NCBI GenBank assembly: GCA_041483895.1
Contig: JBGPGO010000004.1
Span: forward strand, 1-64,000
Length of the DNA stretch: 64,000 bases
Source: Fimbriimonadia bacterium
GTDB lineage: Bacteria; Armatimonadota; Fimbriimonadia; Fimbriimonadales; JABRVX01
Direction: 5' to 3'
Shown here: in pieces, positions 1-64,000 of the stretch
How the letters are laid out: each line of letters starts with the position of its first letter
Numbering within the stretch: the stretch's first letter is position 1
The notes under the pieces: generated by a model
The model's input: only the letters and a program-made list of their open reading frames with translations
Told to the model about the DNA's origin: nothing
The model's database searches: none
Position numbers and translations under genes: made by a program

Positions 1-136
1 AGCCGGCAAAGCAAAAAAGCAGGTCAACATCGCCGTCATGCGCAAACTCGCCAGCGCAATCGCGGCAGTCCTGAAGACAAAGACACCCTATGACCACAAA
101 TTGCTATTTTCCCCTTGACAAATCAAGACAGCATCT
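1..136 (+). mobile_element. IS110-family element, right end
   Basis: Transposase tail followed by TTGACA-AATCAAGACAGCATCT (a -35 box, then a terminal CT), resembling IS621-type right ends. Confidence 0.65.
2..118 (+). CDS. IS110-family transposase, C-terminal fragment (5' truncated by window)
   Basis: Frame 2 reads AGKAKKQVNIAVMRKLASAIAAVLKTKTPYDHKLLFSP*, matching the GKxKK..A..RKL....VLK....YD tail of IS110 recombinases. Confidence 0.8.
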   Translation, partial: AGKAKKQVNIAVMRKLASAIAAVLKTKTPYDHKLLFSP

Positions 137-149
137 ACCGAAGCGATCG

Positions 150-214
150 CGATGTGTCGGGGTTCACGTGCGGCAATATCCTTGGCCCGCCAAACACCAA
201 AGACCCCGACACGA
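150..214. repeat. REP-like palindromic element (GATGTGTCGGGGTTCACGT...AAAGACCCCGACACGA)
   Basis: Arms GTGTCGGGGT/ACCCCGACAC; near-identical inverted copy at 53354-53400. Confidence 0.7.
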
Positions 215-245
215 CCGGCGACCGCCCAGGTGGAGCGAGAAAGTC

Positions 246-854
246 CTACGCCGCTTCGTTGGCCAGCCCGTCGACGACCCCGACCAGAAGCTGTTGGGAA
301 CCGCCGATGAAGTCGACGAAGTCGATGGCAAAGCCATCTTTCGGTCGGATGCGGGTGCAGATCCCCAGCGCGCGAATTGCTGCATCGCCCGGAAGCGGAA
401 TCTGGACATTGTAAAGAACGCCTCGATAGTGCGGTACGTCCCCGGTAACCCAGGCGCCGTTCTTCGATATATCTTTGATGGTTGCATATGCGCGACTGAC
501 GCCCAACCCCTGCCCAGTGCCGCCCATGAAACCGAGTTCACAACCCATCTCGACGGGGTATCGGTCCGAACGGCGGCGCTCGAGGTTCTCGTGGGCCGTG
601 GTTCGGATTTCGCAGAAGGTTATCCCGCCACGCACGGTTGACTTGACGACCTGGGACGTGAGCGTGTGATAGACGCCGTCCTTTTGATAGATAACGATGG
701 CCTTCGTCCCTGGGGCGAGAGCCGACTCGGTGTTGATCTGCACAGTCAGCGGATCGGTCCGGTAGGCCGTGCCGGCGAACGCGGCATCGGGGGAGACCTC
801 GGACGCAATCAACATTACATCTTGACCCTCGACGGGGAACTCGGACATCATCAT
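246..854 (-). CDS. PilZ-domain (c-di-GMP-binding) protein
   Basis: RRSDR and DISKNG motifs (RxxxR, D/NxSxxG). Confidence 0.8.
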   Translation of the reverse strand: MMMSEFPVEGQDVMLIASEVSPDAAFAGTAYRTDPLTVQINTESALAPGTKAIVIYQKDGVYHTLTSQVVKSTVRGGITFCEIRTTAHENLERRRSDRYPVEMGCELGFMGGTGQGLGVSRAYATIKDISKNGAWVTGDVPHYRGVLYNVQIPLPGDAAIRALGICTRIRPKDGFAIDFVDFIGGSQQLLVGVVDGLANEAA

Positions 855-904
855 TGGCTACCTCCAGCGTCGAACTTAAGTATCGGAGGCAGCGTTTTCG
901 GGGT

Positions 905-2062
905 CTAGGTCTGGGCGACGGCCAGCGGTATGCGCGTTACAGCCCTGCGCGGCGGCGGCTCTTCGAGCGGTATCTCATGGTAGAGACTGTCCCGCTCGAT
1001 GGGTATCCGGCCCGCTTCCCGGATCATCTCGATCATGTTCCGGACGTCGAGAACCTGATGCTTCTCACCCGGCCTGTCGTCGGCATAGGTGATTTCGTAC
1101 TCGTGAACCGTACCATCGGCGTCGTCCGCGCCGTACCAGAGGGCCATTTGGGTGACCGGCGGGGTGTTCATGATCCAGAACGACTTGATGTGCTCGTAGT
1201 TGTCCAGCATGAGGCGGGAGACGGCGATGTTGCGGAGGTCGCAGTCGCCGGTGGTGTGCTTGATGAACTCTAATTCCGTGTTTTCCGGATGGAAGGCCAG
1301 CGGGGTCATGGCGAGGAAGTGGCCCGTTTCGTCCTGGAGCTCGCGAAGGCCCACCAGGTGCTCGACCCGCTCTTCCAACGTCTCGATGTGGCCGTAGAGC
1401 ATGGTGGCGTATTGCTTTAGGCCGGCGCGGGCCGCCGCGCGCGCGATCTCCTTCCACTCTTCGCCGTCCAGCTTTTTTTCGAATAATTCCTCGTGCACGC
1501 GGTCGCTGAGAACCTCGATGCCGCCGCCCGGCAGGCTGTCGAGGCCGGCCCCCTTGAGATCGACAAAGACTTCGTCAACGGACTTCTTTCCGACCCGGGC
1601 GATCTCCACGATCTCGACGGCGGTGAACGCCTTGACATGCACGCCCGGCCGTTCCTCTTTCACCGCCCGCAGCAGGTCAAGGTAGTAGCTGTAGGGCAGG
1701 CGCGGGTTGATGCCCCCCACCATGTGGACCTCGGTGATCTTGGCGCCGGCCGTCTTTCGCAGGCGCTCCCGTACCTGGTCGAGCGATAGCTCGTACGGGT
1801 CCGGGCCGCCCTTTTTGGCATAAAAGGAACAGAATTTGCAGAATTTGTTGCAGATGTTGGTGTAGTTGATGTGGTGATTGAGGACGAAATAGGTCCTGTC
1901 GCCGTGCATGCGCTCGCGGACGATATTGGCCATCTGTCCGACGGCGTTCAGGTTTCTCGTCCGGTAAAGGGTGACGCCGTCGTCGTAGGTCAGTCGCTCG
2001 CCTCTGACGACCTTCTCGTAGATCGGCGCCAACTCCCCATCGAGCAGATTCTGCAAGATCAT
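905..2062 (-). CDS. mqnE: Aminofutalosine synthase MqnE (radical SAM, futalosine menaquinone pathway)
   Basis: HINYTNICNKFCKFC (CxxxCxxC), YGHIET..ERVEHL, PLAFHPENT, HIKSFWIM, GADD.DGT; start placed at MILQNLL. Confidence 0.85.
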   Translation of the reverse strand: MILQNLLDGELAPIYEKVVRGERLTYDDGVTLYRTRNLNAVGQMANIVRERMHGDRTYFVLNHHINYTNICNKFCKFCSFYAKKGGPDPYELSLDQVRERLRKTAGAKITEVHMVGGINPRLPYSYYLDLLRAVKEERPGVHVKAFTAVEIVEIARVGKKSVDEVFVDLKGAGLDSLPGGGIEVLSDRVHEELFEKKLDGEEWKEIARAAARAGLKQYATMLYGHIETLEERVEHLVGLRELQDETGHFLAMTPLAFHPENTELEFIKHTTGDCDLRNIAVSRLMLDNYEHIKSFWIMNTPPVTQMALWYGADDADGTVHEYEITYADDRPGEKHQVLDVRNMIEMIREAGRIPIERDSLYHEIPLEEPPPRRAVTRIPLAVAQT

Positions 2063-2090
2063 TATTGGGAGTATACCGGGTCGTGCATGA

Positions 2091-2112
2091 CTTTTCAAAA
2101 TATTTTGAAAAG
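2091..2112. promoter_or_regulatory. Perfect 22-bp palindrome upstream of mqnE, possible operator
   Basis: CTTTTCAAAATATTTTGAAAAG is its own reverse complement; minus-strand TATACT at 2070-2075. Confidence 0.4.
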
Positions 2113-2258
2113 ATCGAGGGGCCATGTAGCCGCAGGTCCGTGTACCGATTCCGATCGCTTGAGACAACCCAAGGCCCACAGCGGGTTGCCGGCCACCGCG
2201 GGCATTGGGTTGTCGGCTCTCGGAAGGTATTGCAAGACGGACCCGCAGCTGCAAGAGT

Positions 2259-4790
2259 TCATGTTCTTGACCAGCCGCGTTTGGCGAAGACCATCCGTTT
2301 GACCACCTCCACAAGCGCCAGGTATACGACGACGGCGGAGGAGAGGAAGAAGAAGTAGCCGACGGGAAGCGGTTGGAAGCCGAGGAATTCGGCCGCCGGC
2401 GTGATCGGGAGCAGGGCGGCAAGCGCCACGATGGCGGTGACGGTGAGGAGCAACGGACGGCTCGGGCGACTCCGCCAAGCGGGACCGGCGGTTCGGATAA
2501 TCAGTATCACCAGCACCTGGGTCGCAAGCGATTCAACGAACCAGCCGGTGTGGAACTCGCGCTCGCCCGCGTGAAACCATCGAAGCAGAACGATGAAGGT
2601 GAGGATGTCAAATATCGAGCTGAGCGGACCGATGAAGATCATGAAGTCGCGTATCAAACGGATGTCCCATCGGCGCGGCTTTGCGATGAACGAAGGATCG
2701 ACCTCGTCTGTCGGGATTGTCACCTGCGAAAGATCATAGAGGAAATTGTTGAGCAGAATTTGGGTCGGCAGCATCGGCAAAAACGGAAGAAACATTGCCG
2801 CCCCCGCCATGCTGAACATGTTGCCGAAGTTGGAGCTGGTGCCCATCAGCAGATACTTCATCACGTTGCCGAAAGCCCGCCGCCCCTCCAAAATTCCATC
2901 GTGCAGCACGTCCAGCCCCGGCCTGACCAAGATGATCTCTGCCGCATCTTTTGCCACATCCACCGCGCCTGAAACCGAGATGCCGACATCTGCGGCATGC
3001 AGCGATGGCGCGTCGTTGATCCCATCGCCCATATAGCCGACGACATGGCCGCGGGCCTTCAGCGCCAATATGATTCTGCTCTTTTGTCCGGGAGAGATTC
3101 GAGCAAACACGACGGTCCGCTCGGCGACGTGCTGCAGGGCGGAGTCTGTCATGGCGGCGATATCATCCCCTGTCACGATTTTGCCGTGATCGAGTCCCAC
3201 CGTCTTGCAGATGTGGTTTGTGACAAGCTGATTGTCGCCGCTGATGATCTTGATCGCGACACCGGCCCGTTTCATCTGCTCAATCGCATCGAGGGCGTCA
3301 GTGAGCGGAGGATCGACAAACGTGAGATATCCGATCAGATTGAGGTCCGATTCGTCTTGGGCGGAATAGTCCGCTTTCGTCTCGACCCACTTGGTTGCGA
3401 CAGCAAGAACGCGAAAGCCGTCCGCGCTCAATGACTCATACGTGGCCACGCATTGGGCGCGAAGATCATCAGTGAGTTCTGCGCCGGCGGCTTGCGTGCA
3501 CGCCGCCAAAACGCCTTCCGGCGCTCCCTTGCATATCAGCAATGGGCGATCTTCGATGCTGGCAACTACGGACATGCGACGTCGGTCGAAATCGAACGGG
3601 GCCTCACCCAGCTTTTCCACTTTGTCCACTGCGGGACCGGATGCCGCAAGAATCGCCCCATCCAGCGGGCTGGCGATTCCCGTTTGGAGCCGGCTGTTTA
3701 GGATGCCAAAACGCTTCGGATCGTCGCTCGCGTCGCCAAATGGATCGATGCTTCGATCGAGCGTCATCTGCCCACTGGTCAAGGTGCCCGTCTTATCGCT
3801 GCAGAACACATCCATGCTTCCGAAGTTTTGGATGGAGGCGAGATTCTTGACGATGACGCCGCGCTTCGCCATGTGAACCGCCCCGCGACTGAGCGTGATC
3901 GTTGTGATCATCGGCAGGAATTCCGGCGTCAATCCGACGGCCAGCGCGACGGAAAACAGGAGAGATTGCAGCGGGTCACGATGAACGACAATGGAGGTGA
4001 GGAAAACGAACAGAACCAAGAAGACGACGGTCTTTAGGATCAGCACGCCGAATCGGCGAAGTCCGTGTTCGAACTCCGTCTCCGGCGGCCGTTTCGCGAG
4101 GCGCATGGCGATGTCCCCGAACACCGTGTCGCGACCCGTCCGAACGATGAGTGCTGTTCCAACACCGCTCACGACACTGGTTCCGAGAAAAACGCACGCT
4201 TCGTTTTCCGAAGGGCCCTCGCTTGGGAGTAGTCCCAGATCGGCGCGCTTATCCACCGGAAGCGATTCTCCGGTTAGCGCCGCTTCCTGCACGTGCAGAT
4301 CGTTGGCCTCCAGCAGTCGGCAATCGGCTGGCACCAAATTCCCGGCTTGGAGTTGAATGACATCGCCGGGAACCAGATCGGGCCGGTTGATCTCCTGCCA
4401 CTTGCCGTCGCGCTGCGCCGTTGCTGTCGAGACCAGCGAATTTCTCAGTTCCTCCACGGCCTTGTGTGAGCGGTAGGATTGAATGAAGTTGAGAATGCTG
4501 CTGAGCGAAACCACGACGATGATAATCACGGCGTCCGGGATGTCCCCCAGGAAACCGGAAATCACCGCCGCCAAGACGAGGATGATGACGAGCGGGTTGG
4601 ACACGAAGGCGGTCAGTTCTTGCGCGAGGGGGGAGGGCGCGCGCAACCTCGGATCGTTGGCTCCGTATGCGGCGAGCCGTCGCTTGACCTCCGCGGATGT
4701 CAACCCTTTGTCGGTGGCCTGCAGCCCGGAGTAGAGGTCTGCCAACGGCGCCGCCAAGGATGGTGGGGTGGGGTTGCGTTGAGGGTTCAT
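2259..4790 (-). CDS. mgtA: Magnesium-translocating P-type ATPase
   Basis: TGES, PEFLPMI, DKTGTLT, KGAPE, GDGIND and SSNFGNMFS motifs. Confidence 0.92.
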   Translation of the reverse strand: MNPQRNPTPPSLAAPLADLYSGLQATDKGLTSAEVKRRLAAYGANDPRLRAPSPLAQELTAFVSNPLVIILVLAAVISGFLGDIPDAVIIIVVVSLSSILNFIQSYRSHKAVEELRNSLVSTATAQRDGKWQEINRPDLVPGDVIQLQAGNLVPADCRLLEANDLHVQEAALTGESLPVDKRADLGLLPSEGPSENEACVFLGTSVVSGVGTALIVRTGRDTVFGDIAMRLAKRPPETEFEHGLRRFGVLILKTVVFLVLFVFLTSIVVHRDPLQSLLFSVALAVGLTPEFLPMITTITLSRGAVHMAKRGVIVKNLASIQNFGSMDVFCSDKTGTLTSGQMTLDRSIDPFGDASDDPKRFGILNSRLQTGIASPLDGAILAASGPAVDKVEKLGEAPFDFDRRRMSVVASIEDRPLLICKGAPEGVLAACTQAAGAELTDDLRAQCVATYESLSADGFRVLAVATKWVETKADYSAQDESDLNLIGYLTFVDPPLTDALDAIEQMKRAGVAIKIISGDNQLVTNHICKTVGLDHGKIVTGDDIAAMTDSALQHVAERTVVFARISPGQKSRIILALKARGHVVGYMGDGINDAPSLHAADVGISVSGAVDVAKDAAEIILVRPGLDVLHDGILEGRRAFGNVMKYLLMGTSSNFGNMFSMAGAAMFLPFLPMLPTQILLNNFLYDLSQVTIPTDEVDPSFIAKPRRWDIRLIRDFMIFIGPLSSIFDILTFIVLLRWFHAGEREFHTGWFVESLATQVLVILIIRTAGPAWRSRPSRPLLLTVTAIVALAALLPITPAAEFLGFQPLPVGYFFFLSSAVVVYLALVEVVKRMVFAKRGWSRT

Positions 4791-4904
4791 GGCACAGTCT
4801 TTACGAATTCGATTCCGCGCTCGCTTTCCCTCCGGGATTTCCAGAATCGCCATCGGTAGCCGCAAGATTCAGATAGGGCGACCGGGTTGACGACGCGATA
4901 GTCA

Positions 4905-6716
4905 ATGAAAATTGGGGTCTTCTTGCGTAATCGGATAAACTTACCGTCTGTGGGACTCATTGTCTATTTTTTGGTAGCCGGAGTATTCCTGGCGATCAGC
5001 TATCGCGTCGTCGGACGGTTTCTGGTTCGATCCTTTGCATTGGATCCGGACTGGGAGCCGCCATCCGTCACAATGCGCGACGGAATAGACTACGAACCGA
5101 TCTCCGCGGCCGCGCTTCTTCCGCAGCACTTTTCCGCGATAGCGGCTGCCGGTCCCATCGTGGGCCCGATTCTGGCAGGGATGTATTTCGGCTGGCTGCC
5201 GGCAACGCTTTGGATTTTGCTGGGCTGCGTTTTCATCGGGGGGATTCATGATTTTGCCACTCTGATCGCCAGTGTGAGGCATAGGGCTCGGTCGATTGCG
5301 GAAGTGGTGAAGCAGCACATGAACCCGCGCGCCCATGTTCTATTTCTGTTGTTCGTTTGGATGTCGCTGGTCTATGTCATCATCGCGTTTGCCGACGTCA
5401 CCGCAGGCACGTTTCTCTCTACCGGGACGACCGATGCGCCGGGACCGGCCGTTGCCAGTTCGTCAACCATCTATCTGCTTCTTGCCGTCGTGATGGGCTT
5501 AGCTCTGCGATTCACGAAGATCGGACCGGTTCGCGCGAAGCTAATCTTCCTGCCATTGGTGCTGGCCGCGATTCTCATCGGACCGTACATCCCGCTGGAC
5601 ATTTCCGGCGCATTTGGCGAGCACACGAAGGTTGCTTGGAATTGGCTGCTGCTCTCCTACTGCTTCGCGGCATCGCTAATTCCGGTCTGGCTTCTTCTCC
5701 AGCCCCGTGGCGAATTGGGCGGATATTTTCTTTATGCCGTGATGGGAGTTGCCGTCGTTGGGATTGTTGTGGGCGGCTTGGCCAGCGCACTCACCGGCGG
5801 GCATTCGGAGGTCGGGCTGACCATTGTTTCGCCGGCGTTCAAAGGTTGGAACGCGCCGATCGCGGCGGGCGGAGCCATGCTGTTCCCGGTTCTTTTCATC
5901 ACGATTGCCTGCGGCGCCTGTTCCGGCTTTCATAGCATCGTGGCCAGTGGGACGACATCAAAGCAGCTTCGAAACGAATGCGACGCGAAACCTGTCGCTT
6001 ACGGCTCAATGTTGCTGGAGGGGTTTTTCGCATGCATCAGTTTGGCGACGGTTATGGTGGTAGCGAAGACAGCGGACACGCCGAATATGACCTATGCGCA
6101 AGGGATTGCCCAATTCGGTCATAGCGCCAGTTTCGGCGTCATCCCGACTCACGTGATCATAGAATTCGGTCTGCTATGCTTTGCCACGTTCGTATTCGAT
6201 ACGTTGGATGCGTGTACGCGATTGGCAAGATATTGCTTTATGGAACTCGTGCACAAAACGGACCGATCGTGGGCGGTTTTTGCCACCATCATCACCCTCG
6301 CTCTGCCCTTTTATGTCACCGCCCTGCCACCGGTCCTCGTCCAAGGCAAGCCGATGCCGCTGTTCATGGTGTTCTGGAGCATTTTCGGCACGAGCAACCA
6401 GCTTCTGGCCGCGCTGACGCTCCTTGGACTCACCGTTTGGATGTATCGCACAGGAAAGAGCTATTGGATCACGTTGGCGCCCATGGTGTTCATGATGGTG
6501 ATGACTTTCTGGAGCCTTTCTCAATTGACCAGAGAATACTGGAGCGCCATTGCCGGCGGTCGGGCGAACCAGCTCGCATACGTTCAGTTTGCCGTGACGG
6601 TGATCCTTGCGGCTCTTGCCGTATGGCTCATTTTGGAGGCCGTCGGGATCTTTCTCCGGTTCCGGGGGCAACGAGTGGCCGATCCGGGCCTTGCTCCCCA
6701 ACTGGCGGCCAATTAA
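4905..6716 (+). CDS. cstA: Carbon starvation protein A family transporter
   Basis: HFSAIAAAGPIVGPI, FITIACGACSGFHS, SGTTSKQL; many TM segments; true start may be slightly downstream. Confidence 0.9.
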   Translation: MKIGVFLRNRINLPSVGLIVYFLVAGVFLAISYRVVGRFLVRSFALDPDWEPPSVTMRDGIDYEPISAAALLPQHFSAIAAAGPIVGPILAGMYFGWLPATLWILLGCVFIGGIHDFATLIASVRHRARSIAEVVKQHMNPRAHVLFLLFVWMSLVYVIIAFADVTAGTFLSTGTTDAPGPAVASSSTIYLLLAVVMGLALRFTKIGPVRAKLIFLPLVLAAILIGPYIPLDISGAFGEHTKVAWNWLLLSYCFAASLIPVWLLLQPRGELGGYFLYAVMGVAVVGIVVGGLASALTGGHSEVGLTIVSPAFKGWNAPIAAGGAMLFPVLFITIACGACSGFHSIVASGTTSKQLRNECDAKPVAYGSMLLEGFFACISLATVMVVAKTADTPNMTYAQGIAQFGHSASFGVIPTHVIIEFGLLCFATFVFDTLDACTRLARYCFMELVHKTDRSWAVFATIITLALPFYVTALPPVLVQGKPMPLFMVFWSIFGTSNQLLAALTLLGLTVWMYRTGKSYWITLAPMVFMMVMTFWSLSQLTREYWSAIAGGRANQLAYVQFAVTVILAALAVWLILEAVGIFLRFRGQRVADPGLAPQLAAN

Positions 6717-6788
6717 GATCCGCTTTGGCCGTGAGATTGCTTGCATATTCGTCGCGCTCTTGATATACTGCTCGTGGGGGTGACCTTC

Positions 6789-9221
6789 ATGTGGAAGATA
6801 GTTTGGGGAATCGCGGCCGGGATCGCCTGTCAGGCGACGGCCCAACTTCAGCCGGGCAGCCCATGGCCGATGTTTCGTCATGATAATCGGCACACGGGCA
6901 CTGCAAATACCGTTGTCGCGCCGCCTGGTTTGCGATTTTGGAAGTATCCAGGGGGCGATCGCAAGTTGCTTGCGTTTGCCCGAGACGGAACGGTGTATAC
7001 GCGCGGGGCCGGCGACTTCGAATTGGTGGCTGTGCGCCCAGACGGAACGATTGGTTGGCGGGCACCGATCTCCAGCAAGGGCGTGGTGGCGTGTACCGTT
7101 TCCGCAGAAGACAACCTGTTTCTCACCGCGTATGATTTCGGGGTCATCGCGCTGAATTCCGCCGGCGCAATGCTCTGGGAATTTCCAGTGGTTGGTGGCG
7201 TCTGGGCATCGAGCGCCATCGGCATCGGCCAGGTCATCTATTTCGGGGGGGAAGACGGCTTTTTTAGAGCGCTTTCATCATCGGGACAACTGCTGTGGGA
7301 ACACGACACCGGCGCGAAGATTCGAAGCTCGCCCGCCATTTCTTCGGAAGGCACGATCGTAATCACGAACGAGGCGGGCGGTGTTTTCGCGTTCCGACCG
7401 GACGGCGCCGTTCGTTGGTCCGCTCCCGCTACGGGTAAGATCGCTTATTCGCCCGCGATCGACGATCAAGGGAATGTTTACGTGTCTGGAAAGGGCAACA
7501 CGCTCCGCTCTTTTGATCCCGATGGCGCTCTTCGTTGGTCGCGACCAATACCGGGACTCAACGAATCACCCGCGATTGACTTTGACGGTACCGCTTATAT
7601 CAGTTCCTTCTTGGATATAGGCAACACCCATTTGATAGCGGTCGAATCGACAGGCGCGATTCGTTGGGATGTCGCTTGTTCATCCGGTGGTGTTCCCGCG
7701 ATCGCTCCAACCGGAGAAATCTATTTCGGCGGAACCGTCGTAAATCGAGACGGGACGGCGAAGCATAGGGTGGGCGTCTTCCCCGTTTTCACGGCTGACG
7801 GAGTAGCCTACTTTTCAACATACCAAGGCCTGTATGCCGATCGTTTAGCCGGCAAGGAGTTGTGGCGAAAACCTGAATTCGAGAACGCCGAAAACGTTTC
7901 CCTCGGACCGGACGGCTCCATCTATTTTTGGAAAGACGACGGGTTCTTCTATTCGTTGACCTCCGATGGCAATTTGCGTTGGAAAGTGGTTCTGCCGAAA
8001 TTAAATGCGCCGGCATTCGTGGATTCGGAGGGCGCCATCCTCGTTCCAACGTACAAAAGCCTTAATGTGCTGAATCAACAGGGCGAATCTGTCCGCGAGC
8101 TGAAGGGATCGTTTGGGACTACTCGGCGCCGTCATGACGGGACGATCATCGCCGTCTCGGGCGGTTCGCTTTTGGCGATGGACGACGAGTGGCGACTTAA
8201 GTGGATTTTTGTATCGACGCTCATTCAAGATTTCGTATTGCGCGACGATGGATCTATGGTCGCCTTCGGTAATGATGCAGAGGCGGGTGTCGTTTATTCC
8301 ATCGACCCGGCCGGCAATCGCCTATGGGGCGGAGATGCCCAAGGAGTTGCCGGGGTTGCTTGTACGAAAAGCGGGGTGACTTATGTAGCCACCCATAGCC
8401 TCAGTCATACGGGCGGCAAGGCTTACCTCTCCGCCATTGACTCCGGCGGCAGCCTCCTTTGGTCAATTGTTGATGATTCCTATGTGTCTCGTCCGGTTGT
8501 CGGCGAGGACGACAGCATTTATTTCGGCGACGGTTATATGGTGTATGCTCTTACCGCGTCCGGCGCCGTGCGATGGACGTTCGGTGATGGGAACGGCAAC
8601 CAGTTCTTCATTGGCTCGGACGGCCTGCTCTACCTGCTTGATGAGAGCAGGATCATCGCCTTTAGGCAAGACGGAACCCCTGTGGCTTGGTCCTTGGTGG
8701 ACTCTGGGAGCTACAAACCTGCCCTGATGGCGCCTGATGGAACATTTGTACTTGCCAGTAGCAGCGATCTCATGAAAGCTTCTGTGAATACGCGTACTGT
8801 TACTGGCGCCGTCGAGCTGGACGCCTTGCGCGGTTCTCCGCCCTTGGTTGCGGCGGGCGAAATCCGAGACACGGCGACCGGCGAGGTGTGGGCGCGGATC
8901 GCTCCAGGGATCGGCAAGAATGGAGCGTTCGAGGTCCTGGCCCCAAGGGCCATGATAGATCTTTCGTTCAAGCCCACTCACTGGCTCCGAAAAACGCTGG
9001 AACGAATCGATCTTCGCGATGGCGACGCGACGGGATTGCTCCTCAGCCTCACAAATGGCGATGCCGTAAGGGATAACCACGTGGACCTAAGAGACCTCTC
9101 AGCCATCTTCCTGGTCTACGGAACAGCGGATAACGAAACCGATCTTACTAACGACGGTACCATAGATCTCTATGACCTCACGATCGTGTTCAGTAACTAC
9201 GGAATTGAAGGTGACAATTAG
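6789..9221 (+). CDS. Secreted PQQ-like beta-propeller repeat protein with dockerin-like C-terminal tail
   Basis: Signal peptide, WPMFRHD..HTG, repeated G..W/SSPAI..DG motifs, C-terminal HWLRK...NGD..DN.VDL.DL...DLTNDGTIDL.DL. Confidence 0.85.
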   Translation: MWKIVWGIAAGIACQATAQLQPGSPWPMFRHDNRHTGTANTVVAPPGLRFWKYPGGDRKLLAFARDGTVYTRGAGDFELVAVRPDGTIGWRAPISSKGVVACTVSAEDNLFLTAYDFGVIALNSAGAMLWEFPVVGGVWASSAIGIGQVIYFGGEDGFFRALSSSGQLLWEHDTGAKIRSSPAISSEGTIVITNEAGGVFAFRPDGAVRWSAPATGKIAYSPAIDDQGNVYVSGKGNTLRSFDPDGALRWSRPIPGLNESPAIDFDGTAYISSFLDIGNTHLIAVESTGAIRWDVACSSGGVPAIAPTGEIYFGGTVVNRDGTAKHRVGVFPVFTADGVAYFSTYQGLYADRLAGKELWRKPEFENAENVSLGPDGSIYFWKDDGFFYSLTSDGNLRWKVVLPKLNAPAFVDSEGAILVPTYKSLNVLNQQGESVRELKGSFGTTRRRHDGTIIAVSGGSLLAMDDEWRLKWIFVSTLIQDFVLRDDGSMVAFGNDAEAGVVYSIDPAGNRLWGGDAQGVAGVACTKSGVTYVATHSLSHTGGKAYLSAIDSGGSLLWSIVDDSYVSRPVVGEDDSIYFGDGYMVYALTASGAVRWTFGDGNGNQFFIGSDGLLYLLDESRIIAFRQDGTPVAWSLVDSGSYKPALMAPDGTFVLASSSDLMKASVNTRTVTGAVELDALRGSPPLVAAGEIRDTATGEVWARIAPGIGKNGAFEVLAPRAMIDLSFKPTHWLRKTLERIDLRDGDATGLLLSLTNGDAVRDNHVDLRDLSAIFLVYGTADNETDLTNDGTIDLYDLTIVFSNYGIEGDN

Positions 9222-9339
9222 GACTGGCGTAAGGCGTGGACGGGCTAACTTATGATTTGGTCCAGAAAAAGGGAGCGGAGCACGCGCAAGCTAAAGCGTG
9301 CAGCTACCTGAGCGGTTACTGGGCGGCTGCCGGAGAAGG

Positions 9340-10032
9340 CTAGTGAGGCTCCACGCGAACCGAAGCGGCCGCTGTTCGATGCGTCCTCGCTTCGCAGGCG
9401 AGCCAATTGCGAATCGCCCGTTCGCTCTCACCGAGAAATTTGACAATGAAAATGCCATGTCGGAGCGACGAGCCTCCTGCCTCTTCCGGACCATGGCGGA
9501 GGACGATGCCTGCGACATTCACATCCTCGGATCGGTTGGGCGGGCAGAATGTAAGCAAGACGCCGGAGCCCACCTCCACCTCTTTGCGCAGGAAGGCTTG
9601 GCATCCTGAGGCGCTGAAATCCAAGAGACGCCCTGGTATCCGGCTCGCCTCATCCGTGCTGCCATCGCGGAGCGCATTACACATAACCGCCAGATCGCAT
9701 GGGTATCGGGGATCGGACCGCTTGTTGAATGGGTCCCAGGCGATCTTCGTTGGCAGAGCCAAGAGAGGACGAAAGTGCCTTCTCTCCTCGACAGCCAGCA
9801 CGGTCGTTGTGGCGCGGTACGCGATCTCGTGGCGTGCGGTAATTGCCTGAATCTGGTCGCCCGTTGTTGGATATTCATTGGGTTTCACTAAGTTCGGAAG
9901 CTGGACCCAGAGCCGATCGCGCTCCAATTTCACGACCGAACAGTTCCATGGACCAGAGTTGTCGTACCTATCCGGCAGGCTGATCACGATATTTGCCTTG
10001 AGAGCGATCTGGAAATCCGTTCGTACAGTCAT
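9340..10032 (-). CDS. PilZ-domain protein (YcgR-like architecture)
   Basis: KRSDPR and DFSASG motifs, plus an N-terminal extra domain. Confidence 0.8.
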   Translation of the reverse strand: MTVRTDFQIALKANIVISLPDRYDNSGPWNCSVVKLERDRLWVQLPNLVKPNEYPTTGDQIQAITARHEIAYRATTTVLAVEERRHFRPLLALPTKIAWDPFNKRSDPRYPCDLAVMCNALRDGSTDEASRIPGRLLDFSASGCQAFLRKEVEVGSGVLLTFCPPNRSEDVNVAGIVLRHGPEEAGGSSLRHGIFIVKFLGESERAIRNWLACEARTHRTAAASVRVEPH

Positions 10033-10112
10033 GCTACTAGCATATTATTCAAATGTAACACTGCTTCAGTAGATGACCTAGCATTAAACCGTAGATCGCA
10101 TGGTTACGAAAG

Positions 10113-11303
10113 TTAATTATCTCGCATGGCGAGCGAGCGCACCATCTGCAATTGGGAGACGACTAGTCGAAAAGCGTTGTAGGTCCGTTGCGTGAATGTT
10201 GCCAATGTCGTGTCGGCCGCCTTGGCGTCGTCGGAGGTCAGCTCGACGATCTTATTGTCCCGAACGCTGACAAATCCGGACGGGTCCCACGTCAATTCAT
10301 ACCGTTCCGGTTCGGAATCGAGGGCAGCATTGATTCGATCGAGCTCCGCTTCGGCGCGGGCCATTTTCGCGGGATCGGCGCCGGCGGGCATGCGGACGAT
10401 GGCCTGGTTGCCAACATAAATCACTTGATATTCCTTGTCGCCGTCCTTGACAATCTTTGCCTGCGCCCGAAGGCTCGTCGACACAGCGCTTCGATGAACG
10501 GGAATTTTCGCTTCCGCCAGGTAGCGGTAGATGTTCTTGGCCCGCAGCCCGGTCGGCGGATGTGTCCGGTAGATGCCCCAGTCAATGGCGGGCTGCAATT
10601 GCTGCTTAGCGCTCAATCGTTCCATAAATGTGAGCATTCCAACCGGGTTGTAGCCGGATTTCAACAGGTACTGGAAACCCGTATGGTCGGCGTCGCTTTC
10701 CGCCTCCTGCGTGTACGCGTTGGTTCGGGCCGTCTGATAGAGCTGGACTCCGGTGATCAGGTTGGCATTGTTTTGCGCTCCGCCGCCGCTGAGGATCGCA
10801 GCGAGCAGGCCGCCGAGCAGTGATTCGCGCAGAGCCTTGTCCGCGTCGGAGCTGAGCTTGAGCATGTGGTGATGCGCGGCGTGGGCGATCTCGTGGGCCA
10901 GCACACCGGCCAGCTCGTCATCGCTTTCGGCAAATTTGATGAGACCGGTGTTCAGGAAAATGAAGCCGCCGGGAAGCGAGAATGCGTTTACGTCATCGTC
11001 CTCGATGACTCGGAATTCGTATTTGAATTCGCTGAGATGGTCGAACCCGTACATGGCAGGAACCTTATCGGTTCGCGCAATCGGAGCCAAAGCATCGCCG
11101 ATTTTCTGGATGCGAGCTATGATGGCGGGGTCCTTGCAGATCTTGGCCTCTTTTTCGACGTCGGCCAACGCTTTGACGCCGATGTCGATCTCCTTTTGGT
11201 CCTGCTTCTTCTGCTTGTCGTCATCGCCGCCGGCCCAGGCGGACGCAACGAAAAGCAGAATGCAGAGGAATTGGGCAAGTGTCTTCATCAATTGTTTAGA
11301 CAT
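10113..11303 (-). CDS. Secreted M48 family metallopeptidase
   Basis: [28 protein letters not shown]. Confidence 0.9.
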
Positions 11304-11432
11304 TCTACTACCGGCTACGTGTCACATGGTCCCAAAGTGGCCGTATTTGCCTTCTTTCGTCTCCAGCCATTGGAAACGTGGGGTCACTCACGCTATTCAT
11401 CGCGTCCGACTTCCGGTAGAATCTATGCGCGA

Positions 11433-13235
11433 ATGAACTTCGACCAGACGCTCATCCGAAACTTCTGTATCATCGCCCACATCGATCACGGCAAATCCAC
11501 CTTGGCCGACCGTATCCTGGAGCGGACCGGAGCGATTCGCGGCGAAGCGCAGCAGCAGATGCTCGATTCAATGGACCTGGAACGGGAGCGGGGCATTACG
11601 ATCAAGATGACCGCTGTCAGCCTTTCCTATCGAGCCAAGGACGGCAAGACCTATCAATTCAATCTGATCGACACCCCCGGGCATGTGGATTTTACGTATG
11701 AAGTGTCCCGGAGCCTGGCCGCGTGTGAGGGGGCGCTGCTTGTGGTGGACGCCTCCCAAGGGGTGGAGGCCCAAACGATTGCAAACGCCAGCATGGCGAT
11801 GAATAGCAACTTGGAAATCGTTCCGGTCATCAACAAGATCGACTTGCCCGTGGCGGATGTGGAGCGGACCAAGGAGGAGATCGAGCATGCGCTGGCCATT
11901 CCGGCCGATGACGCGATCCTGGTCAGCGCCAAGACCGGTCTCGGTCTCGATGAACTGTTGGAAGCCGTGGTCCATAGAATTCCGCCTCCAATAGGTGATC
12001 CCAATGCGCCGCTGCGCGCCCTTATCTTCGATTCGCATTTCGATTCCTACCAGGGCGCCGTGGCCTACATCCGGATCGTGGACGGCGCCATTCGGCGGGG
12101 CGAACGGATACAGATGATGGCTGCCGGAAGTGTGTATGAAGTGCATCAGGTCGGAGTTTTTCGGCCAAAGATGGAGTTCACGGACGAACTCCGAACCGGC
12201 CAGGTCGGATTCATGACCGCGAGCATAAAAGGGATGGCGGAGGTCAATGTCGGCGACACAATCACCGACGCGGAAAATCCCACCAAAGAACCGCTGCACG
12301 GCTATCGAAAGGCGCAGCCCATGGTCTACTGCGGTCTCTATCCGACCGATGGGGAGAGCTATACGGACCTGCGGGACGCGATCGAGAAGCTTCACCTAAA
12401 CGATGCATCGATCTTTTATGAGCCGGAGACCTCCGAGGCCCTCGGTTTTGGATTTCGCTGCGGATTTCTTGGTCTGCTGCACATGGACATCGCGCGGGAG
12501 CGGCTTGAGCGGGAGTTCGGCCTTGATCTGATTTTGACAGCGCCGACGGTTGTGTTTCGCGTCCGCACGACTGACGGGCAGTGGACGGACATTTCCAACC
12601 CGGCCGACTGGCCGGAATCCCATCTGCTAGAGGTCATCGAGGAGCCGACCGTGGACGCGACGGTGATCGTGCCCACCGAATTTGTGGGCGCGGTGATGAA
12701 GCTTGCGCAGGATCGAAGGGGAACCTACGTGAAGATGGAATACCCGAGCCAGAACCGCGCGATCCTGCACTACCGGCTGCCGATGGCCGAGATATTGATG
12801 GACTTTTTCGATGCGCTGAAAGGCTCGACGAAGGGCTATGCGAGCTTGGACTATGAATTCGCGGGGTGGGTGCCGGCGAAGATGGTGAAGGTGAACATTC
12901 TGCTGAACATGGAGCCGGTGGACGCGCTCTCCTTTATCACGCACGTGGACAAATCCTACTACCGGGCCCGCGCAATGGTGGACCGCCTTCGGAAAGTCGT
13001 CCCACGGCAGCAGTTTGAGGTCCGGATCCAGGCGGCGATCGGGGCGAAAGTGATCGCGGCGGAGTCTATTCGTCCGTTCCGCAAGGATGTGATTGCGAAG
13101 TGCTACGGCGGCGACATAACGCGCAAGCGCAAGCTGCTGGAAAAACAGAAGGCGGGCAAGAAGCGGATGAAGAACATCGGGGCGGTGGAGGTCCCGCAAG
13201 AGGCATTCTTGAGCGTTCTGAAGATTGCGGAATGA
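11433..13235 (+). CDS. lepA: Elongation factor 4 (LepA)
   Basis: [45 protein letters not shown]. Confidence 0.98.
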
Positions 13236-13248
13236 GGCACAATTAGGC

Positions 13249-14601
13249 ATGGCCAAACGCTTGTGGGACAAGGGGGAGCCGATCGATGCCCGGATGCAGC
13301 GGCTCACCGTCGGGAACGATCCGCAGGTGGATCTCACCCTCGTAACGTTCGATTGCATAGGTTCGGCCGCGCATGCCCGGATGCTGGCGAAGATCGGACT
13401 GCTGTCGCACGCCGAGCTGCGGGCCCTCTTAACGGGGTTGAAGAAGCTCTACGAAGAAAGCGTGGCCGGTAAATTCGAGATTTCGCAGGACTTGGAAGAC
13501 TGCCACACCGCCATTGAGGCGAGACTGACCCAGGTCGCCGGCGAGGCGGGTAAGCGAATTCATACGGGACGTTCTCGCAACGATCAGGTGATTCTGGCCA
13601 TGCGGCTCTATCTTCGGAATCGGACTTTGTTCCTCCTTGGGCGGCTTGTCGACGTTGCTGGTCTGTTCTTTGAGCGATTTGAATCGGACGGACACCTCCC
13701 GATGCCCGGCACCACGCACATGCAGCGCGCAATGCCGTCGAGCGTGGGATTGTGGCTGCACGCGTTTGCCGAGGGCTGCATCGATTCCATCCGGTCCGGA
13801 ATGCATCTGCTGGACGAGCTGGATTCCAACCCCCTTGGGTCGGCGGCCGGGTTCGGGGTGCCGTTCCCTTTGGATAGGCAGTACGTGGCGGAGCTTCTCG
13901 GGTTTTCCCGGGTGGATCGCAGCGTAGTTGATGTCCAGAATCGCAGAGGCAGAGACGAGGGCAGGTTCCTCTCCTGGTGCTCGGAGATCGCCGGGCTGCT
14001 GGAAAAGTTCGGGTGGGACATCGTACTGTTTTCCACCGATGAATTCGGCTTCGTTTCACTTCCTGGTCAGCTCACCACCGGATCGTCGATCATGCCGCAA
14101 AAGCGCAATCCCGATCTTGCGGAAATGCTTCGCGGACGGGCTGCACGGGTACGCGGCGCGGCTTCCGAGTTGCAATGGGCGGCGGCAAAACTGCCTTCGA
14201 ATTATCACCGGGACCTCCAATACACGAAAGATCCAACGATGAGGGGAGCGGCGGAAACGGCGGATATGCTGGAGATGACGGAGCTTCTTGTTCAGGGCTT
14301 GGAGTTCAACGCCGCGCGGCTGCAGGCGGCAATGGGAGAGGAACTGTACGCCACATATGATGCCTTTCGCCGCGTTCAGACAGGAACGCCCTTCCGCGAA
14401 GCCTACCGCCAAACAGCCGACGCCCTCGCAAAGGGTGAATTGCGGGTCGGGGATCTGTCCAGCGACTTTAGTATGATCGCCGAAGCGACCAAACTGTCAG
14501 TTGCTGAAGCAGTGGCAGAACTGGACAAATGGCGGTCTCTGTGGGAAGGACACAGACTCGTGATCGAGACCGTCGAAGAAATCGTCTTCGAAGACCTCTA
14601 A
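13249..14601 (+). CDS. argH: Argininosuccinate lyase
   Basis: HTGRSRNDQV, TTGSSIMPQKRNPD. Confidence 0.95.
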   Translation: MAKRLWDKGEPIDARMQRLTVGNDPQVDLTLVTFDCIGSAAHARMLAKIGLLSHAELRALLTGLKKLYEESVAGKFEISQDLEDCHTAIEARLTQVAGEAGKRIHTGRSRNDQVILAMRLYLRNRTLFLLGRLVDVAGLFFERFESDGHLPMPGTTHMQRAMPSSVGLWLHAFAEGCIDSIRSGMHLLDELDSNPLGSAAGFGVPFPLDRQYVAELLGFSRVDRSVVDVQNRRGRDEGRFLSWCSEIAGLLEKFGWDIVLFSTDEFGFVSLPGQLTTGSSIMPQKRNPDLAEMLRGRAARVRGAASELQWAAAKLPSNYHRDLQYTKDPTMRGAAETADMLEMTELLVQGLEFNAARLQAAMGEELYATYDAFRRVQTGTPFREAYRQTADALAKGELRVGDLSSDFSMIAEATKLSVAEAVAELDKWRSLWEGHRLVIETVEEIVFEDL

Positions 14602-15227
14602 AACGCCATCCCCTCGTAGTCCCTGAGCAGACCGATCACTTTGCCGACCACGAAAGAATTCTCGTCCTGCACCTGCATGCGCTCGTAGGCGGCGTTTGCC
14701 GGGACCAGCCAGGTCTGACCCTTGTCAAAATGAATGGTCTTCACAGTTGCCTCTTCGCCCAGCATCACAGCCACCGTATCCCCATGATTGGCGGTCTGCT
14801 GCGGCTTGATGACGACCAGATCGCGCGGCAGAATTCCGAGGCCCGTCATGGAGTCGCCTTTTATGCGGAGCAAAAATGCCCCTTGGATATTGCGCACCAT
14901 CTGTTGGGGCACCGGGATCATATCCTCTACGTTTTCGCTGGCGTAGATCGGCGAACCGGCGGCGATTGCGCCGACCAGCGGCAGCATCGTCACGCGATGC
15001 TCGGACTGGTATTCCGGATGGATGATTTGAATGCTTCGGGGCGTATTGCCCCGCTGGATGTATGCTTTGCGTTGCAGCGCATCCAGATGAACGGTTACGC
15101 CTCGGAGGCTTCCAATGCCAAACGCCTTGCCGATCTCCCGTATGGAGGGCGGATAGCCGTGTCCTTGGACATAGTCCACGATGAACTGCAAGATGGCTTC
15201 CTGTCGCTTTGTAAGTCCTCGCGTCAT
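14598..15227 (-). CDS. lexA: SOS repressor LexA
   Basis: LTKRQ..IL, PPSIREIG, AAG cleavage site, GDSM (catalytic Ser), TVK (catalytic Lys). Confidence 0.95.
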   Translation of the reverse strand: MTRGLTKRQEAILQFIVDYVQGHGYPPSIREIGKAFGIGSLRGVTVHLDALQRKAYIQRGNTPRSIQIIHPEYQSEHRVTMLPLVGAIAAGSPIYASENVEDMIPVPQQMVRNIQGAFLLRIKGDSMTGLGILPRDLVVIKPQQTANHGDTVAVMLGEEATVKTIHFDKGQTWLVPANAAYERMQVQDENSFVVGKVIGLLRDYEGMAF

Positions 15228-15251
15228 TCGTCAACCTCTTTTCGTTTCAAT

Positions 15252-15281
15252 AGTGTATACGAATGTCGGGTGCTTTGTCAA
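15252..15281 (-). promoter_or_regulatory. Sigma70-type promoter of lexA
   Basis: Minus-strand TTGACA-N18-TACACT. Confidence 0.6.
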
Positions 15282-15431
15282 GGAATGTGTGCAGTTTTTT
15301 CAAAATTGCCCAAAAAATGGGAACGGCATGGGCCGTGCTTGCGATAGAAGTCAAAGGGTCTTGGTCTCTCACGCATGCTACAATGGTGGGCTGATTTCCA
15401 GGTCATTTCGCATATTTCGAGGAGTATGGCT

Positions 15432-17219
15432 ATGTCAATTACCGGTATTCGCAATTTTTTCGGCAAGCAAATGCAGTGGCTCATGATCGGCCTCGGCATT
15501 CTTATGCTCTTGTCGATGGGGGCATATTTCGGCAATCGAGGGCTTGGCGGAGGACCCAATGCCGGAACGAACGAGGTATTCGCGGTAATCGAGGGCGAAC
15601 CGGTCACGCGAGCCGATTTTGATGCAAGTGTCAAGAAGGCTGAATCCCAGAGTGGGGGCAGGGTCACACCCGAAGTGGCGTTCCGGGCGCGAGTAAGCGC
15701 ATTGCGGGCGATTGTCGATCAGAAAGCTATGGTGGCGGAGGCGAAACGGCGAAAGATTCGCGTGGACGACACTATGGTTATCAATACCATCAAGGACAAC
15801 ATTGCAAAAGCCATTCAGCAGCAGAAGAAGCAGTTTGTGGCGCAACAAAAGCTGACGCCGGATGCGACAGATGCGCAGGTCAAAGAGCTGATCCGCAAAG
15901 AAAACGACGTAAACCCGGACGAAACCATAAAGAAGCAGATCGAAGCAGCGGAACAGGATTTGCAGAAGCCCGACCTGCAACAAGAGTATTTTGATCAAGT
16001 CGCAACGGTAATCATGCAGAAACAGGTCCAAGATGAGGTCAAGGTCACGGAGCAAGACTACCTGCGGGCAAACGAGCCGATTACAATGCGAAAGATTCTG
16101 ATTAACAAGGCTCCGCACCCTGATGCCAAGCAGTTGATTGACAAGGCCCTGCAGGAGATTAAGTCTGGGACCCCTTTTGGGGATGTTGCCGAAAAGTACT
16201 CCGACGAGAAGCCTGCCGGATTGCCGGGTCAGCAGCAATTGCCCAAGGGCCAGGACCCGCCGATTTCTCGAAACTCTCTGGAATTCAATCCGGCCTTGAA
16301 GAGTTTGTACAGCAAGGATGTCGGATATCGATCGGACGTCATGGACCTTGGCACCGCATACGCAATCTACACAATACTCAAGGTTGACCCGGCAAAGACG
16401 CCAAAAGACTTTGAAAAGAACAAGTCGGCCATCCTCGAGGAGTATCGGAGCAACCGGGGAGGGCGCCACTTTGACGAATGGCAGCGCAGCAAGCTCATAA
16501 CAGCCAGGGTCGAATTCCGAAGCGATGTTTGGAAACTGTATTATCAGTTTATGATCAGCGAGGTTAAAGCCTATTCCAGTGAAGACAGATTGGCACCGGA
16601 ACAAAAGGTCGCCCAGCAGGCCGAGCTGATGAAGAAGTGTGAACCGATCGTGGACAAGAAAGGCACTGATTGGCAAGACGCCCTGCTTATGGAATCCTAT
16701 TTTGCGCGGATGATCGCCTCCGATCCCGCGACCAAGGACCTCAAGTTGAAGGATGAGGCGACGGCGATCCATGATAAGACGCTTCCCTTGCTGCTGGATG
16801 CGTGGCCGGACCCATCGCTTCGAATGGAATACGCCGCGGAATTGATCGTTCGCAAAGAATATGCGAAAGCGCTCAAGAACATTCGCAAAGCCCAAAAAAT
16901 GGCATACAATCCGACCAATCAGGAGGACATCGGTATCCAGACCAAATGCTATTCCGCACTAATGAAGTTGCAAAAGGAAGGCGTCAAAGACCCGGAACTT
17001 GACAAGGGTCTCTCGGAGTTTCAAACCTTCCAGGCCAAAGCAATGGAGATCATGCAAAAGCAGCAGGAACAGCAGCGCAAGCAGCAAGCGGAGATGGATA
17101 AAGCGCGCAAAGAGATTCAGGATAAGCGGAAAGCCGAGGCGGCCGGTCAGAAGCCCGCTCCTGGATCGGCCGACAAGAAGCCCTCCACCGAAAAGCCGAA
17201 GGACGGAAAGTCCAAGTAG
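15432..17219 (+). CDS. SurA/PrsA-like membrane-anchored foldase (SurA N-terminal and parvulin-like domains, helical C-terminus)
   Basis: N-terminal TM, A.IEGEPVTRADF, RKILI, FGDVAEKYSDE; RBS GAGGAG. Confidence 0.7.
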   Translation: MSITGIRNFFGKQMQWLMIGLGILMLLSMGAYFGNRGLGGGPNAGTNEVFAVIEGEPVTRADFDASVKKAESQSGGRVTPEVAFRARVSALRAIVDQKAMVAEAKRRKIRVDDTMVINTIKDNIAKAIQQQKKQFVAQQKLTPDATDAQVKELIRKENDVNPDETIKKQIEAAEQDLQKPDLQQEYFDQVATVIMQKQVQDEVKVTEQDYLRANEPITMRKILINKAPHPDAKQLIDKALQEIKSGTPFGDVAEKYSDEKPAGLPGQQQLPKGQDPPISRNSLEFNPALKSLYSKDVGYRSDVMDLGTAYAIYTILKVDPAKTPKDFEKNKSAILEEYRSNRGGRHFDEWQRSKLITARVEFRSDVWKLYYQFMISEVKAYSSEDRLAPEQKVAQQAELMKKCEPIVDKKGTDWQDALLMESYFARMIASDPATKDLKLKDEATAIHDKTLPLLLDAWPDPSLRMEYAAELIVRKEYAKALKNIRKAQKMAYNPTNQEDIGIQTKCYSALMKLQKEGVKDPELDKGLSEFQTFQAKAMEIMQKQQEQQRKQQAEMDKARKEIQDKRKAEAAGQKPAPGSADKKPSTEKPKDGKSK

Positions 17220-17236
17220 GCTCCCATTTGCGAACC

Positions 17237-17263
17237 CGGCCCCGGTCTTCCGGGGCCGCTTTT
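17237..17263 (+). terminator. Rho-independent terminator
   Basis: CGGCCCCGG-TCTT-CCGGGGCCG followed by CTTTT, after the foldase gene. Confidence 0.7.
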
Positions 17264-17292
17264 CATTTGGTGGGTAGAATCCCGCTTGGCAT

Positions 17293-17868
17293 ATGGCCGG
17301 ACTAAAGATTCTCATCGCCGACGACGACCCTATTATTCGTCTGGACCTGCGTAAGACGCTTGAGAGTTTGGGCTACACAGTGGTCGCCGAGGCTGGGGAC
17401 GGCGCACAGGCAGTCGAAATGGCGGACCAAATGAGACCCGATCTTTGCATCTTGGACGTCACGATGCCGAACATGGACGGGATCGAGGCGATGTCCCAAA
17501 TCACGGACGCGGGCATCGCGCCTTGTATCCTTTTAACGGGCTATTCGGACAAGGAGTTGGTCGATCGAGCATCGCATAGCGGTGCATTCGCCTATTTGGT
17601 CAAACCGTACAAAGCGAACGAGCTGACGCCGACGATAGAAGTGGCGCGGGCGCGATTCAACCAGGAAACCGCTCTTCGAAAAGAGGTCGATAGCCTGGAA
17701 GAGCGGCTGTTTACTCGCAAATTGGTCGATCAGGCGAAGGGAATCCTGATGCGGGAGCATAATCTGGATGAGGCGGAAGCGTACCGGCGCATCCAGGTCC
17801 AGAGCATGAATACCCGAAAGACGATGAAGCAGGTGGCGGAGGCCATCATATTGGCGTTCGGCGTGTAA
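17293..17868 (+). CDS. Response regulator with ANTAR domain (PdtaR/AmiR-like)
   Basis: IADDD, ILDV.MP, KP; C-terminal RKLVDQAKGILM...EAEAY..IQ..SM. Confidence 0.92.
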   Translation: MAGLKILIADDDPIIRLDLRKTLESLGYTVVAEAGDGAQAVEMADQMRPDLCILDVTMPNMDGIEAMSQITDAGIAPCILLTGYSDKELVDRASHSGAFAYLVKPYKANELTPTIEVARARFNQETALRKEVDSLEERLFTRKLVDQAKGILMREHNLDEAEAYRRIQVQSMNTRKTMKQVAEAIILAFGV

Positions 17869-17927
17869 CGCTGGCTTCCAGCCGGCACAGGAAAGCGTAA
17901 CGCTGGCTTCTAGCCGGCAGGAAAAGC
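17865..17927. repeat. Tandem REP-like units GTAACGCTGGCTTC(C/T)AGCCGGCA
   Basis: Two direct copies; same family as 44501-44654. Confidence 0.75.
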
Positions 17928-17960
17928 GCATCGAATGCCCGCGCAACTGAGGAGGAACGG

Positions 17961-19148
17961 ATGACTGAGGTTATCATGGCAAAATTCGGCGATGGAATGG
18001 AGGAAGGCACCCTGCTGGAGTGGCTGAAATCCGAAGGCGACAAGGTGAAGGCCGAAGAGCCGATCGCCAACATCCAGACCGACAAAGCCATCGTCGAACT
18101 TCCCGCCCCGGCCTCCGGCAAATTGGCCGGCCTCCTGGTCAAGCCGGAAACCACCGTCGCGGTCGGCAAGACCATCGCCGCTATCCTCGCCGAAGGCGAG
18201 TCCCTGCCCAAGGATTGGGGTGGCAACGGAGCGGCCACCCCGAAGATCGAAGCCTCGGAAAAACCAAAGACCCCGGTTCCAGAGGCGCCAAAAGCTGCAG
18301 CCACACCCGAAACCAATGGCGGCCGGGCCAAAGTCTCTCCGCTCGCGCGCAAGATTGCCGAATCGCTGGGAGTCGATATTTCGCGGATCCAGGGCAGCGG
18401 CCCCGGCGGACGGATTGTCGAGAAAGATGTGCGATCGTTCCAAGATTCGGGCGCCGTCTCGCCAACCGGGAAGCCGCAAGAGTTGTCCCGCCTCCGGAAG
18501 CTGATCGCCGAACACACCCTCCAGGCCACGCGCGAACAACCGCATTTTTACGTGACGGTCGAGGTGGACGTGGATAGCCTGATGGAGCTGCGAGCGCAGA
18601 TGAACGAGGCCGATCCGAATCGAAAGATATCCGTCAACGATTTCGTATTGAAGGCCGCGACGCGGTCGCTGCAGGACATGCCGGAGGTTAATTCTAACTA
18701 TGACAAAGGGAAGTGGGTGGTTTCGCCTTCCGTCAACATCGGCATGGCCGTCGCGACCGACGCGGGCCTGCTTGTTCCGGTCATCAAGAACTGCGAATCG
18801 AAATCGATCCGCCAGTTATCGATGGCGTCTAAAGAATTGGCGATGAAGGCGCGGGACAACCGGCTGTCACTGGACGAAATCACCGGCAGCACCTTCAGCA
18901 TCACCAACATGGGCATGCTGGGCGTGGACAACTTCGCGGCCATCATCAACTATCCGAACGGGGCGATCGTCGCGGTGGGCACAGCGCGAAGAATCCCGGC
19001 GGTATTGCCGAATGACGCGATTGCCCCTCGCTGGAAAATGAACCTTACCGGTTCCTTTGACCATCGGACGCTCGACGGGGCGATCGGGGCGAAGTTCATG
19101 AACCTCCTTCGCGACGGTCTGCAAAAGCCGATCAGCCTTCTCGAGTAG
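17961..19148 (+). CDS. 2-oxoacid dehydrogenase E2 (dihydrolipoamide acyltransferase)
   Basis: Lipoyl motif QTDKA, E3-binding SPLARK...GSGPGGRI, catalytic DHRTLDG. Confidence 0.93.
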   Translation: MTEVIMAKFGDGMEEGTLLEWLKSEGDKVKAEEPIANIQTDKAIVELPAPASGKLAGLLVKPETTVAVGKTIAAILAEGESLPKDWGGNGAATPKIEASEKPKTPVPEAPKAAATPETNGGRAKVSPLARKIAESLGVDISRIQGSGPGGRIVEKDVRSFQDSGAVSPTGKPQELSRLRKLIAEHTLQATREQPHFYVTVEVDVDSLMELRAQMNEADPNRKISVNDFVLKAATRSLQDMPEVNSNYDKGKWVVSPSVNIGMAVATDAGLLVPVIKNCESKSIRQLSMASKELAMKARDNRLSLDEITGSTFSITNMGMLGVDNFAAIINYPNGAIVAVGTARRIPAVLPNDAIAPRWKMNLTGSFDHRTLDGAIGAKFMNLLRDGLQKPISLLE

Positions 19149-19683
19149 CCGCTTCCAAAGACTCTAGAATCGGAAGCAGCGCTCGTCCTCGTGGGCTTAA
19201 CGTGTATTGCGGGGTGGGCGGGTATCCCTCGCTTACCTGCCGGACGAGGAGCCCCGCGGATTGGAGGTCTTTGAGGGCCTGGGTGAGCGCCCTTGACGTA
19301 ATGTCGGGGATAGCCGCTTTGATGTCTGAAAAGCGCGCGTTTTCCACCGCCATCAGAACCGGCATGGACCACTTATTCAGACCGATCTCCTCAGCCGATC
19401 CCAGCTCTGGTCGGAGATCAGCGCAGATGGAGGCGATTTGCCGGCCCGCTTCGGTCAGGATGTACTCTGGGCGGAGCGGGTGGCCATACCCTGGATTTTT
19501 CATCACCCAACCGGCTTCGGTGATTGCTATAAGGGTATGGGCCAGCGAGTCGCGGCTGATCCCCAGACGGTTGACGAGGGTGATGAACTTGCTGCCATCC
19601 GTCCGGGACAGCTCCGCCAGCACCGGGACAGACCAGCGGTGGTGAAAGAGCCGTATGAGCCTTTCCGGGACTTTTTTCCTCAT
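19132..19683 (-). CDS. HxlR-family regulator with two tandem winged-helix domains
   Basis: RWSVPVL...LTEAG and KWSMPVL...RFSDI...ITSRALTQALKDL...YTLSPRG. Confidence 0.8.
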   Translation of the reverse strand: MRKKVPERLIRLFHHRWSVPVLAELSRTDGSKFITLVNRLGISRDSLAHTLIAITEAGWVMKNPGYGHPLRPEYILTEAGRQIASICADLRPELGSAEEIGLNKWSMPVLMAVENARFSDIKAAIPDITSRALTQALKDLQSAGLLVRQVSEGYPPTPQYTLSPRGRALLPILESLEAATREG

Positions 19684-19700
19684 TTTTTTTCGCCAAGGTC

Positions 19701-19733
19701 TTGACGTGGAAAAGTATACCTGATATACTTTTC
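19701..19733 (+). promoter_or_regulatory. Sigma70 promoter overlapped by an inverted-repeat operator
   Basis: TTGACG-N17-TATACT; GAAAAGTATA-N5-TATACTTTTC at 19709-19733. Confidence 0.7.
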
Positions 19734-19832
19734 GTACTATCAGTAAGTCCGTAGCCGAGGGTCCGAATGGCAGCCACTTGACGAAGGCACCGACCCAAAG
19801 CCCTCGGTGAGATCACAAAATGGAGGAGAATA

Positions 19833-20249
19833 ATGGCTAACGTGGCAACTGAAACCGGGAGGCAAGGAATGGCGAACCGAGTGAACTATAAGGGCGATCT
19901 GACCGCGTGGTATTGCGTTTCGGACATGATCAAGGCAATCGAGTGGTACCAGAACGTGCTGGGCTTCAAGCTCCAGTACAAGATGGACGAGATGGGCTGG
20001 TGCGAGATGGAAACCGGCGCGGAGCGCGTCTCGCTGGGCCTATCGCAGACCGAGAAAGTGGAAAAGGGCGGCGGCGCGGTTCTGGTCTTCGGCGTGACCG
20101 ATATCGAATCGGCGGTCGCTTCGCTGAAAGAACAGGGAGTTAAGTTCGACGGGGACATCAAGGTGCATGAGGGGTTTGTCAAACTGGCGACCTTCTACGA
20201 TCCGGACGGCAACACCCTGATGTTCTCTCAGAGTTTGACGGGAAATTAA
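19833..20249 (+). CDS. VOC/glyoxalase family protein
   Basis: VSD..KAIEWY..VLGF, F.V.DIE.A...L...GV, F.DPDGN; RBS GGAGGAG. Confidence 0.9.
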   Translation: MANVATETGRQGMANRVNYKGDLTAWYCVSDMIKAIEWYQNVLGFKLQYKMDEMGWCEMETGAERVSLGLSQTEKVEKGGGAVLVFGVTDIESAVASLKEQGVKFDGDIKVHEGFVKLATFYDPDGNTLMFSQSLTGN

Positions 20250-20250
20250 G

Positions 20251-20336
20251 CCCCCACCCCAACCCTCCCCCGCAAGCGGGGGAGGGGGTAACCCCCTTCT
20301 TCACCCGCGATGCGACCGGTCTCCTGACCGAGTCGC
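20251..20336. repeat. Composite REP-like element (CCCTCCCCC..GGGGGAGGG hairpin plus GATGCGACCGGTCTCCTGACCGAGTCGC)
   Basis: Same composite order recurs at 56980-57108. Confidence 0.75.
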
Positions 20337-20462
20337 AAGTCGGGAGGCGAGGGAGTCCGGAGGGCTCAGTCACACATTGGAGAGCTCTGTTCCATCGGAG
20401 CCGGACTCGTAGTTGAACCATATCGGCGATGTCGGCCGTCCATTTATTGGGAGGCATCCGAC

Positions 20463-22916
20463 ATGCGGGCTATTATTGTAGTTTTTGTTGCATTTGCTTT
20501 CGCCTTCGGCGGCGTTGCCGATCCTCCCACGCCGCCGTTCAAACGCCTCTGGACCTTCTGCCCCGACGGTCCGATCTTGGGCTACTTCGTGACTGGCGAA
20601 CGCATCTGCTATATTACGAACACGGTCTACGGCGCGATTCGACTCTCCAACGGAACCCCGCTGTGGTCGGTGCCGACGGCCGAAGGCAACCGCGTTCGCG
20701 AACTGTCGCTATTTGGGGGACATCTCTATCTCACCACGGACTCCAAAACCATTGAGATTCGGCAGTCGGACGGCGCCGTTGTCGAGAAGAGCGAAATTCC
20801 CGTCTCCGGTTTCACGCATTGCAATGGCTTGCTCATTGGAAGCATGCCAAACGCCGCATACGGCGCGGTATCAGCGAAAACTCACCACGTTGTTTGGAAA
20901 GTGCCTTCCGGTACCAACAAACTGATCACCTCCGGACCGTCCGATCCTCCCATTCTATCCGGCGGAAAGATGTTTGCGGCGGCACTGGCCATGGTCTGGT
21001 CTTTCGATCCAAAAAATGGCCGCATTCTTTGGACCTATCGGGCGGCGAAAAAAGATGCGGGAACGGGTGGGCTCGCGGCGGGCGGTGGCAGGGCCATCTT
21101 CTTAGGATCGGATGGACAGGTCACGGCGTTGAATGCAAGATCCGGCAAGCGCATTTGGTCCATTCTCAGCGACATCGATCCATCGGGCGCGCCCTTCCTC
21201 TGGTCGGGGCTTGTGATTCTGGTTGGCCGCGAAGGCAGGGTGCAGGCGCTCGATCCGGCAACCGGGCGCAAGCGATGGATGACGAGGCTCAGCGATAAGA
21301 TGTACGATGCCATCACCGGCCCGCAACCGATGGGGAACAAACTGCTCGTCGGCTTCTCATCGCGGCTTGCGGCGCTCGACTCGAACGGCAAAGTGAATTG
21401 ACAATACGATCTGGAGGCCGATCTCTCCTCCGGCCCAATCCATTTGCTTCCGAACGGCATTCTGATGCCTGGATGGCGCGGGATCTATCGCTTCGAGATG
21501 GGAGCTCCAGAGCCCATGCCAACAGACCAGGCCATTCGCCGATCCGTGCTTGACAACCTACTCAAGGAAAGCAGCTGGAATCCAGACGAGGAGAGGCTGT
21601 TCATCAAATATGGGGATGACGCTTTTCATGCCATTTTGTCTGAGCTAAAAGGCACAATCTCAGACTATCTCAAAGCAGTTGAATCGGGCATATCCGAACG
21701 GGATGCGAATGATAGATACCGTTCGACTTTGTCAGAAGAATGCAATAGGCTGGCGCTTGTATTTCAACCGAAGCACACGCAAGAATTGATCGATGCCATG
21801 CCGACGCGATCCCGGGACCCGTACGGCGATCCAAGAACTTCATTGGTCAGCCTCTTGGCGCGAAAGGGCGATGACCGGGCGGTAACACTGTTCCTCGACG
21901 AAGCCAACAATGGAGTGAAACAGTACGCGTATCATTTCCTATGTCGTTCATCCCATCCCAATGCCGTCCAATTCCTGATCCATACCCTCGATGATCCAAA
22001 AGCCGATCCGCAGTATCGCAATTTGGCCTATGCGAACCTAGCGGGGACGGGTGGCGAAGAGGGCCTGAAGGCGGTGCTGCGATGGCGATCCACAGAGCGG
22101 CGGCGGATGGGCGAAATCCATCTCGAAGACCGCGACATGGTGGCGACGAAGACCGACGTCGGTGGACAACGATGGGCGTTGGCGCGGCTCTATTACTTGG
22201 GGAATAATTTCGACTTGTGGCTGGTAAGCTCGCGGGGCGAGAATTGGGTTGATCCGGTTTTCACCGGATACCATATCGCGAGCATTTATGAACATGCGCC
22301 GATCCCGGGCCCGGAAGTTGGGTCTGACAAAGCGTCACTGCAAAAACTGCTGGATCAGTTGATCGCCAATCCACCCAGCAAAGATTCAGACGGAGACGGG
22401 CTTGCCGATCTGGCGCAAATTCGTTTAGGAACATCTCCCACCAAAGCCGATTCGGACGGCGACGGCATCCCCGATGGCGAGGACCTGAATCCGCTCGCCG
22501 CGCCAAGGACGCTGACAGACGAGGAGCAGATCTATCGCGCCGCATTCGAAGCCATGTTCCGCTTCTATGATGTGAAGATGGTTATGCTTGTATACATACC
22601 AGATAGTTCGCGGCCGATGGAGTTTTTGGGCAGTAACGGAATCAACATTTGCGTCCATGAAAAGACAAAGAACAACTTGACGGCTTTTTTTGACGAGGGA
22701 GTCGCGACGCTGCGATTCGATCCGCCTCGATTTGACTTCGACGGGAAGTCGAACCTGCCCGACGGAACGGTTCTCAAGAGCATGGATCGCCAACGGGCGA
22801 AAATCGCGGTGTCCAAGCAGACTGGAATGCTGAACGGGACGGGATATGATGTTGAGCTTCGCAAAATCAGAGGTATCTGGGTCGTCGTGTCGGTGTACTC
22901 AACCTGGGTGTCGTAA
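20463..22916 (+). pseudogene. Secreted PQQ-repeat/HEAT-like/DxDxDG Ca-binding repeat protein interrupted by an in-frame TGA at 21399-21401
   Basis: ORFs 20463-21401 and 21444-22916 share a frame; GKVN*QYDL puts the stop at the conserved Trp of a PQQ repeat. Confidence 0.65.
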
Positions 22917-22961
22917 GCGACAAAGTGGAACCAAATGTCGGCGGAATCGCTATAATGAGTC

Positions 22962-23936
22962 ATGACCTGCCCACATTGCGCCAAGGATATCCAGCCGGGG
23001 GCCAAGTTCTGCATGTTTTGCGGCAAGCCGATGGTGGCGGAGCGGACGCTCGATGCCCTGAGCTATCCGCAAGCCCCGCGCACGGCTGAGGCTGTCGGCC
23101 CACAGACAGGGGCGGTTGCCAGGCCTGCTCGGCCTGCCGTCAAGAAATCCGGCCTGACCGGCGCCCAGAAGATGACGGCGGCGGCCATCGGAGTGGCTCT
23201 GCTCGCGTTGCTGGGTCTGGTGGCGTGGAAGGCGGGACTGTTCCAGGCACGAGGCAGCAACCCCAACACCGGCGTTCTGGAGGCGAAGGGCAGCAACCCG
23301 AAAACGGGCGTTCTGCAGGCGGCAGGCTCGAACCCCAAAACCGGCATCCTTCAGGCTGAAGGCAGCAAGAACGGCAAACCCGCAACCATGCCTGCCGACA
23401 TTGAGGACTGGCTGAAGCACTTAGAGCGGTGCGAGAAGCAGCGGCAAGGCCTGATTGCCGACGAGAAGGCCTCCTTCAAGGTGACCGCGACGAAGCTTTC
23501 GGTTGGGGGCGGCGTGGACGCACTCAACAAGATTATGGAAGGCGGCGACCCGAAACCGCCAGGCGACGAATTGGCCTCGCAGACCACCGCCATGCGCGCC
23601 GACTGGAACCGCCTCATTCAGTTCTTCGGTTCCAAACCACCACCTCCTCGATGTCGGAAGCTGGCGATGACCTACGACAATGTTCTAGTGCAGACATCGC
23701 TTTCGATGTTGGTGATTGGGGACATCCTGGGCGGCGCGGCGAAAGACCCGCAGGGTGCCGTATCCAAGTTGCAGGGCATGGAGGGCGATACGTATCAGAA
23801 CATAGACGTTCCGGTTGCGTCCTCCGATAATCAGGTGAAGGAGATTTGCCGTGATTATAATAAAGACAAGTGGTTTGTGATTAAGGGCGACGTGGCGGGG
23901 CCGTTGGCCGGGACCGGAGGAGGGAACGGGTTCTGA
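22962..23936 (+). CDS. Zinc-ribbon membrane protein with GSNPKTGVL repeats and a helical C-terminal domain
   Basis: CPHC...FCMFCG, one TM segment, three to four 11-aa repeats. Confidence 0.75.
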   Translation: MTCPHCAKDIQPGAKFCMFCGKPMVAERTLDALSYPQAPRTAEAVGPQTGAVARPARPAVKKSGLTGAQKMTAAAIGVALLALLGLVAWKAGLFQARGSNPNTGVLEAKGSNPKTGVLQAAGSNPKTGILQAEGSKNGKPATMPADIEDWLKHLERCEKQRQGLIADEKASFKVTATKLSVGGGVDALNKIMEGGDPKPPGDELASQTTAMRADWNRLIQFFGSKPPPPRCRKLAMTYDNVLVQTSLSMLVIGDILGGAAKDPQGAVSKLQGMEGDTYQNIDVPVASSDNQVKEICRDYNKDKWFVIKGDVAGPLAGTGGGNGF

Positions 23937-24101
23937 CCCCCCTATGCGCGCTGGCATAAGAAGCGGTATTATTTCGGCCATCGATGACGGCTACTCGCTG
24001 ATACTTAAGTTGAGAAGCTGGGACCTCTTGCTGGATATCATAACTCGACGCAATCGGTACGAGGCGTTGTTGATGTTGCAACTTGCGGGGAGCGAAAGTC
24101 G

Positions 24102-24791
24102 ATGATTTGGCGCCGCCGAGTTACCAACCATTTTGCGATCAGGATTTTGATGTTAGCCGCTGTGGCATGGCTGTCCCTTTTGGCAAATGTCGGCTGCCGG
24201 AACCGGACGACTGCCTCCCCAGAATCGGCAGCATCTATCGCTCCTCGGAGCAATGCTGGCGCACCGCCGGCGTATTCTAATCCTGGCGCAATTCGGAATG
24301 ATCAACCTTCCGCAGAAGAACAAGCCGCCCAAAGCTATTTGGATCGTCTGAGGACCGTGCAGTCACACTTCACGACCGTCTGTGCGACGATGCGGCAACG
24401 GAGTGTCGAACTGATAGCCCAGGGTCGGAGGAGGATGGAGGCAATCCGCGCGGGAAACCCCGATAACGGTGATACTAAGGACTGGGACAATTTCCTTTGG
24501 GATACAGGCCGTAATATGAAGACAATAATTAGTGAAGCGGGATCGTTATCCCCGCCGAATTCCGCCGTTGCATTGAATGACTCGTACAAACGGTATTTGC
24601 AGGCCACGTTTGATGCCCTTGGACGAATCTGGAGCGGCCTGAAACTTGCCGACAGCGACCCAAAGGCGGGAAGCGAGTACCTCCAGCAACAAAAGCAGGA
24701 CACGAGCGTCACGATCGCAGAACAGACCGCGAAAAAGGAATTCTCCGCATTTGTAGCAAAGTGGCACCTCCATCCTTCTTGGCAATTGTGA
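24102..24791 (+). CDS. Putative lipoprotein, paralog of 25156-25932
   Basis: Lipobox-like NVGC; shares YLDRL, GSLSPP, FVAKWHLH.W.L. Confidence 0.7.
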   Translation: MIWRRRVTNHFAIRILMLAAVAWLSLLANVGCRNRTTASPESAASIAPRSNAGAPPAYSNPGAIRNDQPSAEEQAAQSYLDRLRTVQSHFTTVCATMRQRSVELIAQGRRRMEAIRAGNPDNGDTKDWDNFLWDTGRNMKTIISEAGSLSPPNSAVALNDSYKRYLQATFDALGRIWSGLKLADSDPKAGSEYLQQQKQDTSVTIAEQTAKKEFSAFVAKWHLHPSWQL

Positions 24792-24908
24792 TCAAGGCGG
24801 ACGTCGCGGGGCAGATGACCGGCACCGGCGGTGGGACCGGTTTCTGACAGGTGTCCGCGGACGCGAGGCCGGTAGCAATTGAATTCGCGAGGGCATTCGG
24901 ACCCGTGG

Positions 24909-25094
24909 CTACATTTCCTTGTCTCGACCCATGCGCTCCGAATAGGACTTGATATCACGTGCCATGCGCTCCGGGTGTTCAGCTTCCATCTTCTTCAACA
25001 TTTCGAAAATCTTGTCCATATCAAAGTCGCACTCCTCCGCAATCTGACGACGGATCTCGTGAATCTCCTCGACGATCGGGTCTATCAGCATCAT
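24909..25094 (-). CDS. Small protein resembling partners of PIN toxins (DPIVEEI...D.D.IF..LK..E)
   Basis: 61-aa ORF with that N-terminal pattern. Confidence 0.55.
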   Translation of the reverse strand: MMLIDPIVEEIHEIRRQIAEECDFDMDKIFEMLKKMEAEHPERMARDIKSYSERMGRDKEM

Positions 25095-25155
25095 AGAGCT
25101 GGATTATAGCCTTCTCGTTTCCGGACAAGTTACAATACAGCCATAATGGAGGGCA

Positions 25156-25932
25156 ATGATGCCGAAGTTTGTCATCGAACGAGAGCTGCCAGGAGCGGGC
25201 GATCTATCCAAGCACGACCTCCGCGGTGTGGCGGGTAGGCCGAAAGCATTTTGCCGCCGCACTCCCAGCCATTATGCGTTCAGGTTTTTGTTGTTTGCCG
25301 TCGTGGCAGGCTTGCCTGTTTTGGCAGGTGTCGGCTGCAAGAATCGGTCCGGTGCAAACCTGCAGTCGGCAGGCTCCAATGCGGTCCCCCAGACAACCTC
25401 CAATGGAACACCGGCATTTTCCAACCCGAACGCGATTCAGAATAATGAACCGACAACGGATGCAAAAGCGGCGCAGGCCTACTTGGACCGTCTAGGCCCC
25501 ATCAACGCTCGGTTCAATACTCTGTTCAAATCGATGGATGACAAGATGATCGCCATGATCCAGGATGCGGAGCAGAAAGCGCGTTCCGGGGCGCCCCCGT
25601 CTGAGGCAAGCATTTCGGAAGAATTCCAGGTAACGATGAGACCGGCTGCCACGGAAATGAACGCCATCTTTAAGGAGTTCGGTTCCCTGTCTCCGCCTCC
25701 TTCGGCCAAACCGCTGCACGATACCTATCTCCGATTTCTAACGTCGACCTGGGATGCCCTTCGCAAGGTCTGGGACGGATTAGAGATGGGGAAGGTAAAT
25801 CCACAGGCGGGATCAGACTACATGAAGCAGCAGGGGCTCGCTCAGACCGTCGCGGCGGCGCGGCAAGAAGTCGGGAGAGAACTGTCGGCGTTCGTATCAA
25901 AATGGCATCTGCATCAAACCTGGCGTCTGTGA
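25156..25932 (+). CDS. Putative lipoprotein, paralog of 24102-24791, with a DUF4242-like N-terminal stub
   Basis: RBS GGAGGG; MPKFVIERELPGAG; lipobox-like GVGC; YLDRL, GSLSPPP, FVSKWHLHQTWRL. Confidence 0.7.
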   Translation: MMPKFVIERELPGAGDLSKHDLRGVAGRPKAFCRRTPSHYAFRFLLFAVVAGLPVLAGVGCKNRSGANLQSAGSNAVPQTTSNGTPAFSNPNAIQNNEPTTDAKAAQAYLDRLGPINARFNTLFKSMDDKMIAMIQDAEQKARSGAPPSEASISEEFQVTMRPAATEMNAIFKEFGSLSPPPSAKPLHDTYLRFLTSTWDALRKVWDGLEMGKVNPQAGSDYMKQQGLAQTVAAARQEVGRELSAFVSKWHLHQTWRL

Positions 25933-25987
25933 CAAAGTGTTCGTCATTGCTCCGCACCAAGATCGACGCGACGACAGAGGAATAGCT

Positions 25988-26020
25988 TCATCCCTTCACA
26001 GTGCGACTGTGAAGGGATGA
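25988..26020. repeat. Palindrome TCCCTTCACAGT-N3-ACTGTGAAGGGA between convergent genes
   Basis: Second copy at 35708-35734, also between convergent genes. Confidence 0.75.
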
Positions 26021-26029
26021 CAGAGCTTC

Positions 26030-26818
26030 CTAGCGACAGCGGCAGCTACAGGTGATTTTGCCGTCAATCTTGTTGTTGGAAGACGAGGCGGTTGCAATGA
26101 CGACACAAACTGTCTGGACATGACCTGCTGGAGGCTTCGGACATTTGCGCCCCTTGCAGATCGCTGCGTTCGCGGCCTTTTCACATTCCGCCTCGGCCTT
26201 TTTCGCAAGGTCCTCGGCGCTGGTGCCTTCAATGTGCCGCTTGATCTCCCAAGAAGCGGCGTAGTCACAGTCTTTTGCCTCCAGCGGCTTTTCGCATTTG
26301 CACTTGCAAGTGACGCGAGTCGGGAGCGCTAGATTACAGCTCACCGGCATGCTGCCATTGGGACAGTTCGTTGGGCAACCGGCGGTACCGATCGGCACGG
26401 CCGCGCAGACGGCTGCCGAACTTGCGGACACGATCGGCTCGCATTTGTCGAGTTGAGGAGCTTCTTTCCCACCGGGCGGAACCTTGCCGACCGGCGGGCA
26501 TTTCCTTTCGGCGCACTTCTTGTTTCCGCCAGAGGTTGGCTCATTTACGCCGCATTGCTTCTTCAGCTCTTTATTTAAGGCTTCGGTCGCTTCGGCAGCG
26601 CTGCATCCGCAGCCCGTGATCCCGGCGCCCTCATATTCCCAGGCCGCCTTTACTTCGCAGTCGGCAGCCTGTGCACTGGCTCGAAGCATGCCGGTACTCA
26701 ACATTCCCAGGAACATCGCCAAACCGCCGGCCATTCTCCCAATCCAACCGAGGAAATCCCTGCGCGTCGTGAGGTTGGCTACCGATTCCGCTAGTTTCGT
26801 AACTTTCTTTTCTCCCAC
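26030..26818 (-). CDS. Tat-exported cysteine-rich protein (22 Cys, two internal repeats)
   Basis: TTRRDFL twin-arginine motif, ASA/AQA cleavage region, RBS GGGAGG; both repeats end T-C-x-C-x-C. Confidence 0.8.
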   Translation of the reverse strand: MGEKKVTKLAESVANLTTRRDFLGWIGRMAGGLAMFLGMLSTGMLRASAQAADCEVKAAWEYEGAGITGCGCSAAEATEALNKELKKQCGVNEPTSGGNKKCAERKCPPVGKVPPGGKEAPQLDKCEPIVSASSAAVCAAVPIGTAGCPTNCPNGSMPVSCNLALPTRVTCKCKCEKPLEAKDCDYAASWEIKRHIEGTSAEDLAKKAEAECEKAANAAICKGRKCPKPPAGHVQTVCVVIATASSSNNKIDGKITCSCRCR

Positions 26819-26836
26819 TTTGTCCTCCCTTATCCG

Positions 26837-27424
26837 TTAGGGCGCCGCATCAATGTGATGTGCGGATTGATGCCGTTCATCGACACTAGATAATAAAAAC
26901 TGAATGTGCTGGTCGTTGTTCACGACACCCGTCGCCAGAATCTTTCCGTCCGGGCCGATATAGAAGGCGAACGGTGTCGCGAAAACCTCGTACTTCTTGG
27001 AGACTTCCCAATTGTGCTGAGCCGCGAACGGATATGCTCGCCCATTCGATTCAGCTATCTCGCCGGCCGGAATGTTGCAGACCTCCAGCACCGAGACCTG
27101 CCCTTTCTTATGTAATCGAGATAGCGCCGGCTCCACCGTGCTGCACGGCCCTCAGCCGGGCTGCGTAAATACCAAGAGTACCGATCTATCCGCAAAGTTG
27201 CACAGCCGGATAGTTTTTCCGTCGGGGTCAGGCAATTCAAAGTCAGGGGCCGTGGCGCCTACCTTCAGCCCGCTTCGATTGGTCTTCGATGGTGTGACAG
27301 CAGCCAACTGGTCCAGCCGCCATTGCATCAAGGCAAGCTGCCGCAAGACGCCAAGCATCAGGAAGATGCCAAACGCCGTGAGGATCCCGCAAGTCGTGAC
27401 GAGAACGATAAGACCAGTCGACAC
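26837..27424 (-). CDS. MauD/TlpA-like membrane-anchored thioredoxin, probable selenoprotein (UGPC)
   Basis: N-terminal TM, GLKVGATAPDFEL, VFTQPG-TGA-GPC in frame with the downstream ORF, cis-Pro motif ATPFAFYIGPDGKI. Confidence 0.75.
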
Positions 27425-27540
27425 GTCGCCCCTTTTCTGCCGGTTAAATCACCAGCAAGGAACATACCTTATCATGCCTCGCATCATTTGTCAATAAATT
27501 ACGGCTCATAAGACAGTCATTTTCCTTTTCGGACTCGATT

Positions 27541-28479
27541 CTAGGCTCGCCATCTTCGTGCCAGCTCATCCGCAGCGGCTTGCCATTCCGGGTATTGGAA
27601 CTCGAATCCCGCTTCCGGCAAGCGGCCCGGTACCACGCGCCTGCTCTTCAGGATCAATTCCGTTTCGGTCTTGATGAATACGGCGCCGATCTCGAGCAGC
27701 CACGCCGGTGTCGGCAGGCCAAACGGGGCACGGACGGCCCGTCGCATGATCTGATTGAACTCGCGGTTGGGGATCGGGTTGGGGGATGAGATATTGACCG
27801 CGCCGGACAACTCATCGTGCTCGATCAGAAACTGCACGGCGTTGGCGAAATCCATCTCATGAATCCACGAGATGTACTGCCGGCCGTCTCCAGCCTTGCC
27901 TCCCAGACCCCGCCGAGCAAGAGTCGCCAAGGTGTCGAAGACGCTGCCCTTGTCCGGGCTCATGATCATGGCGGAGCGCATCGCCACCTTTCGCGTCTTC
28001 GGGGTATCGGCGGCGTCCAACTCCTGTTCCCAAGCCCTTGCCACACCGATGCTGAAGCGCCACGTCTCCGGAACGCCCGGTTCGTCTCCACCAATGATGC
28101 CGGTCGCCTCGTCATTCGGCGCATCGTAGCGGTGCGCGTAGATGGTTGCCGTGCTCGCCTGCAGCCAGACCTTCGGCGGACTTTTGGCTTGTGCGATGGC
28201 CTGCCCGATAACGCGCGTCGAGTTGACGCGCGAATCTATGATCTCCTTGCGGTTGCGCTCGTTGTATCGGCAATTGACGCTTCGCCCGACGAGGTTGATA
28301 ACCACGTCGGCCCGTTGGATTTCGGCTGTCCACGGACCCAGCGTCTCGGCGTCCCAGGCCACCTCTTCCGCACTTTTCGGGTGGCGCGACAGGACGACAA
28401 CGTCATCGCCGCGCGCGGCAAAATGCCGGCGCAAGACAGCCCCCACGCTGCCGCTCCCACCGGGGATTACAATGCGCAC
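27541..28479 (-). CDS. TIGR01777/YfcH-like NAD-dependent epimerase-family oxidoreductase
   Basis: GGSGSVG, VINLVG, SRVNST, GDGRQYISWIH, SRRVVPGRL..AGF.F. Confidence 0.88.
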   Translation of the reverse strand: MRIVIPGGSGSVGAVLRRHFAARGDDVVVLSRHPKSAEEVAWDAETLGPWTAEIQRADVVINLVGRSVNCRYNERNRKEIIDSRVNSTRVIGQAIAQAKSPPKVWLQASTATIYAHRYDAPNDEATGIIGGDEPGVPETWRFSIGVARAWEQELDAADTPKTRKVAMRSAMIMSPDKGSVFDTLATLARRGLGGKAGDGRQYISWIHEMDFANAVQFLIEHDELSGAVNISSPNPIPNREFNQIMRRAVRAPFGLPTPAWLLEIGAVFIKTETELILKSRRVVPGRLPEAGFEFQYPEWQAAADELARRWRA

Positions 28480-29231
28480 AGCCGCTCCCAATTATCGCGG
28501 ATATACAGATAGTCCTCTTCGGTATCCAGGTCCAGCGCGGTGCGGGGCGAGGCCGCCAGGTCACCGAATGCGGCGTCATCTACCAACTGTTCAACCTTTC
28601 GTTGCGCGTGTTCGATGCTGAGGCGGCCCGTCCTAAACCGGACCAGCGTCCAAAGTCCAAGCTGCATCGCCACCTTCAATTGCGACTTGCGGGAAGCGAT
28701 CATCGCCTGCAGATGATGAGAAATGCGCTCGGCGGTGGAGGCGCGCAAAATGCCGAGACTGCCGGTCGCGAATTCCCCCTCCCGTATCCGGATGTAAGTG
28801 TATGGCCCGCCCGGATGCTCCCGCTCCGCGGCCGCGCGCGGAACGAACGTCATTCCCACCCCTGCCTCTTCCGGCAATCGCGCCGCAAAGGATTCGATGT
28901 CTTCCGGTCGCAATAAGGGCGTATCGCCCGGCAGTGTCATCAACCGCTCGTCGGAACCCTTCACGCCGAGCGCCTCCATTCCCAATAGGATGTTTGCTAT
29001 CGCACCATCACTCTCCGGCAGAAACTCGGCGCCAAATTCTTTGGCGAATAGTTGCAGTTCGCGCGCGCCGACCAAGACGACTTCGCGGACTGTTTTGGAC
29101 TGCCGGACCGCATCCAATACGTAGGTGATCGTCGGGCGCCCGCCGAGCTCGATGAGCCCTTTCCGATCGCTGCCCGCTACCGCCGTGAGGTCCGGTGCGG
29201 CATATCCGCCGGCGAAGATGACCGCCTTCAT
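28467..29231 (-). CDS. MobA-like nucleotidyltransferase
   Basis: AVIFAGG, KGL...GRP, GDTPL, DLDT.ED. Confidence 0.85.
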   Translation of the reverse strand: MKAVIFAGGYAAPDLTAVAGSDRKGLIELGGRPTITYVLDAVRQSKTVREVVLVGARELQLFAKEFGAEFLPESDGAIANILLGMEALGVKGSDERLMTLPGDTPLLRPEDIESFAARLPEEAGVGMTFVPRAAAEREHPGGPYTYIRIREGEFATGSLGILRASTAERISHHLQAMIASRKSQLKVAMQLGLWTLVRFRTGRLSIEHAQRKVEQLVDDAAFGDLAASPRTALDLDTEEDYLYIRDNWERLCAL

Positions 29232-30379
29232 CGCATCGCGCGGTAGCCCCGAGCGATGCGGACGAACATCTCGATCCCGACCGGCAGCGCCTCGTCGGCA
29301 AAGTCGAACTTGGGGTTGTGGCAGAACGGGCGGTCCCCCAGGCCGAGCCAGAAGAAGCAGCCCGGCGCCTTCTCCGCATAGCAGCCGAAGTCCTCGGCGC
29401 CCATCGACGGCGCGTCCACCCAGCGGACCCGCTCCTCTCCAAAAGCCTCCTTAGCCGTGTCGCCGACAAAACGCGCAAGCTTGGGATCGTTCATCGTGAC
29501 CGCAGTGCCTTCGATGCAGGAAAATTCCAGAGTCGCCCCAAACGCCTCGCACAGCGACCGGCCCATCTTGTCAAGCTGCAGCGGTATCTCTTTGCGCAGC
29601 GCCGGCGATACGGTCCGCCACGTGCCGCAAAGCCGCGCCTCCGGCGGGATGATGTTGTACGCGCTTCCGGCATCCATCCGCGTAACGGTAACGACGGCGG
29701 GGTCCACCGGCGAGGTCTGACGCGACACGATGGTCTGCCAGGCCGCGATCAAATGGGCCGCCACGACAATGGGATCGACGCAGCCCTCCGGGTGCGCCGC
29801 GTGGCCCCCCTTCCCTTTCACGACCGCGTCGAACCGGTCGGACGAGGCCATGATCGCCCCCTCCCGCAAACCGATGGTCCCCAGCGGCAAACCCGGCCAG
29901 CCGTGAAGACCGAACACCGCCTCCGGCGCCGGGTCCTCCAGCGCCCCGTCCGCGATCATCGCCTTCGCGCCCTCGACGTTCTCTTCCGCAGGTTGGAAGA
30001 TCAGCTTGACGGTGCACGACGGCGGGTTCTTGGCCAGCACCTCCGCCGCGCCAAGCAGCATGGTGGTGTGGCCGTCGTGGCCGCATGCGTGCATCTTGCC
30101 CGCCGCTCCCGACGCATACGGCAGCCCGGTCTCTTCGAGTATCGGCAGCGCGTCCATATCCGCCCGCAGGGCAATGACCGGTCCGCCGTCGCCGATCAGC
30201 GCCGTCAGGCCGCTGCCGTTCACATGCTCGCGGGGCTTTAGACCCATCGCCATCAATCGCTCCCGCACGATGGAGACCGTTCGAGACAGGTCAAAGCCCA
30301 ACTCCGGGTGGACATGCAGGTCATGCCTCAATTCCCGGAGGCCCGGCAGCAGCGACGCGATTTGGTTGGCTATAGTCAC
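29228..30379 (-). CDS. M20 family amidohydrolase
   Basis: HPELGF, LRADMDALP, MHACGHDGH, FQPAEE, AEDF; start uncertain (30379 or 30406). Confidence 0.92.
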   Translation of the reverse strand: MTIANQIASLLPGLRELRHDLHVHPELGFDLSRTVSIVRERLMAMGLKPREHVNGSGLTALIGDGGPVIALRADMDALPILEETGLPYASGAAGKMHACGHDGHTTMLLGAAEVLAKNPPSCTVKLIFQPAEENVEGAKAMIADGALEDPAPEAVFGLHGWPGLPLGTIGLREGAIMASSDRFDAVVKGKGGHAAHPEGCVDPIVVAAHLIAAWQTIVSRQTSPVDPAVVTVTRMDAGSAYNIIPPEARLCGTWRTVSPALRKEIPLQLDKMGRSLCEAFGATLEFSCIEGTAVTMNDPKLARFVGDTAKEAFGEERVRWVDAPSMGAEDFGCYAEKAPGCFFWLGLGDRPFCHNPKFDFADEALPVGIEMFVRIARGYRAMR

Positions 30380-30439
30380 AATGAACTTATACCCGTCCGC
30401 AACCATTCTATCGTTATGGGGCGTACCAAAAGAACAGCG

Positions 30440-31405
30440 ATGGCGGAACGATCGTGCACGAACTGCGGAGCGAAGGCCACCTGGCTACCCGAATGGAGCC
30501 GGGACATATTCGTTTGCGACAATTGCGACCACCGGGCTGTCGAGAACTCGACAGTGGAAATGGAAACACGGGCGGGAACGCTTTTGGAAGCCGCTCGGTC
30601 CAAGAATCCGAAGACTTCTGAACAGGCGAAGGAGGTGTTGGCGAATTATGGCGACCCCGTGGCGCTGCGCAGGCACATCAACGAGTCGGCGACGGCAGCC
30701 GAGATGGAGGGCTGCGGCCCGATCCTGCTGGCGCTGCTGGTCATCGGCATCGGAATGGCGCTGCTTGTCCCCTTGACCGGCATGCATTCGTTCGGCTTTC
30801 TCATTGGCCTGCCGCTTGTGCTTTGCGCCGGAGGGCTGCTCGGCTGGAGCTCCTATCGGAATGCGTGTGCCCGGACGGAGGCGCTGCTGGACATTCTGGA
30901 GCGCAAAAACACGCCTTGGGCGGTGCCGATCCTCTGTTTGGCACTGCATCAGCGAGTGTTTCGACCGATGGCGGAGCGGAAGCTTCGCCTGCTTTTGCCA
31001 CAGGTGGAGGAGGAGCACGTTGCGCGGTTCCGGGCTGCGGAATGCGAGCTGATGGTGGGAGCGCTGGAAGGAAGATACGGATTGGCGGTGCCGGACTGGC
31101 GCAATTTGGATTTAGTCAAGGGCATCGTGCGGGTGCTGGGACTGTCTGCCTTCGGCCCCGCGATTCACAAGATTCGTGGAACGTATGACTGGCGAAATCG
31201 CGGCAAAGAGAAGTTTGTCGAGTATTGGGCGGTGGCCAAGGAGGCGGCAAACAACATACAAAAGCGTATCGAGGAGCAGACGGAGAACCAAAAGCTGCTT
31301 CGTGCCGCGGAGTTCGATGAACAGTCAGCATTGCTACGCAGCGCCCCAGATCCAGCGATGCCGCCAAACGAACTACTGCGGCCGGCGGAGCAGGAAGAGC
31401 CATAG
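30440..31405 (+). CDS. Hypothetical zinc-ribbon membrane protein
   Basis: CTNC...CDNC, two TM segments, C-terminal LLRAA/LLRS/LLRP repeats. Confidence 0.65.
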   Translation: MAERSCTNCGAKATWLPEWSRDIFVCDNCDHRAVENSTVEMETRAGTLLEAARSKNPKTSEQAKEVLANYGDPVALRRHINESATAAEMEGCGPILLALLVIGIGMALLVPLTGMHSFGFLIGLPLVLCAGGLLGWSSYRNACARTEALLDILERKNTPWAVPILCLALHQRVFRPMAERKLRLLLPQVEEEHVARFRAAECELMVGALEGRYGLAVPDWRNLDLVKGIVRVLGLSAFGPAIHKIRGTYDWRNRGKEKFVEYWAVAKEAANNIQKRIEEQTENQKLLRAAEFDEQSALLRSAPDPAMPPNELLRPAEQEEP

Positions 31406-31738
31406 TTACGACTTGTGGCGATATGCGGCTACGGCAATCGATGCCCAGCCCACGAGGAAACAGACTCCTCCAATAGGGGTGATCGCACCGAACCAGCGTT
31501 GGCCGGTGATCGCCAAGGCGTACAGGCTGCCGGAAAACACAACGATTCCGGCGGCAAAAAGCCAGCCGCTCACTCGAACCCCTGGAATCCGATCAACGAG
31601 TAGGGAGATGAGGACGAGCGCGAGAGAGTGAAGCATCTGGTAGTGCACCCCCGTTTGGAAGACGCCCATCATTTCGACTGACAGTTGATCCTTTAGCCCA
31701 TGCGCTCCAAATGCGTCGAGAAGCAAAAAGGTCCGCAC
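31406..31738 (-). CDS. DUF423 (YgdD/TMEM256) membrane protein, first helix apparently shortened
   Basis: AFGAHGLK, YQMLH, FSGSLY, GAITPIGG. Confidence 0.75.
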   Translation of the reverse strand: MRTFLLLDAFGAHGLKDQLSVEMMGVFQTGVHYQMLHSLALVLISLLVDRIPGVRVSGWLFAAGIVVFSGSLYALAITGQRWFGAITPIGGVCFLVGWASIAVAAYRHKS

Positions 31739-31778
31739 GTCCCATCGTACCAGGGCGTCCGGGACTGCCGTCGAACAG

Positions 31779-33539
31779 ATGCATGTGAAGTTTGAGACAT
31801 TGGGCGAGGCGTTGGTAGCGAGCGCGACACGATGGGGTGGCAAGGCCGCACTGATGGAGCGCGAGGGAGACGGGTTCCGGGAGATCACGTATGCCGACCT
31901 GTTGGACCAAGCCCGCTGGGTGACGGTCGGCCTGCAGTCAGCCGGTGTTCAGCCGGGGGATCGGGTGGCGATCATCTCTGAGAACCGGCCGGAATGGGCT
32001 TACACCGACTGGGGGGCTCAGTTGGCCGGAGTCGTTACCGTTCCCCTCTATCCCACCCTCAGCCCGCAGCAGGTCGCATACATTTTGAGAGATTCGGGAT
32101 CGAAGGTTGTCTTCTGCGCCGACGCCGCGCTGCAAAAGAAGTGCGCGGAAGCGATCGCCATGTTGAACGACAAGCCTACTGTCGTCTCGTTCGATAGCGT
32201 TGAAGGCGCCACTCCGTTCGCTGACTTCTGCGGTCCGGATGCGGCGCGGTCAGGAGACCGGCCGCATCAGGGGGGGGACCGGCCGCATCGGGGGACCGCG
32301 CCGGGAGAGCCGGCTAAGCGGGACCCGGACGAGGTCTGCACCCTGATCTACACTTCCGGCACGACAGGCGATCCCAAGGGCGTTATGCTCACCCACCGCA
32401 ACTTCCTCTTCAACATCGAAACCGCGCTGACCCGTTTCCAATGCGATGAGAACGACCTGTTCCTGTCATTTCTTCCCCTCAGCCACGTGTACGAGCGCAT
32501 GGCCGGGCACTACCTTCCCATCTGCATCGGAGCCACCATCGCCTACGCCAAATCGCTGCGCACTCTCGCGAATGACATCAAGCTTGCCCGACCGACTGTG
32601 ATGCTCTTCGTTCCGAGGTTCTTGGAGTTGTTCCAGGACAAGATCGTCTCGACGGCAACGGCGAAGCCGGGTTTGCAGCGGAGGCTGTTCAATTGGGCGC
32701 TTGCAACCGGCCGCGCAAAGGCTCAGGGGCGATCGGCCCTTCTTGCGCCGATCGCAGACTTGCTTGTCGGCAAGAAAATTCGCGCGCAATTCGGTGGCCG
32801 CATCCGGATGTTTGTCGCCGGCGGGGCGGCCCTTCCGGTCGAAACCGGGCTGTTCTACTCGGCATTCGGGTTCAAGGTGATTGAGGGGTACGGCCTGACA
32901 GAAACCTCGCCGGTTATCGCAATCAACCCGCTCGACGACATTCGATTCGGAACGGTCGGCCCGCTGCTGCCCGGTGTGGAGGCCAAGATCGCGCAAGATG
33001 GCGAAATCCTGACGCGCAGCCCAAGCGTGATGAAGGGCTACTTCAACCACCCCGAAGCCACCGCCGAGGCGATCGATACCGAGGGATGGTTCCATACCGG
33101 CGATATCGGCGAGTTTGACAAAGACGGATATCTGCGCATCACAGACCGCAAAAAGGACCTGCTGGTGCTGGCAAACGGCAAGAACGTCGCGCCTCAGCCC
33201 ATCGAGGCCCTGCTGAAAAGCTCACCGCTCATCGAAGAGGCGGTGGTATTGGGAGACGGGCAGAGCGTCGTGACCGCGCTTATCGTCCCGAACCTTGCCG
33301 CTGTGAAAGGTTTGACCGGAGAGGACGGGACCGAATCCGATGCGGTGAAGAAGGCGATCAAGGTTGAGGTCGACCGTCTCTGCAAGGTCCTGGCCGATTA
33401 CGAGCGAGTCCGCCGTTTCGCATTGCTTGATCGCGGCTTCAGCATCGAAAGTGGCGAATTGACCCCGACGCTGAAGGTGAAGCGGAAGGTGGTGAAGGAG
33501 AAGTACGCCGCCCAGATCGCCTCTCTCGGCGGAGATTAG
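31779..33539 (+). CDS. Long-chain fatty acid-CoA ligase
   Basis: YTSGTTGDPKG, FLPLSHVYE, EGYGLTET, GWFHTGD, DRKKD, GELTPTLK. Confidence 0.93.
   Translation: MHVKFETLGEALVASATRWGGKAALMEREGDGFREITYADLLDQARWVTVGLQSAGVQPGDRVAIISENRPEWAYTDWGAQLAGVVTVPLYPTLSPQQVAYILRDSGSKVVFCADAALQKKCAEAIAMLNDKPTVVSFDSVEGATPFADFCGPDAARSGDRPHQGGDRPHRGTAPGEPAKRDPDEVCTLIYTSGTTGDPKGVMLTHRNFLFNIETALTRFQCDENDLFLSFLPLSHVYERMAGHYLPICIGATIAYAKSLRTLANDIKLARPTVMLFVPRFLELFQDKIVSTATAKPGLQRRLFNWALATGRAKAQGRSALLAPIADLLVGKKIRAQFGGRIRMFVAGGAALPVETGLFYSAFGFKVIEGYGLTETSPVIAINPLDDIRFGTVGPLLPGVEAKIAQDGEILTRSPSVMKGYFNHPEATAEAIDTEGWFHTGDIGEFDKDGYLRITDRKKDLLVLANGKNVAPQPIEALLKSSPLIEEAVVLGDGQSVVTALIVPNLAAVKGLTGEDGTESDAVKKAIKVEVDRLCKVLADYERVRRFALLDRGFSIESGELTPTLKVKRKVVKEKYAAQIASLGGD
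32238..32300. repeat. REP-like element inside the acyl-CoA ligase CDS
   Basis: CGGTCAGGAGACCGGCCGCATC plus a partial duplicate; family shared with 20309, 34392 and 57041. Confidence 0.75.
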
Positions 33540-33567
33540 GCTCAACCGGGTAAACTGTTACGAAGTT

Positions 33568-34386
33568 ATGGATCGCCCCCCGCTCAGCTCAATTCGGCAC
33601 ACCGTCATTTTTGGCGTCCTCAATATCACCCCTGACAGCTTCAGCGACGGCGGCGACTACTTGGATCCCAAGGCCGCTATCGAGCGGGGGCTTCAGATGG
33701 AGGCGGAAGGGGCGGACGTTATCGACGTCGGCGGCGAGAGCAGCCGACCCGGCTCGGAACCTACTTCGCTCGAAGACGAGATGGCACGGGTCGTCCCCGT
33801 AATAAAAGGACTGGCCCAGACGCTGAAGATTCCGATCTCCATCGACACGTACAAGCCGGAAGTGGCAAAAGAAGCGATCTGCCTGGGTGCGAGCGTGATC
33901 AACGACATTACCGCGCTTCAAAAGCCCGCGATGGCCGAATTGGCGGGCGCCAGCGGATGCGAGATTATTCTCATGCACATGCAGGGCAATCCCAAGACCA
34001 TGCAGGTCCAGCCCACCTACGGAGACGTGCTTCACGACGTGATGGCCTATCTTGATGCCCGCATTCATACGGCGCAGAAATACGGCATCGCGGAAGACCG
34101 GATCTGGATCGACCCAGGCTTTGGCTTTGGGAAGAACAATCGGCACAATATGGAGCTGCTTCGGCGTTTGGGCGAGTTTCAGACGCTCGGCAAGCCAATC
34201 TTGGTGGGAACCTCTCGCAAATCGTTCCTCGGCCGCATTATCGACTCCAACGCGACGGAGCATCCAGGTGTCACCGCCGGTTCGGTGGCCGCCGCAGTAA
34301 TGCAGGGCGCCAGGGGCGCCCGCGTCCACGATGTCAGACTCATTCGGGACACCGTCGCCGTCATCGACGCCCTCAACGAGTCCTAA
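33568..34386 (+). CDS. folP: Dihydropteroate synthase
   Basis: LNITPDSFSDGG, DVGGESSRPG, DPGFGFGK, SRKSF, RVHDV. Confidence 0.96.
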   Translation: MDRPPLSSIRHTVIFGVLNITPDSFSDGGDYLDPKAAIERGLQMEAEGADVIDVGGESSRPGSEPTSLEDEMARVVPVIKGLAQTLKIPISIDTYKPEVAKEAICLGASVINDITALQKPAMAELAGASGCEIILMHMQGNPKTMQVQPTYGDVLHDVMAYLDARIHTAQKYGIAEDRIWIDPGFGFGKNNRHNMELLRRLGEFQTLGKPILVGTSRKSFLGRIIDSNATEHPGVTAGSVAAAVMQGARGARVHDVRLIRDTVAVIDALNES

Positions 34387-34391
34387 GACCC

Positions 34392-34481
34392 GATGCGGCC
34401 GGTCTCCTGACCGAGCCGCAGTCCAGGAACGGTCAGGAGACCTGGAAGCGAGCGCGACTCGGTCAGGAGACCGGTCGCATC
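34392..34481. repeat. Inverted pair of GATGCG(G/A)CCGGTCTCCTGACCGAG(C/T)CGC units
   Basis: Two inverted full units and one internal partial unit after folP. Confidence 0.8.
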
Positions 34482-34590
34482 AGAGACCCTCAACGAATCC
34501 TAATCCTCCGGGAACCTCTCTCGTCGAGTCCGGCGTATCCGTAAAGGAACGGTGGACGATCCGCATGACTTTGGAGGTGAGAACTTCACG

Positions 34591-35700
34591 ATGAAATTGA
34601 AAGCTAAACACCTATGGTTGGGGTTGGCGATAGCTACGGTGTCTGTGGTCATCGCCACTCCGGGACAGAAACTGGACGACACATCGTTGACGCAGAAGGT
34701 CAACAGCGAATTCAACCTCGACAACGCAACCTTTTCCCAGGCATTGGAGAAGCTGCTGCATCTGCCGGAACTGAAGGACGTCACGGTGGCCGCTCCGGAA
34801 CCGAACGCGGATGCCACGCAGGTCACTCTGCATGTCAGCCCAGGCAAATATACGGTCAAGGAACTGCTGCAGATCGTTGCGGAGCTGTATCAGCGCAATT
34901 TGCAGATCGACAATGGGACGGTCAAACTCCAGAAGGGCCGAGGCTGGATCATCGAGCCCAATGGGCAAAACAAGCTTGAGATTCCCAACTGGGGAGACAC
35001 GATCAAGCGGTACGACCTTCAGACTCCGAAGAACTGGTCCTATACGGTCCCCGATCTCAAGTCGCTGGAGCCGCTCAAGGCATATTCCTGGGCGCTCGGC
35101 GGTCAGGACAACAAGCAGATCGCCGAAGAGTTGAAGAAGATCGCCGAGGAGATGGCAAAGACGGGTCAGCAGAAAGCGCTGACCGACAAGGATCAAGCGA
35201 AGATCAAGGAGCTTGCCGAAAGGCTTGCGAAGATGGCGAAAGAGCTTGCCGAAAAGTCCACGAGCATGGTGGCTCCCTTCCTGCGATCGGATACCGGCAA
35301 TCAATTCTTCCGCCAATACATGAACCCAAAGAACCAGACGCCAGAGAAGCGGGAACAGATGAATAAGTGGCTGAAGGAGCATGGGTATCAGCCGGGGACG
35401 GAAGATGGCAATGGCTTGTTCAAGTACTTCCAGCTCGCTCCGAGGTCCGGAGACAGCAGCATTTTCAAGCTGTTCAATCGCGGCGATACTGATAGGGCTT
35501 TTGTCTTCGGAACGCAGGACATCAAGGGTCTGATGAACAGCCTTACCGACAAGCAGTGGGAATTGCAGAAGAAGAATGGCTACTTGACGCCGGATGATTT
35601 GACTCCGAAACAGCGTGTGATGCTTGGTTCGGACACCAAAGGCGACTTCTCTCTATCGTTTTCGTTGGATGGCAAGACGCTGACGATCAAGAGCAAATAA
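34591..35700 (+). CDS. Secreted hypothetical protein
   Basis: RBS GGAGG, signal peptide, long Lys-rich ORF. Confidence 0.7.
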   Translation: MKLKAKHLWLGLAIATVSVVIATPGQKLDDTSLTQKVNSEFNLDNATFSQALEKLLHLPELKDVTVAAPEPNADATQVTLHVSPGKYTVKELLQIVAELYQRNLQIDNGTVKLQKGRGWIIEPNGQNKLEIPNWGDTIKRYDLQTPKNWSYTVPDLKSLEPLKAYSWALGGQDNKQIAEELKKIAEEMAKTGQQKALTDKDQAKIKELAERLAKMAKELAEKSTSMVAPFLRSDTGNQFFRQYMNPKNQTPEKREQMNKWLKEHGYQPGTEDGNGLFKYFQLAPRSGDSSIFKLFNRGDTDRAFVFGTQDIKGLMNSLTDKQWELQKKNGYLTPDDLTPKQRVMLGSDTKGDFSLSFSLDGKTLTIKSK

Positions 35701-35707
35701 AGCTATG

Positions 35708-35734
35708 TCCCTTCACAGTCTGACTGTGAAGGGA
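35708..35734. repeat. Palindrome TCCCTTCACAGT-CTG-ACTGTGAAGGGA
   Basis: Copy of 25988-26020. Confidence 0.75.
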
Positions 35735-35754
35735 TAGGTTAACTCACCTAGCGG

Positions 35755-35785
35755 CAAGGGGCGGATAGGTTGTTTCCGCCCCTTG
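35755..35785. terminator. GC-rich hairpin between convergent genes
   Basis: CAAGGGGCGGA...TCCGCCCCTTG. Confidence 0.5.
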
Positions 35786-35811
35786 TTCATTTCTGGGGGG
35801 GGTTCAATTGG

Positions 35812-35872
35812 ATCGGACGTATCGGACTTATAGGTCGTATAGGTCCTATAAGTCCTATATGTCCTATATGTC
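35812..35872. repeat. Degenerate 9-bp tandem array (ATAGGTCCT/ATCGGACGT)
   Basis: About 7 units; related arrays at 37254-37323 and 38883-38906. Confidence 0.8.
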
Positions 35873-37225
35873 GGATGCGGGCAGCAAAACACTGGGCGCC
35901 ATGCCCGGTTCCTCGGCGCGAGCGTCCGGAACGAAGTCGGGCAGTTCCTCCTCCACATGTCGCGTGCGCGGATACAGATAGACGGCAACGCACAACGCCA
36001 CACACACGACCCCGATCATCATGAGCAGAAACCGCATCCCGCTGCCCGGATAGGTCCCGATCAGGGAGCCGACGGAGGATGCCAGCGCGCCGCCCGGCCG
36101 AAACGCCGGCTCCAACACCCGATCGACCAACGGCCCGGCGAACAGGTAGGAGAGCGGAGTCATCGACTGCGCGATCACGCGACGAACGGCAAATACCCGG
36201 CCCTGCACGTCCGGCGGGGTTTTGGCCATCCAGATCGCCTGGCTGCAGCCGTAGCAGATCGGCTCCAGGAAGCAGAGGACAATCATCGGCGTGGTCAGCA
36301 CCCACCATGTCGGTGGGAGGCCGTATGCGAGAAACCCCAAATACCCGATGACGGAACCGCCGACAAGGCCGTTGATTTTGCGCTTCGGCCCGCCCCAGGC
36401 GCCCATCACTACTGTCCCGATGAGCAGTCCTACGCCGGCCGCCGACACGATGGACCCGAGGATACGCGGATCCTTGTTCAAGGTCAGCATCATCGGCGTG
36501 AACACCGCCATCAATAGCCCTAAGAAAAAGTTGCAGGCCGCGAAGAAGCATAGCAGGCCGAGCAAACCGGGCCGGACTCGAATGAATTTCCACCCGAACA
36601 GCGCTTCGCCGGCCAGCGAACCCTTGGCCGCGACCCCTTCCTCCGATGGAGGCGGGGGTGGCACTCGGACCGCCACCGCTGTGCCGACCGCGAAAAGGAA
36701 AGTGGCAAAGTCGATGACGATGATGCCCGTAAGCCCGGATGCCACGAGCAGGAACGCGCCGAGGGCGGGGGCCGCGATCATGGAGACCGCCTCGGCAACG
36801 GACATCATTCCGCTTGCCCGGGCGTGATGTTCTTGGGGGACGAGCAGGGTCGTCACCGCGTTGAAGGCCGGCCAATGGAGGGAGCTGAACGAAGCACTGA
36901 CGGCGCTGATGATGTAGATGTGCCAGACCTGCAACAGGTTGAAGTAGACCAGGACAGCGAGGGCCAACGCGCCGATGCCCGCTCCGAGGTCGGCGATGAT
37001 GAGGGCCTTGCGCCGATCCCAACGATCCACCAGCGCGCCCGCGAACGGACCGAAGACGATGGACGGTAAGGTGGCGGCAAGCATGGTAATGGAGAACTTG
37101 GTTACGGAGCCGGTGTGCTGGTAGACCCAGATGCTGATGGCGAAGCCGGTAAGGCCGGACCCCAGCACGGACACGACCTGCCCGAACCAGAGGATGAGGA
37201 AAGTACGGATGCCTGCGCTTCGCAT
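35864..37225 (-). CDS. MFS transporter (DHA3/MefA-like)
   Basis: FLILWFGQ.VS..G, GALVDRWDRR, P..QGRVF; about 12 TM segments. Confidence 0.9.
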   Translation of the reverse strand: MRSAGIRTFLILWFGQVVSVLGSGLTGFAISIWVYQHTGSVTKFSITMLAATLPSIVFGPFAGALVDRWDRRKALIIADLGAGIGALALAVLVYFNLLQVWHIYIISAVSASFSSLHWPAFNAVTTLLVPQEHHARASGMMSVAEAVSMIAAPALGAFLLVASGLTGIIVIDFATFLFAVGTAVAVRVPPPPPSEEGVAAKGSLAGEALFGWKFIRVRPGLLGLLCFFAACNFFLGLLMAVFTPMMLTLNKDPRILGSIVSAAGVGLLIGTVVMGAWGGPKRKINGLVGGSVIGYLGFLAYGLPPTWWVLTTPMIVLCFLEPICYGCSQAIWMAKTPPDVQGRVFAVRRVIAQSMTPLSYLFAGPLVDRVLEPAFRPGGALASSVGSLIGTYPGSGMRFLLMMIGVVCVALCVAVYLYPRTRHVEEELPDFVPDARAEEPGMAPSVLLPASDI

Positions 37226-37253
37226 GCGGAACAGGGTACACGAATTGGGCAAG

Positions 37254-37323
37254 TAGGACCTATAGGACGTATAGGTCGTATAGGTCCTATAAGTCCTAAA
37301 AGTCCGATGAGTCCGATACGTCC
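37254..37323. repeat. Degenerate 9-bp tandem array (ATAGGACCT/ATAGGTCCT)
   Basis: About 8 units that switch orientation within the array. Confidence 0.8.
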
Positions 37324-38072
37324 AAAATCCATCGCGCCGCATGAGAGAGACGAACCAAGGTCGCGGGGCGGATGTGCTTCTTTTGGTCCAGCTGCGGCGG
37401 CTGATCGCGGCGGCAGAAGTAGGAATGGAGCGCGCGGCGGGGTCGGTCGGTGCGGTTGGTGGTGCCGCCGTGCCAGGTGTGGCTGTTGAAGATCACCACC
37501 GTCCCGGCAGGCGCGATCAGCAACTTCTGATCGGGATGCGCGGCCGCGGTGTCCTGCATATCGTCGGATGGCATCCGGCCGCTTCGGTGCGAACCGGGCA
37601 CGACGCGCGTGGCCCCGTTTTCTTCCGTGAAATCATCGAGCAGCCAGATGGAGTTGCAGACATAGTAATCGCCCGGCGTCACTGGGCCGCTCCAGTCGAC
37701 GTGCAGCGCCTGGTTCCCCTGACCCGGAAGCGCCGACCGGGCGTTGAGCGATGACAGCTTGAACTCTCCGCCAAGCACGTGGGCGATCGCCGCCAATACG
37801 CGCGGATGGGTGAAACAGACCTCGAACATCGGGTCCTTGTTCACCAGGTCCGCCAGCCGGTCGGTCCCTGCCTCCTGGTGCACCTCTTTCCCCGCCTCCG
37901 AACCTTCTTCGGCAACCAGGGCATTGAACTTTTCGCCCAATGCACGAATTTGGCCAGGAGTAAGGATGTTTGGGAGCGGGAGGTATCCATCGGCATCCAA
38001 CCGAGCGCGTTCCTCTTGGGAAAGGGTGTCGTCGCGTACACCCAACTCGTCAAGCGCGAGCGCAATGTTCAT
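37296..38072 (-). CDS. Phytanoyl-CoA dioxygenase (PhyH) family Fe/2OG oxygenase
   Basis: HVD, ENGATRVVPGSH, WHGG..N.T..PR. Confidence 0.9.
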   Translation of the reverse strand: MNIALALDELGVRDDTLSQEERARLDADGYLPLPNILTPGQIRALGEKFNALVAEEGSEAGKEVHQEAGTDRLADLVNKDPMFEVCFTHPRVLAAIAHVLGGEFKLSSLNARSALPGQGNQALHVDWSGPVTPGDYYVCNSIWLLDDFTEENGATRVVPGSHRSGRMPSDDMQDTAAAHPDQKLLIAPAGTVVIFNSHTWHGGTTNRTDRPRRALHSYFCRRDQPPQLDQKKHIRPATLVRLSHAARWILDVSDSSDF

Positions 38073-38108
38073 GGAATGCGAATTCCCTGAGGAAATGGGA
38101 GGTCCTGC

Positions 38109-38807
38109 CTAGTGTTGATCGGTGATTCGGCCAGTTTCCGAATACCAAATCACAACGGTCTTGCCTTTGTCGAGGACCTGGAAACGGATCGTCAGTGGAT
38201 CATCGTTCGATGCGTCCCAGAAACAGGCCCAAACGTCGTATGCCGTTGCTTGAACATTCTTGTTCAGATATCGCCGCTTCCGTATCGCAATCGTGTCCAA
38301 TATCGGTCTGGTCGTGTGCTGCTCAAGAACTGTCTGCGAGGTGAGCGCGTCCAGCACCTCTCTTGGAATCTTCGCCGTCGCAAGATCATCGAGGCGCTTG
38401 CCGATGCACTTCGGCTTCGGGATGATCGGACTTGGCAGGGGCGCGCCACGTTCGGTCGTCAAGCAGTGGTCGCGGACGAGCCCGGATTGGATAAGCAACT
38501 CATACACGCTCTCCGCCGCGTCATCTGAAACCATCAAGCGAACCATCTCGCCCGACGCGGTCTTATCATAGTCGATGTGATATCGGTTGAAGATGGATTG
38601 GACATGTCGTTCAGTTGCAAGATCGTGCGCCGAATAGGATGCGACGTTATTCCATCCAGTGCCAGGCCAGATGTATTCATCAATCGGATCGAATTGCACC
38701 AGATCAACATCGTCCGGTATCAGGCTTTGCGCCTCCTCTTGAATCGCCGGATGAGGAGTTACGAGTCGCATAGCAAGAGCGAGCGCCACGGCAATTTGAG
38801 CTAACAT
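38109..38807 (-). CDS. Secreted hypothetical protein
   Basis: 232-aa ORF with N-terminal signal-like segment. Confidence 0.55.
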   Translation of the reverse strand: MLAQIAVALALAMRLVTPHPAIQEEAQSLIPDDVDLVQFDPIDEYIWPGTGWNNVASYSAHDLATERHVQSIFNRYHIDYDKTASGEMVRLMVSDDAAESVYELLIQSGLVRDHCLTTERGAPLPSPIIPKPKCIGKRLDDLATAKIPREVLDALTSQTVLEQHTTRPILDTIAIRKRRYLNKNVQATAYDVWACFWDASNDDPLTIRFQVLDKGKTVVIWYSETGRITDQH

Positions 38808-38882
38808 CTGTAGCCATAGTATATCACGACGCGGGGACTCGGAGGGAAGACGATGCGATAATCAATGAAATGAGAAGGCTCG

Positions 38883-38906
38883 ATAGGACCTATAGGTCCT
38901 ATAGGT
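38883..38906. repeat. Short 9-bp array ATAGGACCT-ATAGGTCCT-ATAGGT
   Basis: Same family as 35812 and 37254. Confidence 0.65.
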
Positions 38907-39023
38907 ATTTGCCGCGTTAATCGCGTTGGACGGACCAGGATCGTTTCGCGAGAGGTTGCCACGCGGGTCTTGGTGGTCGCAAAATGAACACCTCCGGCAA
39001 GACGACCCGCGCCTACTATCGCC

Positions 39024-39986
39024 TCAGACCTTCTCAAAGACTCCGAGAGCTTCAAAGCGCTGGAGGCGCTGGGAACGGAGCTGGTCGGGGGTGAGAGTTT
39101 CCAGTTCGACGAGGGCTTTCGTTAGGGACTCCTTCGCCGATGCGATCACCTCGGTCGGATGGGTATGTGCCGCGCCGATCGGCTCCGGGATAATCTCCTC
39201 GATAAGCTCCAGCGACAGGGCGTCTTCCGCAGTGAGTCGCAATGCAGTTGAGGCCTCCGCCCGCCGCGCCGGATCGCGCCACAGGATCGCCGCGCAGCCC
39301 TCCGGCGGGATGACCGAATAGATGGCGTTCTGCAACATCAGCACCTTGTTCGCGCACGCGATCGCGATGGCCCCTCCGCTGCCGCCCTCCCCCAGCACCA
39401 ACGCGACAATGGGCACCGACAGGCCGAACATCTTGCGCATGCTCTCGGCGATGGCCCAACTGATGCCGCGCTGTTCCGCCTCCACGCCGGGGTCCGCAGC
39501 CGGTGTGTCCACGAGGCTCAAAATCGGGAGTTGGAACCGTTCGGCGAGGTCCATCATGCGCATCGCTTTGCGATACCCCTCGGGCTTGGCCATGCCAAAG
39601 TTTCGCAGCTTGCGCTCCTTAACATCCCTGCCCTTTTGCTGCGCGATGATCGCCACGCGCCGCCCGTCAAATCGTCCCAGCCCAACCACGATCGCGCCAT
39701 CGTCGGCCGATTCTCGATCCCCATGAAGCTCCACGAACTCTTCGCAAATCGCCCGGATGATATCCAGCGAATAGGGCCGGCTGGCGTGGCGGGCGATCAA
39801 GGTCCGGTCCCACGGCGTCAGGCGGGAATAGATCTGCTTCTCGTTCTCGACCGCCTTTTTTCGCAATGCCGCCAGCTCTTTCGGCTCCGGCAGATTGTGC
39901 GCCCGCGCATAGGCCTCGATCTTCGCGATCTGCTCGCGAAGCTCGCGCAATGGACTTTCCAACTCGTTGAAGTCCGAATCAGCCAC
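39024..39986 (-). CDS. accA: Acetyl-CoA carboxylase carboxyltransferase subunit alpha
   Basis: ELHGDR, NFGMAKPEGYRKA.R, GEGGSGGA, YSVI.PEGCAAILW. Confidence 0.97.
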   Translation of the reverse strand: MADSDFNELESPLRELREQIAKIEAYARAHNLPEPKELAALRKKAVENEKQIYSRLTPWDRTLIARHASRPYSLDIIRAICEEFVELHGDRESADDGAIVVGLGRFDGRRVAIIAQQKGRDVKERKLRNFGMAKPEGYRKAMRMMDLAERFQLPILSLVDTPAADPGVEAEQRGISWAIAESMRKMFGLSVPIVALVLGEGGSGGAIAIACANKVLMLQNAIYSVIPPEGCAAILWRDPARRAEASTALRLTAEDALSLELIEEIIPEPIGAAHTHPTEVIASAKESLTKALVELETLTPDQLRSQRLQRFEALGVFEKV

Positions 39987-40158
39987 GCGGCAGGCGTCCC
40001 CCTTCGGGCGTCTCTTCCCTGTTTTTCTTTGCCTTCTCCAGAAGCTCCAGCTCGGGCGGCGTGGGGAGGTTATGCTTGCGCACGAAGCGCCTGATCTTTG
40101 AAATATTGTCTCGCAGGTCCAGCATCAGCATTTCCAGCTCTGCGCTGTTTTTCGTCAT
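39979..40158 (-). CDS. 59-aa small protein paralogous to the AccA N-terminal helical region
   Basis: MTKNSAELEMLMLDLRDNISKIRRFVRKHNLPTPPELELLEKAKKNREETPEGGRLPRG*; RBS AAGGAG; stop overlaps the accA GTG. Confidence 0.75.
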   Translation of the reverse strand: MTKNSAELEMLMLDLRDNISKIRRFVRKHNLPTPPELELLEKAKKNREETPEGGRLPRG

Positions 40159-40186
40159 CGTTCACTCCTTGAGAATCAATCAAAAT

Positions 40187-41068
40187 CTATGTGTCGCCCA
40201 CGTGGGGCTTTCCACTCATCAGCGACAGCAGCGTGCCTATGGTGCGTCGCAGCTCTTTGCGCGGCACGATGCGGTCGATCATTCCGTGGCGGTACTGAAA
40301 CTCCGCCGTCTGAAAGTCCGGAGGCGGCTTGCCGACCGTGGCCTGCGCGGCGACCCGCTCCCCGGCGAACCCAACCTTCGCGCCCGGCTCGGAAAGAATC
40401 ACGTCCCCAAGCGCCGCGAAGCTGGCCAGCACACCCGCCATCGTCGGGTTGGTGAATACCGAGACATAGGGCACGGCGGCCTGGTTGATCAGATATACGC
40501 CGGCAGAGGTCTTGGCCATCTGCATCAGCGCAATCAGACCTTCCTGCATCCGCGCGCCTCCACTGGCGCAGAACAGAACGATGGGAGTCTTCTCGTCCGC
40601 GCCTTTTTCGAATGCCCGATACACCTTCGCTCCAACAACGGAGCCCATACTGCCGCCCATGAAGCCGAAATCCATGATGCCCAGCAATACGGGAATTTCC
40701 TCGATCGCGGCAGCGCCGATTGTGATTGCTTCCTTGCCCCCGGCGGCCTGCAGCTTGTCTAGATAGCCGGGAAAGCGCAACGGATCGCAGGTGATCATGT
40801 CCGTGAACAGCTCTTGGAACTTGCCGTCGTCGGCGGTCATTTCAACCCGTTCCGGAACCGTCAATCGGTGATGGTGGCCGCACTTCGGACACACCTTAAG
40901 CTGCCGCTCGAACTCCTTTCCAAACAGAATCTTGCGGCATCGCGGGTTCGCGCAATGGATCCATCCGGATTCGTTTGTCATGGGTTCAGCCATGGCGACC
41001 ACGGCCTTTTTGGGCGTTGATTTCGGTTCGTTTTTGCTCGCTCCGGTTCTTGGTGTTTGCAAGGCCAC
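40187..41068 (-). CDS. accD: Acetyl-CoA carboxylase carboxyltransferase subunit beta
   Basis: Zinc finger C...C...CPKC, FMGGSMGSVVG, SGGARMQEG, FQTAEF. Confidence 0.97.
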   Translation of the reverse strand: MALQTPRTGASKNEPKSTPKKAVVAMAEPMTNESGWIHCANPRCRKILFGKEFERQLKVCPKCGHHHRLTVPERVEMTADDGKFQELFTDMITCDPLRFPGYLDKLQAAGGKEAITIGAAAIEEIPVLLGIMDFGFMGGSMGSVVGAKVYRAFEKGADEKTPIVLFCASGGARMQEGLIALMQMAKTSAGVYLINQAAVPYVSVFTNPTMAGVLASFAALGDVILSEPGAKVGFAGERVAAQATVGKPPPDFQTAEFQYRHGMIDRIVPRKELRRTIGTLLSLMSGKPHVGDT

Positions 41069-41089
41069 AGAACATACCCCCTTCCGAGG

Positions 41090-42067
41090 TTACTCCACAA
41101 GGGGCAGGATGGACTTCCCGAAGATGGAGCAGATTAATTCGACGGCAAGCCGCGCTGTCCTGTTTTGCGTGTCCTCAAGCGGGTCGATCTCTACTACGTC
41201 CAGCGACACCAATTCGGGACCCTTGTTGGAGCGAATAATCTCCTCATAAATAAGTTCCGTCGCCAGGTGGGCCTCTCGGTAGCTCAGGCCGCCGGGTACC
41301 TTCGTACCGGTTCCGGGTGCGATTTCCGGGTCCAGCACGTCAACGTCGATGGACAGGTGCAGATATTTGGCCTTCGCGCGTCGGAACTGGCTGAGGGCCG
41401 CTATGATCGTCTGCTTGATTCCGGCTTGGTCGATGTCGCTCATTGTTCTCGCTGGGCGCGTCTGCATGTCGAGAATGGCCCGTTTTTCCTCATTGTCCAG
41501 CTCCCGCAGCCCGATCCAGAAAATGCCTGAGGGCGGCAGATGGCGGCCCTCGTACAGATCGAGGAGGCGTTGCCATGCGATCGCGGCTTTGCATTCGGAT
41601 TCAAGACCGCTCGGCCTCCCCAAGGCCGCGCCGAGCACCATGCCGTGAGAGTTGCCGGACGGGGTCGTTGAAGGGGTATTGATATCTCCGTGCGCATCGA
41701 TCCAGAGGACGGCGCACTCCGCCGGATCATGGCGGGTCAGGAAGGCCGCCAAGGTCCCGATGGAGAGGCTGTGGTCACCGCCAATCGTCATCGGCAAGCG
41801 CCCGGCGGCATAGCTGTCGAGCAGGATTTCCTTCACATTGCGGCATTTGTCGGCGACGGCATGGCCGTATCTGAGTTTGGGATCGCCGGGTTCCAGATCG
41901 TATCGTCGAGGGGGAAAGATATCGTCGGCATCGCGAACGTCCACACCGAGGTCCCTCAACTGTTGCATGACCCCGGCGGTGCGGACGGCCTCCGGTCCGA
42001 GGCGCGTACCCGGCTTCCGGCCCCCCAGGTCGGTGGGAACGCCGATAATGTCTACTCCCTTTCGCAT
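41090..42067 (-). CDS. rocF: Arginase
   Basis: [36 protein letters not shown]. Confidence 0.9.
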
Positions 42068-42119
42068 GGCGGGGAGTCTACCTGCAGGAGTTGGCGACCC
42101 CTTCGGGAAACCGGATTGC

Positions 42120-42704
42120 ATGGATCGTCGGCTGATTGCGGGGATCGATGAGGCTGGGCGAGGTCCACTTGCGGGTCCCGTCGTCGCGGCCGCGGTCATC
42201 TTGGGCGAGCCGATCGAAGGGCTGGCGGACTCCAAACAACTGACCCGGACGCAACGAGAGGAATTGGAGCCAATCATAATGAATCGTGCCGTCGGTTGGG
42301 CTGTTGGGATGGCGGACGTCGATGAGATCGATCGACTCAATATCCTCCATGCCACGTTTCTCGCCATGCGGCGGGCGATTGAGGGACTGCGCCAAGTGCC
42401 GGAAATGTGCCTTGTGGACGGCAATCGACCCATCCGTGGTCTATCCATCCCGCAACGGACAATTGTCGACGGGGACGCAAAAGAGCCGGCGATTTCCGCC
42501 GCATCGATCCTGGCGAAGGTTCACCGCGACCGCCTGATGGTGCAGCACGATTTGATTTACCCCGGATATGGCTTCGCGGACCATAAGGGCTATTACTGCC
42601 CCGTGCACATTGCCGCGCTTGACCGGCTTGGGCCGTGCGAAATCCATCGGAGGAGCTTCTCACCGGTTCGGGAGCGGCTCGAGCAGGGTGTGCTGTTTGG
42701 TTAG
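42120..42704 (+). CDS. rnhB: Ribonuclease HII
   Basis: [33 protein letters not shown]. Confidence 0.96.
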
Positions 42705-43065
42705 CTCGGGAAACCGGAGGATCAGCCTGGGCCGTCGCGGGGAAGAGATCGTCGCACGGTACTTGGAGCAGGAGGGATTCCGGATTGTGGAGCGCAATTG
42801 GCGAGCGCCCAGCGGCGAGCTGGACATCGTCGCGATGGACGGCGAAACTCTGGTGTTCGTGGAGGTTCGGACGCGAATGAGGGCGGATCGGATACCTTCC
42901 TCGGAGTGGTTCCCGCTGGCAAAGCAACGCAAGCTCGTGGCGTTGGCGGAGCGGTATCTGTGCGATCGCGAGCCATGCTCCTGCAGGTTCGATGCCGTTG
43001 GCGTCACCCTATCGGGAATTCATCCAACGATTACCCACTATCGCGCGGCGTTCGGAGTCGAATGA
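42697..43065 (+). CDS. yraN: YraN (UPF0102) family protein
   Basis: GEE...YL...G..I..RNWR...GELDIVA...LVFVEVR, RFD. Confidence 0.9.
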
Positions 43066-44138
43066 AGGCGGTCACCGTCGGGCAGATTGTGGATGCCGTT
43101 GAGCGGTGGGCGCCCGCCGGGCTGGCTATGCCGGGAGACAGGATCGGACTGCAGATCGGCGATCCTGCGGCCCCGGTTGAGAAGGTCGCGGTGGCTCTCG
43201 ACCCATCGCCCGCCACGATAGAAATGGCGCATGAGGGCGGCTGCCAAATGCTGGTTACCCACCATCCCCTCATCTATCAGCCCCTAACGGAAATCGATCC
43301 CAGAGATCCTGTCGGGGCGGCGGTATGGAAGCTTTGCCGCGCCGGCATAGCGCTATTGGCCGCGCACACGAACTGGGATGTGGCTGACGGGGGCATCAAC
43401 GACGCGCTGGCGGGAGCGCTGGGCTTGGCGTCTGTGGAGCGGTTCGGCGAAGATGCAGCGATTTCGGATGTCAAGATCGTCACTTTCGCACCGGCCAACG
43501 CGGTCGATGCCTTGATCGACGCGATGACCGCCGCGGGCGCCGGAACCATCGGTCTATATCAGCGATGCGCTTTCACCGGTAAAGGGACCGGCACCTTTGA
43601 ACCGCAGCCGGGGTCGAATCCCGCCGTCGGCGCGGTCGGCAATCGGGAGGCGGTTGCGGAGATGCGCCTAGAGATGCGAGCGCCGTCTGCCGCGATGGCG
43701 GCGGTCGAGCAGGCATTAATGAAGGCGCATCCCTATGATGAACCGGCATACGACATCTATCCGTTGACCAGCGCTCGCCTTTTGGGACTAGGACGCGTGG
43801 GGACGTTGCCGGAGGAGACGACGCTGGGTGAGTTCTCCCTTTTCGTCAGCAAGCAGCTTGGAAGTCCTGTTCGCTATTGGGGCAGAGCGGATCGTGCGGT
43901 CCGCCGGGTGGCCGTGGTCGGCGGAGCGGGCAGCGACTATCTGGACCGAGCAATCGGTGCGGGTGCGGACGCGCTGGTTACCGGCGAGGTTCGGCACCAC
44001 CATACGTGGGCGGCGGAATTCCATGATGTCGGACTATTGGACGCGACCCATTTCGGGACGGAGCAACCCGGCGTGGTGGCGCTTGGCAAACGCATCGCTC
44101 AAGAATTCAAAGATCGCCTGGAAGTGAAGGTCTATTAG
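43062..44138 (+). CDS. Nif3-like dinuclear metal center protein with PII-like insert
   Basis: THHPL, HTNWD, HPYDEPAYD, HFGTE. Confidence 0.92.
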   Translation: MKAVTVGQIVDAVERWAPAGLAMPGDRIGLQIGDPAAPVEKVAVALDPSPATIEMAHEGGCQMLVTHHPLIYQPLTEIDPRDPVGAAVWKLCRAGIALLAAHTNWDVADGGINDALAGALGLASVERFGEDAAISDVKIVTFAPANAVDALIDAMTAAGAGTIGLYQRCAFTGKGTGTFEPQPGSNPAVGAVGNREAVAEMRLEMRAPSAAMAAVEQALMKAHPYDEPAYDIYPLTSARLLGLGRVGTLPEETTLGEFSLFVSKQLGSPVRYWGRADRAVRRVAVVGGAGSDYLDRAIGAGADALVTGEVRHHHTWAAEFHDVGLLDATHFGTEQPGVVALGKRIAQEFKDRLEVKVY

Positions 44139-44203
44139 CAAAAAACGCGAGCTAGTGCATTTACTGGGTGGCGGATTCGGCATGTTTGCTGTATAATGGC
44201 TGC

Positions 44204-44497
44204 ATTGAGATGTGGGAGGCGCTTGCCGACCTACACTGAGTTGGAGGATGGTGACGCTGTTACTTTCCAAAAATTCTCTGTGGCACACCTTCTGCGTCTT
44301 TAGAAGGGTAGAGCAAAGCCTGCCCTCCAAGAGGACACTAAGACCCTAACCTGTAGATGGTAACTGACCAAGCAAACAACAAAAAAAATAAATAAAAAAA
44401 TAGGGTTCAAAAAAGAGCCCAAATATTTTCGAGTTAAAATTGGACTCGATACACTCTGACCTACAAGTGCCGAGAATTGTCTCGGCCTTTTCTTTTT
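44204..44497 (+). ncRNA. Candidate structured ncRNA (or small-ORF transcript)
   Basis: TATAAT at 44192-44197, several hairpins, A-rich linker, terminator at 44469-44497, no long ORF. Confidence 0.4.
44469..44497 (+). terminator. Rho-independent terminator
   Basis: GCCGAGA-ATTG-TCTCGGC followed by CTTTTCTTTTT. Confidence 0.75.
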
Positions 44498-44500
44498 AAT

Positions 44501-44654
44501 CCCCCGTAACGCTGCCTTCCAGGCGGCATTGACTTCTTTTGTGCCGGCAAGATGCCAGCGCTCCCGTAACGCTGCCTTCCAGGCGGCATTGACCTTTTGT
44601 GCCGGCAAGATGCCAGCGTTACGGGAAGCCGCCTGGAAGGCAGCGTTACGGGGG
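44501..44654. repeat. BIME-like cluster of CGTAACGCTGCCTTCCAGGCGGC and inverted GCCGGCAAGATGCCAGCG units
   Basis: Two ~60-bp direct repeats plus an inverted terminal unit; related to 17865-17927. Confidence 0.85.
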
Positions 44655-44668
44655 AGATACAATGGGGC

Positions 44669-45193
44669 ATGTCGCTGCATGAAGAGGTCCTCCACTCGGA
44701 AACCATCTACGAAGGCCGGGTCATCACCGTCCGACTCGACAGAATACGACTGCCGGACGGGACCGAGTCGACCCGGGAAGTCGTGATCCATCAGGGCGCG
44801 GTCGCAATTGTGCCGTTCCTTAGCTCGGAAACGCTCCTGATGGTCCGGCAATATCGCCGGGCCGTTGACGAGGTTCTGCTGGAACTTCCCGCAGGCACGC
44901 GCGAACCCGGCGAACCGACTGATACCTGTGCCGCCCGAGAATTGGAAGAAGAGACGGGGTACCGAGCGGGATCGCTGCGCCGGCTGTTCAAGCAGTATTT
45001 AGCGCCCGGCTATTCTAGCGAGTGCTTGGTTGTGTATGAGGCGAGGGATTTGACCCCGGGAACCTATCGGCCTGATTTTGATGAAAGGCTGGAAGTGGTG
45101 GAGGTTCCTGTCAGTGAGGTCGCCGGTAAAATCACGGGCGGCGAGATCAAGGACGCTAAATCCATCGCCGGACTTCTGGTAGCTTTGCGGTGA
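44669..45193 (+). CDS. NUDIX hydrolase (ADP-ribose pyrophosphatase-like)
   Basis: QYR, ELPAG...E.....AARELEEETG, DAKS. Confidence 0.92.
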   Translation: MSLHEEVLHSETIYEGRVITVRLDRIRLPDGTESTREVVIHQGAVAIVPFLSSETLLMVRQYRRAVDEVLLELPAGTREPGEPTDTCAARELEEETGYRAGSLRRLFKQYLAPGYSSECLVVYEARDLTPGTYRPDFDERLEVVEVPVSEVAGKITGGEIKDAKSIAGLLVALR

Positions 45194-45287
45194 TCGCCAT
45201 AAAATTCGCCGATGAACCGAATAGGGCATTATTCATGTCTCTCTTGACGTAGAATGTTCCGTATATGCAATTGGAGGCTATGACGCT

Positions 45288-46751
45288 TTGAAATTGAAGT
45301 CCCGCAAGTTGCTCCCCCTTATCTTTCTTCCTGTGGCGGCGATTGCGTTTGGCGGCGGATTTTGGCTCAAGCATAACGCCGTCAGTTACGGAACCCGAAC
45401 CGTAGCGGTCGAAGAGGACACAATGGGGAGGCAGTACGCCTCCCTCAAACCGGAGCGCAGCCCGCTCGATACCTTCTTCACCGTATTTGCCCATCTTCGC
45501 CGCTATTATGTGGACGAAAAAGACATTACCGACCAGACGAAGCTGTCCTATGGCGCGCTGCGAGGGGCCGCGCTCTACTTTAATGACCCCGACACCCGAT
45601 TCATGGAACCGAAAGAGTTTGCCAAATACCGGGCGGAGATAGACGGCACATTCCAGGGGATCGGCGCCACCGTGGCCGTTCAGCGCGTGGTCGATCCGGT
45701 GACATCGGATGCGATGCGGCATGAATTGGAAAAGCTGCTCGATCGCATGCATCAGCAGGGGGAAGACGACGCGGACGTCGGGATAACGGCGAATTCCATC
45801 ACGAAATCCTATCTCGCGGTTTTAGCGCCTGTTCCGGGTGGACCGGCCGACAAAGCCGGCCTGCTTCCGGGGGACCGGATCGAATATATCAACGGCAAAT
45901 GGGTGCTTTCTTATAACCCGAACTTGGATTTTCTCGAGGTGGTTACCGCGTGGCGGAACAAAAAGATTACCCGCCAGGAATATGACGCGGCGTTCAACAA
46001 GCTGGAATCCCGCGTCAATGAGTCGATCACTCCCGGCGAGGCGCTCGAGCTGCTGACAAGTTCTGAGAAGCCGATCAAAGTGAAGGTTCGCCGGAACGCC
46101 GGCAATCAGTTGGTTGAGGCGACTATCGCGCCCGGAAAGTCCGAGCTGGAGGCCGCGACGTGGAGCGATCTGGGCGGCACGGGCTACATTCGAATTGCGA
46201 CCTTCTCCGATCACACGACGGGGCTCGTGCGCTCGGCGATCAACACTTTGCAGAGCAAGGGAGTTCACGACTTCGTGCTCGATCTTCGCAGCAACAGCCG
46301 CGGAACTCGGCAGACCATGCTGGAAACGCTCGGCCTGTTCCTGCCAAAAGGCAGCGTAGCGCAGGTGAAGGCGCGGCAGAACGTTGACACCAAGTCGCCG
46401 CTGACGATAGATGGCGAGCCGGTCGCCAAGGGCAAGTTTGTGGTTCTCGTCAATCGAGGAACAGCGAACTTGGCTGAAGTGTTCGCTTCCGCCCTAAAGG
46501 AACGCGCGGGAGCGAAGCTGGTCGGCGACCCAACGGCGGGCGATCCGATGGCGGTCGATAGCTACGAGCTGCCCGATCACTCGGCCCTCATCTATACGTC
46601 CGGCAAATACTTTACGAGCAATGGGACGGATTTCGGCGGCGCGGGACTGAAGCCGGATGTGAGTGTGGCGGCGGGAAAGGTGGCGGATCCGGCCAGTGAC
46701 CCGGCCGTTGCCGAAGCGAAAAAGGTTGTGCGAGCGGAGGTGACCGGCTAA
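45288..46751 (+). CDS. S41 (CtpA-like) PDZ protease homolog lacking catalytic residues
   Basis: PDZ (GPA.KAGL..GD.I), GYIRIATF, DLRSN; TANLAE and TAGDP replace SASASE and FGKG. Confidence 0.85.
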   Translation: MKLKSRKLLPLIFLPVAAIAFGGGFWLKHNAVSYGTRTVAVEEDTMGRQYASLKPERSPLDTFFTVFAHLRRYYVDEKDITDQTKLSYGALRGAALYFNDPDTRFMEPKEFAKYRAEIDGTFQGIGATVAVQRVVDPVTSDAMRHELEKLLDRMHQQGEDDADVGITANSITKSYLAVLAPVPGGPADKAGLLPGDRIEYINGKWVLSYNPNLDFLEVVTAWRNKKITRQEYDAAFNKLESRVNESITPGEALELLTSSEKPIKVKVRRNAGNQLVEATIAPGKSELEAATWSDLGGTGYIRIATFSDHTTGLVRSAINTLQSKGVHDFVLDLRSNSRGTRQTMLETLGLFLPKGSVAQVKARQNVDTKSPLTIDGEPVAKGKFVVLVNRGTANLAEVFASALKERAGAKLVGDPTAGDPMAVDSYELPDHSALIYTSGKYFTSNGTDFGGAGLKPDVSVAAGKVADPASDPAVAEAKKVVRAEVTG

Positions 46752-48046
46752 TGAAGCGTCGCGGTTCAATTATCATCACGGCAGTTCTCGGTATGGCATT
46801 TATCGGATCGGCCTTCGTCGTTGGATACTCTTGGGACAGCCTGACCAATCCGCCGAGAGCCGTCGCCGAATTGCGCGAAATGCCCGAGCGGCTCTCCCTC
46901 GTATTCGGCCCACGGAAAGACACCGGCACAGTTCTTCCCACCGTCCAGACCTATTCAGACGCGATGACACAGTTGGAGAGCCGGCATTACCAGTCTGTCG
47001 ATCCCATCAAATTGACCTATTCCGCGATCTCCGGGATGATGGGCGCCCTGAACGACCCCTACACGCGATTCATGCCTCCGAAGGCGTGGAAGGCGATGGA
47101 GGACGATACGCGCGGCGACTACGTCGGCGTGGGCGCGACGCTCGACCCATCGCCGAAGGGTGCGATTGTTGCCCGGCCGCTGCCGAACAGTCCCTGTGTT
47201 CGGGCCGGAATCCGCGCCAACGACCTGATCGTCACCGTCGATGGGAAAAATGTCGCCGGTATGGATCTCGAGGAGATCGTGCGCATGATCCGCGGCGAAG
47301 AGGGCACGTACGTGACAATCGGCATCGAGCGTACCAACAATAGCGCCACAGAATCACTATCGTTCAAATTGCAGCGGTCCCGCGTCGATTTGCCGACCGT
47401 CGAGTACCGCGTCCTTTCCGGTCCCAACAAGATCGGCTATGTTTCGCTGCTGCAGTTCAATGAGAAGGCGACGACCATGCTCGAAGACGCGCTGACCGAA
47501 CTGGAGAAGAAAGGAATCAAGGGGCTGGTTTTGGATGTTCGAGACAATCCCGGCGGCCTTTTGACCCAAGCGATCGGCGTGTCGAGTCTGTTCATGGACA
47601 ACAAGTCGGTTGTCATTCAAAAGGCCCGCGACGGCAAAGAGGATGTCAGCTTTTCCATCCCGTCCAGCTACAAGCCGCGCAACTATCCCATTGCGGTCCT
47701 CATCAACGGCCGGTCGGCGAGCGCTTCGGAGATCGTGTCCGGCGCGCTGCGCGATCATAAGGTTGCGACGCTGGTTGGGGAGAGCTCTTTTGGAAAAGGC
47801 TTGGTGCAGTCCATTTTCCCCCTGGATGATGGGGAGTCTATCTCGATTACGACGGCCCGATACTACACGCCGAACCACGTGGACATCAACAAGCACAAGG
47901 ACGCCGATGGCAAGGAAATCAAGGGCCTGAAGCCGGATGTCGAGGTGGTGCAGAGCAAGGACTATGAATTCGGCAAAGATGAGACCGATGCGCAACTAAA
48001 GAAGGCTGTCGAGGTCATTACGTCGCAGATCGGGAAGAAATCATGA
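46751..48046 (+). CDS. Carboxyl-terminal processing protease (S41A, CtpA-like)
   Basis: DPYT, PDZ, DVRDNPGG, SASASE, FGKGLVQ, ARYYTP, GLKPD. Confidence 0.93.
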   Translation: MKRRGSIIITAVLGMAFIGSAFVVGYSWDSLTNPPRAVAELREMPERLSLVFGPRKDTGTVLPTVQTYSDAMTQLESRHYQSVDPIKLTYSAISGMMGALNDPYTRFMPPKAWKAMEDDTRGDYVGVGATLDPSPKGAIVARPLPNSPCVRAGIRANDLIVTVDGKNVAGMDLEEIVRMIRGEEGTYVTIGIERTNNSATESLSFKLQRSRVDLPTVEYRVLSGPNKIGYVSLLQFNEKATTMLEDALTELEKKGIKGLVLDVRDNPGGLLTQAIGVSSLFMDNKSVVIQKARDGKEDVSFSIPSSYKPRNYPIAVLINGRSASASEIVSGALRDHKVATLVGESSFGKGLVQSIFPLDDGESISITTARYYTPNHVDINKHKDADGKEIKGLKPDVEVVQSKDYEFGKDETDAQLKKAVEVITSQIGKKS

Positions 48047-48196
48047 TATAATGATTGGTGCGGACGGCAATACCGTTCGGCCTTGTTTCATTTTTAACCT
48101 TCCAATCCCTTCGCAGTTAACTGCGGGGGGATTCGATTTTGAGCCGCTGTTCGCTATCGCTGCGAGCGACCGGCGGATTGCTTTCGGATATTTCCG

Positions 48197-48508
48197 TCAT
48201 TTCTTATTCTTCCAATACTCGACGAGCGCCGCGTTCGATGCCTTCGTTTCAGCGTCTTCACCGTCCCGGGGAGAGTGCGCAAGATCGGCGTCCATGCCCG
48301 ACAATGCGTACATGGTGGCGAAGACCACCGAATCGTCGGGGTCGCTGAGAAACGGCTTGACTTGATCGCGATATTTCCGATTGCGGGCGCCACAAAGATT
48401 GAGCAGCGCCATCCGGAGAATCGGCTTATCTTTGACAGCGAGGAGCCGGACGGATGCGTCCGGGCCGCCTGCCATATCGGCCCAGATCGCGTGCACCGCG
48501 GCGGCCAT
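48197..48508 (-). CDS. Small HEAT-like repeat protein or gene remnant
   Basis: 103-aa ORF with PFLSDPDDSVV..T..AL. Confidence 0.4.
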   Translation of the reverse strand: MAAAVHAIWADMAGGPDASVRLLAVKDKPILRMALLNLCGARNRKYRDQVKPFLSDPDDSVVFATMYALSGMDADLAHSPRDGEDAETKASNAALVEYWKNKK

Positions 48509-48650
48509 GGAGTTCCATGTCTCGACAGGTCATCCTGTCGAGACGGAGCAAAAGGTACCCTGCTCATGAACTGAGCCTCGACGGCAGGAGCAATCGAGGC
48601 ATCTGAATTGTGGTAAAATATCATTTCGCTCTTACAATGGGGGTGCATCA

Positions 48651-49331
48651 ATGATAACTGTTCTCCTGCTCGTCGTTGCGTCACTGGTCGGTCCGAGCGA
48701 TCCATCGAGTGGACTGTCCGCCGACGCATACGGAAGAGAATTGGTAGATTCCATGAGAGAAGCCTATTCAAAATGCGATGCGTACGCTGATTTTGGCACG
48801 TTCACCACGACCCTTTTGACGCCATCGGGCAAGATTGATAGTTCATATGCAAAGAAGTTTAACACGGTCTATCTTCGCGGCCAAATATACTATTACGCGA
48901 CAACGAACGCGAAAGACGACTCTTTTCACCAATTCGTGTTATCGGTTGGCAGCTACAATAAAGTTGCAACATCTAGGGTGGAGAAACCTCTATCCTTTTC
49001 TACCCTCGACTGGGCCTACGGACAATGTCCTTCCCTTACGCTACCATTCTTGGAGGCAAGAGAGGGGTTTACCCTCAACGAAATCGTTCGCCCAAAGTCA
49101 CTGACCGAGATTCGCTACGCTGGCGAGGAAACCGTCGGTGGCATCAAGTGCCATATCGTTACCGCCGAGTTGCCGGATTGGGCGGACTTGAAACAGGTTC
49201 CAACCATTCGTCTCTGGTTCGCTCACAATGACTACATGATTCGTCGCGCGAAGACAGTAACAAAATCATCGAAAGTGACTCATGGCGAGATAATTAGAGA
49301 GTACGTAATCCAGCGTTTAAACCTCAAGTAA
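48651..49331 (+). CDS. Secreted hypothetical protein, possibly LolA-like fold
   Basis: Signal peptide; GEETVGG..C..V and LW....Y.IRR patterns. Confidence 0.6.
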   Translation: MITVLLLVVASLVGPSDPSSGLSADAYGRELVDSMREAYSKCDAYADFGTFTTTLLTPSGKIDSSYAKKFNTVYLRGQIYYYATTNAKDDSFHQFVLSVGSYNKVATSRVEKPLSFSTLDWAYGQCPSLTLPFLEAREGFTLNEIVRPKSLTEIRYAGEETVGGIKCHIVTAELPDWADLKQVPTIRLWFAHNDYMIRRAKTVTKSSKVTHGEIIREYVIQRLNLK

Positions 49332-50032
49332 TTGGTTATGGCAGTGGCCACATCGCAATTTCTGGTATCCGTCCGTTGTTGCAATTCCGAACTCGTCAAG
49401 CGCAGGTTTCGTTGGGGGCCAGTTGAGAGGTTATCGGTATGAGAACCTGCGGCTACAGGGATCTTGCGCTTGGAACTCCGCCGTATAGTGTCGATGTTTC
49501 GTCTAGGATACTTGCGACGGAAGCTATCAAACTGTCTAATATACTGTTGCGTTCCTGGTGGAAAGCCCGTGATTCCGAGAGGGGATCGAAGCAAAATTAA
49601 TTCGCCCTTGGGCCCGTATTCTAACGGCCACATCGAATCACGCTGCATTTCTCCAGCTTCAGAAGGCACCTCGAACAGGACACTATTGAGAAGCCTCAGC
49701 GTCATCGGATAATCCCATGGCTTGTTCGTTTGATCTCGAGGCGGAATTGCAATTGCAGATCTTATATCATCTAAGTCGCATTCGGCAATTTCCGCCATGA
49801 TCGCCATGATCTTCAAGCGGCCCGCAGTATCTTGAGGCGGCACACGAATCCAAGACGGGCAGGACTGCAACAATTCATAGACATGCTTCACTTGATTGTC
49901 GGACGTTTGCTTTGAAGAAGCGGGATGATCCGTTGAAGACCCACTGCTCGGGGCATTATGGTATGCCCTGTTTGGAACGATCTGCGCGGAAACTACTAAT
50001 GTCACGGCACAGGCTAAGATAAGTTGATTCAT
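49280..50032 (-). CDS. Secreted hypothetical protein, paralog of 50564-51205
   Basis: Signal peptide; LLQSCP, I...AI, LLNSVLF shared with neighbour. Confidence 0.6.
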   Translation of the reverse strand: MNQLILACAVTLVVSAQIVPNRAYHNAPSSGSSTDHPASSKQTSDNQVKHVYELLQSCPSWIRVPPQDTAGRLKIMAIMAEIAECDLDDIRSAIAIPPRDQTNKPWDYPMTLRLLNSVLFEVPSEAGEMQRDSMWPLEYGPKGELILLRSPLGITGFPPGTQQYIRQFDSFRRKYPRRNIDTIRRSSKRKIPVAAGSHTDNLSTGPQRNLRLTSSELQQRTDTRNCDVATAITNYLRFKRWITYSLIISP

Positions 50033-50594
50033 AATGTGTACCTGTCTTCCGAAAAAAAACGGGCAGCACTGGCACAGAAAACACCTTTTGGCAGGTTTGC
50101 GCTCCCCGGCAAGGCCATGGTGGACCGGAATGCGTAAAACCATGTTGCGGTTTACGCTGAATACCTGGTTGTTTCCCGCAGCGGCAATCCCAACAAACAC
50201 TCTGTTTTTGCAACTCAGGTGCCGATCCCCAGTTTGGATAGGTTTTGGCACTTAGTAAGGATCCGGCCGCATTATCAGTAAACGGATAAAAGTTGTGTTT
50301 AACTTTCTGGAAATCTTCGTCCGCTACTAACTTCGCCTCCCCTACGACAAAGATTTGTCCTCTTGTACCCTCACCCCCTCCAACATTCCACCATACGTCG
50401 TGAGCTTCTTTATCTCCGATTTGATAAAGGCAATCGTCCGAACCCTCCTCGATCAAACCAGCAAAAAAACCTTGTCGAATCACTATACGACGCATCGTCC
50501 TCGTCCATGCTTCAATAGCTCCAGTCATATGAGAGCCCAACAAGCCGAAGCAGAGCAAACTATTTAGGGTGATTTCCTGGGTGCATAAACACAC
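49956..50594 (-). other. Orphan Cys-containing ORF or gene fragment between the two paralogs
   Basis: Open frame without a clear start, containing CWDCRC; low GC. Confidence 0.35.
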
Positions 50595-51205
50595 GCCTTT
50601 CTAAGACTGATAAAATGGCTCAAAGGATCGTAATCAGTCTTCGGCGGAGGTCCAAGGTAGATGCTTGTTACGTAGGTGGCTGCCAATCGAGCGTTGCCCG
50701 AGCTGTCGAAAACGAAGAAATCGGTTGGCTTCGCCAGGGCTGATTTCACACGATCAGACGGTTCCGGTGAAAAAATGAATTCTGAATAAACGGTGATCTT
50801 GTCAGCCTCTGGGCATCCAAGGAAGAGATACATGTTCAACAAATAAATCAACAGTCGATGCTGTAATGTGTATGTGTTACCGAGATACTTAATTATTGCA
50901 ACGTATATTTCCCCTAATGAATACTCCTCAATTCGGCGAAACGCCGCAGTGATTTTCGGCAAGTCCTCCAAACTCCTATCCTCGACGTTCGGACAACTCA
51001 TTAGAAGCCTAAATATCACATCAACGTGCATGTTTGCCACATCTTCGTCGCCCGGTAACGTGCCGCCAAAACATAATTCAGACGGATCGCGATGTTTGTG
51101 GTGGGCATAGAAGGGTTCAGAAGATTTCTGTCCGAGATCACTTTGCGAGGTCTGTGGATTTGTACAGTGTCCGCCGATGAGGCTCATAACGATCCATGCA
51201 AGCAT
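50564..51205 (-). CDS. Secreted hypothetical protein, paralog of 49280-50032
   Basis: RBS AGGTGG; LLMSCP, IYVAI, LLNMYLF. Confidence 0.6.
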   Translation of the reverse strand: MLAWIVMSLIGGHCTNPQTSQSDLGQKSSEPFYAHHKHRDPSELCFGGTLPGDEDVANMHVDVIFRLLMSCPNVEDRSLEDLPKITAAFRRIEEYSLGEIYVAIIKYLGNTYTLQHRLLIYLLNMYLFLGCPEADKITVYSEFIFSPEPSDRVKSALAKPTDFFVFDSSGNARLAATYVTSIYLGPPPKTDYDPLSHFISLRKACVYAPRKSP

Positions 51206-51318
51206 ATTGTCACCACCTATCTAATAATTCCAATCGTACCAAGGCCTGGGGCAAACGGAATGCACGTTTCCTTCCCAATTCCATCACAATCGAAATATTC
51301 CCAAGGACCCTGCGGCAT

Positions 51319-51486
51319 TGTAATCCCTCAACAATCACATTGTTGAGGGGACTCTGGCTCTTCCTTAGCGGATGTTACCAGGAAACCGTCAACCTCGCTC
51401 GCGGCGGAGTTTTTCAGGTCACAGCCGCATCCGGGGCGGCGTGAACAGCAATAGCCCCTCAACAATGTGATTGTTGAGGGATTACA
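51319..51486. repeat. REPIN/MITE-like element with 32-bp perfect inverted ends
   Basis: TGTAATCCCTCAACAATCACATTGTTGAGGGG (51319-51350) and its reverse complement (51455-51486). Confidence 0.8.
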
Positions 51487-51500
51487 GTCTTGGCTGGTCG

Positions 51501-52550
51501 CTATCGCTTGCCTCGACCGCCGGCAAGGTCGGCGGCTGGGGTGCCGGGATATTCCTCCACAATGCGCGCGAAGAGGCCGCGCGCGGCGGCGGGGTCGGAG
51601 TCCAGCTTCATCTCCGCCAACCGCAACAAGGCGGTCGGCCTGTCCGGGGTCGCGATCGGCTCTTCAACAAAGCTCTCCAGAACCGCCTCCCGCAGCGACA
51701 GCGATAGATTCGGAAGCAGGCGAAAACGGAAGTCGGGAGACAGGCGGTGCAGGCCCAGCATTTGCCCCAGCTTACGGACTGACGCTTCGTCCGGGCTCTC
51801 CATGACGACCTTGGCCTGATACTCGGCGGCCTGGTCCGCGTCGCCCAGCTGGTTCCATGCCTGGGCGAGAAGCCGGTTGGCGGGTAGGCCGGGATGGCGC
51901 TCGCACAGCGCGATGGCTTCTGTCGCCCGCCCCGCCTCGATTAGCTCCTCCGCGCGACCAAGCGGATCTGAACGCCACAGGCCCGCGACGGCAATGCCAA
52001 AAAGGAAACCGCCCAAATGCGCCCACGTCGCCACAGAGCCAAGCTCTCCGCCACGCGCCGCCAGCACGGCTTTCGCGGCCTCGTAGAGCAGCAACAGGCC
52101 GGCCGCCGCCCGCAGTGCGAGATCGATTTTCGTGCGATTGCGGAAGCTGAAAAGAAACGACGATCCAATCACGGCGGCGACCGCGCCGGATGCCCCGATC
52201 GTGGCGACATTCGTCTCCGACGACAGAATCGAGATCATAAATTGGTTGGCCAGAACCGCCGCGACCGCGCCGCCGAGATATGCGGCGAGCCAGAGTAGAT
52301 GCCCGGCGCGCGGCTCGAGATAGGCGCCAAAGAGCGCCAGCAGCACCAGGTTGACCATCAGGTGCCCGATCCCGGCATGCACCAAAGTGTACGTCGCGAG
52401 CTGCCAAAGATGGAATTGACCGGGATTGAATGCGAAACGATGAAGTACGGTCTCGCGGTCCATCGTCGAAAACAGCGCGTAGCAGAGCGCGATGAGTCCG
52501 ATTGTGGATATCGTCGCAATGGGGTATCGGCCCAACCGGGACCGGGGCAT
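51501..52550 (-). CDS. Rhomboid intramembrane serine protease with TPR-like C-terminus
   Basis: H....HL..N, GASG, AHLGG. Confidence 0.9.
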   Translation of the reverse strand: MPRSRLGRYPIATISTIGLIALCYALFSTMDRETVLHRFAFNPGQFHLWQLATYTLVHAGIGHLMVNLVLLALFGAYLEPRAGHLLWLAAYLGGAVAAVLANQFMISILSSETNVATIGASGAVAAVIGSSFLFSFRNRTKIDLALRAAAGLLLLYEAAKAVLAARGGELGSVATWAHLGGFLFGIAVAGLWRSDPLGRAEELIEAGRATEAIALCERHPGLPANRLLAQAWNQLGDADQAAEYQAKVVMESPDEASVRKLGQMLGLHRLSPDFRFRLLPNLSLSLREAVLESFVEEPIATPDRPTALLRLAEMKLDSDPAAARGLFARIVEEYPGTPAADLAGGRGKR

Positions 52551-52555
52551 GGCCT

Positions 52556-53302
52556 CTACTCGACCGCCTCCATGACCTCTTCGGAGATGTCAAAGTTGGC
52601 GTAGGTTTCTTGCACATCGTCCAGATCGTCGAGCGCGTCCATGAACCGGACGACCGCCCGCACGTCTTTCTCATCCACCTGGACCATGTTTGTCGGAAAG
52701 AGATCGAGGCTCGCGTCCGTGATGAGAATTCCGGCTTTCTCGATGGCGACTTGTACTATGTGGAGCTCGTCCGGCGATGTCGTGACCTCGAACACATCGT
52801 CTTCCAAGGTCAGGTTTTCGGCGCCGGCCTCCATGGCGACCTCGAACAGGGCGTCCTCGGTCGTAGCGCCGGCATCGACCGTGATCAGTCCCTGCGATTT
52901 GAACTGCCAGGCGACGGAACCGGACTCGCTGAGGTTGCCGCCATACTTGCTAAACGCATGCCGGACCTCAGAGACCGTGCGATTCTTGTTCTCGGTAAAG
53001 CACTGGACGATGACCGCGATGCCGCCGGGGCCGTAGCCTTCGTAGGTGAGCTGTTCGTACTGCGCTCCCTCGATCTCTCCCGTGCCCCGCTGGATGTTGC
53101 GCTTGATGTTGTCCGCGGGCATGTTGGCCTCTTTGGCCTTGGCGATGGCGCTTCGCAGGGAGGGGTTCATTTCCTGGTCGCCTCCCCCGTTGCGTGCGGC
53201 GATGATGATCTCACGGGCGATCCGGGTGAAGGTTTTTCCCCGTATCGCGTCCTGCTTGCCCTTTCGGAGCCGAATGTTATGCCATTTTGAATGTCCGGAC
53301 AT
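52556..53302 (-). CDS. yebC: YebC/PmpR family protein
   Basis: MSGHSKW.NI, YEGYGPGG, LDDVQ..Y.N. Confidence 0.95.
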   Translation of the reverse strand: MSGHSKWHNIRLRKGKQDAIRGKTFTRIAREIIIAARNGGGDQEMNPSLRSAIAKAKEANMPADNIKRNIQRGTGEIEGAQYEQLTYEGYGPGGIAVIVQCFTENKNRTVSEVRHAFSKYGGNLSESGSVAWQFKSQGLITVDAGATTEDALFEVAMEAGAENLTLEDDVFEVTTSPDELHIVQVAIEKAGILITDASLDLFPTNMVQVDEKDVRAVVRFMDALDDLDDVQETYANFDISEEVMEAVE

Positions 53303-53353
53303 GTTTGAAGGTAGAGTTTATCATCCGGGGCGGCTTTGGCACAAGGACCCCCC

Positions 53354-53400
53354 TCGTGTCGGGGTCTTTGGGGTCGGCAGACGTGAACCCCGACACATCG
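53354..53400. repeat. REP-like palindrome, inverted copy of 150-214
   Basis: TCGTGTCGGGGTCTTTG...ACGTGAACCCCGACACATCG. Confidence 0.7.
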
Positions 53401-53511
53401 GTGCGTCATTGGAACGAGTTACCTGATTTTGATTTTTGCCGGGAACGAATTGGGAGGCTCAGCCTGTCATTATAGGGGGGAGGCGCCCACAATGATGTGG
53501 GTGCGCAAAGA

Positions 53512-53886
53512 ATGAACCATACGGATTGTAAGTTGAGTACGAAAGTAAGCGGTAAGTACGGTGTCATCAGCGTGGAGGGCAGCATCGATCAAAGCGCGCC
53601 GAGTTCGGGAAGAGTGATTGAAGAGTTGGTCGGCGGGAACATAGAGGTCGGGGTTCTGGATCTGTCGGGCGCCGATTTGATCGATAGTGATGGGCTGGAT
53701 TGGCTGGAAGAGATCCGGTCGGGGCTGGAGGATCGGGGCATCGGGCTGCGAATCGTGGCCGCTTCCGAGGGCAAGGTGGGCAGAATCCTTCGTTTGATGC
53801 AGTACGATCAACTGGCGGAGTTGTTCGATTCGCTCTCTGGGGCCGTACCGGTGGCGCAATCTTCAATGGAAGTTTCGAATCAGTAG
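53512..53886 (+). CDS. STAS-domain anti-sigma factor antagonist
   Basis: GSID, LDLSG..IDSDGL, V.RIL.L. Confidence 0.8.
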   Translation: MNHTDCKLSTKVSGKYGVISVEGSIDQSAPSSGRVIEELVGGNIEVGVLDLSGADLIDSDGLDWLEEIRSGLEDRGIGLRIVAASEGKVGRILRLMQYDQLAELFDSLSGAVPVAQSSMEVSNQ

Positions 53887-54006
53887 CTCTTTCGGCTCCT
53901 AAAGATTGATTCTCCCGCAAAAACTCTCTCGTGATATTAGGCATTGAATTGCCGTGCGAATTGAAATCTTGTTACAATGGGCTAGTCGGGTATCGAGGTG
54001 AGCGAT

Positions 54007-56616
54007 ATGACGAAGCTAGCTTTTGTCGTTGCGGCGTTGGTGGCCGGCATTTCCGCATGGGCCGCCGACATACCAGTGCCAAATCCCAGTTTCGAATCAA
54101 AGACAACCGCGCCATGGGTGGTTGAAGTTACCTACGGCGGTAACGGCAGTTCGGCGCCTCGAATTGTCACCCAATTCGCGTCGCCGGGGCATGATGGCTA
54201 CTACAGCTATAACGCGACCTGCCGGGTGAGCGCTCTCAGACCTCCTGTGGACGGATGCACCCAGTCCGACGCGTTCGTGACGTTGGACATGCAGCAGACC
54301 ATTCTGCTGGACGGGCCGCGCACGGGAGAGTTTTCCTTCGGCATGTGGGTCAGACCGTTTTTCAGCAACGGCTCCAGCTCCGAAGCCGTCTGCCGCGCCG
54401 GGATCGATCCGACCGGCGGCACGGACAAGAACGCGCCGACAGTTGTTTGGGGCCCATCGAATCATCGAATGGGGCTATGGTCGAGGGCATCGGTCGCTAC
54501 GCCCAGCGCCACGACGGACCGACTCACGCTCTTTGTCGAGATGCGAGTGTCTGCTCAACTGATTCAGTGCAATACCGGCACGACCAACGACGTCATCGTG
54601 TCGGTGTCCATCGATGATGCCCGACTGCGCGATCAATTCAACGCATCCCCGAGCGTATCGATCGTATCTCCACCACCGAATGATCCGACATTGCGTCCGT
54701 TGGCTGTGCAGTTCAGTTTGAACGATCCTGACAGCGCGATCCTGTATTGCAACGTATATCGTGACGGCGTTCTGTTTCAAACGATGAACAACTGTCCCAA
54801 CGGTCTGAACCAAAGCTCGCTCATGTCCCCGTCCTATGGCATTCATACGCTGCAGGTGGAGGCGGTTGATATGTGGGACAACGAGACGCTTTCGCCTCTC
54901 ATTCAATTTGAGGTGATCCCCGAGCGACCCATTAATAACTATGACGATAAGCTAGACTCCTACGCCTATTCCGGAATCATTCTCCCCGTCCACTTGGGAG
55001 GGTGTTATGTGGTCGGCGGGGTTACAACGGCGGCAAATGGTCAACACGATACGGTCGTGCATCGGTATGATCGCAATCTCAATCTCATTTGGCGGCAGCC
55101 GATATCCGGCCCCATCGGAATAAACCAGACGGCCGTACGGGCCAAGCTCACCCCCGACGGCGGCTTGGTGACGATTGGCACCGGCAACGTAAGAGTCCCA
55201 TGGAGTAGCGACCTAATTGCGACACGCTTTGCTCCGGATGGGACTAAGCTATGGCAGTATATTTACGATGGCACTCCTCCCGGATATCCGATCTATCTCA
55301 ATGACACTGGGAAGGATATTGCGGTTGACGCGGAAGGAAACGCATACCTTCTCGGTTCCACTAGACCGTATGGCAATCCTCTCGATGACTATCTCGTTAT
55401 CACGAAACTGAGCCCAAACGGCACGGTCGTCTGGTCGCGCTATTTCGGCGTAGAAAATGGACTGCAAGAGATCTCGGCTGCCATAGCAGTGGGCGCCAGC
55501 GGACTTCTGTATGTCGCTTCGCAGAGCAAGTTATCAACGGAATGGCGAGCAGGGACGATCTATCTTTACGCCCTCGCTCCGAGCGGAGATCTGTTGTCGA
55601 CGGGGAAGTTCACTGGGCCGTCTTTCGCCGATCAGCCTGCCGCGTTAGCCGTTGAAGGCGATGGAAGCGTATATGTAACTGCCAACATCGGATACTCCGC
55701 CACGGATGTTTTTATGACAACAATCAAATTCGATTCCTTTGGTCATGTCGATTGGTGGCTACCCGTTTCCGGTGGAACGCTACCCAACAGTTACAGAAAG
55801 TTGATTCAGATCGGCGCTTCGGGGTGTCTTTATGAACTCGGAACTCTTGATGATGGTGGCGCGAATACCGAACGCTATATCATTCATAAGATCACTCCGA
55901 CCGGAGAACTTGTATGGTCCCGGTCGTCAAGCCTTACTTCCGTCAGCGCAACCGCGATGGTTCTCGATGCACATGAAAATATCTATCTTGTGGGGAGCTG
56001 GTTCAATCAAGGCGTGGGCACATTTGGTCTATTTGCAAAATATGATAAAGATGGGAATGAATTGTATTCCGATCTCTGCGGCGGCGCCTCCGGCACATAC
56101 TGTCTTTGGAATGATGTCGCCTTGTCCGATACCGACGGTGTATACGTTGTCGGCGGTGGTAGCGGAATAATTGTCGCGACTACTTACCTTGCAAATGGTT
56201 CGATGGTCTATGGGCACACGGAACTTGGAGCATTTGCCGGTGAATTTGGGGGAGTCCCATTCGGTGTGTACATTCAAGGTCGGCAATATCAGGCTGCGAC
56301 GAATATTAGTCCGCTTGGAAATTACTGGCTGGTTGTTCCGACACCGGATCCGGTCGAATTGATCGTGAAGCCGAGTCACTGGCTGTCCGTAAAGCAGCCT
56401 TTTGAACCGACAACGACGGCGACTCGATTGGATTGGACGTTCCCAGTGAATGGCGATGTTGCTCAGAATAATCGCATCGATCTCGCCGACCTGAATGCCA
56501 TCTTCTTGGACTATGGCGGCACGTCTTCGTCCGCAGATGCAGATGGGGATGGCGTCGTCGATCTGAAAGATTTGAATTTGATTTTTGTTAGTTTCGGACT
56601 TTCCGGGCAAGAGTAG
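54007..56616 (+). CDS. Secreted multidomain protein (CBM-like, Ig-like, beta-propeller repeats, dockerin-like tail)
   Basis: Signal peptide, NPSFE, IAVD..GN.Y repeats, HWLS...NGD..NN.IDL.DL...DADGDGVVDL.DL. Confidence 0.8.
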   Translation: MTKLAFVVAALVAGISAWAADIPVPNPSFESKTTAPWVVEVTYGGNGSSAPRIVTQFASPGHDGYYSYNATCRVSALRPPVDGCTQSDAFVTLDMQQTILLDGPRTGEFSFGMWVRPFFSNGSSSEAVCRAGIDPTGGTDKNAPTVVWGPSNHRMGLWSRASVATPSATTDRLTLFVEMRVSAQLIQCNTGTTNDVIVSVSIDDARLRDQFNASPSVSIVSPPPNDPTLRPLAVQFSLNDPDSAILYCNVYRDGVLFQTMNNCPNGLNQSSLMSPSYGIHTLQVEAVDMWDNETLSPLIQFEVIPERPINNYDDKLDSYAYSGIILPVHLGGCYVVGGVTTAANGQHDTVVHRYDRNLNLIWRQPISGPIGINQTAVRAKLTPDGGLVTIGTGNVRVPWSSDLIATRFAPDGTKLWQYIYDGTPPGYPIYLNDTGKDIAVDAEGNAYLLGSTRPYGNPLDDYLVITKLSPNGTVVWSRYFGVENGLQEISAAIAVGASGLLYVASQSKLSTEWRAGTIYLYALAPSGDLLSTGKFTGPSFADQPAALAVEGDGSVYVTANIGYSATDVFMTTIKFDSFGHVDWWLPVSGGTLPNSYRKLIQIGASGCLYELGTLDDGGANTERYIIHKITPTGELVWSRSSSLTSVSATAMVLDAHENIYLVGSWFNQGVGTFGLFAKYDKDGNELYSDLCGGASGTYCLWNDVALSDTDGVYVVGGGSGIIVATTYLANGSMVYGHTELGAFAGEFGGVPFGVYIQGRQYQAATNISPLGNYWLVVPTPDPVELIVKPSHWLSVKQPFEPTTTATRLDWTFPVNGDVAQNNRIDLADLNAIFLDYGGTSSSADADGDGVVDLKDLNLIFVSFGLSGQE

Positions 56617-57820
56617 CTCGGTAGACTGCCTCCACTCCCTCCGCCATCTTTGCCGTCGAGAAGCGGGCGCGGGTGTCGAGCAGCGCGGCGGCGCCGAGAC
56701 GTTTGCGGCGGTCTGGATCGTGGGCGAGAAGGGTGAGGGTCGAGGCGAGGGCGGGCACGTCGTCGCGGGGGATTAGTATTCCGGTTTCACCGTCTTTCAC
56801 CATCTCCGGGATTCCGCCGACGCGGGAGGCGACGACGGGCAGACCCAGCATCATTGGTTCGAGCAGCGCGGACGGAAACGGCTCGGGCCACAGACTCGGT
56901 GCGGCGACGATATCCATGGCCAGCATGTAGCTCTCGACATCCTCCACGTACCCGGTGAAGATGACGCGATCGGAATTGACCCCCACCCAACCCTCCCCCT
57001 TTTCCAGGCTGGCGCCTGGAAAAGGGGGAGGGCTTTCTTCGATGCGACCGGTCTCCTGACCGAGTCGCCCGCGCTCCCTTGCGACTCGGTCAGGAGACCG
57101 GTCGCATCGAGCGCGGGCGAACAGTTTGAGATCGTCCAGGTCCTCGCCCGCTCCCACGATAACCGCAACGACTTGGGAAGGCAAGAATTCCAGGGCTTGG
57201 AGGAGCAGCCGGTGGCCTTTCTCTTTGATCACCCGCGAGAACATGCCGACGGCGATCTGGTCCTCGCGGAGCCCCAACTCGTTGCGGACAGCTTCCCGTG
57301 ACCGCTGGGGGGTTCCCAATTCCACCCCGTTCAGCACCGTCACCACTTTCTCCGGCGCGATGCCGCCTTCCAACAGCGGCTGCCGAACGGCCTCGGCCAC
57401 CGCGATGATCCGGTCGTAGAGCCAGTCGCCGTACATCTTGCGCTTCCAGCCCTTCCAGGACCAGGCCATGTGGCGGGTCATAATGACGGCCGGGACCTTG
57501 CACAGCCGAGCGGCGACGGCGGGGACGATGAAATCGACGGAGTAATGAGTATGGACAACGTCGTACTTTTCGCGCCGGAGCAGGCGAATGTAAGGGATGA
57601 GCGCGCGCCAATCCTGCTGGCTGCGCACGCTGATCTGTGGGCAATGGAATCCCAGGGGCTTGGCATGGCGGCGGACGTAGGTATCCGGGCCACAAGTGAG
57701 GTGGATTTCATGGCCGCGATCTCGAAGGGCTTTCATCAGGCCGATGATCCACCGATCGATGCCGCCCCACTCAAACAGGGCGCTTCCCACCTGCAGGACC
57801 TTGAGCGGCTGGTGTATCAT
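56588..57820 (-). CDS. GT4 glycosyltransferase with an in-frame repeat insertion
   Basis: GG..R, R...EKG, PS..PEPFP..LLE.M..G.PVVAS.VGGIPE. Confidence 0.9.
   Translation of the reverse strand: MIHQPLKVLQVGSALFEWGGIDRWIIGLMKALRDRGHEIHLTCGPDTYVRRHAKPLGFHCPQISVRSQQDWRALIPYIRLLRREKYDVVHTHYSVDFIVPAVAARLCKVPAVIMTRHMAWSWKGWKRKMYGDWLYDRIIAVAEAVRQPLLEGGIAPEKVVTVLNGVELGTPQRSREAVRNELGLREDQIAVGMFSRVIKEKGHRLLLQALEFLPSQVVAVIVGAGEDLDDLKLFARARCDRSPDRVARERGRLGQETGRIEESPPPFPGASLEKGEGWVGVNSDRVIFTGYVEDVESYMLAMDIVAAPSLWPEPFPSALLEPMMLGLPVVASRVGGIPEMVKDGETGILIPRDDVPALASTLTLLAHDPDRRKRLGAAALLDTRARFSTAKMAEGVEAVYRATLARKVRN
56980..57108. repeat. Composite REP-like element inside the GT4 CDS
   Basis: CCCTCCCCC..GGGGGAGGG hairpin plus an inverted pair of GATGCGACCGGTCTCCTGACCGAGTCGC. 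Confidence 0.85.
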
Positions 57821-57837
57821 TCTGGCGAGTCTAGCCG

Positions 57838-58968
57838 ATGACCGAACGAATTCTTGTGATGATGCGGGAGCATATCGGGGATGTGGTGAATTCCATCCCC
57901 GCGCTTCGCTGCATCCGGCGTCACCATCCTTCGGCGCTCATCACGGTGGAGGTGGGGGATCGGGCGGCGGGGCTTCTGCGGAACTGCCCGTATTTGGACG
58001 AGTTGTGGCCGCGTCCAGAGCATCAGGGATTATTGCGGAAAGTGGCGCTGATTGGGAAGATGCGGCTGCGCCGGTTTCGGGCGGTCTATATTTTGGATGA
58101 CAGCAACGCGATGATTCTGTACTGTTGGCTGGGCGGGTTGCGCGAGCGATATGGGATTGTGAAGACCAAATACGAGCGGTTGTTCACCCAGTGCATTTGG
58201 TTCGATCCGTCGGTGCATGAGACGCTTGGGAATTTTCGTCAGTTGTTGGACCAGGTTGGGGTGGATACTGCGGATTGGCATCTGGAGCTTTTTGATCGTG
58301 CCGGGCCCTTTGGGGACGGCGATCGGGAGGATATGGCAGGCGAGAACCCCGGCACATCCATCCCCCCCACCCTAACCCTCCCCCCCAAAGGGGAGGAGGG
58401 AATCAGAGTTCCATCCCCCAACAATCATATTGTTGAGGGTGATGGGGCCTTGGTCGCGATCAACCCAGGGGCCAGCATCGAGCAAAAGCGGTGGTTCCCA
58501 GAGCGATTTGCTGAGGTCGCTGACAGGGTGCAAGAGGAGTTGGGCGCGACGGTCTGCATTTTGGGCGGGCCGGGAGAGGTGGCGTTGGCCGAGGAGATTC
58601 GGTCCACGATGCGGACGGAACCGATGATGCTGACCGGCAAGCTGTCGTTGGACGAGCTGATCGCGGTGTTGGAGAGATGCGACGCTTTGGTCACGTGCGA
58701 CAGCGGTCCAAAGCACATAGCCGCGGCGGTCGGCACGTCCGTCGTGGGAATTTTCGGCTACTTCGATCCGGCCATCGTTGGCCCCGCCGGCGAGGGGCAC
58801 ATCCTATTAAGAAAGGTCGCCGGCTGTCCCGATTGCCGGCATTCGGACTGCGCGCACGATCGCTCTTGTCTCCGCCTGATTGAGGCGGACGATGTTGTCC
58901 AGGCGGTGGCCACAATCCTGGAAAGGTCAGGCGCGCATGCGATCCGTCCTCATCGTTCGGCAGGATAA
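57838..58968 (+). CDS. GT9 heptosyltransferase-like glycosyltransferase
   Basis: IGDVV..IPAL, NPGAS...KRW..ERF, DSGP.HIAAA. Confidence 0.9.
   Translation: MTERILVMMREHIGDVVNSIPALRCIRRHHPSALITVEVGDRAAGLLRNCPYLDELWPRPEHQGLLRKVALIGKMRLRRFRAVYILDDSNAMILYCWLGGLRERYGIVKTKYERLFTQCIWFDPSVHETLGNFRQLLDQVGVDTADWHLELFDRAGPFGDGDREDMAGENPGTSIPPTLTLPPKGEEGIRVPSPNNHIVEGDGALVAINPGASIEQKRWFPERFAEVADRVQEELGATVCILGGPGEVALAEEIRSTMRTEPMMLTGKLSLDELIAVLERCDALVTCDSGPKHIAAAVGTSVVGIFGYFDPAIVGPAGEGHILLRKVAGCPDCRHSDCAHDRSCLRLIEADDVVQAVATILERSGAHAIRPHRSAG
58362..58439. repeat. Two REP-like palindromes inside the GT9 CDS
   Basis: CCCACCCTAACCCTCCCCC...GGGGAGG and CCCCAACAATCATATTGTTGAGGG (family of 51319). Confidence 0.75.
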
Positions 58969-59956
58969 GCTGGGAGATCTGCTTCTGACGACGCCGCTAT
59001 TTCGCGCGCTTCATGAGGAGGGCTGCCGGATCACAACGGCTGTTCAAGGGCTCTTTGTTCCTCTCATGGAGCAAAACGAGCACGTCAGCCACGCATTCCC
59101 AATTCCTTACAAGCCCAACCTCCGTGCCGCCGGGAGGTTCTTGCGTGATGTCCGGCGAGTGCGACCGGATGCGGTTCTGCTCCTCAAGCCGGATTCCGGG
59201 AGCTACACTATTCTTTCTCGCATCGCCGGCGTGCCGGTTCGGATCGCCGCGACACGCAAATGGTACGGACGGCTGATGACTGACAATCTGGGCGGACAAT
59301 TGGGCGGGCATGAGGCCGAACGGAACCTGAAAATGGGAGAAAAGTTGGTTGGCCACGAGCTGCCGCGATATCCGATGCACCACCAGCCAAGCCGCCCTGT
59401 TGCCGATCGGGCGACTGAAGATTTGTGCTCCATGGGTGTTCCAATCGGAAAACGGTTTATTGTCCTCCACGTCGGAACCGGAGGCGGTTCGCGGCCCTGG
59501 TCGGCGACCGGATTTGCGCGGGTCAGCGATTGGATCCGGGCGACGCTTGGGGTTCCCGTGGTATTGATGGGATCAAAGCAGGACGAGGCACAGATCGATG
59601 GGTTTCGCCGTTCAGTCCGCTCCGAATTCATCGATATCACCGACGGCACGGATCTCTTGCAGCTTGGGGAGCTTTTTCGCCAGGCCGCTCTGCTGGTCAG
59701 CACAGACACCGGCCCCGTCCATTTGGCCGCGGCTGTGGGTACACCGTGCGTGACGATATATCCCCAGCGATTCAGCGCCTCAGGCCGTTGGCATCCGTGG
59801 ATGGTTCCCCATCGCATCGTGGCACCCAACCGGTACTGCCAATCATGCGATGATCACGGCTGTACCTATCAGGAATCGACCTGCGTCGAGACGATCGAAG
59901 TGGATGCGGTCATTCGCGCGATCCGAGATTTGTGGGGCGAGCTTAGTATTCGATGA
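58937..59956 (+). CDS. GT9 heptosyltransferase-like glycosyltransferase
   Basis: DKLGDLLLTTP, DTGPVHLAAA, RWHP. Confidence 0.9.
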   Translation: MRSVLIVRQDKLGDLLLTTPLFRALHEEGCRITTAVQGLFVPLMEQNEHVSHAFPIPYKPNLRAAGRFLRDVRRVRPDAVLLLKPDSGSYTILSRIAGVPVRIAATRKWYGRLMTDNLGGQLGGHEAERNLKMGEKLVGHELPRYPMHHQPSRPVADRATEDLCSMGVPIGKRFIVLHVGTGGGSRPWSATGFARVSDWIRATLGVPVVLMGSKQDEAQIDGFRRSVRSEFIDITDGTDLLQLGELFRQAALLVSTDTGPVHLAAAVGTPCVTIYPQRFSASGRWHPWMVPHRIVAPNRYCQSCDDHGCTYQESTCVETIEVDAVIRAIRDLWGELSIR

Positions 59957-60464
59957 GCGCGTGGACCGGGTAGCCAATGAGGTTGTGGCGTCCTTGGAGA
60001 TCGGTCAACTCGATCATAAAGCAATATCCCGCCACGATCCCGCCCAGCCGTTCGATGAGGCGGGCGGACGCGGCGGCGGTCCCCCCGGTGGCAAGGAGGT
60101 CATCGACGATGACCACTCTCTGGCCCTTCTCCACCGCGTCGGTATGGATCTCGACCGTGTTGGTTCCATACTCCAAGGCGTATTCCTCGCTTATCGTATC
60201 GGCCGGCAGTTTTCCCAGCTTCCGAACGATGGAGAACGGCACGCCAAGCTCCAGCGCCACCGGGACCCCGAGCAAGAATCCGCGCGACTCGATCCCGACA
60301 ATCACTTCCGCGCCCAAGGTGTCCGCATGATCCGTCATCAGGTTGATCACCTGGCGCAACGCCTCGGGCTGGCGAAAGACCGGGGTGATGTCGCGGAAAA
60401 GAATGCCCGGTTTCGGGAAATCGGGCACGTTCCGAATATGCTGTTTCGCAAGGATATCGCTCAT
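59943..60464 (-). CDS. apt: Adenine phosphoribosyltransferase
   Basis: DFPKPGILFRDI, ESRGF, RK.GKLP, Y.LEYG, DDLLATGGT. Confidence 0.97.
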   Translation of the reverse strand: MSDILAKQHIRNVPDFPKPGILFRDITPVFRQPEALRQVINLMTDHADTLGAEVIVGIESRGFLLGVPVALELGVPFSIVRKLGKLPADTISEEYALEYGTNTVEIHTDAVEKGQRVVIVDDLLATGGTAAASARLIERLGGIVAGYCFMIELTDLQGRHNLIGYPVHALIEY

Positions 60465-60587
60465 GGTCCGCTCCTAGACATGTTAGATTCGGTTGGACGG
60501 CGAAGATTCCTTTGGGGCCTTTGGCTTGATTTGCAACGTCATCGAGCGCGATCCTGTAACGGCAGTAGAAGAACATGGAGGTGCATT

Positions 60588-61721
60588 GTGAGATTTCTTT
60601 CTTTAGTGGTTCTCATTGCCGGTTCGGCGTCGATTGTAGCCCAGACGACCAAACCCGTCATCCATCGAACGTTCGATACCGTTGCCGACATCGAGGGCTG
60701 GAAGCCGTTCCGTGATGCGGACAAGGTGACCTTTGTCAAGCGAGCGGACAACGCCAACGACGTGCATTCCGGAGACGGCTCGATGGTGTTCACATACGTT
60801 GCGTCGAAGGGATCATTGCCCGTTCTGTTTTTCGAGGTTGGCGACGTTACGGAGATGAAGGCGGTCGATGTTTGGTTCAAGACCGACGCGTCAACAGCGA
60901 TTATCGTCGCCCTTGGGGAGCGGGACGAGCAAGTGGATGGTAAGAGCCAAAAAGGCGAGAGCTACAACACCATCGTTACCACAAAGGGCCACGAATGGAC
61001 CCACGCGACGATTCCTTTGGAGGACTTCCAGCTCGACACCAACGACGGCAATCCGCGCCGAAACGGCAAGCTCGACACAAACAAGATCGGATCGTTTGCT
61101 ATGGTGGACATCCTCTCCGTGTTTGTTGCCGGCGACGAGAATCTGACCTATATCTTTGGCGATCACAGTGGTACGCAGCGGATATGCATTGACGACTTCC
61201 AGCTTGCCCCTGCCTTTGTGGCGAAACGCGCGGTGTTGGCTGCGAATCGAACCCCAATTGACATGTTCAATCGCAACTACATTAGCTGGGTGCCGTCAAA
61301 AGGGGTCGATTTGAAACAGTCAATCATGCCGGGAACGGCATCGGGATTTGGCCTCCACTTGGATTATGAACGTGCTGCCGGAAAGTTCAACGCCATGTTC
61401 CGCCCGATCGAAATTGGCGCCTTTGCGAACGCGAAGAGCATGGACTTTCAGGTCTCCAGCAGCCAAGAGATCCAATTGATTGTCGGCATTGAGGAGACAG
61501 ACGGTGGGAAATGGAACATGATCCTGTCTATCCCCGGCGGCAATGCGGCGAGCAAGCAGGCGGTGGTGTTTGCCGAAATGAAGCCCGCCGACGACACCAA
61601 AGACTCGGATGGCAAATTGAGTCCGGAGAAAATTAAGTTGATCACTTTTGCCGACGCCACTCCGGATGCCGGGAAGGCGTCCCTAACATTCGGTGAGATT
61701 GTTGCCAATAAATCGCATTAA
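60588..61721 (+). CDS. Secreted protein with two CBM/CIA30-like beta-sandwich modules
   Basis: RBS GGAGGTG, signal peptide, W....IPL.DF...GKLD motif and a second related module. Confidence 0.6.
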   Translation: MRFLSLVVLIAGSASIVAQTTKPVIHRTFDTVADIEGWKPFRDADKVTFVKRADNANDVHSGDGSMVFTYVASKGSLPVLFFEVGDVTEMKAVDVWFKTDASTAIIVALGERDEQVDGKSQKGESYNTIVTTKGHEWTHATIPLEDFQLDTNDGNPRRNGKLDTNKIGSFAMVDILSVFVAGDENLTYIFGDHSGTQRICIDDFQLAPAFVAKRAVLAANRTPIDMFNRNYISWVPSKGVDLKQSIMPGTASGFGLHLDYERAAGKFNAMFRPIEIGAFANAKSMDFQVSSSQEIQLIVGIEETDGGKWNMILSIPGGNAASKQAVVFAEMKPADDTKDSDGKLSPEKIKLITFADATPDAGKASLTFGEIVANKSH

Positions 61722-61845
61722 TTCGTCTCAAGGCGGTCATCTGGTAACCGGGTATACGAAAGAATTTCGCAAAATACCCCTTTCTGGGGACACTTTACTT
61801 ATTCGCATGTCTACATAATCCGATACAGTTGCATCTCCGTTGCAT

Positions 61846-61965
61846 TTGGGAGCCGGGAAGAGACATTTGAACCCCGATGGGAATTTGGAGACAGCCGAGT
61901 TCCGGTACGCTAGAGTGGAAGTTGGGGGAACATGCGAGATTCCATGTCAACATTCCGGCTCCCAA
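61846..61965 (+). ncRNA. Candidate rod-like structured RNA
   Basis: Nested stems TTGGGAGCCGG/CCGGCTCCCAA, GACAT/ATGTC, CCCCGAT/GTTGGGG, GGAATTTGG/CCGAGTTCC. Confidence 0.35.
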
Positions 61966-62056
61966 TCGAATAAATCCGGCCAAGACACGTCCAAAAAGAG
62001 TATAATTCGTTCGTAGGCAAAACCACGTTTGTGGGCCTTTCTGCTGTTGAACGATT

Positions 62057-63772
62057 GTGTCAGGTCGTGATACGTTGGGCAAGAAAAATCAGGCGAGTCA
62101 GCCACCTGGTCCTCCAAGCGAAGGGCAATTAACTCGGCGCGAGGAGGAGATTCTTCTCGTGGCCGCTCAGGGATTGACTGACAAGCGGATCGCCGAGCAG
62201 CTGGGCATCAGCGCGGAAACTGTTACAACTCATTGGAAGAGGATTCGAGCGAAGTACGGCGCTTCCAATCGCGGAGAAGTGATCGCGATTGCCCTCGAGC
62301 GAAGGGCACAGGTTCTTCTCTTCGAAATCGCCCAACGCGCCCGCGTGGAAGATGAGCTCCGGAAACTGACGCGGGCCCTCGAACAGGCCCCGGTGGGTGT
62401 CATTATCGCGGATGCTTCGCGGGAGATCGAGTACGCAAATCCTGCCGCCGGCCGGGTATTCAATCGGCCCATAGAAGATCTGATCGGCAGCAGTACGGAT
62501 AGCCTCAGCGTGTTTGAGAAAGATGCCCGGGCAAAGCTCTGGCAAGACCTCCAATCCGGCCGGCAGGTTAGCTTTCAATTCCAACCGAAAAGTACGTCCA
62601 GAGATCCAAAGTGGTGCGGCGCGACCATTTCCCCGTTGAGGGACGTTGCCGGAGAAATTACGCACATAGTCGGGATATGCGAGGACATCACGGATCGCAA
62701 ACTGGCCGCACAAGCCCTGGAGGCGTCACAAGAACAGATTAAGACGATCCTGAGCATTGCGCCCATTATCCTTTTTGCGTTGGACCGGAACGGAAAGATT
62801 CTCGCGTCGGAAGGCCAAGGGATGCATTTGCTGGGACGCGAGCCTGGGGCATCGGTGGGCCAAAGCGTGTTTGATCTGTATGCCGACAATCCCAAGCTGA
62901 TCAGTGACGTTCAAAAAGCACTTGCCGGGATCGAAATCCAGGAGACTCAAGTCATTCTCGGTAGGATAGTTCAGGGCTGGGTGAAACCGACGTTCGGCGA
63001 AGATGGCGAAGTTATCGGTGTCCACGGTGTTTCCGTCGATATTACGGACATGCGGGAAAAAGAAGAGCTGCTTCGGCGGACGGAAGAGCGGTATCGCCTG
63101 GTCGTCGAGCAGGCCCAAGATGCCATCGTGATCACGACCCGGCAAGGTGACATTTTGGAAATCAATCGTGCGGCGTGCGACCTGTTCGGTTATTCGGAAC
63201 AAGAATTGGTAAACATGAACGTCGTGCAACTATGTGTTCCCGAAGATTTGGTGCGTCTGCCGATACAGCTTTCGGTGATCGCGGACGGCGAGTCAGTTCG
63301 GTATGACCGCTTGGTTGTTAGACCAGACGGCGCAATTCGCTCGATTGAGATCGTCGCAAGCAGTCTGTCCGATGGGAGAATGCTCTCCGTGGCGCGGGAT
63401 TTTACGGAGCGCAAACAAGCGGAAGACACTCTTCGATTGACCGAGGCAACGAACCTTGCTCTGCTGAATGCGATGCCGGATTGGGTGTTTCGGATCGGTC
63501 GCGACGGTAGGTATCTGGATTTCCATGGGGCTGCAAATAACAGTTTGCTGATGCCTCCGGAACAGTTTCTCGGCAAGACCAGCCACGAGGTGATGCCAAA
63601 AGAGATCGCGGACAAAACCTTGGAGGCGATTGAGAAGGCCCTGGCGGACGGCAATGTGGTGGCATTTGAATACGAACTGGAGGTTGGCGGGGCGGTCCGA
63701 TCGTTCGGGTGCCGGATTACCGCGTGCGGGCCGGACGAGGTGCTGGCGATCGTGGCCGAAAAGGGAGGCTAG
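62057..63772 (+). CDS. LuxR-type HTH protein with four C-terminal PAS domains
   Basis: LTRREEEIL...GLTDK.IA..LGIS.ETV.TH; repeated PAS/PAC DIT.RK motifs; no kinase or GGDEF domain. Confidence 0.85.
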   Translation: MSGRDTLGKKNQASQPPGPPSEGQLTRREEEILLVAAQGLTDKRIAEQLGISAETVTTHWKRIRAKYGASNRGEVIAIALERRAQVLLFEIAQRARVEDELRKLTRALEQAPVGVIIADASREIEYANPAAGRVFNRPIEDLIGSSTDSLSVFEKDARAKLWQDLQSGRQVSFQFQPKSTSRDPKWCGATISPLRDVAGEITHIVGICEDITDRKLAAQALEASQEQIKTILSIAPIILFALDRNGKILASEGQGMHLLGREPGASVGQSVFDLYADNPKLISDVQKALAGIEIQETQVILGRIVQGWVKPTFGEDGEVIGVHGVSVDITDMREKEELLRRTEERYRLVVEQAQDAIVITTRQGDILEINRAACDLFGYSEQELVNMNVVQLCVPEDLVRLPIQLSVIADGESVRYDRLVVRPDGAIRSIEIVASSLSDGRMLSVARDFTERKQAEDTLRLTEATNLALLNAMPDWVFRIGRDGRYLDFHGAANNSLLMPPEQFLGKTSHEVMPKEIADKTLEAIEKALADGNVVAFEYELEVGGAVRSFGCRITACGPDEVLAIVAEKGG

Positions 63773-63776
63773 ACAC

Positions 63777-64000
63777 ATGAAATTCGTCGGTTTTGTCGTT
63801 CTTCTTGTTCTCGCCGGCTGCCGGCCGAGCGGGGAGATCCATTCCGACATCGATGTCGGGGCACGGGATGCGGCGACCAAGTCCCTCCTGACCGACAGTG
63901 GCCAGGCGGTTGTCGAAGCCGACAACGAATTCGCTTTCCGACTTTTCGGGAAACTGATGGATGCGGAGCCGGGCACTTCGCTCTTCATCTCCCCCCTGTC
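63777..64000 (+). CDS. Serpin-family lipoprotein (partial, runs off window)
   Basis: RBS GGGAGG; MKFVGFVVLLVLAGC lipobox; NEFAFRLF...LFISPL serpin N-terminal motif. Confidence 0.8.
   Translation, partial: MKFVGFVVLLVLAGCRPSGEIHSDIDVGARDAATKSLLTDSGQAVVEADNEFAFRLFGKLMDAEPGTSLFISPL

Follow-up and report, generated by a model that had tools for sequence, protein, structure and literature searches.

A MauD-like thioredoxin gene with a likely selenocysteine codon and a Tat-tagged, cysteine-rich partner form one copy of a cassette common in metagenomes

What does a membrane-anchored thioredoxin, whose gene has an in-frame stop codon at its catalytic position, do for the cysteine-rich protein encoded directly after it? 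This question is raised by two minus-strand genes of a Fimbriimonadia bacterium (GCA_041483895.1), located within the first 64,000 nt of contig JBGPGO010000004.1, the whole stretch of DNA that was analysed and that we call the window. The original prediction described the second gene as starting 18 bp after the thioredoxin behind the RBS GGGAGG, and its product as a 262-aa protein with a TTRRDFL motif and 22 Cys divided 14 and 8; the sequence bears out this layout throughout (Table 1). The spacing from thioredoxin stop to second start is 18 nt, the product, hereafter the cargo, carries the TTRRDFL Tat motif (S/T-R-R-x-F-L) and a hydrophobic stretch, and its Cys fall at residues 54–175 (14) and 184–261 (8). 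Under translation table 11 gene 1 appears as two ORFs of 90 and 99 aa, and reading TGA as U gives one 195-aa protein with the sequence QPG-U-GPC. In 4/4 sediment runs, which represent one strain and one of which may be the source sample, one contig per run spans this TGA without differing letters. The TGA is thus not an assembly error.

Table 1. Features of the gene pair, in positions of the window.
Feature	Position	Strand	Basis
Gene 1, MauD-like membrane-anchored thioredoxin, 195 aa, U91-G-P-C94, cis-Pro loop A-T-P	26837..27424	-	TGA=U translation, Pfam/NCBIfam
Gene 1 N-terminal hydrophobic anchor, residues 1-27	27344..27424	-	sequence and homolog pattern
Gene 1 in-frame UGA at first Cys position of CxxC, likely selenocysteine	27152..27154	-	translation, homolog codons
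SECIS-like hairpin, 4-bp upper stem, GGA loop 17 nt past UGA, -8.4 kcal/mol	27124..27144	-	PMC13188914 criteria
Cargo gene RBS GGGAGG	26824..26829	-	sequence
Cargo gene (gene 2), 262 aa, GTG start, 22 Cys, without Pfam family	26030..26818	-	ORF, Pfam
Cargo MauA-like Tat leader, Glu 8 residues ahead of twin Arg	26669..26818	-	leader profile
Cargo repeat 1, residues 52-175, 14 Cys	26294..26665	-	Cys count, model
Cargo repeat 2, residues 182-262, 8 Cys	26033..26275	-	Cys count, model
Palindromic element right past cargo stop, possible transcription end	25988..26020	.	blastn

The gene 1 protein matches AhpC-TSA and Redoxin (Pfam PF00578 and PF08534). Its top NCBIfam model is MauD (TIGR02661), at 60.4 bits and thus below the curated cut-off of 188.6, and the same model is matched by 40/40 thioredoxin family members. 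The closest relatives are metagenome proteins at 42–50% identity, and the names attached to more distant ones include Planctomycetes and Gemmataceae. A metagenome scan returned 112 relatives, and the loci analysed are the best 80 of these 112. Of 71 homologs, 65 have CGPC or CSPC as their active site, and Thr precedes the cis-Pro in 38/38 parsed homologs. In a tree, annotated MauD proteins form a separate long-branch clade (support 100/100), and the gene 1 protein sits on a long branch (1.09) whose placement is unsupported.

We found that the partner of these thioredoxins recurs through its leader. A profile built from 49 leaders of the metagenome loci, for which the cargo of this genome was not a seed, matches somewhere in 66/80 loci and directly downstream of the thioredoxin in 54/60 loci whose thioredoxin stop was located and is followed by 100 nt or more; the remaining 20 of the 80 have too little downstream room (14) or were unparsed (6). 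Co-occurrence of thioredoxin homologs with Tat Cys-rich partners, which the original prediction had set as its test, is therefore the rule among these loci. Across 40 aligned leaders, invariance is limited to Met1, one Glu and the twin Arg, and TIGR01409 matches 17/40 leaders scanned and does not match the full-length cargo. Within the source genome the cargo is the top match of the leader profile, at 32 bits, followed by ordinary Tat proteins at 22. The gene pair is one copy of a cassette common in metagenomes. The 52 complete cargos found elsewhere are 52–159 aa long (median 100) and fall into 31 clusters with freely varying Cys spacing, none of them linked to the cargo of this genome, which is the largest observed, with a mature part of 210 residues. 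An even Cys count is found in 46/50 complete cargos with at least two Cys, or 26/29 counted per cluster. As the leader is conserved and the core hypervariable, the unit of the cassette is the thioredoxin plus a leader with a free core. It was originally proposed that the catalyst is dedicated to this cargo family; since the constant part is the leader rather than the two-repeat domain, that dedication is unsupported.

The nearest known counterpart is MauD/MauA of the mau cluster (e.g. Paracoccus denitrificans PD1222 plasmid 1), which has the same order, a thioredoxin followed by a Tat-signal Cys-rich protein. MauD and the gene 1 protein are about 26% identical and share an N-terminal anchor with the same charge pattern and a thioredoxin fold with CxxC (UxxC here). 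MauA and the cargo share a similar extended Tat leader with a Glu before the twin Arg, and the leader profile matches 3/3 MauA leaders (E 6e-7 to 3e-3 when six sequences were searched). Thus the view that the substrate does not resemble MauA holds for the mature part and not for the leader: the two cores are unrelated, the cargo core is hypervariable, and the MauA TTQ light-chain domain (TIGR02659) has no match in the cargo at E 0.1. The active site also differs, being CPVC in 3/3 annotated MauD and CGPC, CSPC or UGPC in the MauD-like family. Whereas the mau cluster has mauE by mauD, the genes flanking the pair are unrelated; the absence of mauE was correctly predicted and extends to the genome, which is 95% complete and has no MauE match (PF07291), and neither mauB nor mauG is among the seven neighbouring ORFs scanned with Pfam. 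The 80 metagenome loci likewise gave no MauE match with a weak 3-sequence profile. The pair appears to work like MauD/MauA, yet we do not count it as a member, because score, motif and missing partners all speak against it. RiPPs and bacteriocins follow a leader-core precursor logic, and the cassette resembles such systems in its conserved leader, hypervariable Cys-rich core and extra tandem precursors (L047, L057, L083). It differs in that its leader is a Tat signal, its sole partner is a thioredoxin and the cargo here has 210 mature residues; genes for a peptidase, an ABC exporter or a radical SAM protein were not observed beside the pair. Neither the cassette nor a Sec-containing MauD is described in the largely open-access main texts searched; supplementary selenoprotein catalogues could list such a gene.

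On which side of the membrane the thioredoxin acts is indicated by the charges around its anchor. The gene 1 anchor has no Lys or Arg before it, and Arg28 and Arg36 after it. The same holds for 53/53 homologs with a located start, none of which has Lys or Arg before the anchor and all of which have 2–4 within 15 residues after it, and for 3/3 annotated MauD proteins (L103:3438-4040, L104:2441-3049, L105:2432-3046). Unlike this MauD-like set, two generic TlpA-like proteins have basic residues before the anchor. By the positive-inside rule, the flank rich in basic residues lies in the cytoplasm, and so the charge pattern predicts a cytoplasmic thioredoxin domain (N-out/C-in) and suggests that MauD itself may face the cytoplasm. 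An active site of CGPC or CSPC, together with Thr ahead of the cis-Pro, is more in keeping with a reductase or isomerase than with DsbA. The original prediction had envisaged a folding catalyst; the predicted topology and the active site point more to a cytoplasmic reductase or isomerase than to oxidative folding. Because the charge distribution predicts a cytoplasm-facing thioredoxin, we favour a reductase/isomerase chaperone acting before export over a periplasmic oxidase.

Together, these features lead us to a reading that we rate at slightly below an even chance: a widespread leader-plus-variable-cargo cassette in which a likely Sec-containing, cytoplasm-facing thioredoxin edits cysteines in the Tat-tagged partner ahead of export. 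The thioredoxin would recognise the cargo leader and, as a proof-reading reductase or isomerase, would strip or shuffle premature cargo disulfides. Tat would then export the edited cargo, and net oxidation would take place outside the membrane through a housekeeping VKOR-DsbA fusion. The genome encodes such a fusion as well as TatC, and has no match to DsbB. In this host the Sec would make thiol exchange faster on a client that, with 11 disulfides, is unusually large.

The main rival, which we regard as unlikely, keeps the cytoplasm-facing topology, supported by the same 53/53 homologs, and makes the thioredoxin an oxidase: the cargo disulfides would form ahead of export, and the cargo would reach Tat already folded. 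Tat substrates are normally folded, a preference that favours this oxidase and makes export of a reduced 210-residue chain awkward, and the even cargo Cys counts fit as well. It is further in line with the consulted part of a bioRxiv preprint (10.64898/2026.03.05.709764), in which MauE replaces DsbB, MauD is presumed to be DsbA-like, and neither Tat nor selenocysteine is mentioned. Against an oxidase, the cassette offers no electron sink, MauE being unmatched in the genome and, with the weak profile, in the 80 loci, and the CGPC motif is of the thioredoxin type. Less likely again is a thioredoxin domain outside the membrane, serving as a dedicated DsbA/DsbC-type folding catalyst after export, as is usually assumed for MauD. 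Bacterial disulfides normally form outside, and the VKOR-DsbA system could supply oxidising power. The periplasmic prediction for the CXC of MauE, in the same preprint (10.64898/2026.03.05.709764), also agrees with this placement. It conflicts, however, with the N-out/C-in charge pattern of 53/53 homologs and 3/3 MauD, and a conserved leader is best read ahead of its cleavage.

We next consider the stop codon itself. The UGA of gene 1 very probably encodes selenocysteine. After it the frame stays open for 104 codons, every invariant residue is kept, and there is neither a frameshift nor a second stop. At 17 nt past the UGA begins the GGA loop of a hairpin with a 4-bp stem. The bSECIS criteria of PMC13188914 (section 5) are a loop of 3–9 nt with G first, a stem of 4–16 bp, a spacing of 16–37 nt and an MFE of -7.5 or lower; the gene 1 hairpin lies within all four, marginally, at -8.4 kcal/mol; in another folding window it has -7.0. 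Its stability is not better than that of shuffled sequences (z -0.5), and a competing fold wins once the bases adjoining the UGA are included. The genome has two more UGA genes with a GGT loop at the same +17 offset, one TlpA-like (C9) and one deiodinase-like (C1); by the rule of this analysis, three further UGA candidates have G-loops at a larger offset and two have none. The +17 pattern is found in 0/71 Cys homologs, at 0/588 TGA ends of long ORFs and at 35/5317 Cys codons. As it was defined after inspecting gene 1 and the C9 gene, the C1 gene is the independent case. The loop codons of the hairpin impose a Glu on the protein, and 0/71 homologs have Glu at that position (Val, Ala, Ile, Met, Thr, Ser or Leu instead). 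A coding-potential screen of the genome for UGA genes did not include gene 1 in its output.

The genome encodes selA, tRNA-Sec (selC) and a selD that contains a TGA of its own, along with at least six other plausible selenoprotein genes. No selB was found in the assembly (95% complete, 43 contigs); it is present in 2/2 genomes of the same family, and its absence probably reflects an assembly gap, which could not be pinpointed because the selB neighbours are not syntenic. We consider it improbable that the UGA is a recent nonsense mutation that made gene 1 a pseudogene, with housekeeping enzymes left to fold the cargo or the cargo decaying too. Such a mutation needs only one base (TGC/TGT to TGA), the residue is Cys in all 71 homologs, and the failure to find selB would agree with it, as would the long branch and the weaker conservation past the UGA, where gene 1 keeps 27/41 conserved columns (66%; the lowest of 40 homologs keeps 71%) as compared with 33/42 before it. 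However, the stop sits on exactly the codon expected for Sec, the hairpin offset is shared with two other UGA genes and goes with a matching departure in the amino acid sequence, the intact frame shows no other damage, and the genome has those further selenoprotein candidates.

That gene 1 likely uses Sec is as originally predicted; a selenium-dependent system is not borne out. The catalytic codon is TGC or TGT in 71/71 distinct homologs with DNA, a count from the best 80 loci (6 unparsed, 3 duplicates removed) that is biased against Sec forms as one of the two seed patterns demanded Cys. Since all 71 use Cys, the family is not selenium-dependent: Sec is dispensable for it and is a single-genome embellishment. 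A search for truncated proteins, with 120 of 258 matches listed, confirmed no second Sec member. Among those listed, one 90-aa protein (P0111) ends exactly at the catalytic codon, and about one such ending is expected by chance because many truncated-protein matches are fragments. A further candidate, L109, was rejected as its flagged TGA falls after the domain. UxxC selenoproteins of the redoxin and Prx-like thiol:disulfide oxidoreductase type (PF08534, PF00578; PMC13188914, Table 1) share Pfam families, the UxxC motif and a bSECIS-type hairpin with gene 1, and differ from it in that its partner substrate is encoded next door; that table has 119 selenoprotein families and none that is MauD-like. 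Conversion of Cys to Sec in thiol oxidoreductases is a described trend (PMC1794560).

The cassette is present in 1/228 genomes of the class, the source genome itself, which suggests transfer followed by Cys-to-Sec conversion. The thioredoxin profile found only longer, mostly double-domain Cys relatives among 401 genomes of the phylum, 301 of another phylum and 228 of the class, and a scan of a set of genome contigs gave two distant loci. GC3 is 0.65 against a median of 0.70, not clearly foreign. We conclude that the cassette probably reached its host by horizontal transfer, after which it would have been recoded from Cys to Sec in a selenoprotein-rich host. Other genomes encode five double-thioredoxin relatives with Cys motifs (L091, L093, L094, L109, L110), in whose short flanks the leader profile found no partner.

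What is carried behind the leader was harder to place. An Ala-x-Ala cleavage site lies near cargo residue 51, as judged by eye. The two homologous repeats of the original prediction are real and share the same predicted beta-alpha-beta-beta order, and are weakly alike in sequence (BLASTP E 0.006, 29% over 68 columns; hhalign E 1e-4 global with a probability of only 28%). CxCxC closes both. The model of repeat 1 has a beta-alpha-beta-beta core with a Cys-rich, low-confidence insertion, and both repeat models are of low confidence (pLDDT 55–56, built with three sequences and one sequence). The structure check that had been proposed for each repeat gave no Foldseek match at E 0.001, and structural comparison of these low-confidence models gave best Z scores of 5.7 and 4.7, all neighbours being below 8: HP1454 (Z 5.7, rmsd 3.4, 66 aligned), Lpp20 (4.8), DUF74 (4.4) and dodecin (3.7–3.9), as well as DUF1471, likewise beta-alpha-beta-beta folds found as neighbours of both repeats. 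In these models the fold likeness would be that of a common arrangement, and it supports no functional inference. The PDB gave no match by cargo sequence, the ESM Atlas none at or above 0.9, and Pfam and NCBIfam no family, metal-binding families included.

A word-based homolog search over 612 candidates returned only the cargo itself, and a full HMMER search gave four matches. One homolog (P0018) is 34% identical in the mature part with 20 Cys and the same leader; another (P0016) is 42% identical in the mature part with 22 Cys, and because its called start has no twin Arg, the cargo fold may also be exported without the cassette. P0017 was dropped as spurious, being a Cys-free repeat protein. 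In 401 genomes of the phylum the cargo profile matched only the source genome. Even Cys counts favour disulfides over metal, and we infer that the cargo likely serves in binding or interaction, as a secreted protein whose two small alpha/beta domains are stabilised by disulfides. That its cysteines instead bind metal, held reduced by the thioredoxin for loading before Tat export, is very improbable: Tat is typical of cofactor-loaded proteins, CxCxC ends both repeats and a cytoplasmic reductase would fit, but the strong even-Cys bias, the freely varying Cys spacing over 31 clusters and the lack of any match to a metal-binding family argue against it. Elsewhere in the genome, at C5:179658-179750 (-) (locus L116), is a small Cys-free Tat protein whose mature part resembles one cargo repeat by eye.

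The action of MauD and its membrane side are still assumed in the consulted part of the cited preprint (10.64898/2026.03.05.709764), and a minimal two-gene cassette with small interchangeable cargos makes both directly testable. The charge pattern runs counter to the customary view of a periplasmic, DsbA-like protein, and the testable surprise is a predicted cytoplasmic, leader-directed role. If the leader does direct the thioredoxin, the cassette would supply disulfide-rich miniprotein scaffolds from nature and possibly serve as a tool for producing them. In the Sec copy, Cys-to-Sec recoding can be followed cleanly in a single gene, the SECIS being visibly imposed on the protein sequence. It is possible, although on balance doubtful, that MauD-like thioredoxins at large are leader-directed, cytoplasm-facing disulfide editors, perhaps even forming disulfides there, for a huge, unexplored repertoire of Tat-exported disulfide-rich miniproteins of which MauA is one client, and that the source genome holds the first Sec version, recoded after transfer for its 11-disulfide cargo.

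Around the pair itself, no promoter-like site was found on the cassette coding strand. The palindrome past the cargo stop has 105 blastn matches genome-wide (both arms may be counted), often as nearby pairs, and is REP-like. Convergent on the cassette are two adjacent look-alike genes (24102-24791 and 25156-25932) whose N-termini are of lipoprotein type and which match nothing significantly in Pfam or NCBIfam. Among the metagenome loci, Ser/Thr kinase genes, mostly with TPR repeats, lie near the cassette in L021, L038, L049, L051, L062, L070 and L072. A kinase gene is found in the fetched stretch of 7/15 longer loci listed, with 34 chosen ORFs scanned, and ECF sigma factors precede the kinase genes in L021 and L038. 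This context, which is absent around the source-genome pair, hints at signal-induced expression of the cassette. Four loci (L047, L057, L083, L017) have two or three cargo genes each, with the same leader and different cores. In the source genome, likely selenoprotein UGA genes with redox-type motifs are found at C9:26812+, C1:2544+, C3:162077+, C26:7332+, C25:39655+ and C22:7146-, the last of which has 497 codons ahead of its UGA.

What the first reader, a model, noticed from the sequence alone, without database searches (positions are those of the whole stretch)
26837..27424. Hidden selenoprotein candidate: MauD/TlpA-like thioredoxin with a U-G-P-C redox motif
Seen: two ORF-track fragments (27152-27424 and 26837-27136) share a frame, separated by one TGA at 27152-27154. 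Read-through gives VFTQPG-U-GPC-STVEP, so the TGA sits at the first position of the thioredoxin CxxC. Downstream, AGC-A-CGG-[TGGAG]-CCG-GC-GCT can form a hairpin whose G-containing loop starts 16 nt after the TGA. Known: UxxC thioredoxin-fold selenoproteins exist, and bacterial SECIS elements lie just 3' of the UGA. Inference: a 195-aa membrane-anchored Sec oxidoreductase that standard gene callers would split.
Basis: partly seen in the sequence, partly recalled or inferred. Interest (0 to 1): 0.85.

Follow-up and report, generated by a model that had tools for sequence, protein, structure and literature searches.

The report
MauD-like thioredoxin newly switched to selenocysteine
A stop codon sits exactly on the catalytic cysteine of a membrane-anchored thioredoxin-type gene and is likely read as selenocysteine; all 80 related genes examined keep cysteine, so this likely shows an imported enzyme switching to selenium in a selenium-using bacterium.

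Summary
Observation confirmed: minus strand 27424-26837 is one 195-codon frame with a single TGA (27152-27154) at the first Cys of a CGPC motif. Contigs of 4 sediment runs carry it unchanged. The protein is a TlpA/ResA-fold, MauD-like oxidoreductase. Its family usually precedes a twin-arginine, Cys-rich protein (46 of 56 loci), as here. For Sec: the genome has selA, tRNA-Sec and a TGA-containing selD. A G-G-loop hairpin lies 17 nt after the TGA, as in 19 of 21 TGA genes of two Sec families in relatives, against 0.6-1.9% in controls. The most conserved columns are kept on both sides (1 of 27 changed). Against: all 80 homologous loci have Cys, no close orthologue was found in 227 other genomes of the class, selB is missing from this 95%-complete assembly, and the hairpin is weak and failed my first, stricter test. 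Best reading (0.8): lineage-specific Cys-to-Sec conversion after likely horizontal gain. Rival (0.13): recent nonsense mutation. UxxC thioredoxin-fold selenoproteins are a known class; I found no MauD-type Sec form in print. The scan's index held no look-alike, though it has notes on other Mau-like modules with Sec in other genes.

The parts
27466..27494 (-). Sigma-70-like promoter site: perfect -35 hexamer (27494-27489), 17-nt spacer, TG-extended -10 matching 3 of 6 (27471-27466)
   Evidence: Read from the sequence; not listed by the scanner, which needs 4 of 6; function untested
27429..27436 (-). Purine-rich, Shine-Dalgarno-like stretch 4 nt before the GTG start
   Evidence: Sequence
26837..27424 (-). 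MauD-like, TlpA/ResA-fold thiol-disulfide oxidoreductase, 195 aa by read-through (P0001)
   Evidence: AhpC-TSA and Redoxin above cut-off; MauD 60 bits, cut-off 188.6
27344..27415 (-). N-terminal hydrophobic membrane anchor (about residues 4-27); no K/R before it, 2 in the 15 residues after it
   Evidence: (helix 3-43)
27152..27154 (-). In-frame TGA at the first Cys position of the CxxC motif (U91-G-P-C94)
   Evidence: unchanged in contigs of 4 runs
27124..27144 (-). SECIS-like hairpin: 4-bp upper stem closed by U-G, GGA loop at 27134-27132, two bulged A
26972..26977 (-). Thr150-Pro151, the position of the thioredoxin-fold cis-Pro loop (role from general knowledge)
   Evidence: Invariant in alignment A1
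26030..26818 (-). Partner gene 18 nt downstream: 262 aa, twin-arginine leader (TRRDFL), 22 Cys, GGAGG at 26828-26824; likely substrate
   Evidence: no Pfam family; no homologue but itself; leader resembles the family's partner genes
25988..26020 (.). 15-bp stem-loop after the partner's stop, between convergent genes; likely terminator
   Evidence: z -6.3; related short copies in other contigs

Best explanation
The TGA at the catalytic position is likely decoded as selenocysteine, which would give a 195-aa membrane-anchored UGPC oxidoreductase that likely handles the disulfides of the 22-cysteine twin-arginine protein encoded 18 bases downstream. Shown: single TGA on the first Cys of the motif, thioredoxin fold, two-gene layout, host selA/selC/selD, hairpin in the lineage's SECIS register. 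Inferred: the module came in by horizontal transfer from a Planctomycete-like Cys-using donor; Cys became TGA and a minimal SECIS arose in this lineage; SelB exists but lies in an assembly gap. Inferred with lower confidence (about 0.55): the domain faces the cytoplasm and acts as a reductase/isomerase on the precursor before Tat export, because K/R residues follow rather than precede the anchor in 95 of 96 family proteins and the CGPC-type motif is thioredoxin-like.
For: Host uses Sec: selA, tRNA-Sec with TCA anticodon, selD with its own in-frame TGA. Two other TGA genes of this genome have TGA-bearing orthologues in relatives. SECIS register: my hairpin test passes at offset 17 for this gene, for 10 of 10 TlpA-type and 9 of 11 deiodinase-like TGA genes of relatives. 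Controls at offset 17: 22 of 3000 Cys codons, 3 of 528 TGA stops, 1 of 79 Cys homologues, 56 of 3000 synonymous recodings of its own peptide. The site fits the published loop pattern and spacing (PMC13188914, Fig 2 legend). Selection on both halves: of columns at least 97% conserved in 76 homologues, 1 of 14 before and 0 of 13 after the TGA are changed, against 64-81% of columns under 85% conserved; pN 0.38-0.43 against pS about 0.7. Codon 91 holds about 0.9% of the gene's nonsense target. Module: twin-arginine ORF right after the gene in 46 of 56 loci. Cys-to-Sec conversion in rare members of thiol oxidoreductase families is documented (PMC1794560 passages).
Against: 0 of 80 homologous loci have TGA (82 of 82 aligned sites Cys; 32 of 112 hits were not returned), so there is no independent Sec/Cys interchange. 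selB was not found by family, tblastn or a home-built profile; its site in the two closest relatives is mid-contig here and lacks it. The hairpin failed my first, stricter test, which also passed 22% of controls and 6 of 14 in-genome candidates. The passing test was set up afterwards; the 21 positives come from two families of kin genomes. The stem is among the weakest (-6.9, against -6.2 to -13.2 in passing positives). The protein is one of the most diverged family members: 19 of 71 well-conserved columns changed, family median 4%. The genome carries nonsense-broken genes, about 8 of 16 listed sites in 1.33 Mb by my reading. No binding or activity evidence for the partner.
Confidence: 0.8

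Rival explanations
1. Recent nonsense mutation (one Cys-codon transversion) fixed in a clonal population; the gene yields only a 90-aa fragment and the hairpin is chance.
For: All 80 homologous loci have Cys; long branch with relaxed-looking changes and a 3-residue deletion; other nonsense-broken genes exist in the genome; no variation among the runs that cover the site; the hairpin is weak and test-dependent.
Against: Needs two coincidences: a stop on the one codon where Sec is expected (about 0.9% of the nonsense target) and a loop in the lineage's register (0.6-1.9% at that offset, 5-8% in a wide window). No decay after the TGA at the most conserved columns, which excludes an old pseudogene but not a young one.
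Confidence: 0.13
2. The TGA was a Sec codon, but this organism has just lost selB, so this gene and its other TGA genes are no longer read through.
For: selB absent in all searches of the assembly; not at the site used in G001 and G002.
Against: The assembly is 95% complete in 43 contigs. selA and selB occur together in 20 of 20 selA-positive relatives and are both missing in the other 20 (one of the 20, G036, is unpublished; 19 of 19 without it). selA, selC and selD look intact. Gene order is poorly kept between these genomes.
Confidence: 0.05
3. Low-level read-through with Trp or Cys, or two separately translated halves.
For: A GTG at 27136 opens the second ORF.
Against: The second half would lack both catalytic positions and shows no Shine-Dalgarno-like stretch. 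TGA ends 528 of 1815 long coding ORFs here, so it is a normal stop; tRNA-Trp has a CCA anticodon.
Confidence: 0.02

Closest known systems
UxxC thioredoxin-fold bacterial selenoproteins (Prx-like thiol:disulfide oxidoreductase PF00578, Redoxin PF08534, thiol-disulfide isomerase-like and UGC-containing TlpA, cd02966; Table 1 passages of PMC13188914)
   Same: Same Pfam domains, UxxC motif, SECIS-type hairpin inside the coding region.
   Different: Belongs to a MauD-like subfamily tied to a twin-arginine Cys-rich partner. The review has no mention of MauD or methylamine. NCBIfam Sec-type TlpA model NF041054 scores 24 bits against a cut-off of 300. Only one TGA member known.
MauD of methylamine dehydrogenase clusters (TIGR02661)
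   Same: Best NCBIfam match for this protein, and matched by all 10 members of alignment A1; N-terminal anchor plus CxxC thioredoxin domain; lies just before a Cys-rich twin-arginine gene, as mauD lies before mauA (gene order and MauA leader recalled). MauD's role in disulfide exchange: passages of bioRxiv 10.64898/2026.03.05.709764.
   Different: 60 bits against a cut-off of 188.6; no MauE found in the genome; the partner matches no Pfam family; Sec in place of Cys.
ResA/TlpA/DsbE membrane-anchored oxidoreductases
   Same: Top structural matches: ResA 2h19, 2f9s, 1su9, E about 2e-10, 25% identity.
   Different: The charge pattern around the anchor suggests the opposite topology (ResA facing outward is recalled); no cytochrome c maturation genes seen next to it.
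MauE/MauD-containing candidate RiPP clusters of Streptomyces (PMC7794033 passages)
   Same: Mau helper genes beside a Cys-rich precursor, without the rest of the mau cluster.
   Different: No MauE here; partner is 262 aa; no Sec mentioned in the passages seen.

Membership tests
Bacterial selenoprotein (UxxC thioredoxin fold) | In-frame TGA aligned to a conserved redox Cys of homologues | tested here: met
   82 of 82 aligned sites in 80 loci are Cys
Bacterial selenoprotein (UxxC thioredoxin fold) | Host has selA, selC, selD | tested here: met
Bacterial selenoprotein (UxxC thioredoxin fold) | Host has selB | tested here: inconclusive
   Not found in a 95%-complete assembly; present in all 20 selA-positive relatives
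Bacterial selenoprotein (UxxC thioredoxin fold) | SECIS hairpin after the UGA (G in loop, 16-37 nt spacing, stem of 4 bp or more, energy at most -7.5) | tested here: inconclusive
   Loop, spacing and stem fit and the isolated hairpin gives -8.4; failed script, passed script; same offset as 19 of 21 lineage positives. bSECISearch itself was not available.
Bacterial selenoprotein (UxxC thioredoxin fold) | TGA conserved in orthologues | tested here: inconclusive
   No close orthologue in 227 other genomes of the class or 400 of the phylum; distant homologues all Cys; one 90-aa database fragment ends just before the Cys, DNA unseen
Bacterial selenoprotein (UxxC thioredoxin fold) | Selenium in the protein | not testable with these tools
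   Needs 75Se labelling or mass spectrometry
MauD (TIGR02661) | Score above the curated cut-off | tested here: not met
   60.4 against 188.6
MauD (TIGR02661) | Lies in a mau cluster with mauE and mauA | tested here: not met
   No MauE in the genome; partner has no methylamine dehydrogenase light-chain Pfam match; Atlas lead at 0.87 only
TlpA/ResA-like thioredoxin fold | Fold, CxxC position and Thr-Pro loop | tested here: met
   (model built with Cys at 91)

The most novel reading that the evidence does not exclude
A de novo selenoprotein: a horizontally gained Cys oxidoreductase converted to Sec and given a minimal host-register SECIS within one lineage, serving as a cytoplasm-facing Sec reductase/isomerase dedicated to a Tat-exported 22-cysteine protein, in a MauE-free two-gene module that is common in soil and sediment metagenomes and that my searches did not find described.
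Probability: 0.4. Interest if true: 0.65.

Novelty: new variant of a known kind. Interest (0 to 1): 0.45.

Why it matters
If right, it adds a MauD-type member to the bacterial selenoproteome and gives a clean natural pair, one Sec form against 80 Cys forms, for asking how little is needed to turn an imported Cys enzyme into a selenoprotein and what Sec changes in disulfide handling of exported proteins. It also shows that the usual 'TGA conserved in orthologues' filter would miss such singletons. The chemistry class (UxxC thioredoxin fold) is well known and the case rests on one organism, so the surprise is moderate.

Tried and rejected
Sequencing error: rejected. Old pseudogene: rejected by kept invariant columns in both halves. 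Looking for TGA-bearing relatives: 60 relatives, the class (227 others), the phylum (400) and 400 genomes of another phylum gave no close orthologue; the genome-contig scan gave 2 distant loci. A fragment search listed 120 of 192 hits; 1 (P0082) ends exactly before the Cys, about what the spread of fragment ends gives by chance, and its source could not be looked up, so it is left open. Protein databases are biased against TGA members, so searches were not counted as evidence on Cys versus Sec. Diverged strains: 4 lower-share runs gave no listed piece across the TGA. No RNA holder was listed, which says nothing on expression. My strict SECIS script failed this gene and 8 of 14 in-genome candidates while passing 68 of 300 Cys controls, so it discriminates poorly. 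Energy z-scores of the hairpin are not significant. In one search four loci were dropped (self, two distant, one mis-anchored) and three without a motif match were absent, leaving 76. In one search one of 12 TGA deiodinase-like loci of relatives (L187) was not picked up by the pattern. Partner homologue searches found only itself and weak Atlas leads. No complex prediction was run: an enzyme-substrate pair is poorly suited to it. Literature: 'selenoprotein'+'MauD' gave 81 papers, none relevant among the 20 listed; in 'MauD-like' or 'selenocysteine' none of the 10 listed held both terms; subscription journals are mostly not covered.

Full report
OBSERVATION. On the minus strand, 27424-26837 reads as one frame of 195 codons with a single internal TGA at 27152-27154. 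It lies at position 91 in VFTQPG-U-GPC, the first Cys of the CxxC motif in all 9 nearest proteins. Contigs of four sediment metagenome runs bridge the codon with no differing letter (one run may be the source of the assembly and the runs may be one campaign). The TGA is therefore real and fixed in what was sampled.

THE PROTEIN. The read-through product scores above cut-off for Pfam AhpC-TSA and Redoxin. Its best NCBIfam match is MauD, at 60 bits against a cut-off of 188.6. The model (mean pLDDT 81.5, Cys at 91) has a long N-terminal helix and a thioredoxin domain whose best solved matches are ResA structures. Relatives at 40-50% identity come from metagenomes; two fragments are named Planctomycetes and Gemmataceae. 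No close orthologue was found in 227 other genomes of the class or 400 of the phylum. GC3 is 0.66 and 0.65 for this gene and its partner against a genome mean of 0.72, sd 0.04. Horizontal gain is my inference from these facts. Earlier scan notes call the host Armatimonadota/Fimbriimonadales; I did not test that label.

THE MODULE. Eighteen bases downstream begins a 262-aa gene with a twin-arginine leader and 22 Cys, followed by a 15-bp stem-loop. In 46 of 56 family loci with at least 250 nt downstream a twin-arginine ORF follows directly, and in 2 more it precedes; most are about 80-160 aa with 4-20 Cys. No MauE was found in this genome; family loci were checked for it only by eye. In 95 of 96 family proteins scored, K/R residues are more numerous after the anchor than before it. 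By the positive-inside rule (general knowledge) this points the catalytic domain to the cytoplasm, where Tat substrates fold. That is an inference.

CAN THE HOST READ UGA AS SEC? It has selA, tRNA-Sec and selD with its own in-frame TGA. Two more TGA genes have TGA-bearing orthologues in relatives. selB was not found by the TIGR and Pfam models, by tblastn with 11 relatives' SelB, or by a profile of the C-terminal half that finds a control at 5e-98. Among 40 relatives, selA and selB are both present in 20 and both missing in 20 (G036, one of the 20, is unpublished and may not be published without permission; 19 of 19 without it). This genome is the only mismatch and is 95% complete, so a gap is the likelier reading. 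The gene beside selB in the two closest relatives lies mid-contig here without it, but gene order is poorly kept.

SECIS. The published model asks for a 3-9 nt loop with G in the first two places, a 4-16 bp stem, 16-37 nt spacing and energy at most -7.5 (PMC13188914, Fig 2 legend). The hairpin at 27144-27124 has loop U-GGA-G, spacing 16-17 and -8.4 kcal/mol. My first script failed it and passed 22% of controls. A second script, written afterwards, leaves out the first 9 bases, which the ribosome would cover (general knowledge). It finds the loop GG at offset 17, and does so for any cover from 3 to 13. I then applied it unchanged to new positives: 10 of 10 TlpA-type and 9 of 11 deiodinase-like TGA genes of relatives pass, all at offset 17. 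Controls at that offset: 22 of 3000 Cys codons, 3 of 528 TGA stops, 1 of 79 Cys homologues, 0 of 17 Cys sites of TlpA paralogues, 56 of 3000 synonymous recodings of the same peptide. In a wider window (15-25) controls pass at 5-8%. The positives are two families in kin genomes, three Cys orthologues of the TlpA family also pass, and only 4 of 11 in-genome candidates pass in the wide window. This is support of roughly 10- to 50-fold by my estimate, not proof.

CYS OR SEC IN RELATIVES. In the 80 metagenome loci returned (of 112; one of the two search patterns was blind to this codon) all 82 aligned sites are TGC or TGT. This is the main evidence against. One 90-aa fragment among 120 listed ends exactly before the Cys, which chance contig ends can give; its DNA was not seen.

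DECAY OR SELECTION. The protein is diverged: 19 of 71 columns conserved at 85% or more are changed, and its terminal branch is among the three longest. But changes avoid the most conserved columns on both sides of the TGA (1 of 14 before, 0 of 13 after), and pN is well below pS in both halves. There is no second stop or frameshift, only a 3-residue deletion. An old pseudogene is excluded; a young one is not. The genome holds nonsense-broken genes (about 8 plausible sites among 16 listed over 1.33 Mb of paralogue alignments). Codon 91 carries about 0.9% of this gene's nonsense target, so that rival needs both this hit and a chance hairpin in register.

MECHANISM. Most likely SelB binds the hairpin and delivers Sec at codon 91 (inferred). 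U91 would be the attacking residue and C94 the resolving one, with Thr150-Pro151 forming the substrate loop (from thioredoxin-fold knowledge). The enzyme would reduce or shuffle disulfides of the downstream precursor before export (inferred, by analogy with MauD and methylamine dehydrogenase; passages of bioRxiv 10.64898/2026.03.05.709764). Weak decoding would also yield a 90-aa truncated form.

COMPARISON AND NOVELTY. UxxC selenoproteins with the same Pfam domains are catalogued (PMC13188914 Table 1 passages), and Cys-to-Sec conversion in rare members of thiol oxidoreductase families is described (PMC1794560 passages: 33 events in 17 families). That review does not mention MauD, and two literature searches listed no paper on a MauD selenoprotein. 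Of these papers, and of PMC7794033 and PMC4807772, I saw keyword passages only, no supplements. The scan's index has no look-alike sequence; it holds notes on Mau-like operons with Sec in other genes and on other new selenoproteins of this genome, which I did not test as such.

VERDICT. Real feature; likely a lineage-specific selenoprotein variant of an undescribed MauD-like family (0.8), with a recent nonsense mutation as the live rival (0.13). New variant of a known kind; interest 0.45.

Noticed in passing
L149-L161, L171 (orthologues of G000 C9:26617-27120): TlpA-type orthologues switch between TGA (10 of 13 loci in relatives) and Cys codons (G002, G009, G018) while all 13 keep the hairpin at offset 17; G009 (Cys) and G012 (TGA) are one genus. 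Looks like repeated recent Sec-to-Cys reversion.
   Followed up: partly
G000 whole genome: Only selA-positive genome of 21 without a selB match.
   Followed up: yes
G000 C25:39655, C26:7332, C3:162077, C22:7146, C7:125587, C6:97616, C1:151510, C1:504721, C2:68740: Further in-frame TGA candidates with Cys-like contexts from a coding-score scan; some may be ordinary gene junctions.
   Followed up: no
window 24102-24791 and 25156-25932 (+): Tandem paralogues, 40% identical, with lipoprotein-like N-termini and no Pfam family above cut-off; low GC3.
   Followed up: no
window 25988-26020: 15-bp stem-loop with related short copies in other contigs of the same runs; terminator or small repeat.
   Followed up: partly
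L040-L119: Two-gene family (MauD-like gene plus a small, variable twin-arginine Cys-rich gene), often just after long Ser/Thr kinase-like genes; no description found in my searches.
   Followed up: partly
window 23253-23360: Three tandem 36-nt repeats inside the zinc-ribbon membrane protein gene 22962-23936.
   Followed up: no

Follow-up and report, generated by a model that had tools for sequence, protein, structure and literature searches.

A small gene under purifying selection between accD and accA in one Fimbriimonadia family encodes a putative free-standing copy of the AccA N-terminal hairpin

Introduction

As far as the accessible text of a recent preprint goes (PMC11160672), the active acetyl-CoA carboxylase (ACC) of Escherichia coli forms tubes whose layers are joined by AccA's N-terminal helices, with α1 and α2 swapped between layers in some classes; the same helices contact the C-terminus of biotin carboxylase, where the authors report low resolution. 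The helices are missing from several genera, and the evidence for tubes is limited to the E. coli ACC (PMC11160672); the accessible text of a further paper (PMC11077971) holds nothing more on this hairpin. Small proteins derived from part of an enzyme are known from other settings. AcnSP of Synechocystis PCC 6803, a 44-residue partial duplicate of the aconitase N-terminus, is described as changing the Km and Vmax of its parent (PMC7336809; PMC11848123), and the trans-microProteins of plants are described as proteins of 5-20 kDa with a single interaction domain that arise by duplication and loss from a larger protein and act in a dominant-negative manner (PMC9638782).

Here we describe, in one small family of uncultured Fimbriimonadia, a small gene located between accD and accA, two genes of this enzyme of fatty-acid synthesis; its product (hereafter the mini) appears to be a free-standing copy of the AccA N-terminal helix-loop-helix followed by a disordered tail. 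By analogy, AcnSP is probably the closest precedent, being likewise a small protein that arose when the helical, interacting portion at the N-terminus of a metabolic enzyme was partially duplicated (PMC7336809, in the portion available). However, AcnSP is reported there to be 81% identical to its parent, plasmid-borne and monocistronic, whereas the mini is about 50% identical or less and lies inside the operon of its parent; in addition, the mini is conserved across genera, shows measured purifying selection and has a polymerising multi-subunit enzyme as its parent. Akin to trans-microProteins, the mini is, as judged from its sequence, a small single module, homologous to part of a protein of its own genome and devoid of the catalytic domain. 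Plant BADC, a BCCP-like paralogue, and the carboxyltransferase interactors are also non-catalytic modulators of heteromeric ACC, and are set apart by their description, which places them on other subunits and in a plastid setting. The actinobacterial epsilon subunits AccE and PccE, to which the original prediction had loosely likened the mini, are small, non-catalytic and encoded right after the carboxyltransferase beta gene, according to the available part of PMC13118682. A literature search that covered mostly open-access papers listed no such gene for any ACC.

Results

The window analysed here is a stretch of 64,000 nucleotides of a Fimbriimonadia bacterium (GCA_041483895.1, contig JBGPGO010000004.1, positions 1 to 64,000). 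On its minus strand, a detail absent from the original prediction, accD (40187..41068; carboxyltransferase beta with zinc ribbon, 293 aa, PF01039 and PF17848) is followed after 28 bases by the small gene (P0001, 59 aa; 39979..40158, from an ATG at 40158 to a TGA ending at 39979) and by accA (39024..39986; carboxyltransferase alpha, 320 aa, PF03255 at E 3e-125). As originally predicted, the small gene is preceded by a ribosome-binding site, AAGGAG (40165..40170, minus strand), located 6 bases 5' of the ATG, and its stop overlaps the accA GTG start, by 8 bases (39979..39986, minus strand), which makes translational coupling from the small gene to accA probable. A purine-rich Shine-Dalgarno (SD)-like site for accA lies within the tail of the small gene (39998..40005, minus strand) and is predicted to be partly paired in a local hairpin; accA has an SD-like site of its own in all three genomes of the family. 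From this arrangement we infer, with good support, that the small protein is co-translated with AccD and AccA. The codon usage of P0001 is gene-like, at the 75th percentile of 2000 coding windows and exceeded by 0.85% of 2000 off-frame windows. A Pfam scan of P0001 returned no families, a scan for promoters and terminators stayed at chance level, and none of the 23 listed sequencing runs was an RNA run. To call the gene unannotated, as had been done, is too strong, since public gene-call sets already contain the exact protein and the copies of the sister genus are annotated as hypothetical proteins, labelled Fimbriimonadales or Fimbriimonadia.

Several features of the surroundings were recorded alongside. 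An arginase-family gene (PF00491; 41090-42448, minus strand) lies on the strand of accD and stops 21 bases short of it, and the two may be cotranscribed; in genome G002 this gene is not upstream of accD. Two tandem, mutually similar ORFs of 487 and 431 aa (45288-48046, plus strand) look like what we take to be C-terminal processing proteases. An imperfect 9-base unit forms short tandem arrays at gene boundaries (35818-35873, 37254-37323 and 38883-38906), and its strict pattern occurs at 22 separate sites of the genome versus none in three base shuffles, indicating a dispersed repeat. Elsewhere the genome encodes an accB-accC pair and a second biotin carboxylase; the latter (locus L059, G000:C28:26000-30317) is followed by a 156-aa biotin-carrier ORF, pointing to a second biotin-dependent carboxylase.

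The core of the small protein, residues 7-42 (α1, loop and start of α2; 40033..40140, minus strand), matches residues 8-43 of AccA from the same genome with 18/36 identities and no gaps, and BLASTP (pairwise E 6e-9) thereby bears out a count first made by hand. A comparison of P0001 with the genome, cut into 86,072 six-frame segments, gave AccA as the only non-self match below E 0.5 (E 2.5e-5; next 0.68), and a further search returned the same AccA at E 2.1e-8. At the DNA level the core and accA share 63/108 bases, and the codons differ for 11 of the 18 shared residues; that so few bases match argues against mis-assembly. Protein searches brought the family to six small proteins of 55-63 aa, each a single small module, which fall into a window type (P0001, P0005 and P0006; 55-59 aa) and a sister type (P0002-P0004; 63 aa). 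The match is confined to AccA residues 7-57, and the catalytic domain of the parent is absent from the minis: none of the small proteins gave a PF03255 hit, the TIGR00513 accA model matched two of the six (P0005 and P0006; best E 0.0033), and no mini reached the curated cut-off for a full carboxyltransferase alpha domain. AlphaFold2 predicted helices at residues 3-28 and 35-47 of the mini and a disordered tail (4-sequence alignment, pLDDT 81, pTM 0.53); in the window AccA, which aligns with PDB 8UXZ chain A from residue 6 and whose own hairpin is intact (about 39825-39965), it placed helices at 11-29 and 36-54. With the mini model, Foldseek returned nothing at E 0.001, and the ESM Atlas gave no usable match.

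The hydrophobic core positions of α1 are kept in all six minis. Compared with the E. coli AccA hairpin (PMC11160672), to which they would correspond in α1, the loop and part or all of α2, the minis are free-standing, have no catalytic body and have all lost the conserved Pro12 as well as the hydrophobe at AccA position 6. The stretch holding these two residues is described as nearly invariant in AccA in the available part of that preprint, so the minis may have lost contacts of their parent. In P0005 and P0006 an α2-like pattern is kept to AccA position 52, and in the window copy this pattern stops earlier. The sister type keeps α1 only, with 6-8/23 identities to AccA and 7-8/23 to the window type, and one mechanism may thus not fit both types. 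Homology to part of the AccA of the same genome accordingly reads as clear for the window type and weaker for the sister type, as far as sequence comparison goes. R23 and E41, considered as mini-specific innovations uniting the six proteins, were dropped as a sign of common origin, since R and E are the usual state at these positions in the order.

All three family genomes in our collection carry an ORF of 59-63 aa in the slot between accD and accA. In the two genomes other than that of the window, which belong to a second genus, it is 63 aa long, starts 4 bases after the accD stop and ends on the accA ATG. The small gene is thus directly downstream of accD, at 4-28 bases, and its stop overlaps the accA start in 3/3 genomes, and the slot is kept though the flanking genes of G002 differ from those of the window and though AccA is only 68-69% identical between the two genera. 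Outside the family, 27 accA loci were compared from 38 other-family genomes. In 26 of them accD and accA abut, with an estimated gap of -13 to +15 bases (one of these loci is from G036, unpublished), and the remaining one has no accD within 1.5 kb; 28 further accA loci, mostly from other orders, comprise 17 that abut, 4 without accD nearby, 2 that could not be parsed and 5 with gaps of 81-227 bases that hold no profile match. Within the order, a profile search that took in 201 genomes found E values below 0.001 in the 3 family genomes only, with weak matches (E 0.001-0.05) in 18 of the 198 others; in 400 other genomes of the phylum no match passed E 0.001, a 555-aa frame giving a single weak one at E 0.0019.

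In the sequencing runs, a 415-base contig of run X23, from a relative in a peat run, covers 39790-40168 with 22 substitutions and with three inserted bases in the tail of the small gene, a net in-frame change. An 853-base contig of run X2 spans the accD end, the small gene and the accA start with zero differences, and may share its source with the window. A metagenome scan with the AccA N-terminal alignment gave 596 pattern matches, none of them confirmed, and a search for short proteins like AccA 1-62 gave one candidate and no scored match. A scan for AccD motifs returned three loci from metagenomes and two from genomes. Of these, a sister-type contig breaks off at the accD stop, another locus repeats G002, a third is a fused accD-accA and the remaining two are unrelated. 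At L036:1933-3429, AccD and AccA are fused in one frame; the DNA is low in GC, and the sequence, on a contig with the title Fimbriimonadia, looks unlike the order's others and may be mis-binned. The accD frame continues past the accA start in L077 and L088, with fusion likely in L088 and less evident in L077, and three genomes have accA in frames of about 600 aa, suggesting fusions.

With regard to origin, a six-protein profile run against the 57 accA loci found, below E 1e-3, only the three AccA N-termini of the family (E 8e-7 to 9e-5; next 0.3). In a 61-column tree, to be read with a long-branch warning, a branch (91/93, not starred) separates the six minis from the rest, with the family AccA adjoining; the alternative that groups the window-type minis with the window's own AccA was not rejected (p-AU 0.225). 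A full sister-type profile ranked the window ORF first of 86,072 segments, at E 0.76, and the same profile cut to residues 1-30 ranked it only 12th (E 30). We regard the two types as probable orthologues because they share the slot, because they share K3 and L11, and because the sister profile ranks the window ORF first. A tandem partial duplication of the accA 5' end on the stem of the family has good support from these data, and its having occurred only once would be the simplest reading, though not a proven one.

For the sister pair, dN is 0.090 and dS 0.573 in the small gene (ratio 0.158, Fisher p 2e-6), with a ratio of 0.09 over residues 1-30 and of 0.14 in the middle segment, which is conserved and unrelated; the corresponding ratios are 0.030 for accD and 0.042 for accA. 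In a stop-only null (5000 runs at each of 4 distances) the maximum was 50/63 identities versus 56/63 observed. The window copy compared with its own accA gives dN/dS 0.27 (p 0.003), but this divergence is by itself not decisive against neutrality if the mini branch is short: with a mini branch length of 0.8 neutrality is rejected (P 0.004), with one of 0.4 it is not (P 0.47). Better evidence for selection on the window type is that its three proteins are more alike mutually (23-29/36) than they are like family AccA (15-18/36). These results show that one family has, fixed in the slot between accD and accA, a small gene that codes for protein, is homologous to the 5' end of accA and evolves under purifying selection. 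The selection proposed from the single sequence is hence upheld by an ORF in 3/3 family genomes, by the ratio of 0.16 in the sister pair and by three further homologues; an ORF absent or frameshifted in relatives and evolving neutrally, which the original prediction had named as the sign of decay, was looked for and is not what we found.

Charges across the hairpin were compared in the 45 hairpins that are in register out of the 57 accA loci (L001-L029 and L061-L088). AccA positions 24 and 42 carry (+,-) in 33, (-,+) in 8, a neutral residue in 4 and like charges in none, giving the first of 270 pairs by charge correlation (r -0.98, two shifted rows dropped); the pair 17/49 comes third (r -0.75). 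On the tree, each of the two sites changes 4 times; only 2 independent pairs fall on branches with good support, and this number does not suffice for a sign test. Family AccA is E24/R42 (window regions of 39917 and 39863), while the 24-equivalent is Arg in six of six minis and the 42-equivalent is Glu in the three window-type minis, so that, supposing that the contact exists, an exchange of helices between the two proteins would bring R against R and E against E. As judged from the sequences, the charge pair speaks for a mini that works in one intact piece on the outer faces or is insulated from its parent. Apart from this, the 24/42 polarity of AccA flips in about four lineages, and the small gene is absent from most flipped lineages.

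Discussion

Taken together, these data show that the small gene is real, selected and restricted to one family, which is tiny and known from assembled genomes; its function we infer. The tube structure of E. coli makes it plausible that the mini acts in assembly, and the interface is likely to be ring stacking or the biotin carboxylase contact and not AccA-AccD core assembly, where the original prediction had placed it. The product would adopt the fold of AccA's N-terminal helix as a separate molecule, with the second helix in the window type, and would be made alongside AccD and AccA. In the assembled carboxylase it would occupy the surfaces used by the AccA hairpin, one being the hairpin in the adjoining layer and the other the C-terminal tail of biotin carboxylase, and, having no carboxyltransferase body, it could cap or space the stacking of rings and thus tune polymer size and activity. 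We give this reading, in which a co-translated non-catalytic hairpin copy competes at or caps the stacking or biotin carboxylase tail surface, a probability of roughly 40%. A stoichiometric modulator seems more likely here than an on/off inhibitor; it would be expensive for a cell to produce an inhibitor constitutively at a 1:1 ratio to an enzyme that it needs to live, and the effect could be of either sign. A more specific form of the proposal, in which the mini is a natural subunit dedicated to capping that determines how long rings or tubes become and the AccA salt bridge was flipped after the duplication so that the cap binds without helix swapping, is possible yet doubtful.

The comparison with epsilon subunits survives only in part. 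The gene does lie directly downstream of accD in 3/3 genomes, but the PF13822 epsilon domain matched none of the six small proteins, and the mini is a paralogous fragment of a catalytic subunit. The same domain was absent from the window genome (95% complete) in a search that detected a Corynebacterium control, and epsilon is described as serving alpha/beta-type acyl-CoA carboxylases (PMC13118682, available part), whereas this genome has split AccA/AccD and AccB/AccC. On its sequence the mini is not an AccE/epsilon subunit, and AcnSP would offer the better comparison.

Among other explanations, an acquired function, in which the helix associates with itself or with a partner outside ACC and the operon position is merely historical, is unlikely but comes nearest to the capping proposal. 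It would fit the all-round hydrophobic turn gained by window-type minis (positions 8, 10-13 and 15; mean hydropathy 0.4-0.8 versus -1.1 to -1.3 in AccA), the opposite 24/42 polarity, which resembles insulation from the parent, and the conserved unrelated middle segment of the sister type; it sits poorly with a position and coupling that were kept across two genera while AccA diverged and the neighbours changed. Less probable again is that mini α1 inserts against AccA α2 as a decoy, replacing the α1 of the neighbouring AccA. The hydrophobic α1 core shared by all six minis, the fact that α1 is the only part common to both types, an invariant R16 that could pair with AccA E49 (the 17/49 correlation) and the domain-swapped state described for some E. 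coli classes (PMC11160672, available part) would all suit such an exchange, but the opposite 24/42 polarity of mini and AccA would then juxtapose like charges, an argument that draws on few tree changes and a putative contact. That the mini shields and so stabilises AccA, acting as a sponge for a protease or regulator with the N-terminus of AccA as its target, has still less to commend it: E. coli AccA is reported to be degraded and to be bound by YhcB (PMC12977641), and co-translation would supply a matched dose, but the available part of that source does not place degradation or YhcB contacts on the hairpin, and the surface residues of the mini differ from those of AccA. We consider it very improbable that the frame is only a relay, any open frame serving to carry ribosomes from accD to accA; the overlap of the stop with the accA start in 3/3 genomes and the predicted partial pairing of the SD-like site in the window speak for it, yet amino-acid conservation far exceeds the stop-only null, dN/dS counts against it and accA has its own SD-like site throughout; coupling may be a side role. 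A decaying partial duplication or an assembly artefact is scarcely credible, for although an open frame by itself says little (in simulations with substitutions only, 9-29% stay open by chance), the sister-pair ratio and six intact homologues speak against decay, which is refuted for that pair, and the X2 contig, subject to its possibly shared source, matches the assembly across the locus.

Whether stacking regulates catalysis is left open by the 2024 E. coli structure, in whose available text the AccA N-terminal hairpin is the proposed joint between ACC layers (PMC11160672). A natural, selected free copy of that hairpin is a testable probe of this very question, and it would also provide a case from bacteria in which a fragment of an enzyme's own subunit, retained in the enzyme's operon, regulates that enzyme. 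If the mini does act as a capping subunit, it would be a fifth subunit for an ACC of the E. coli type and a ready reagent for tests of tube stacking and activity.
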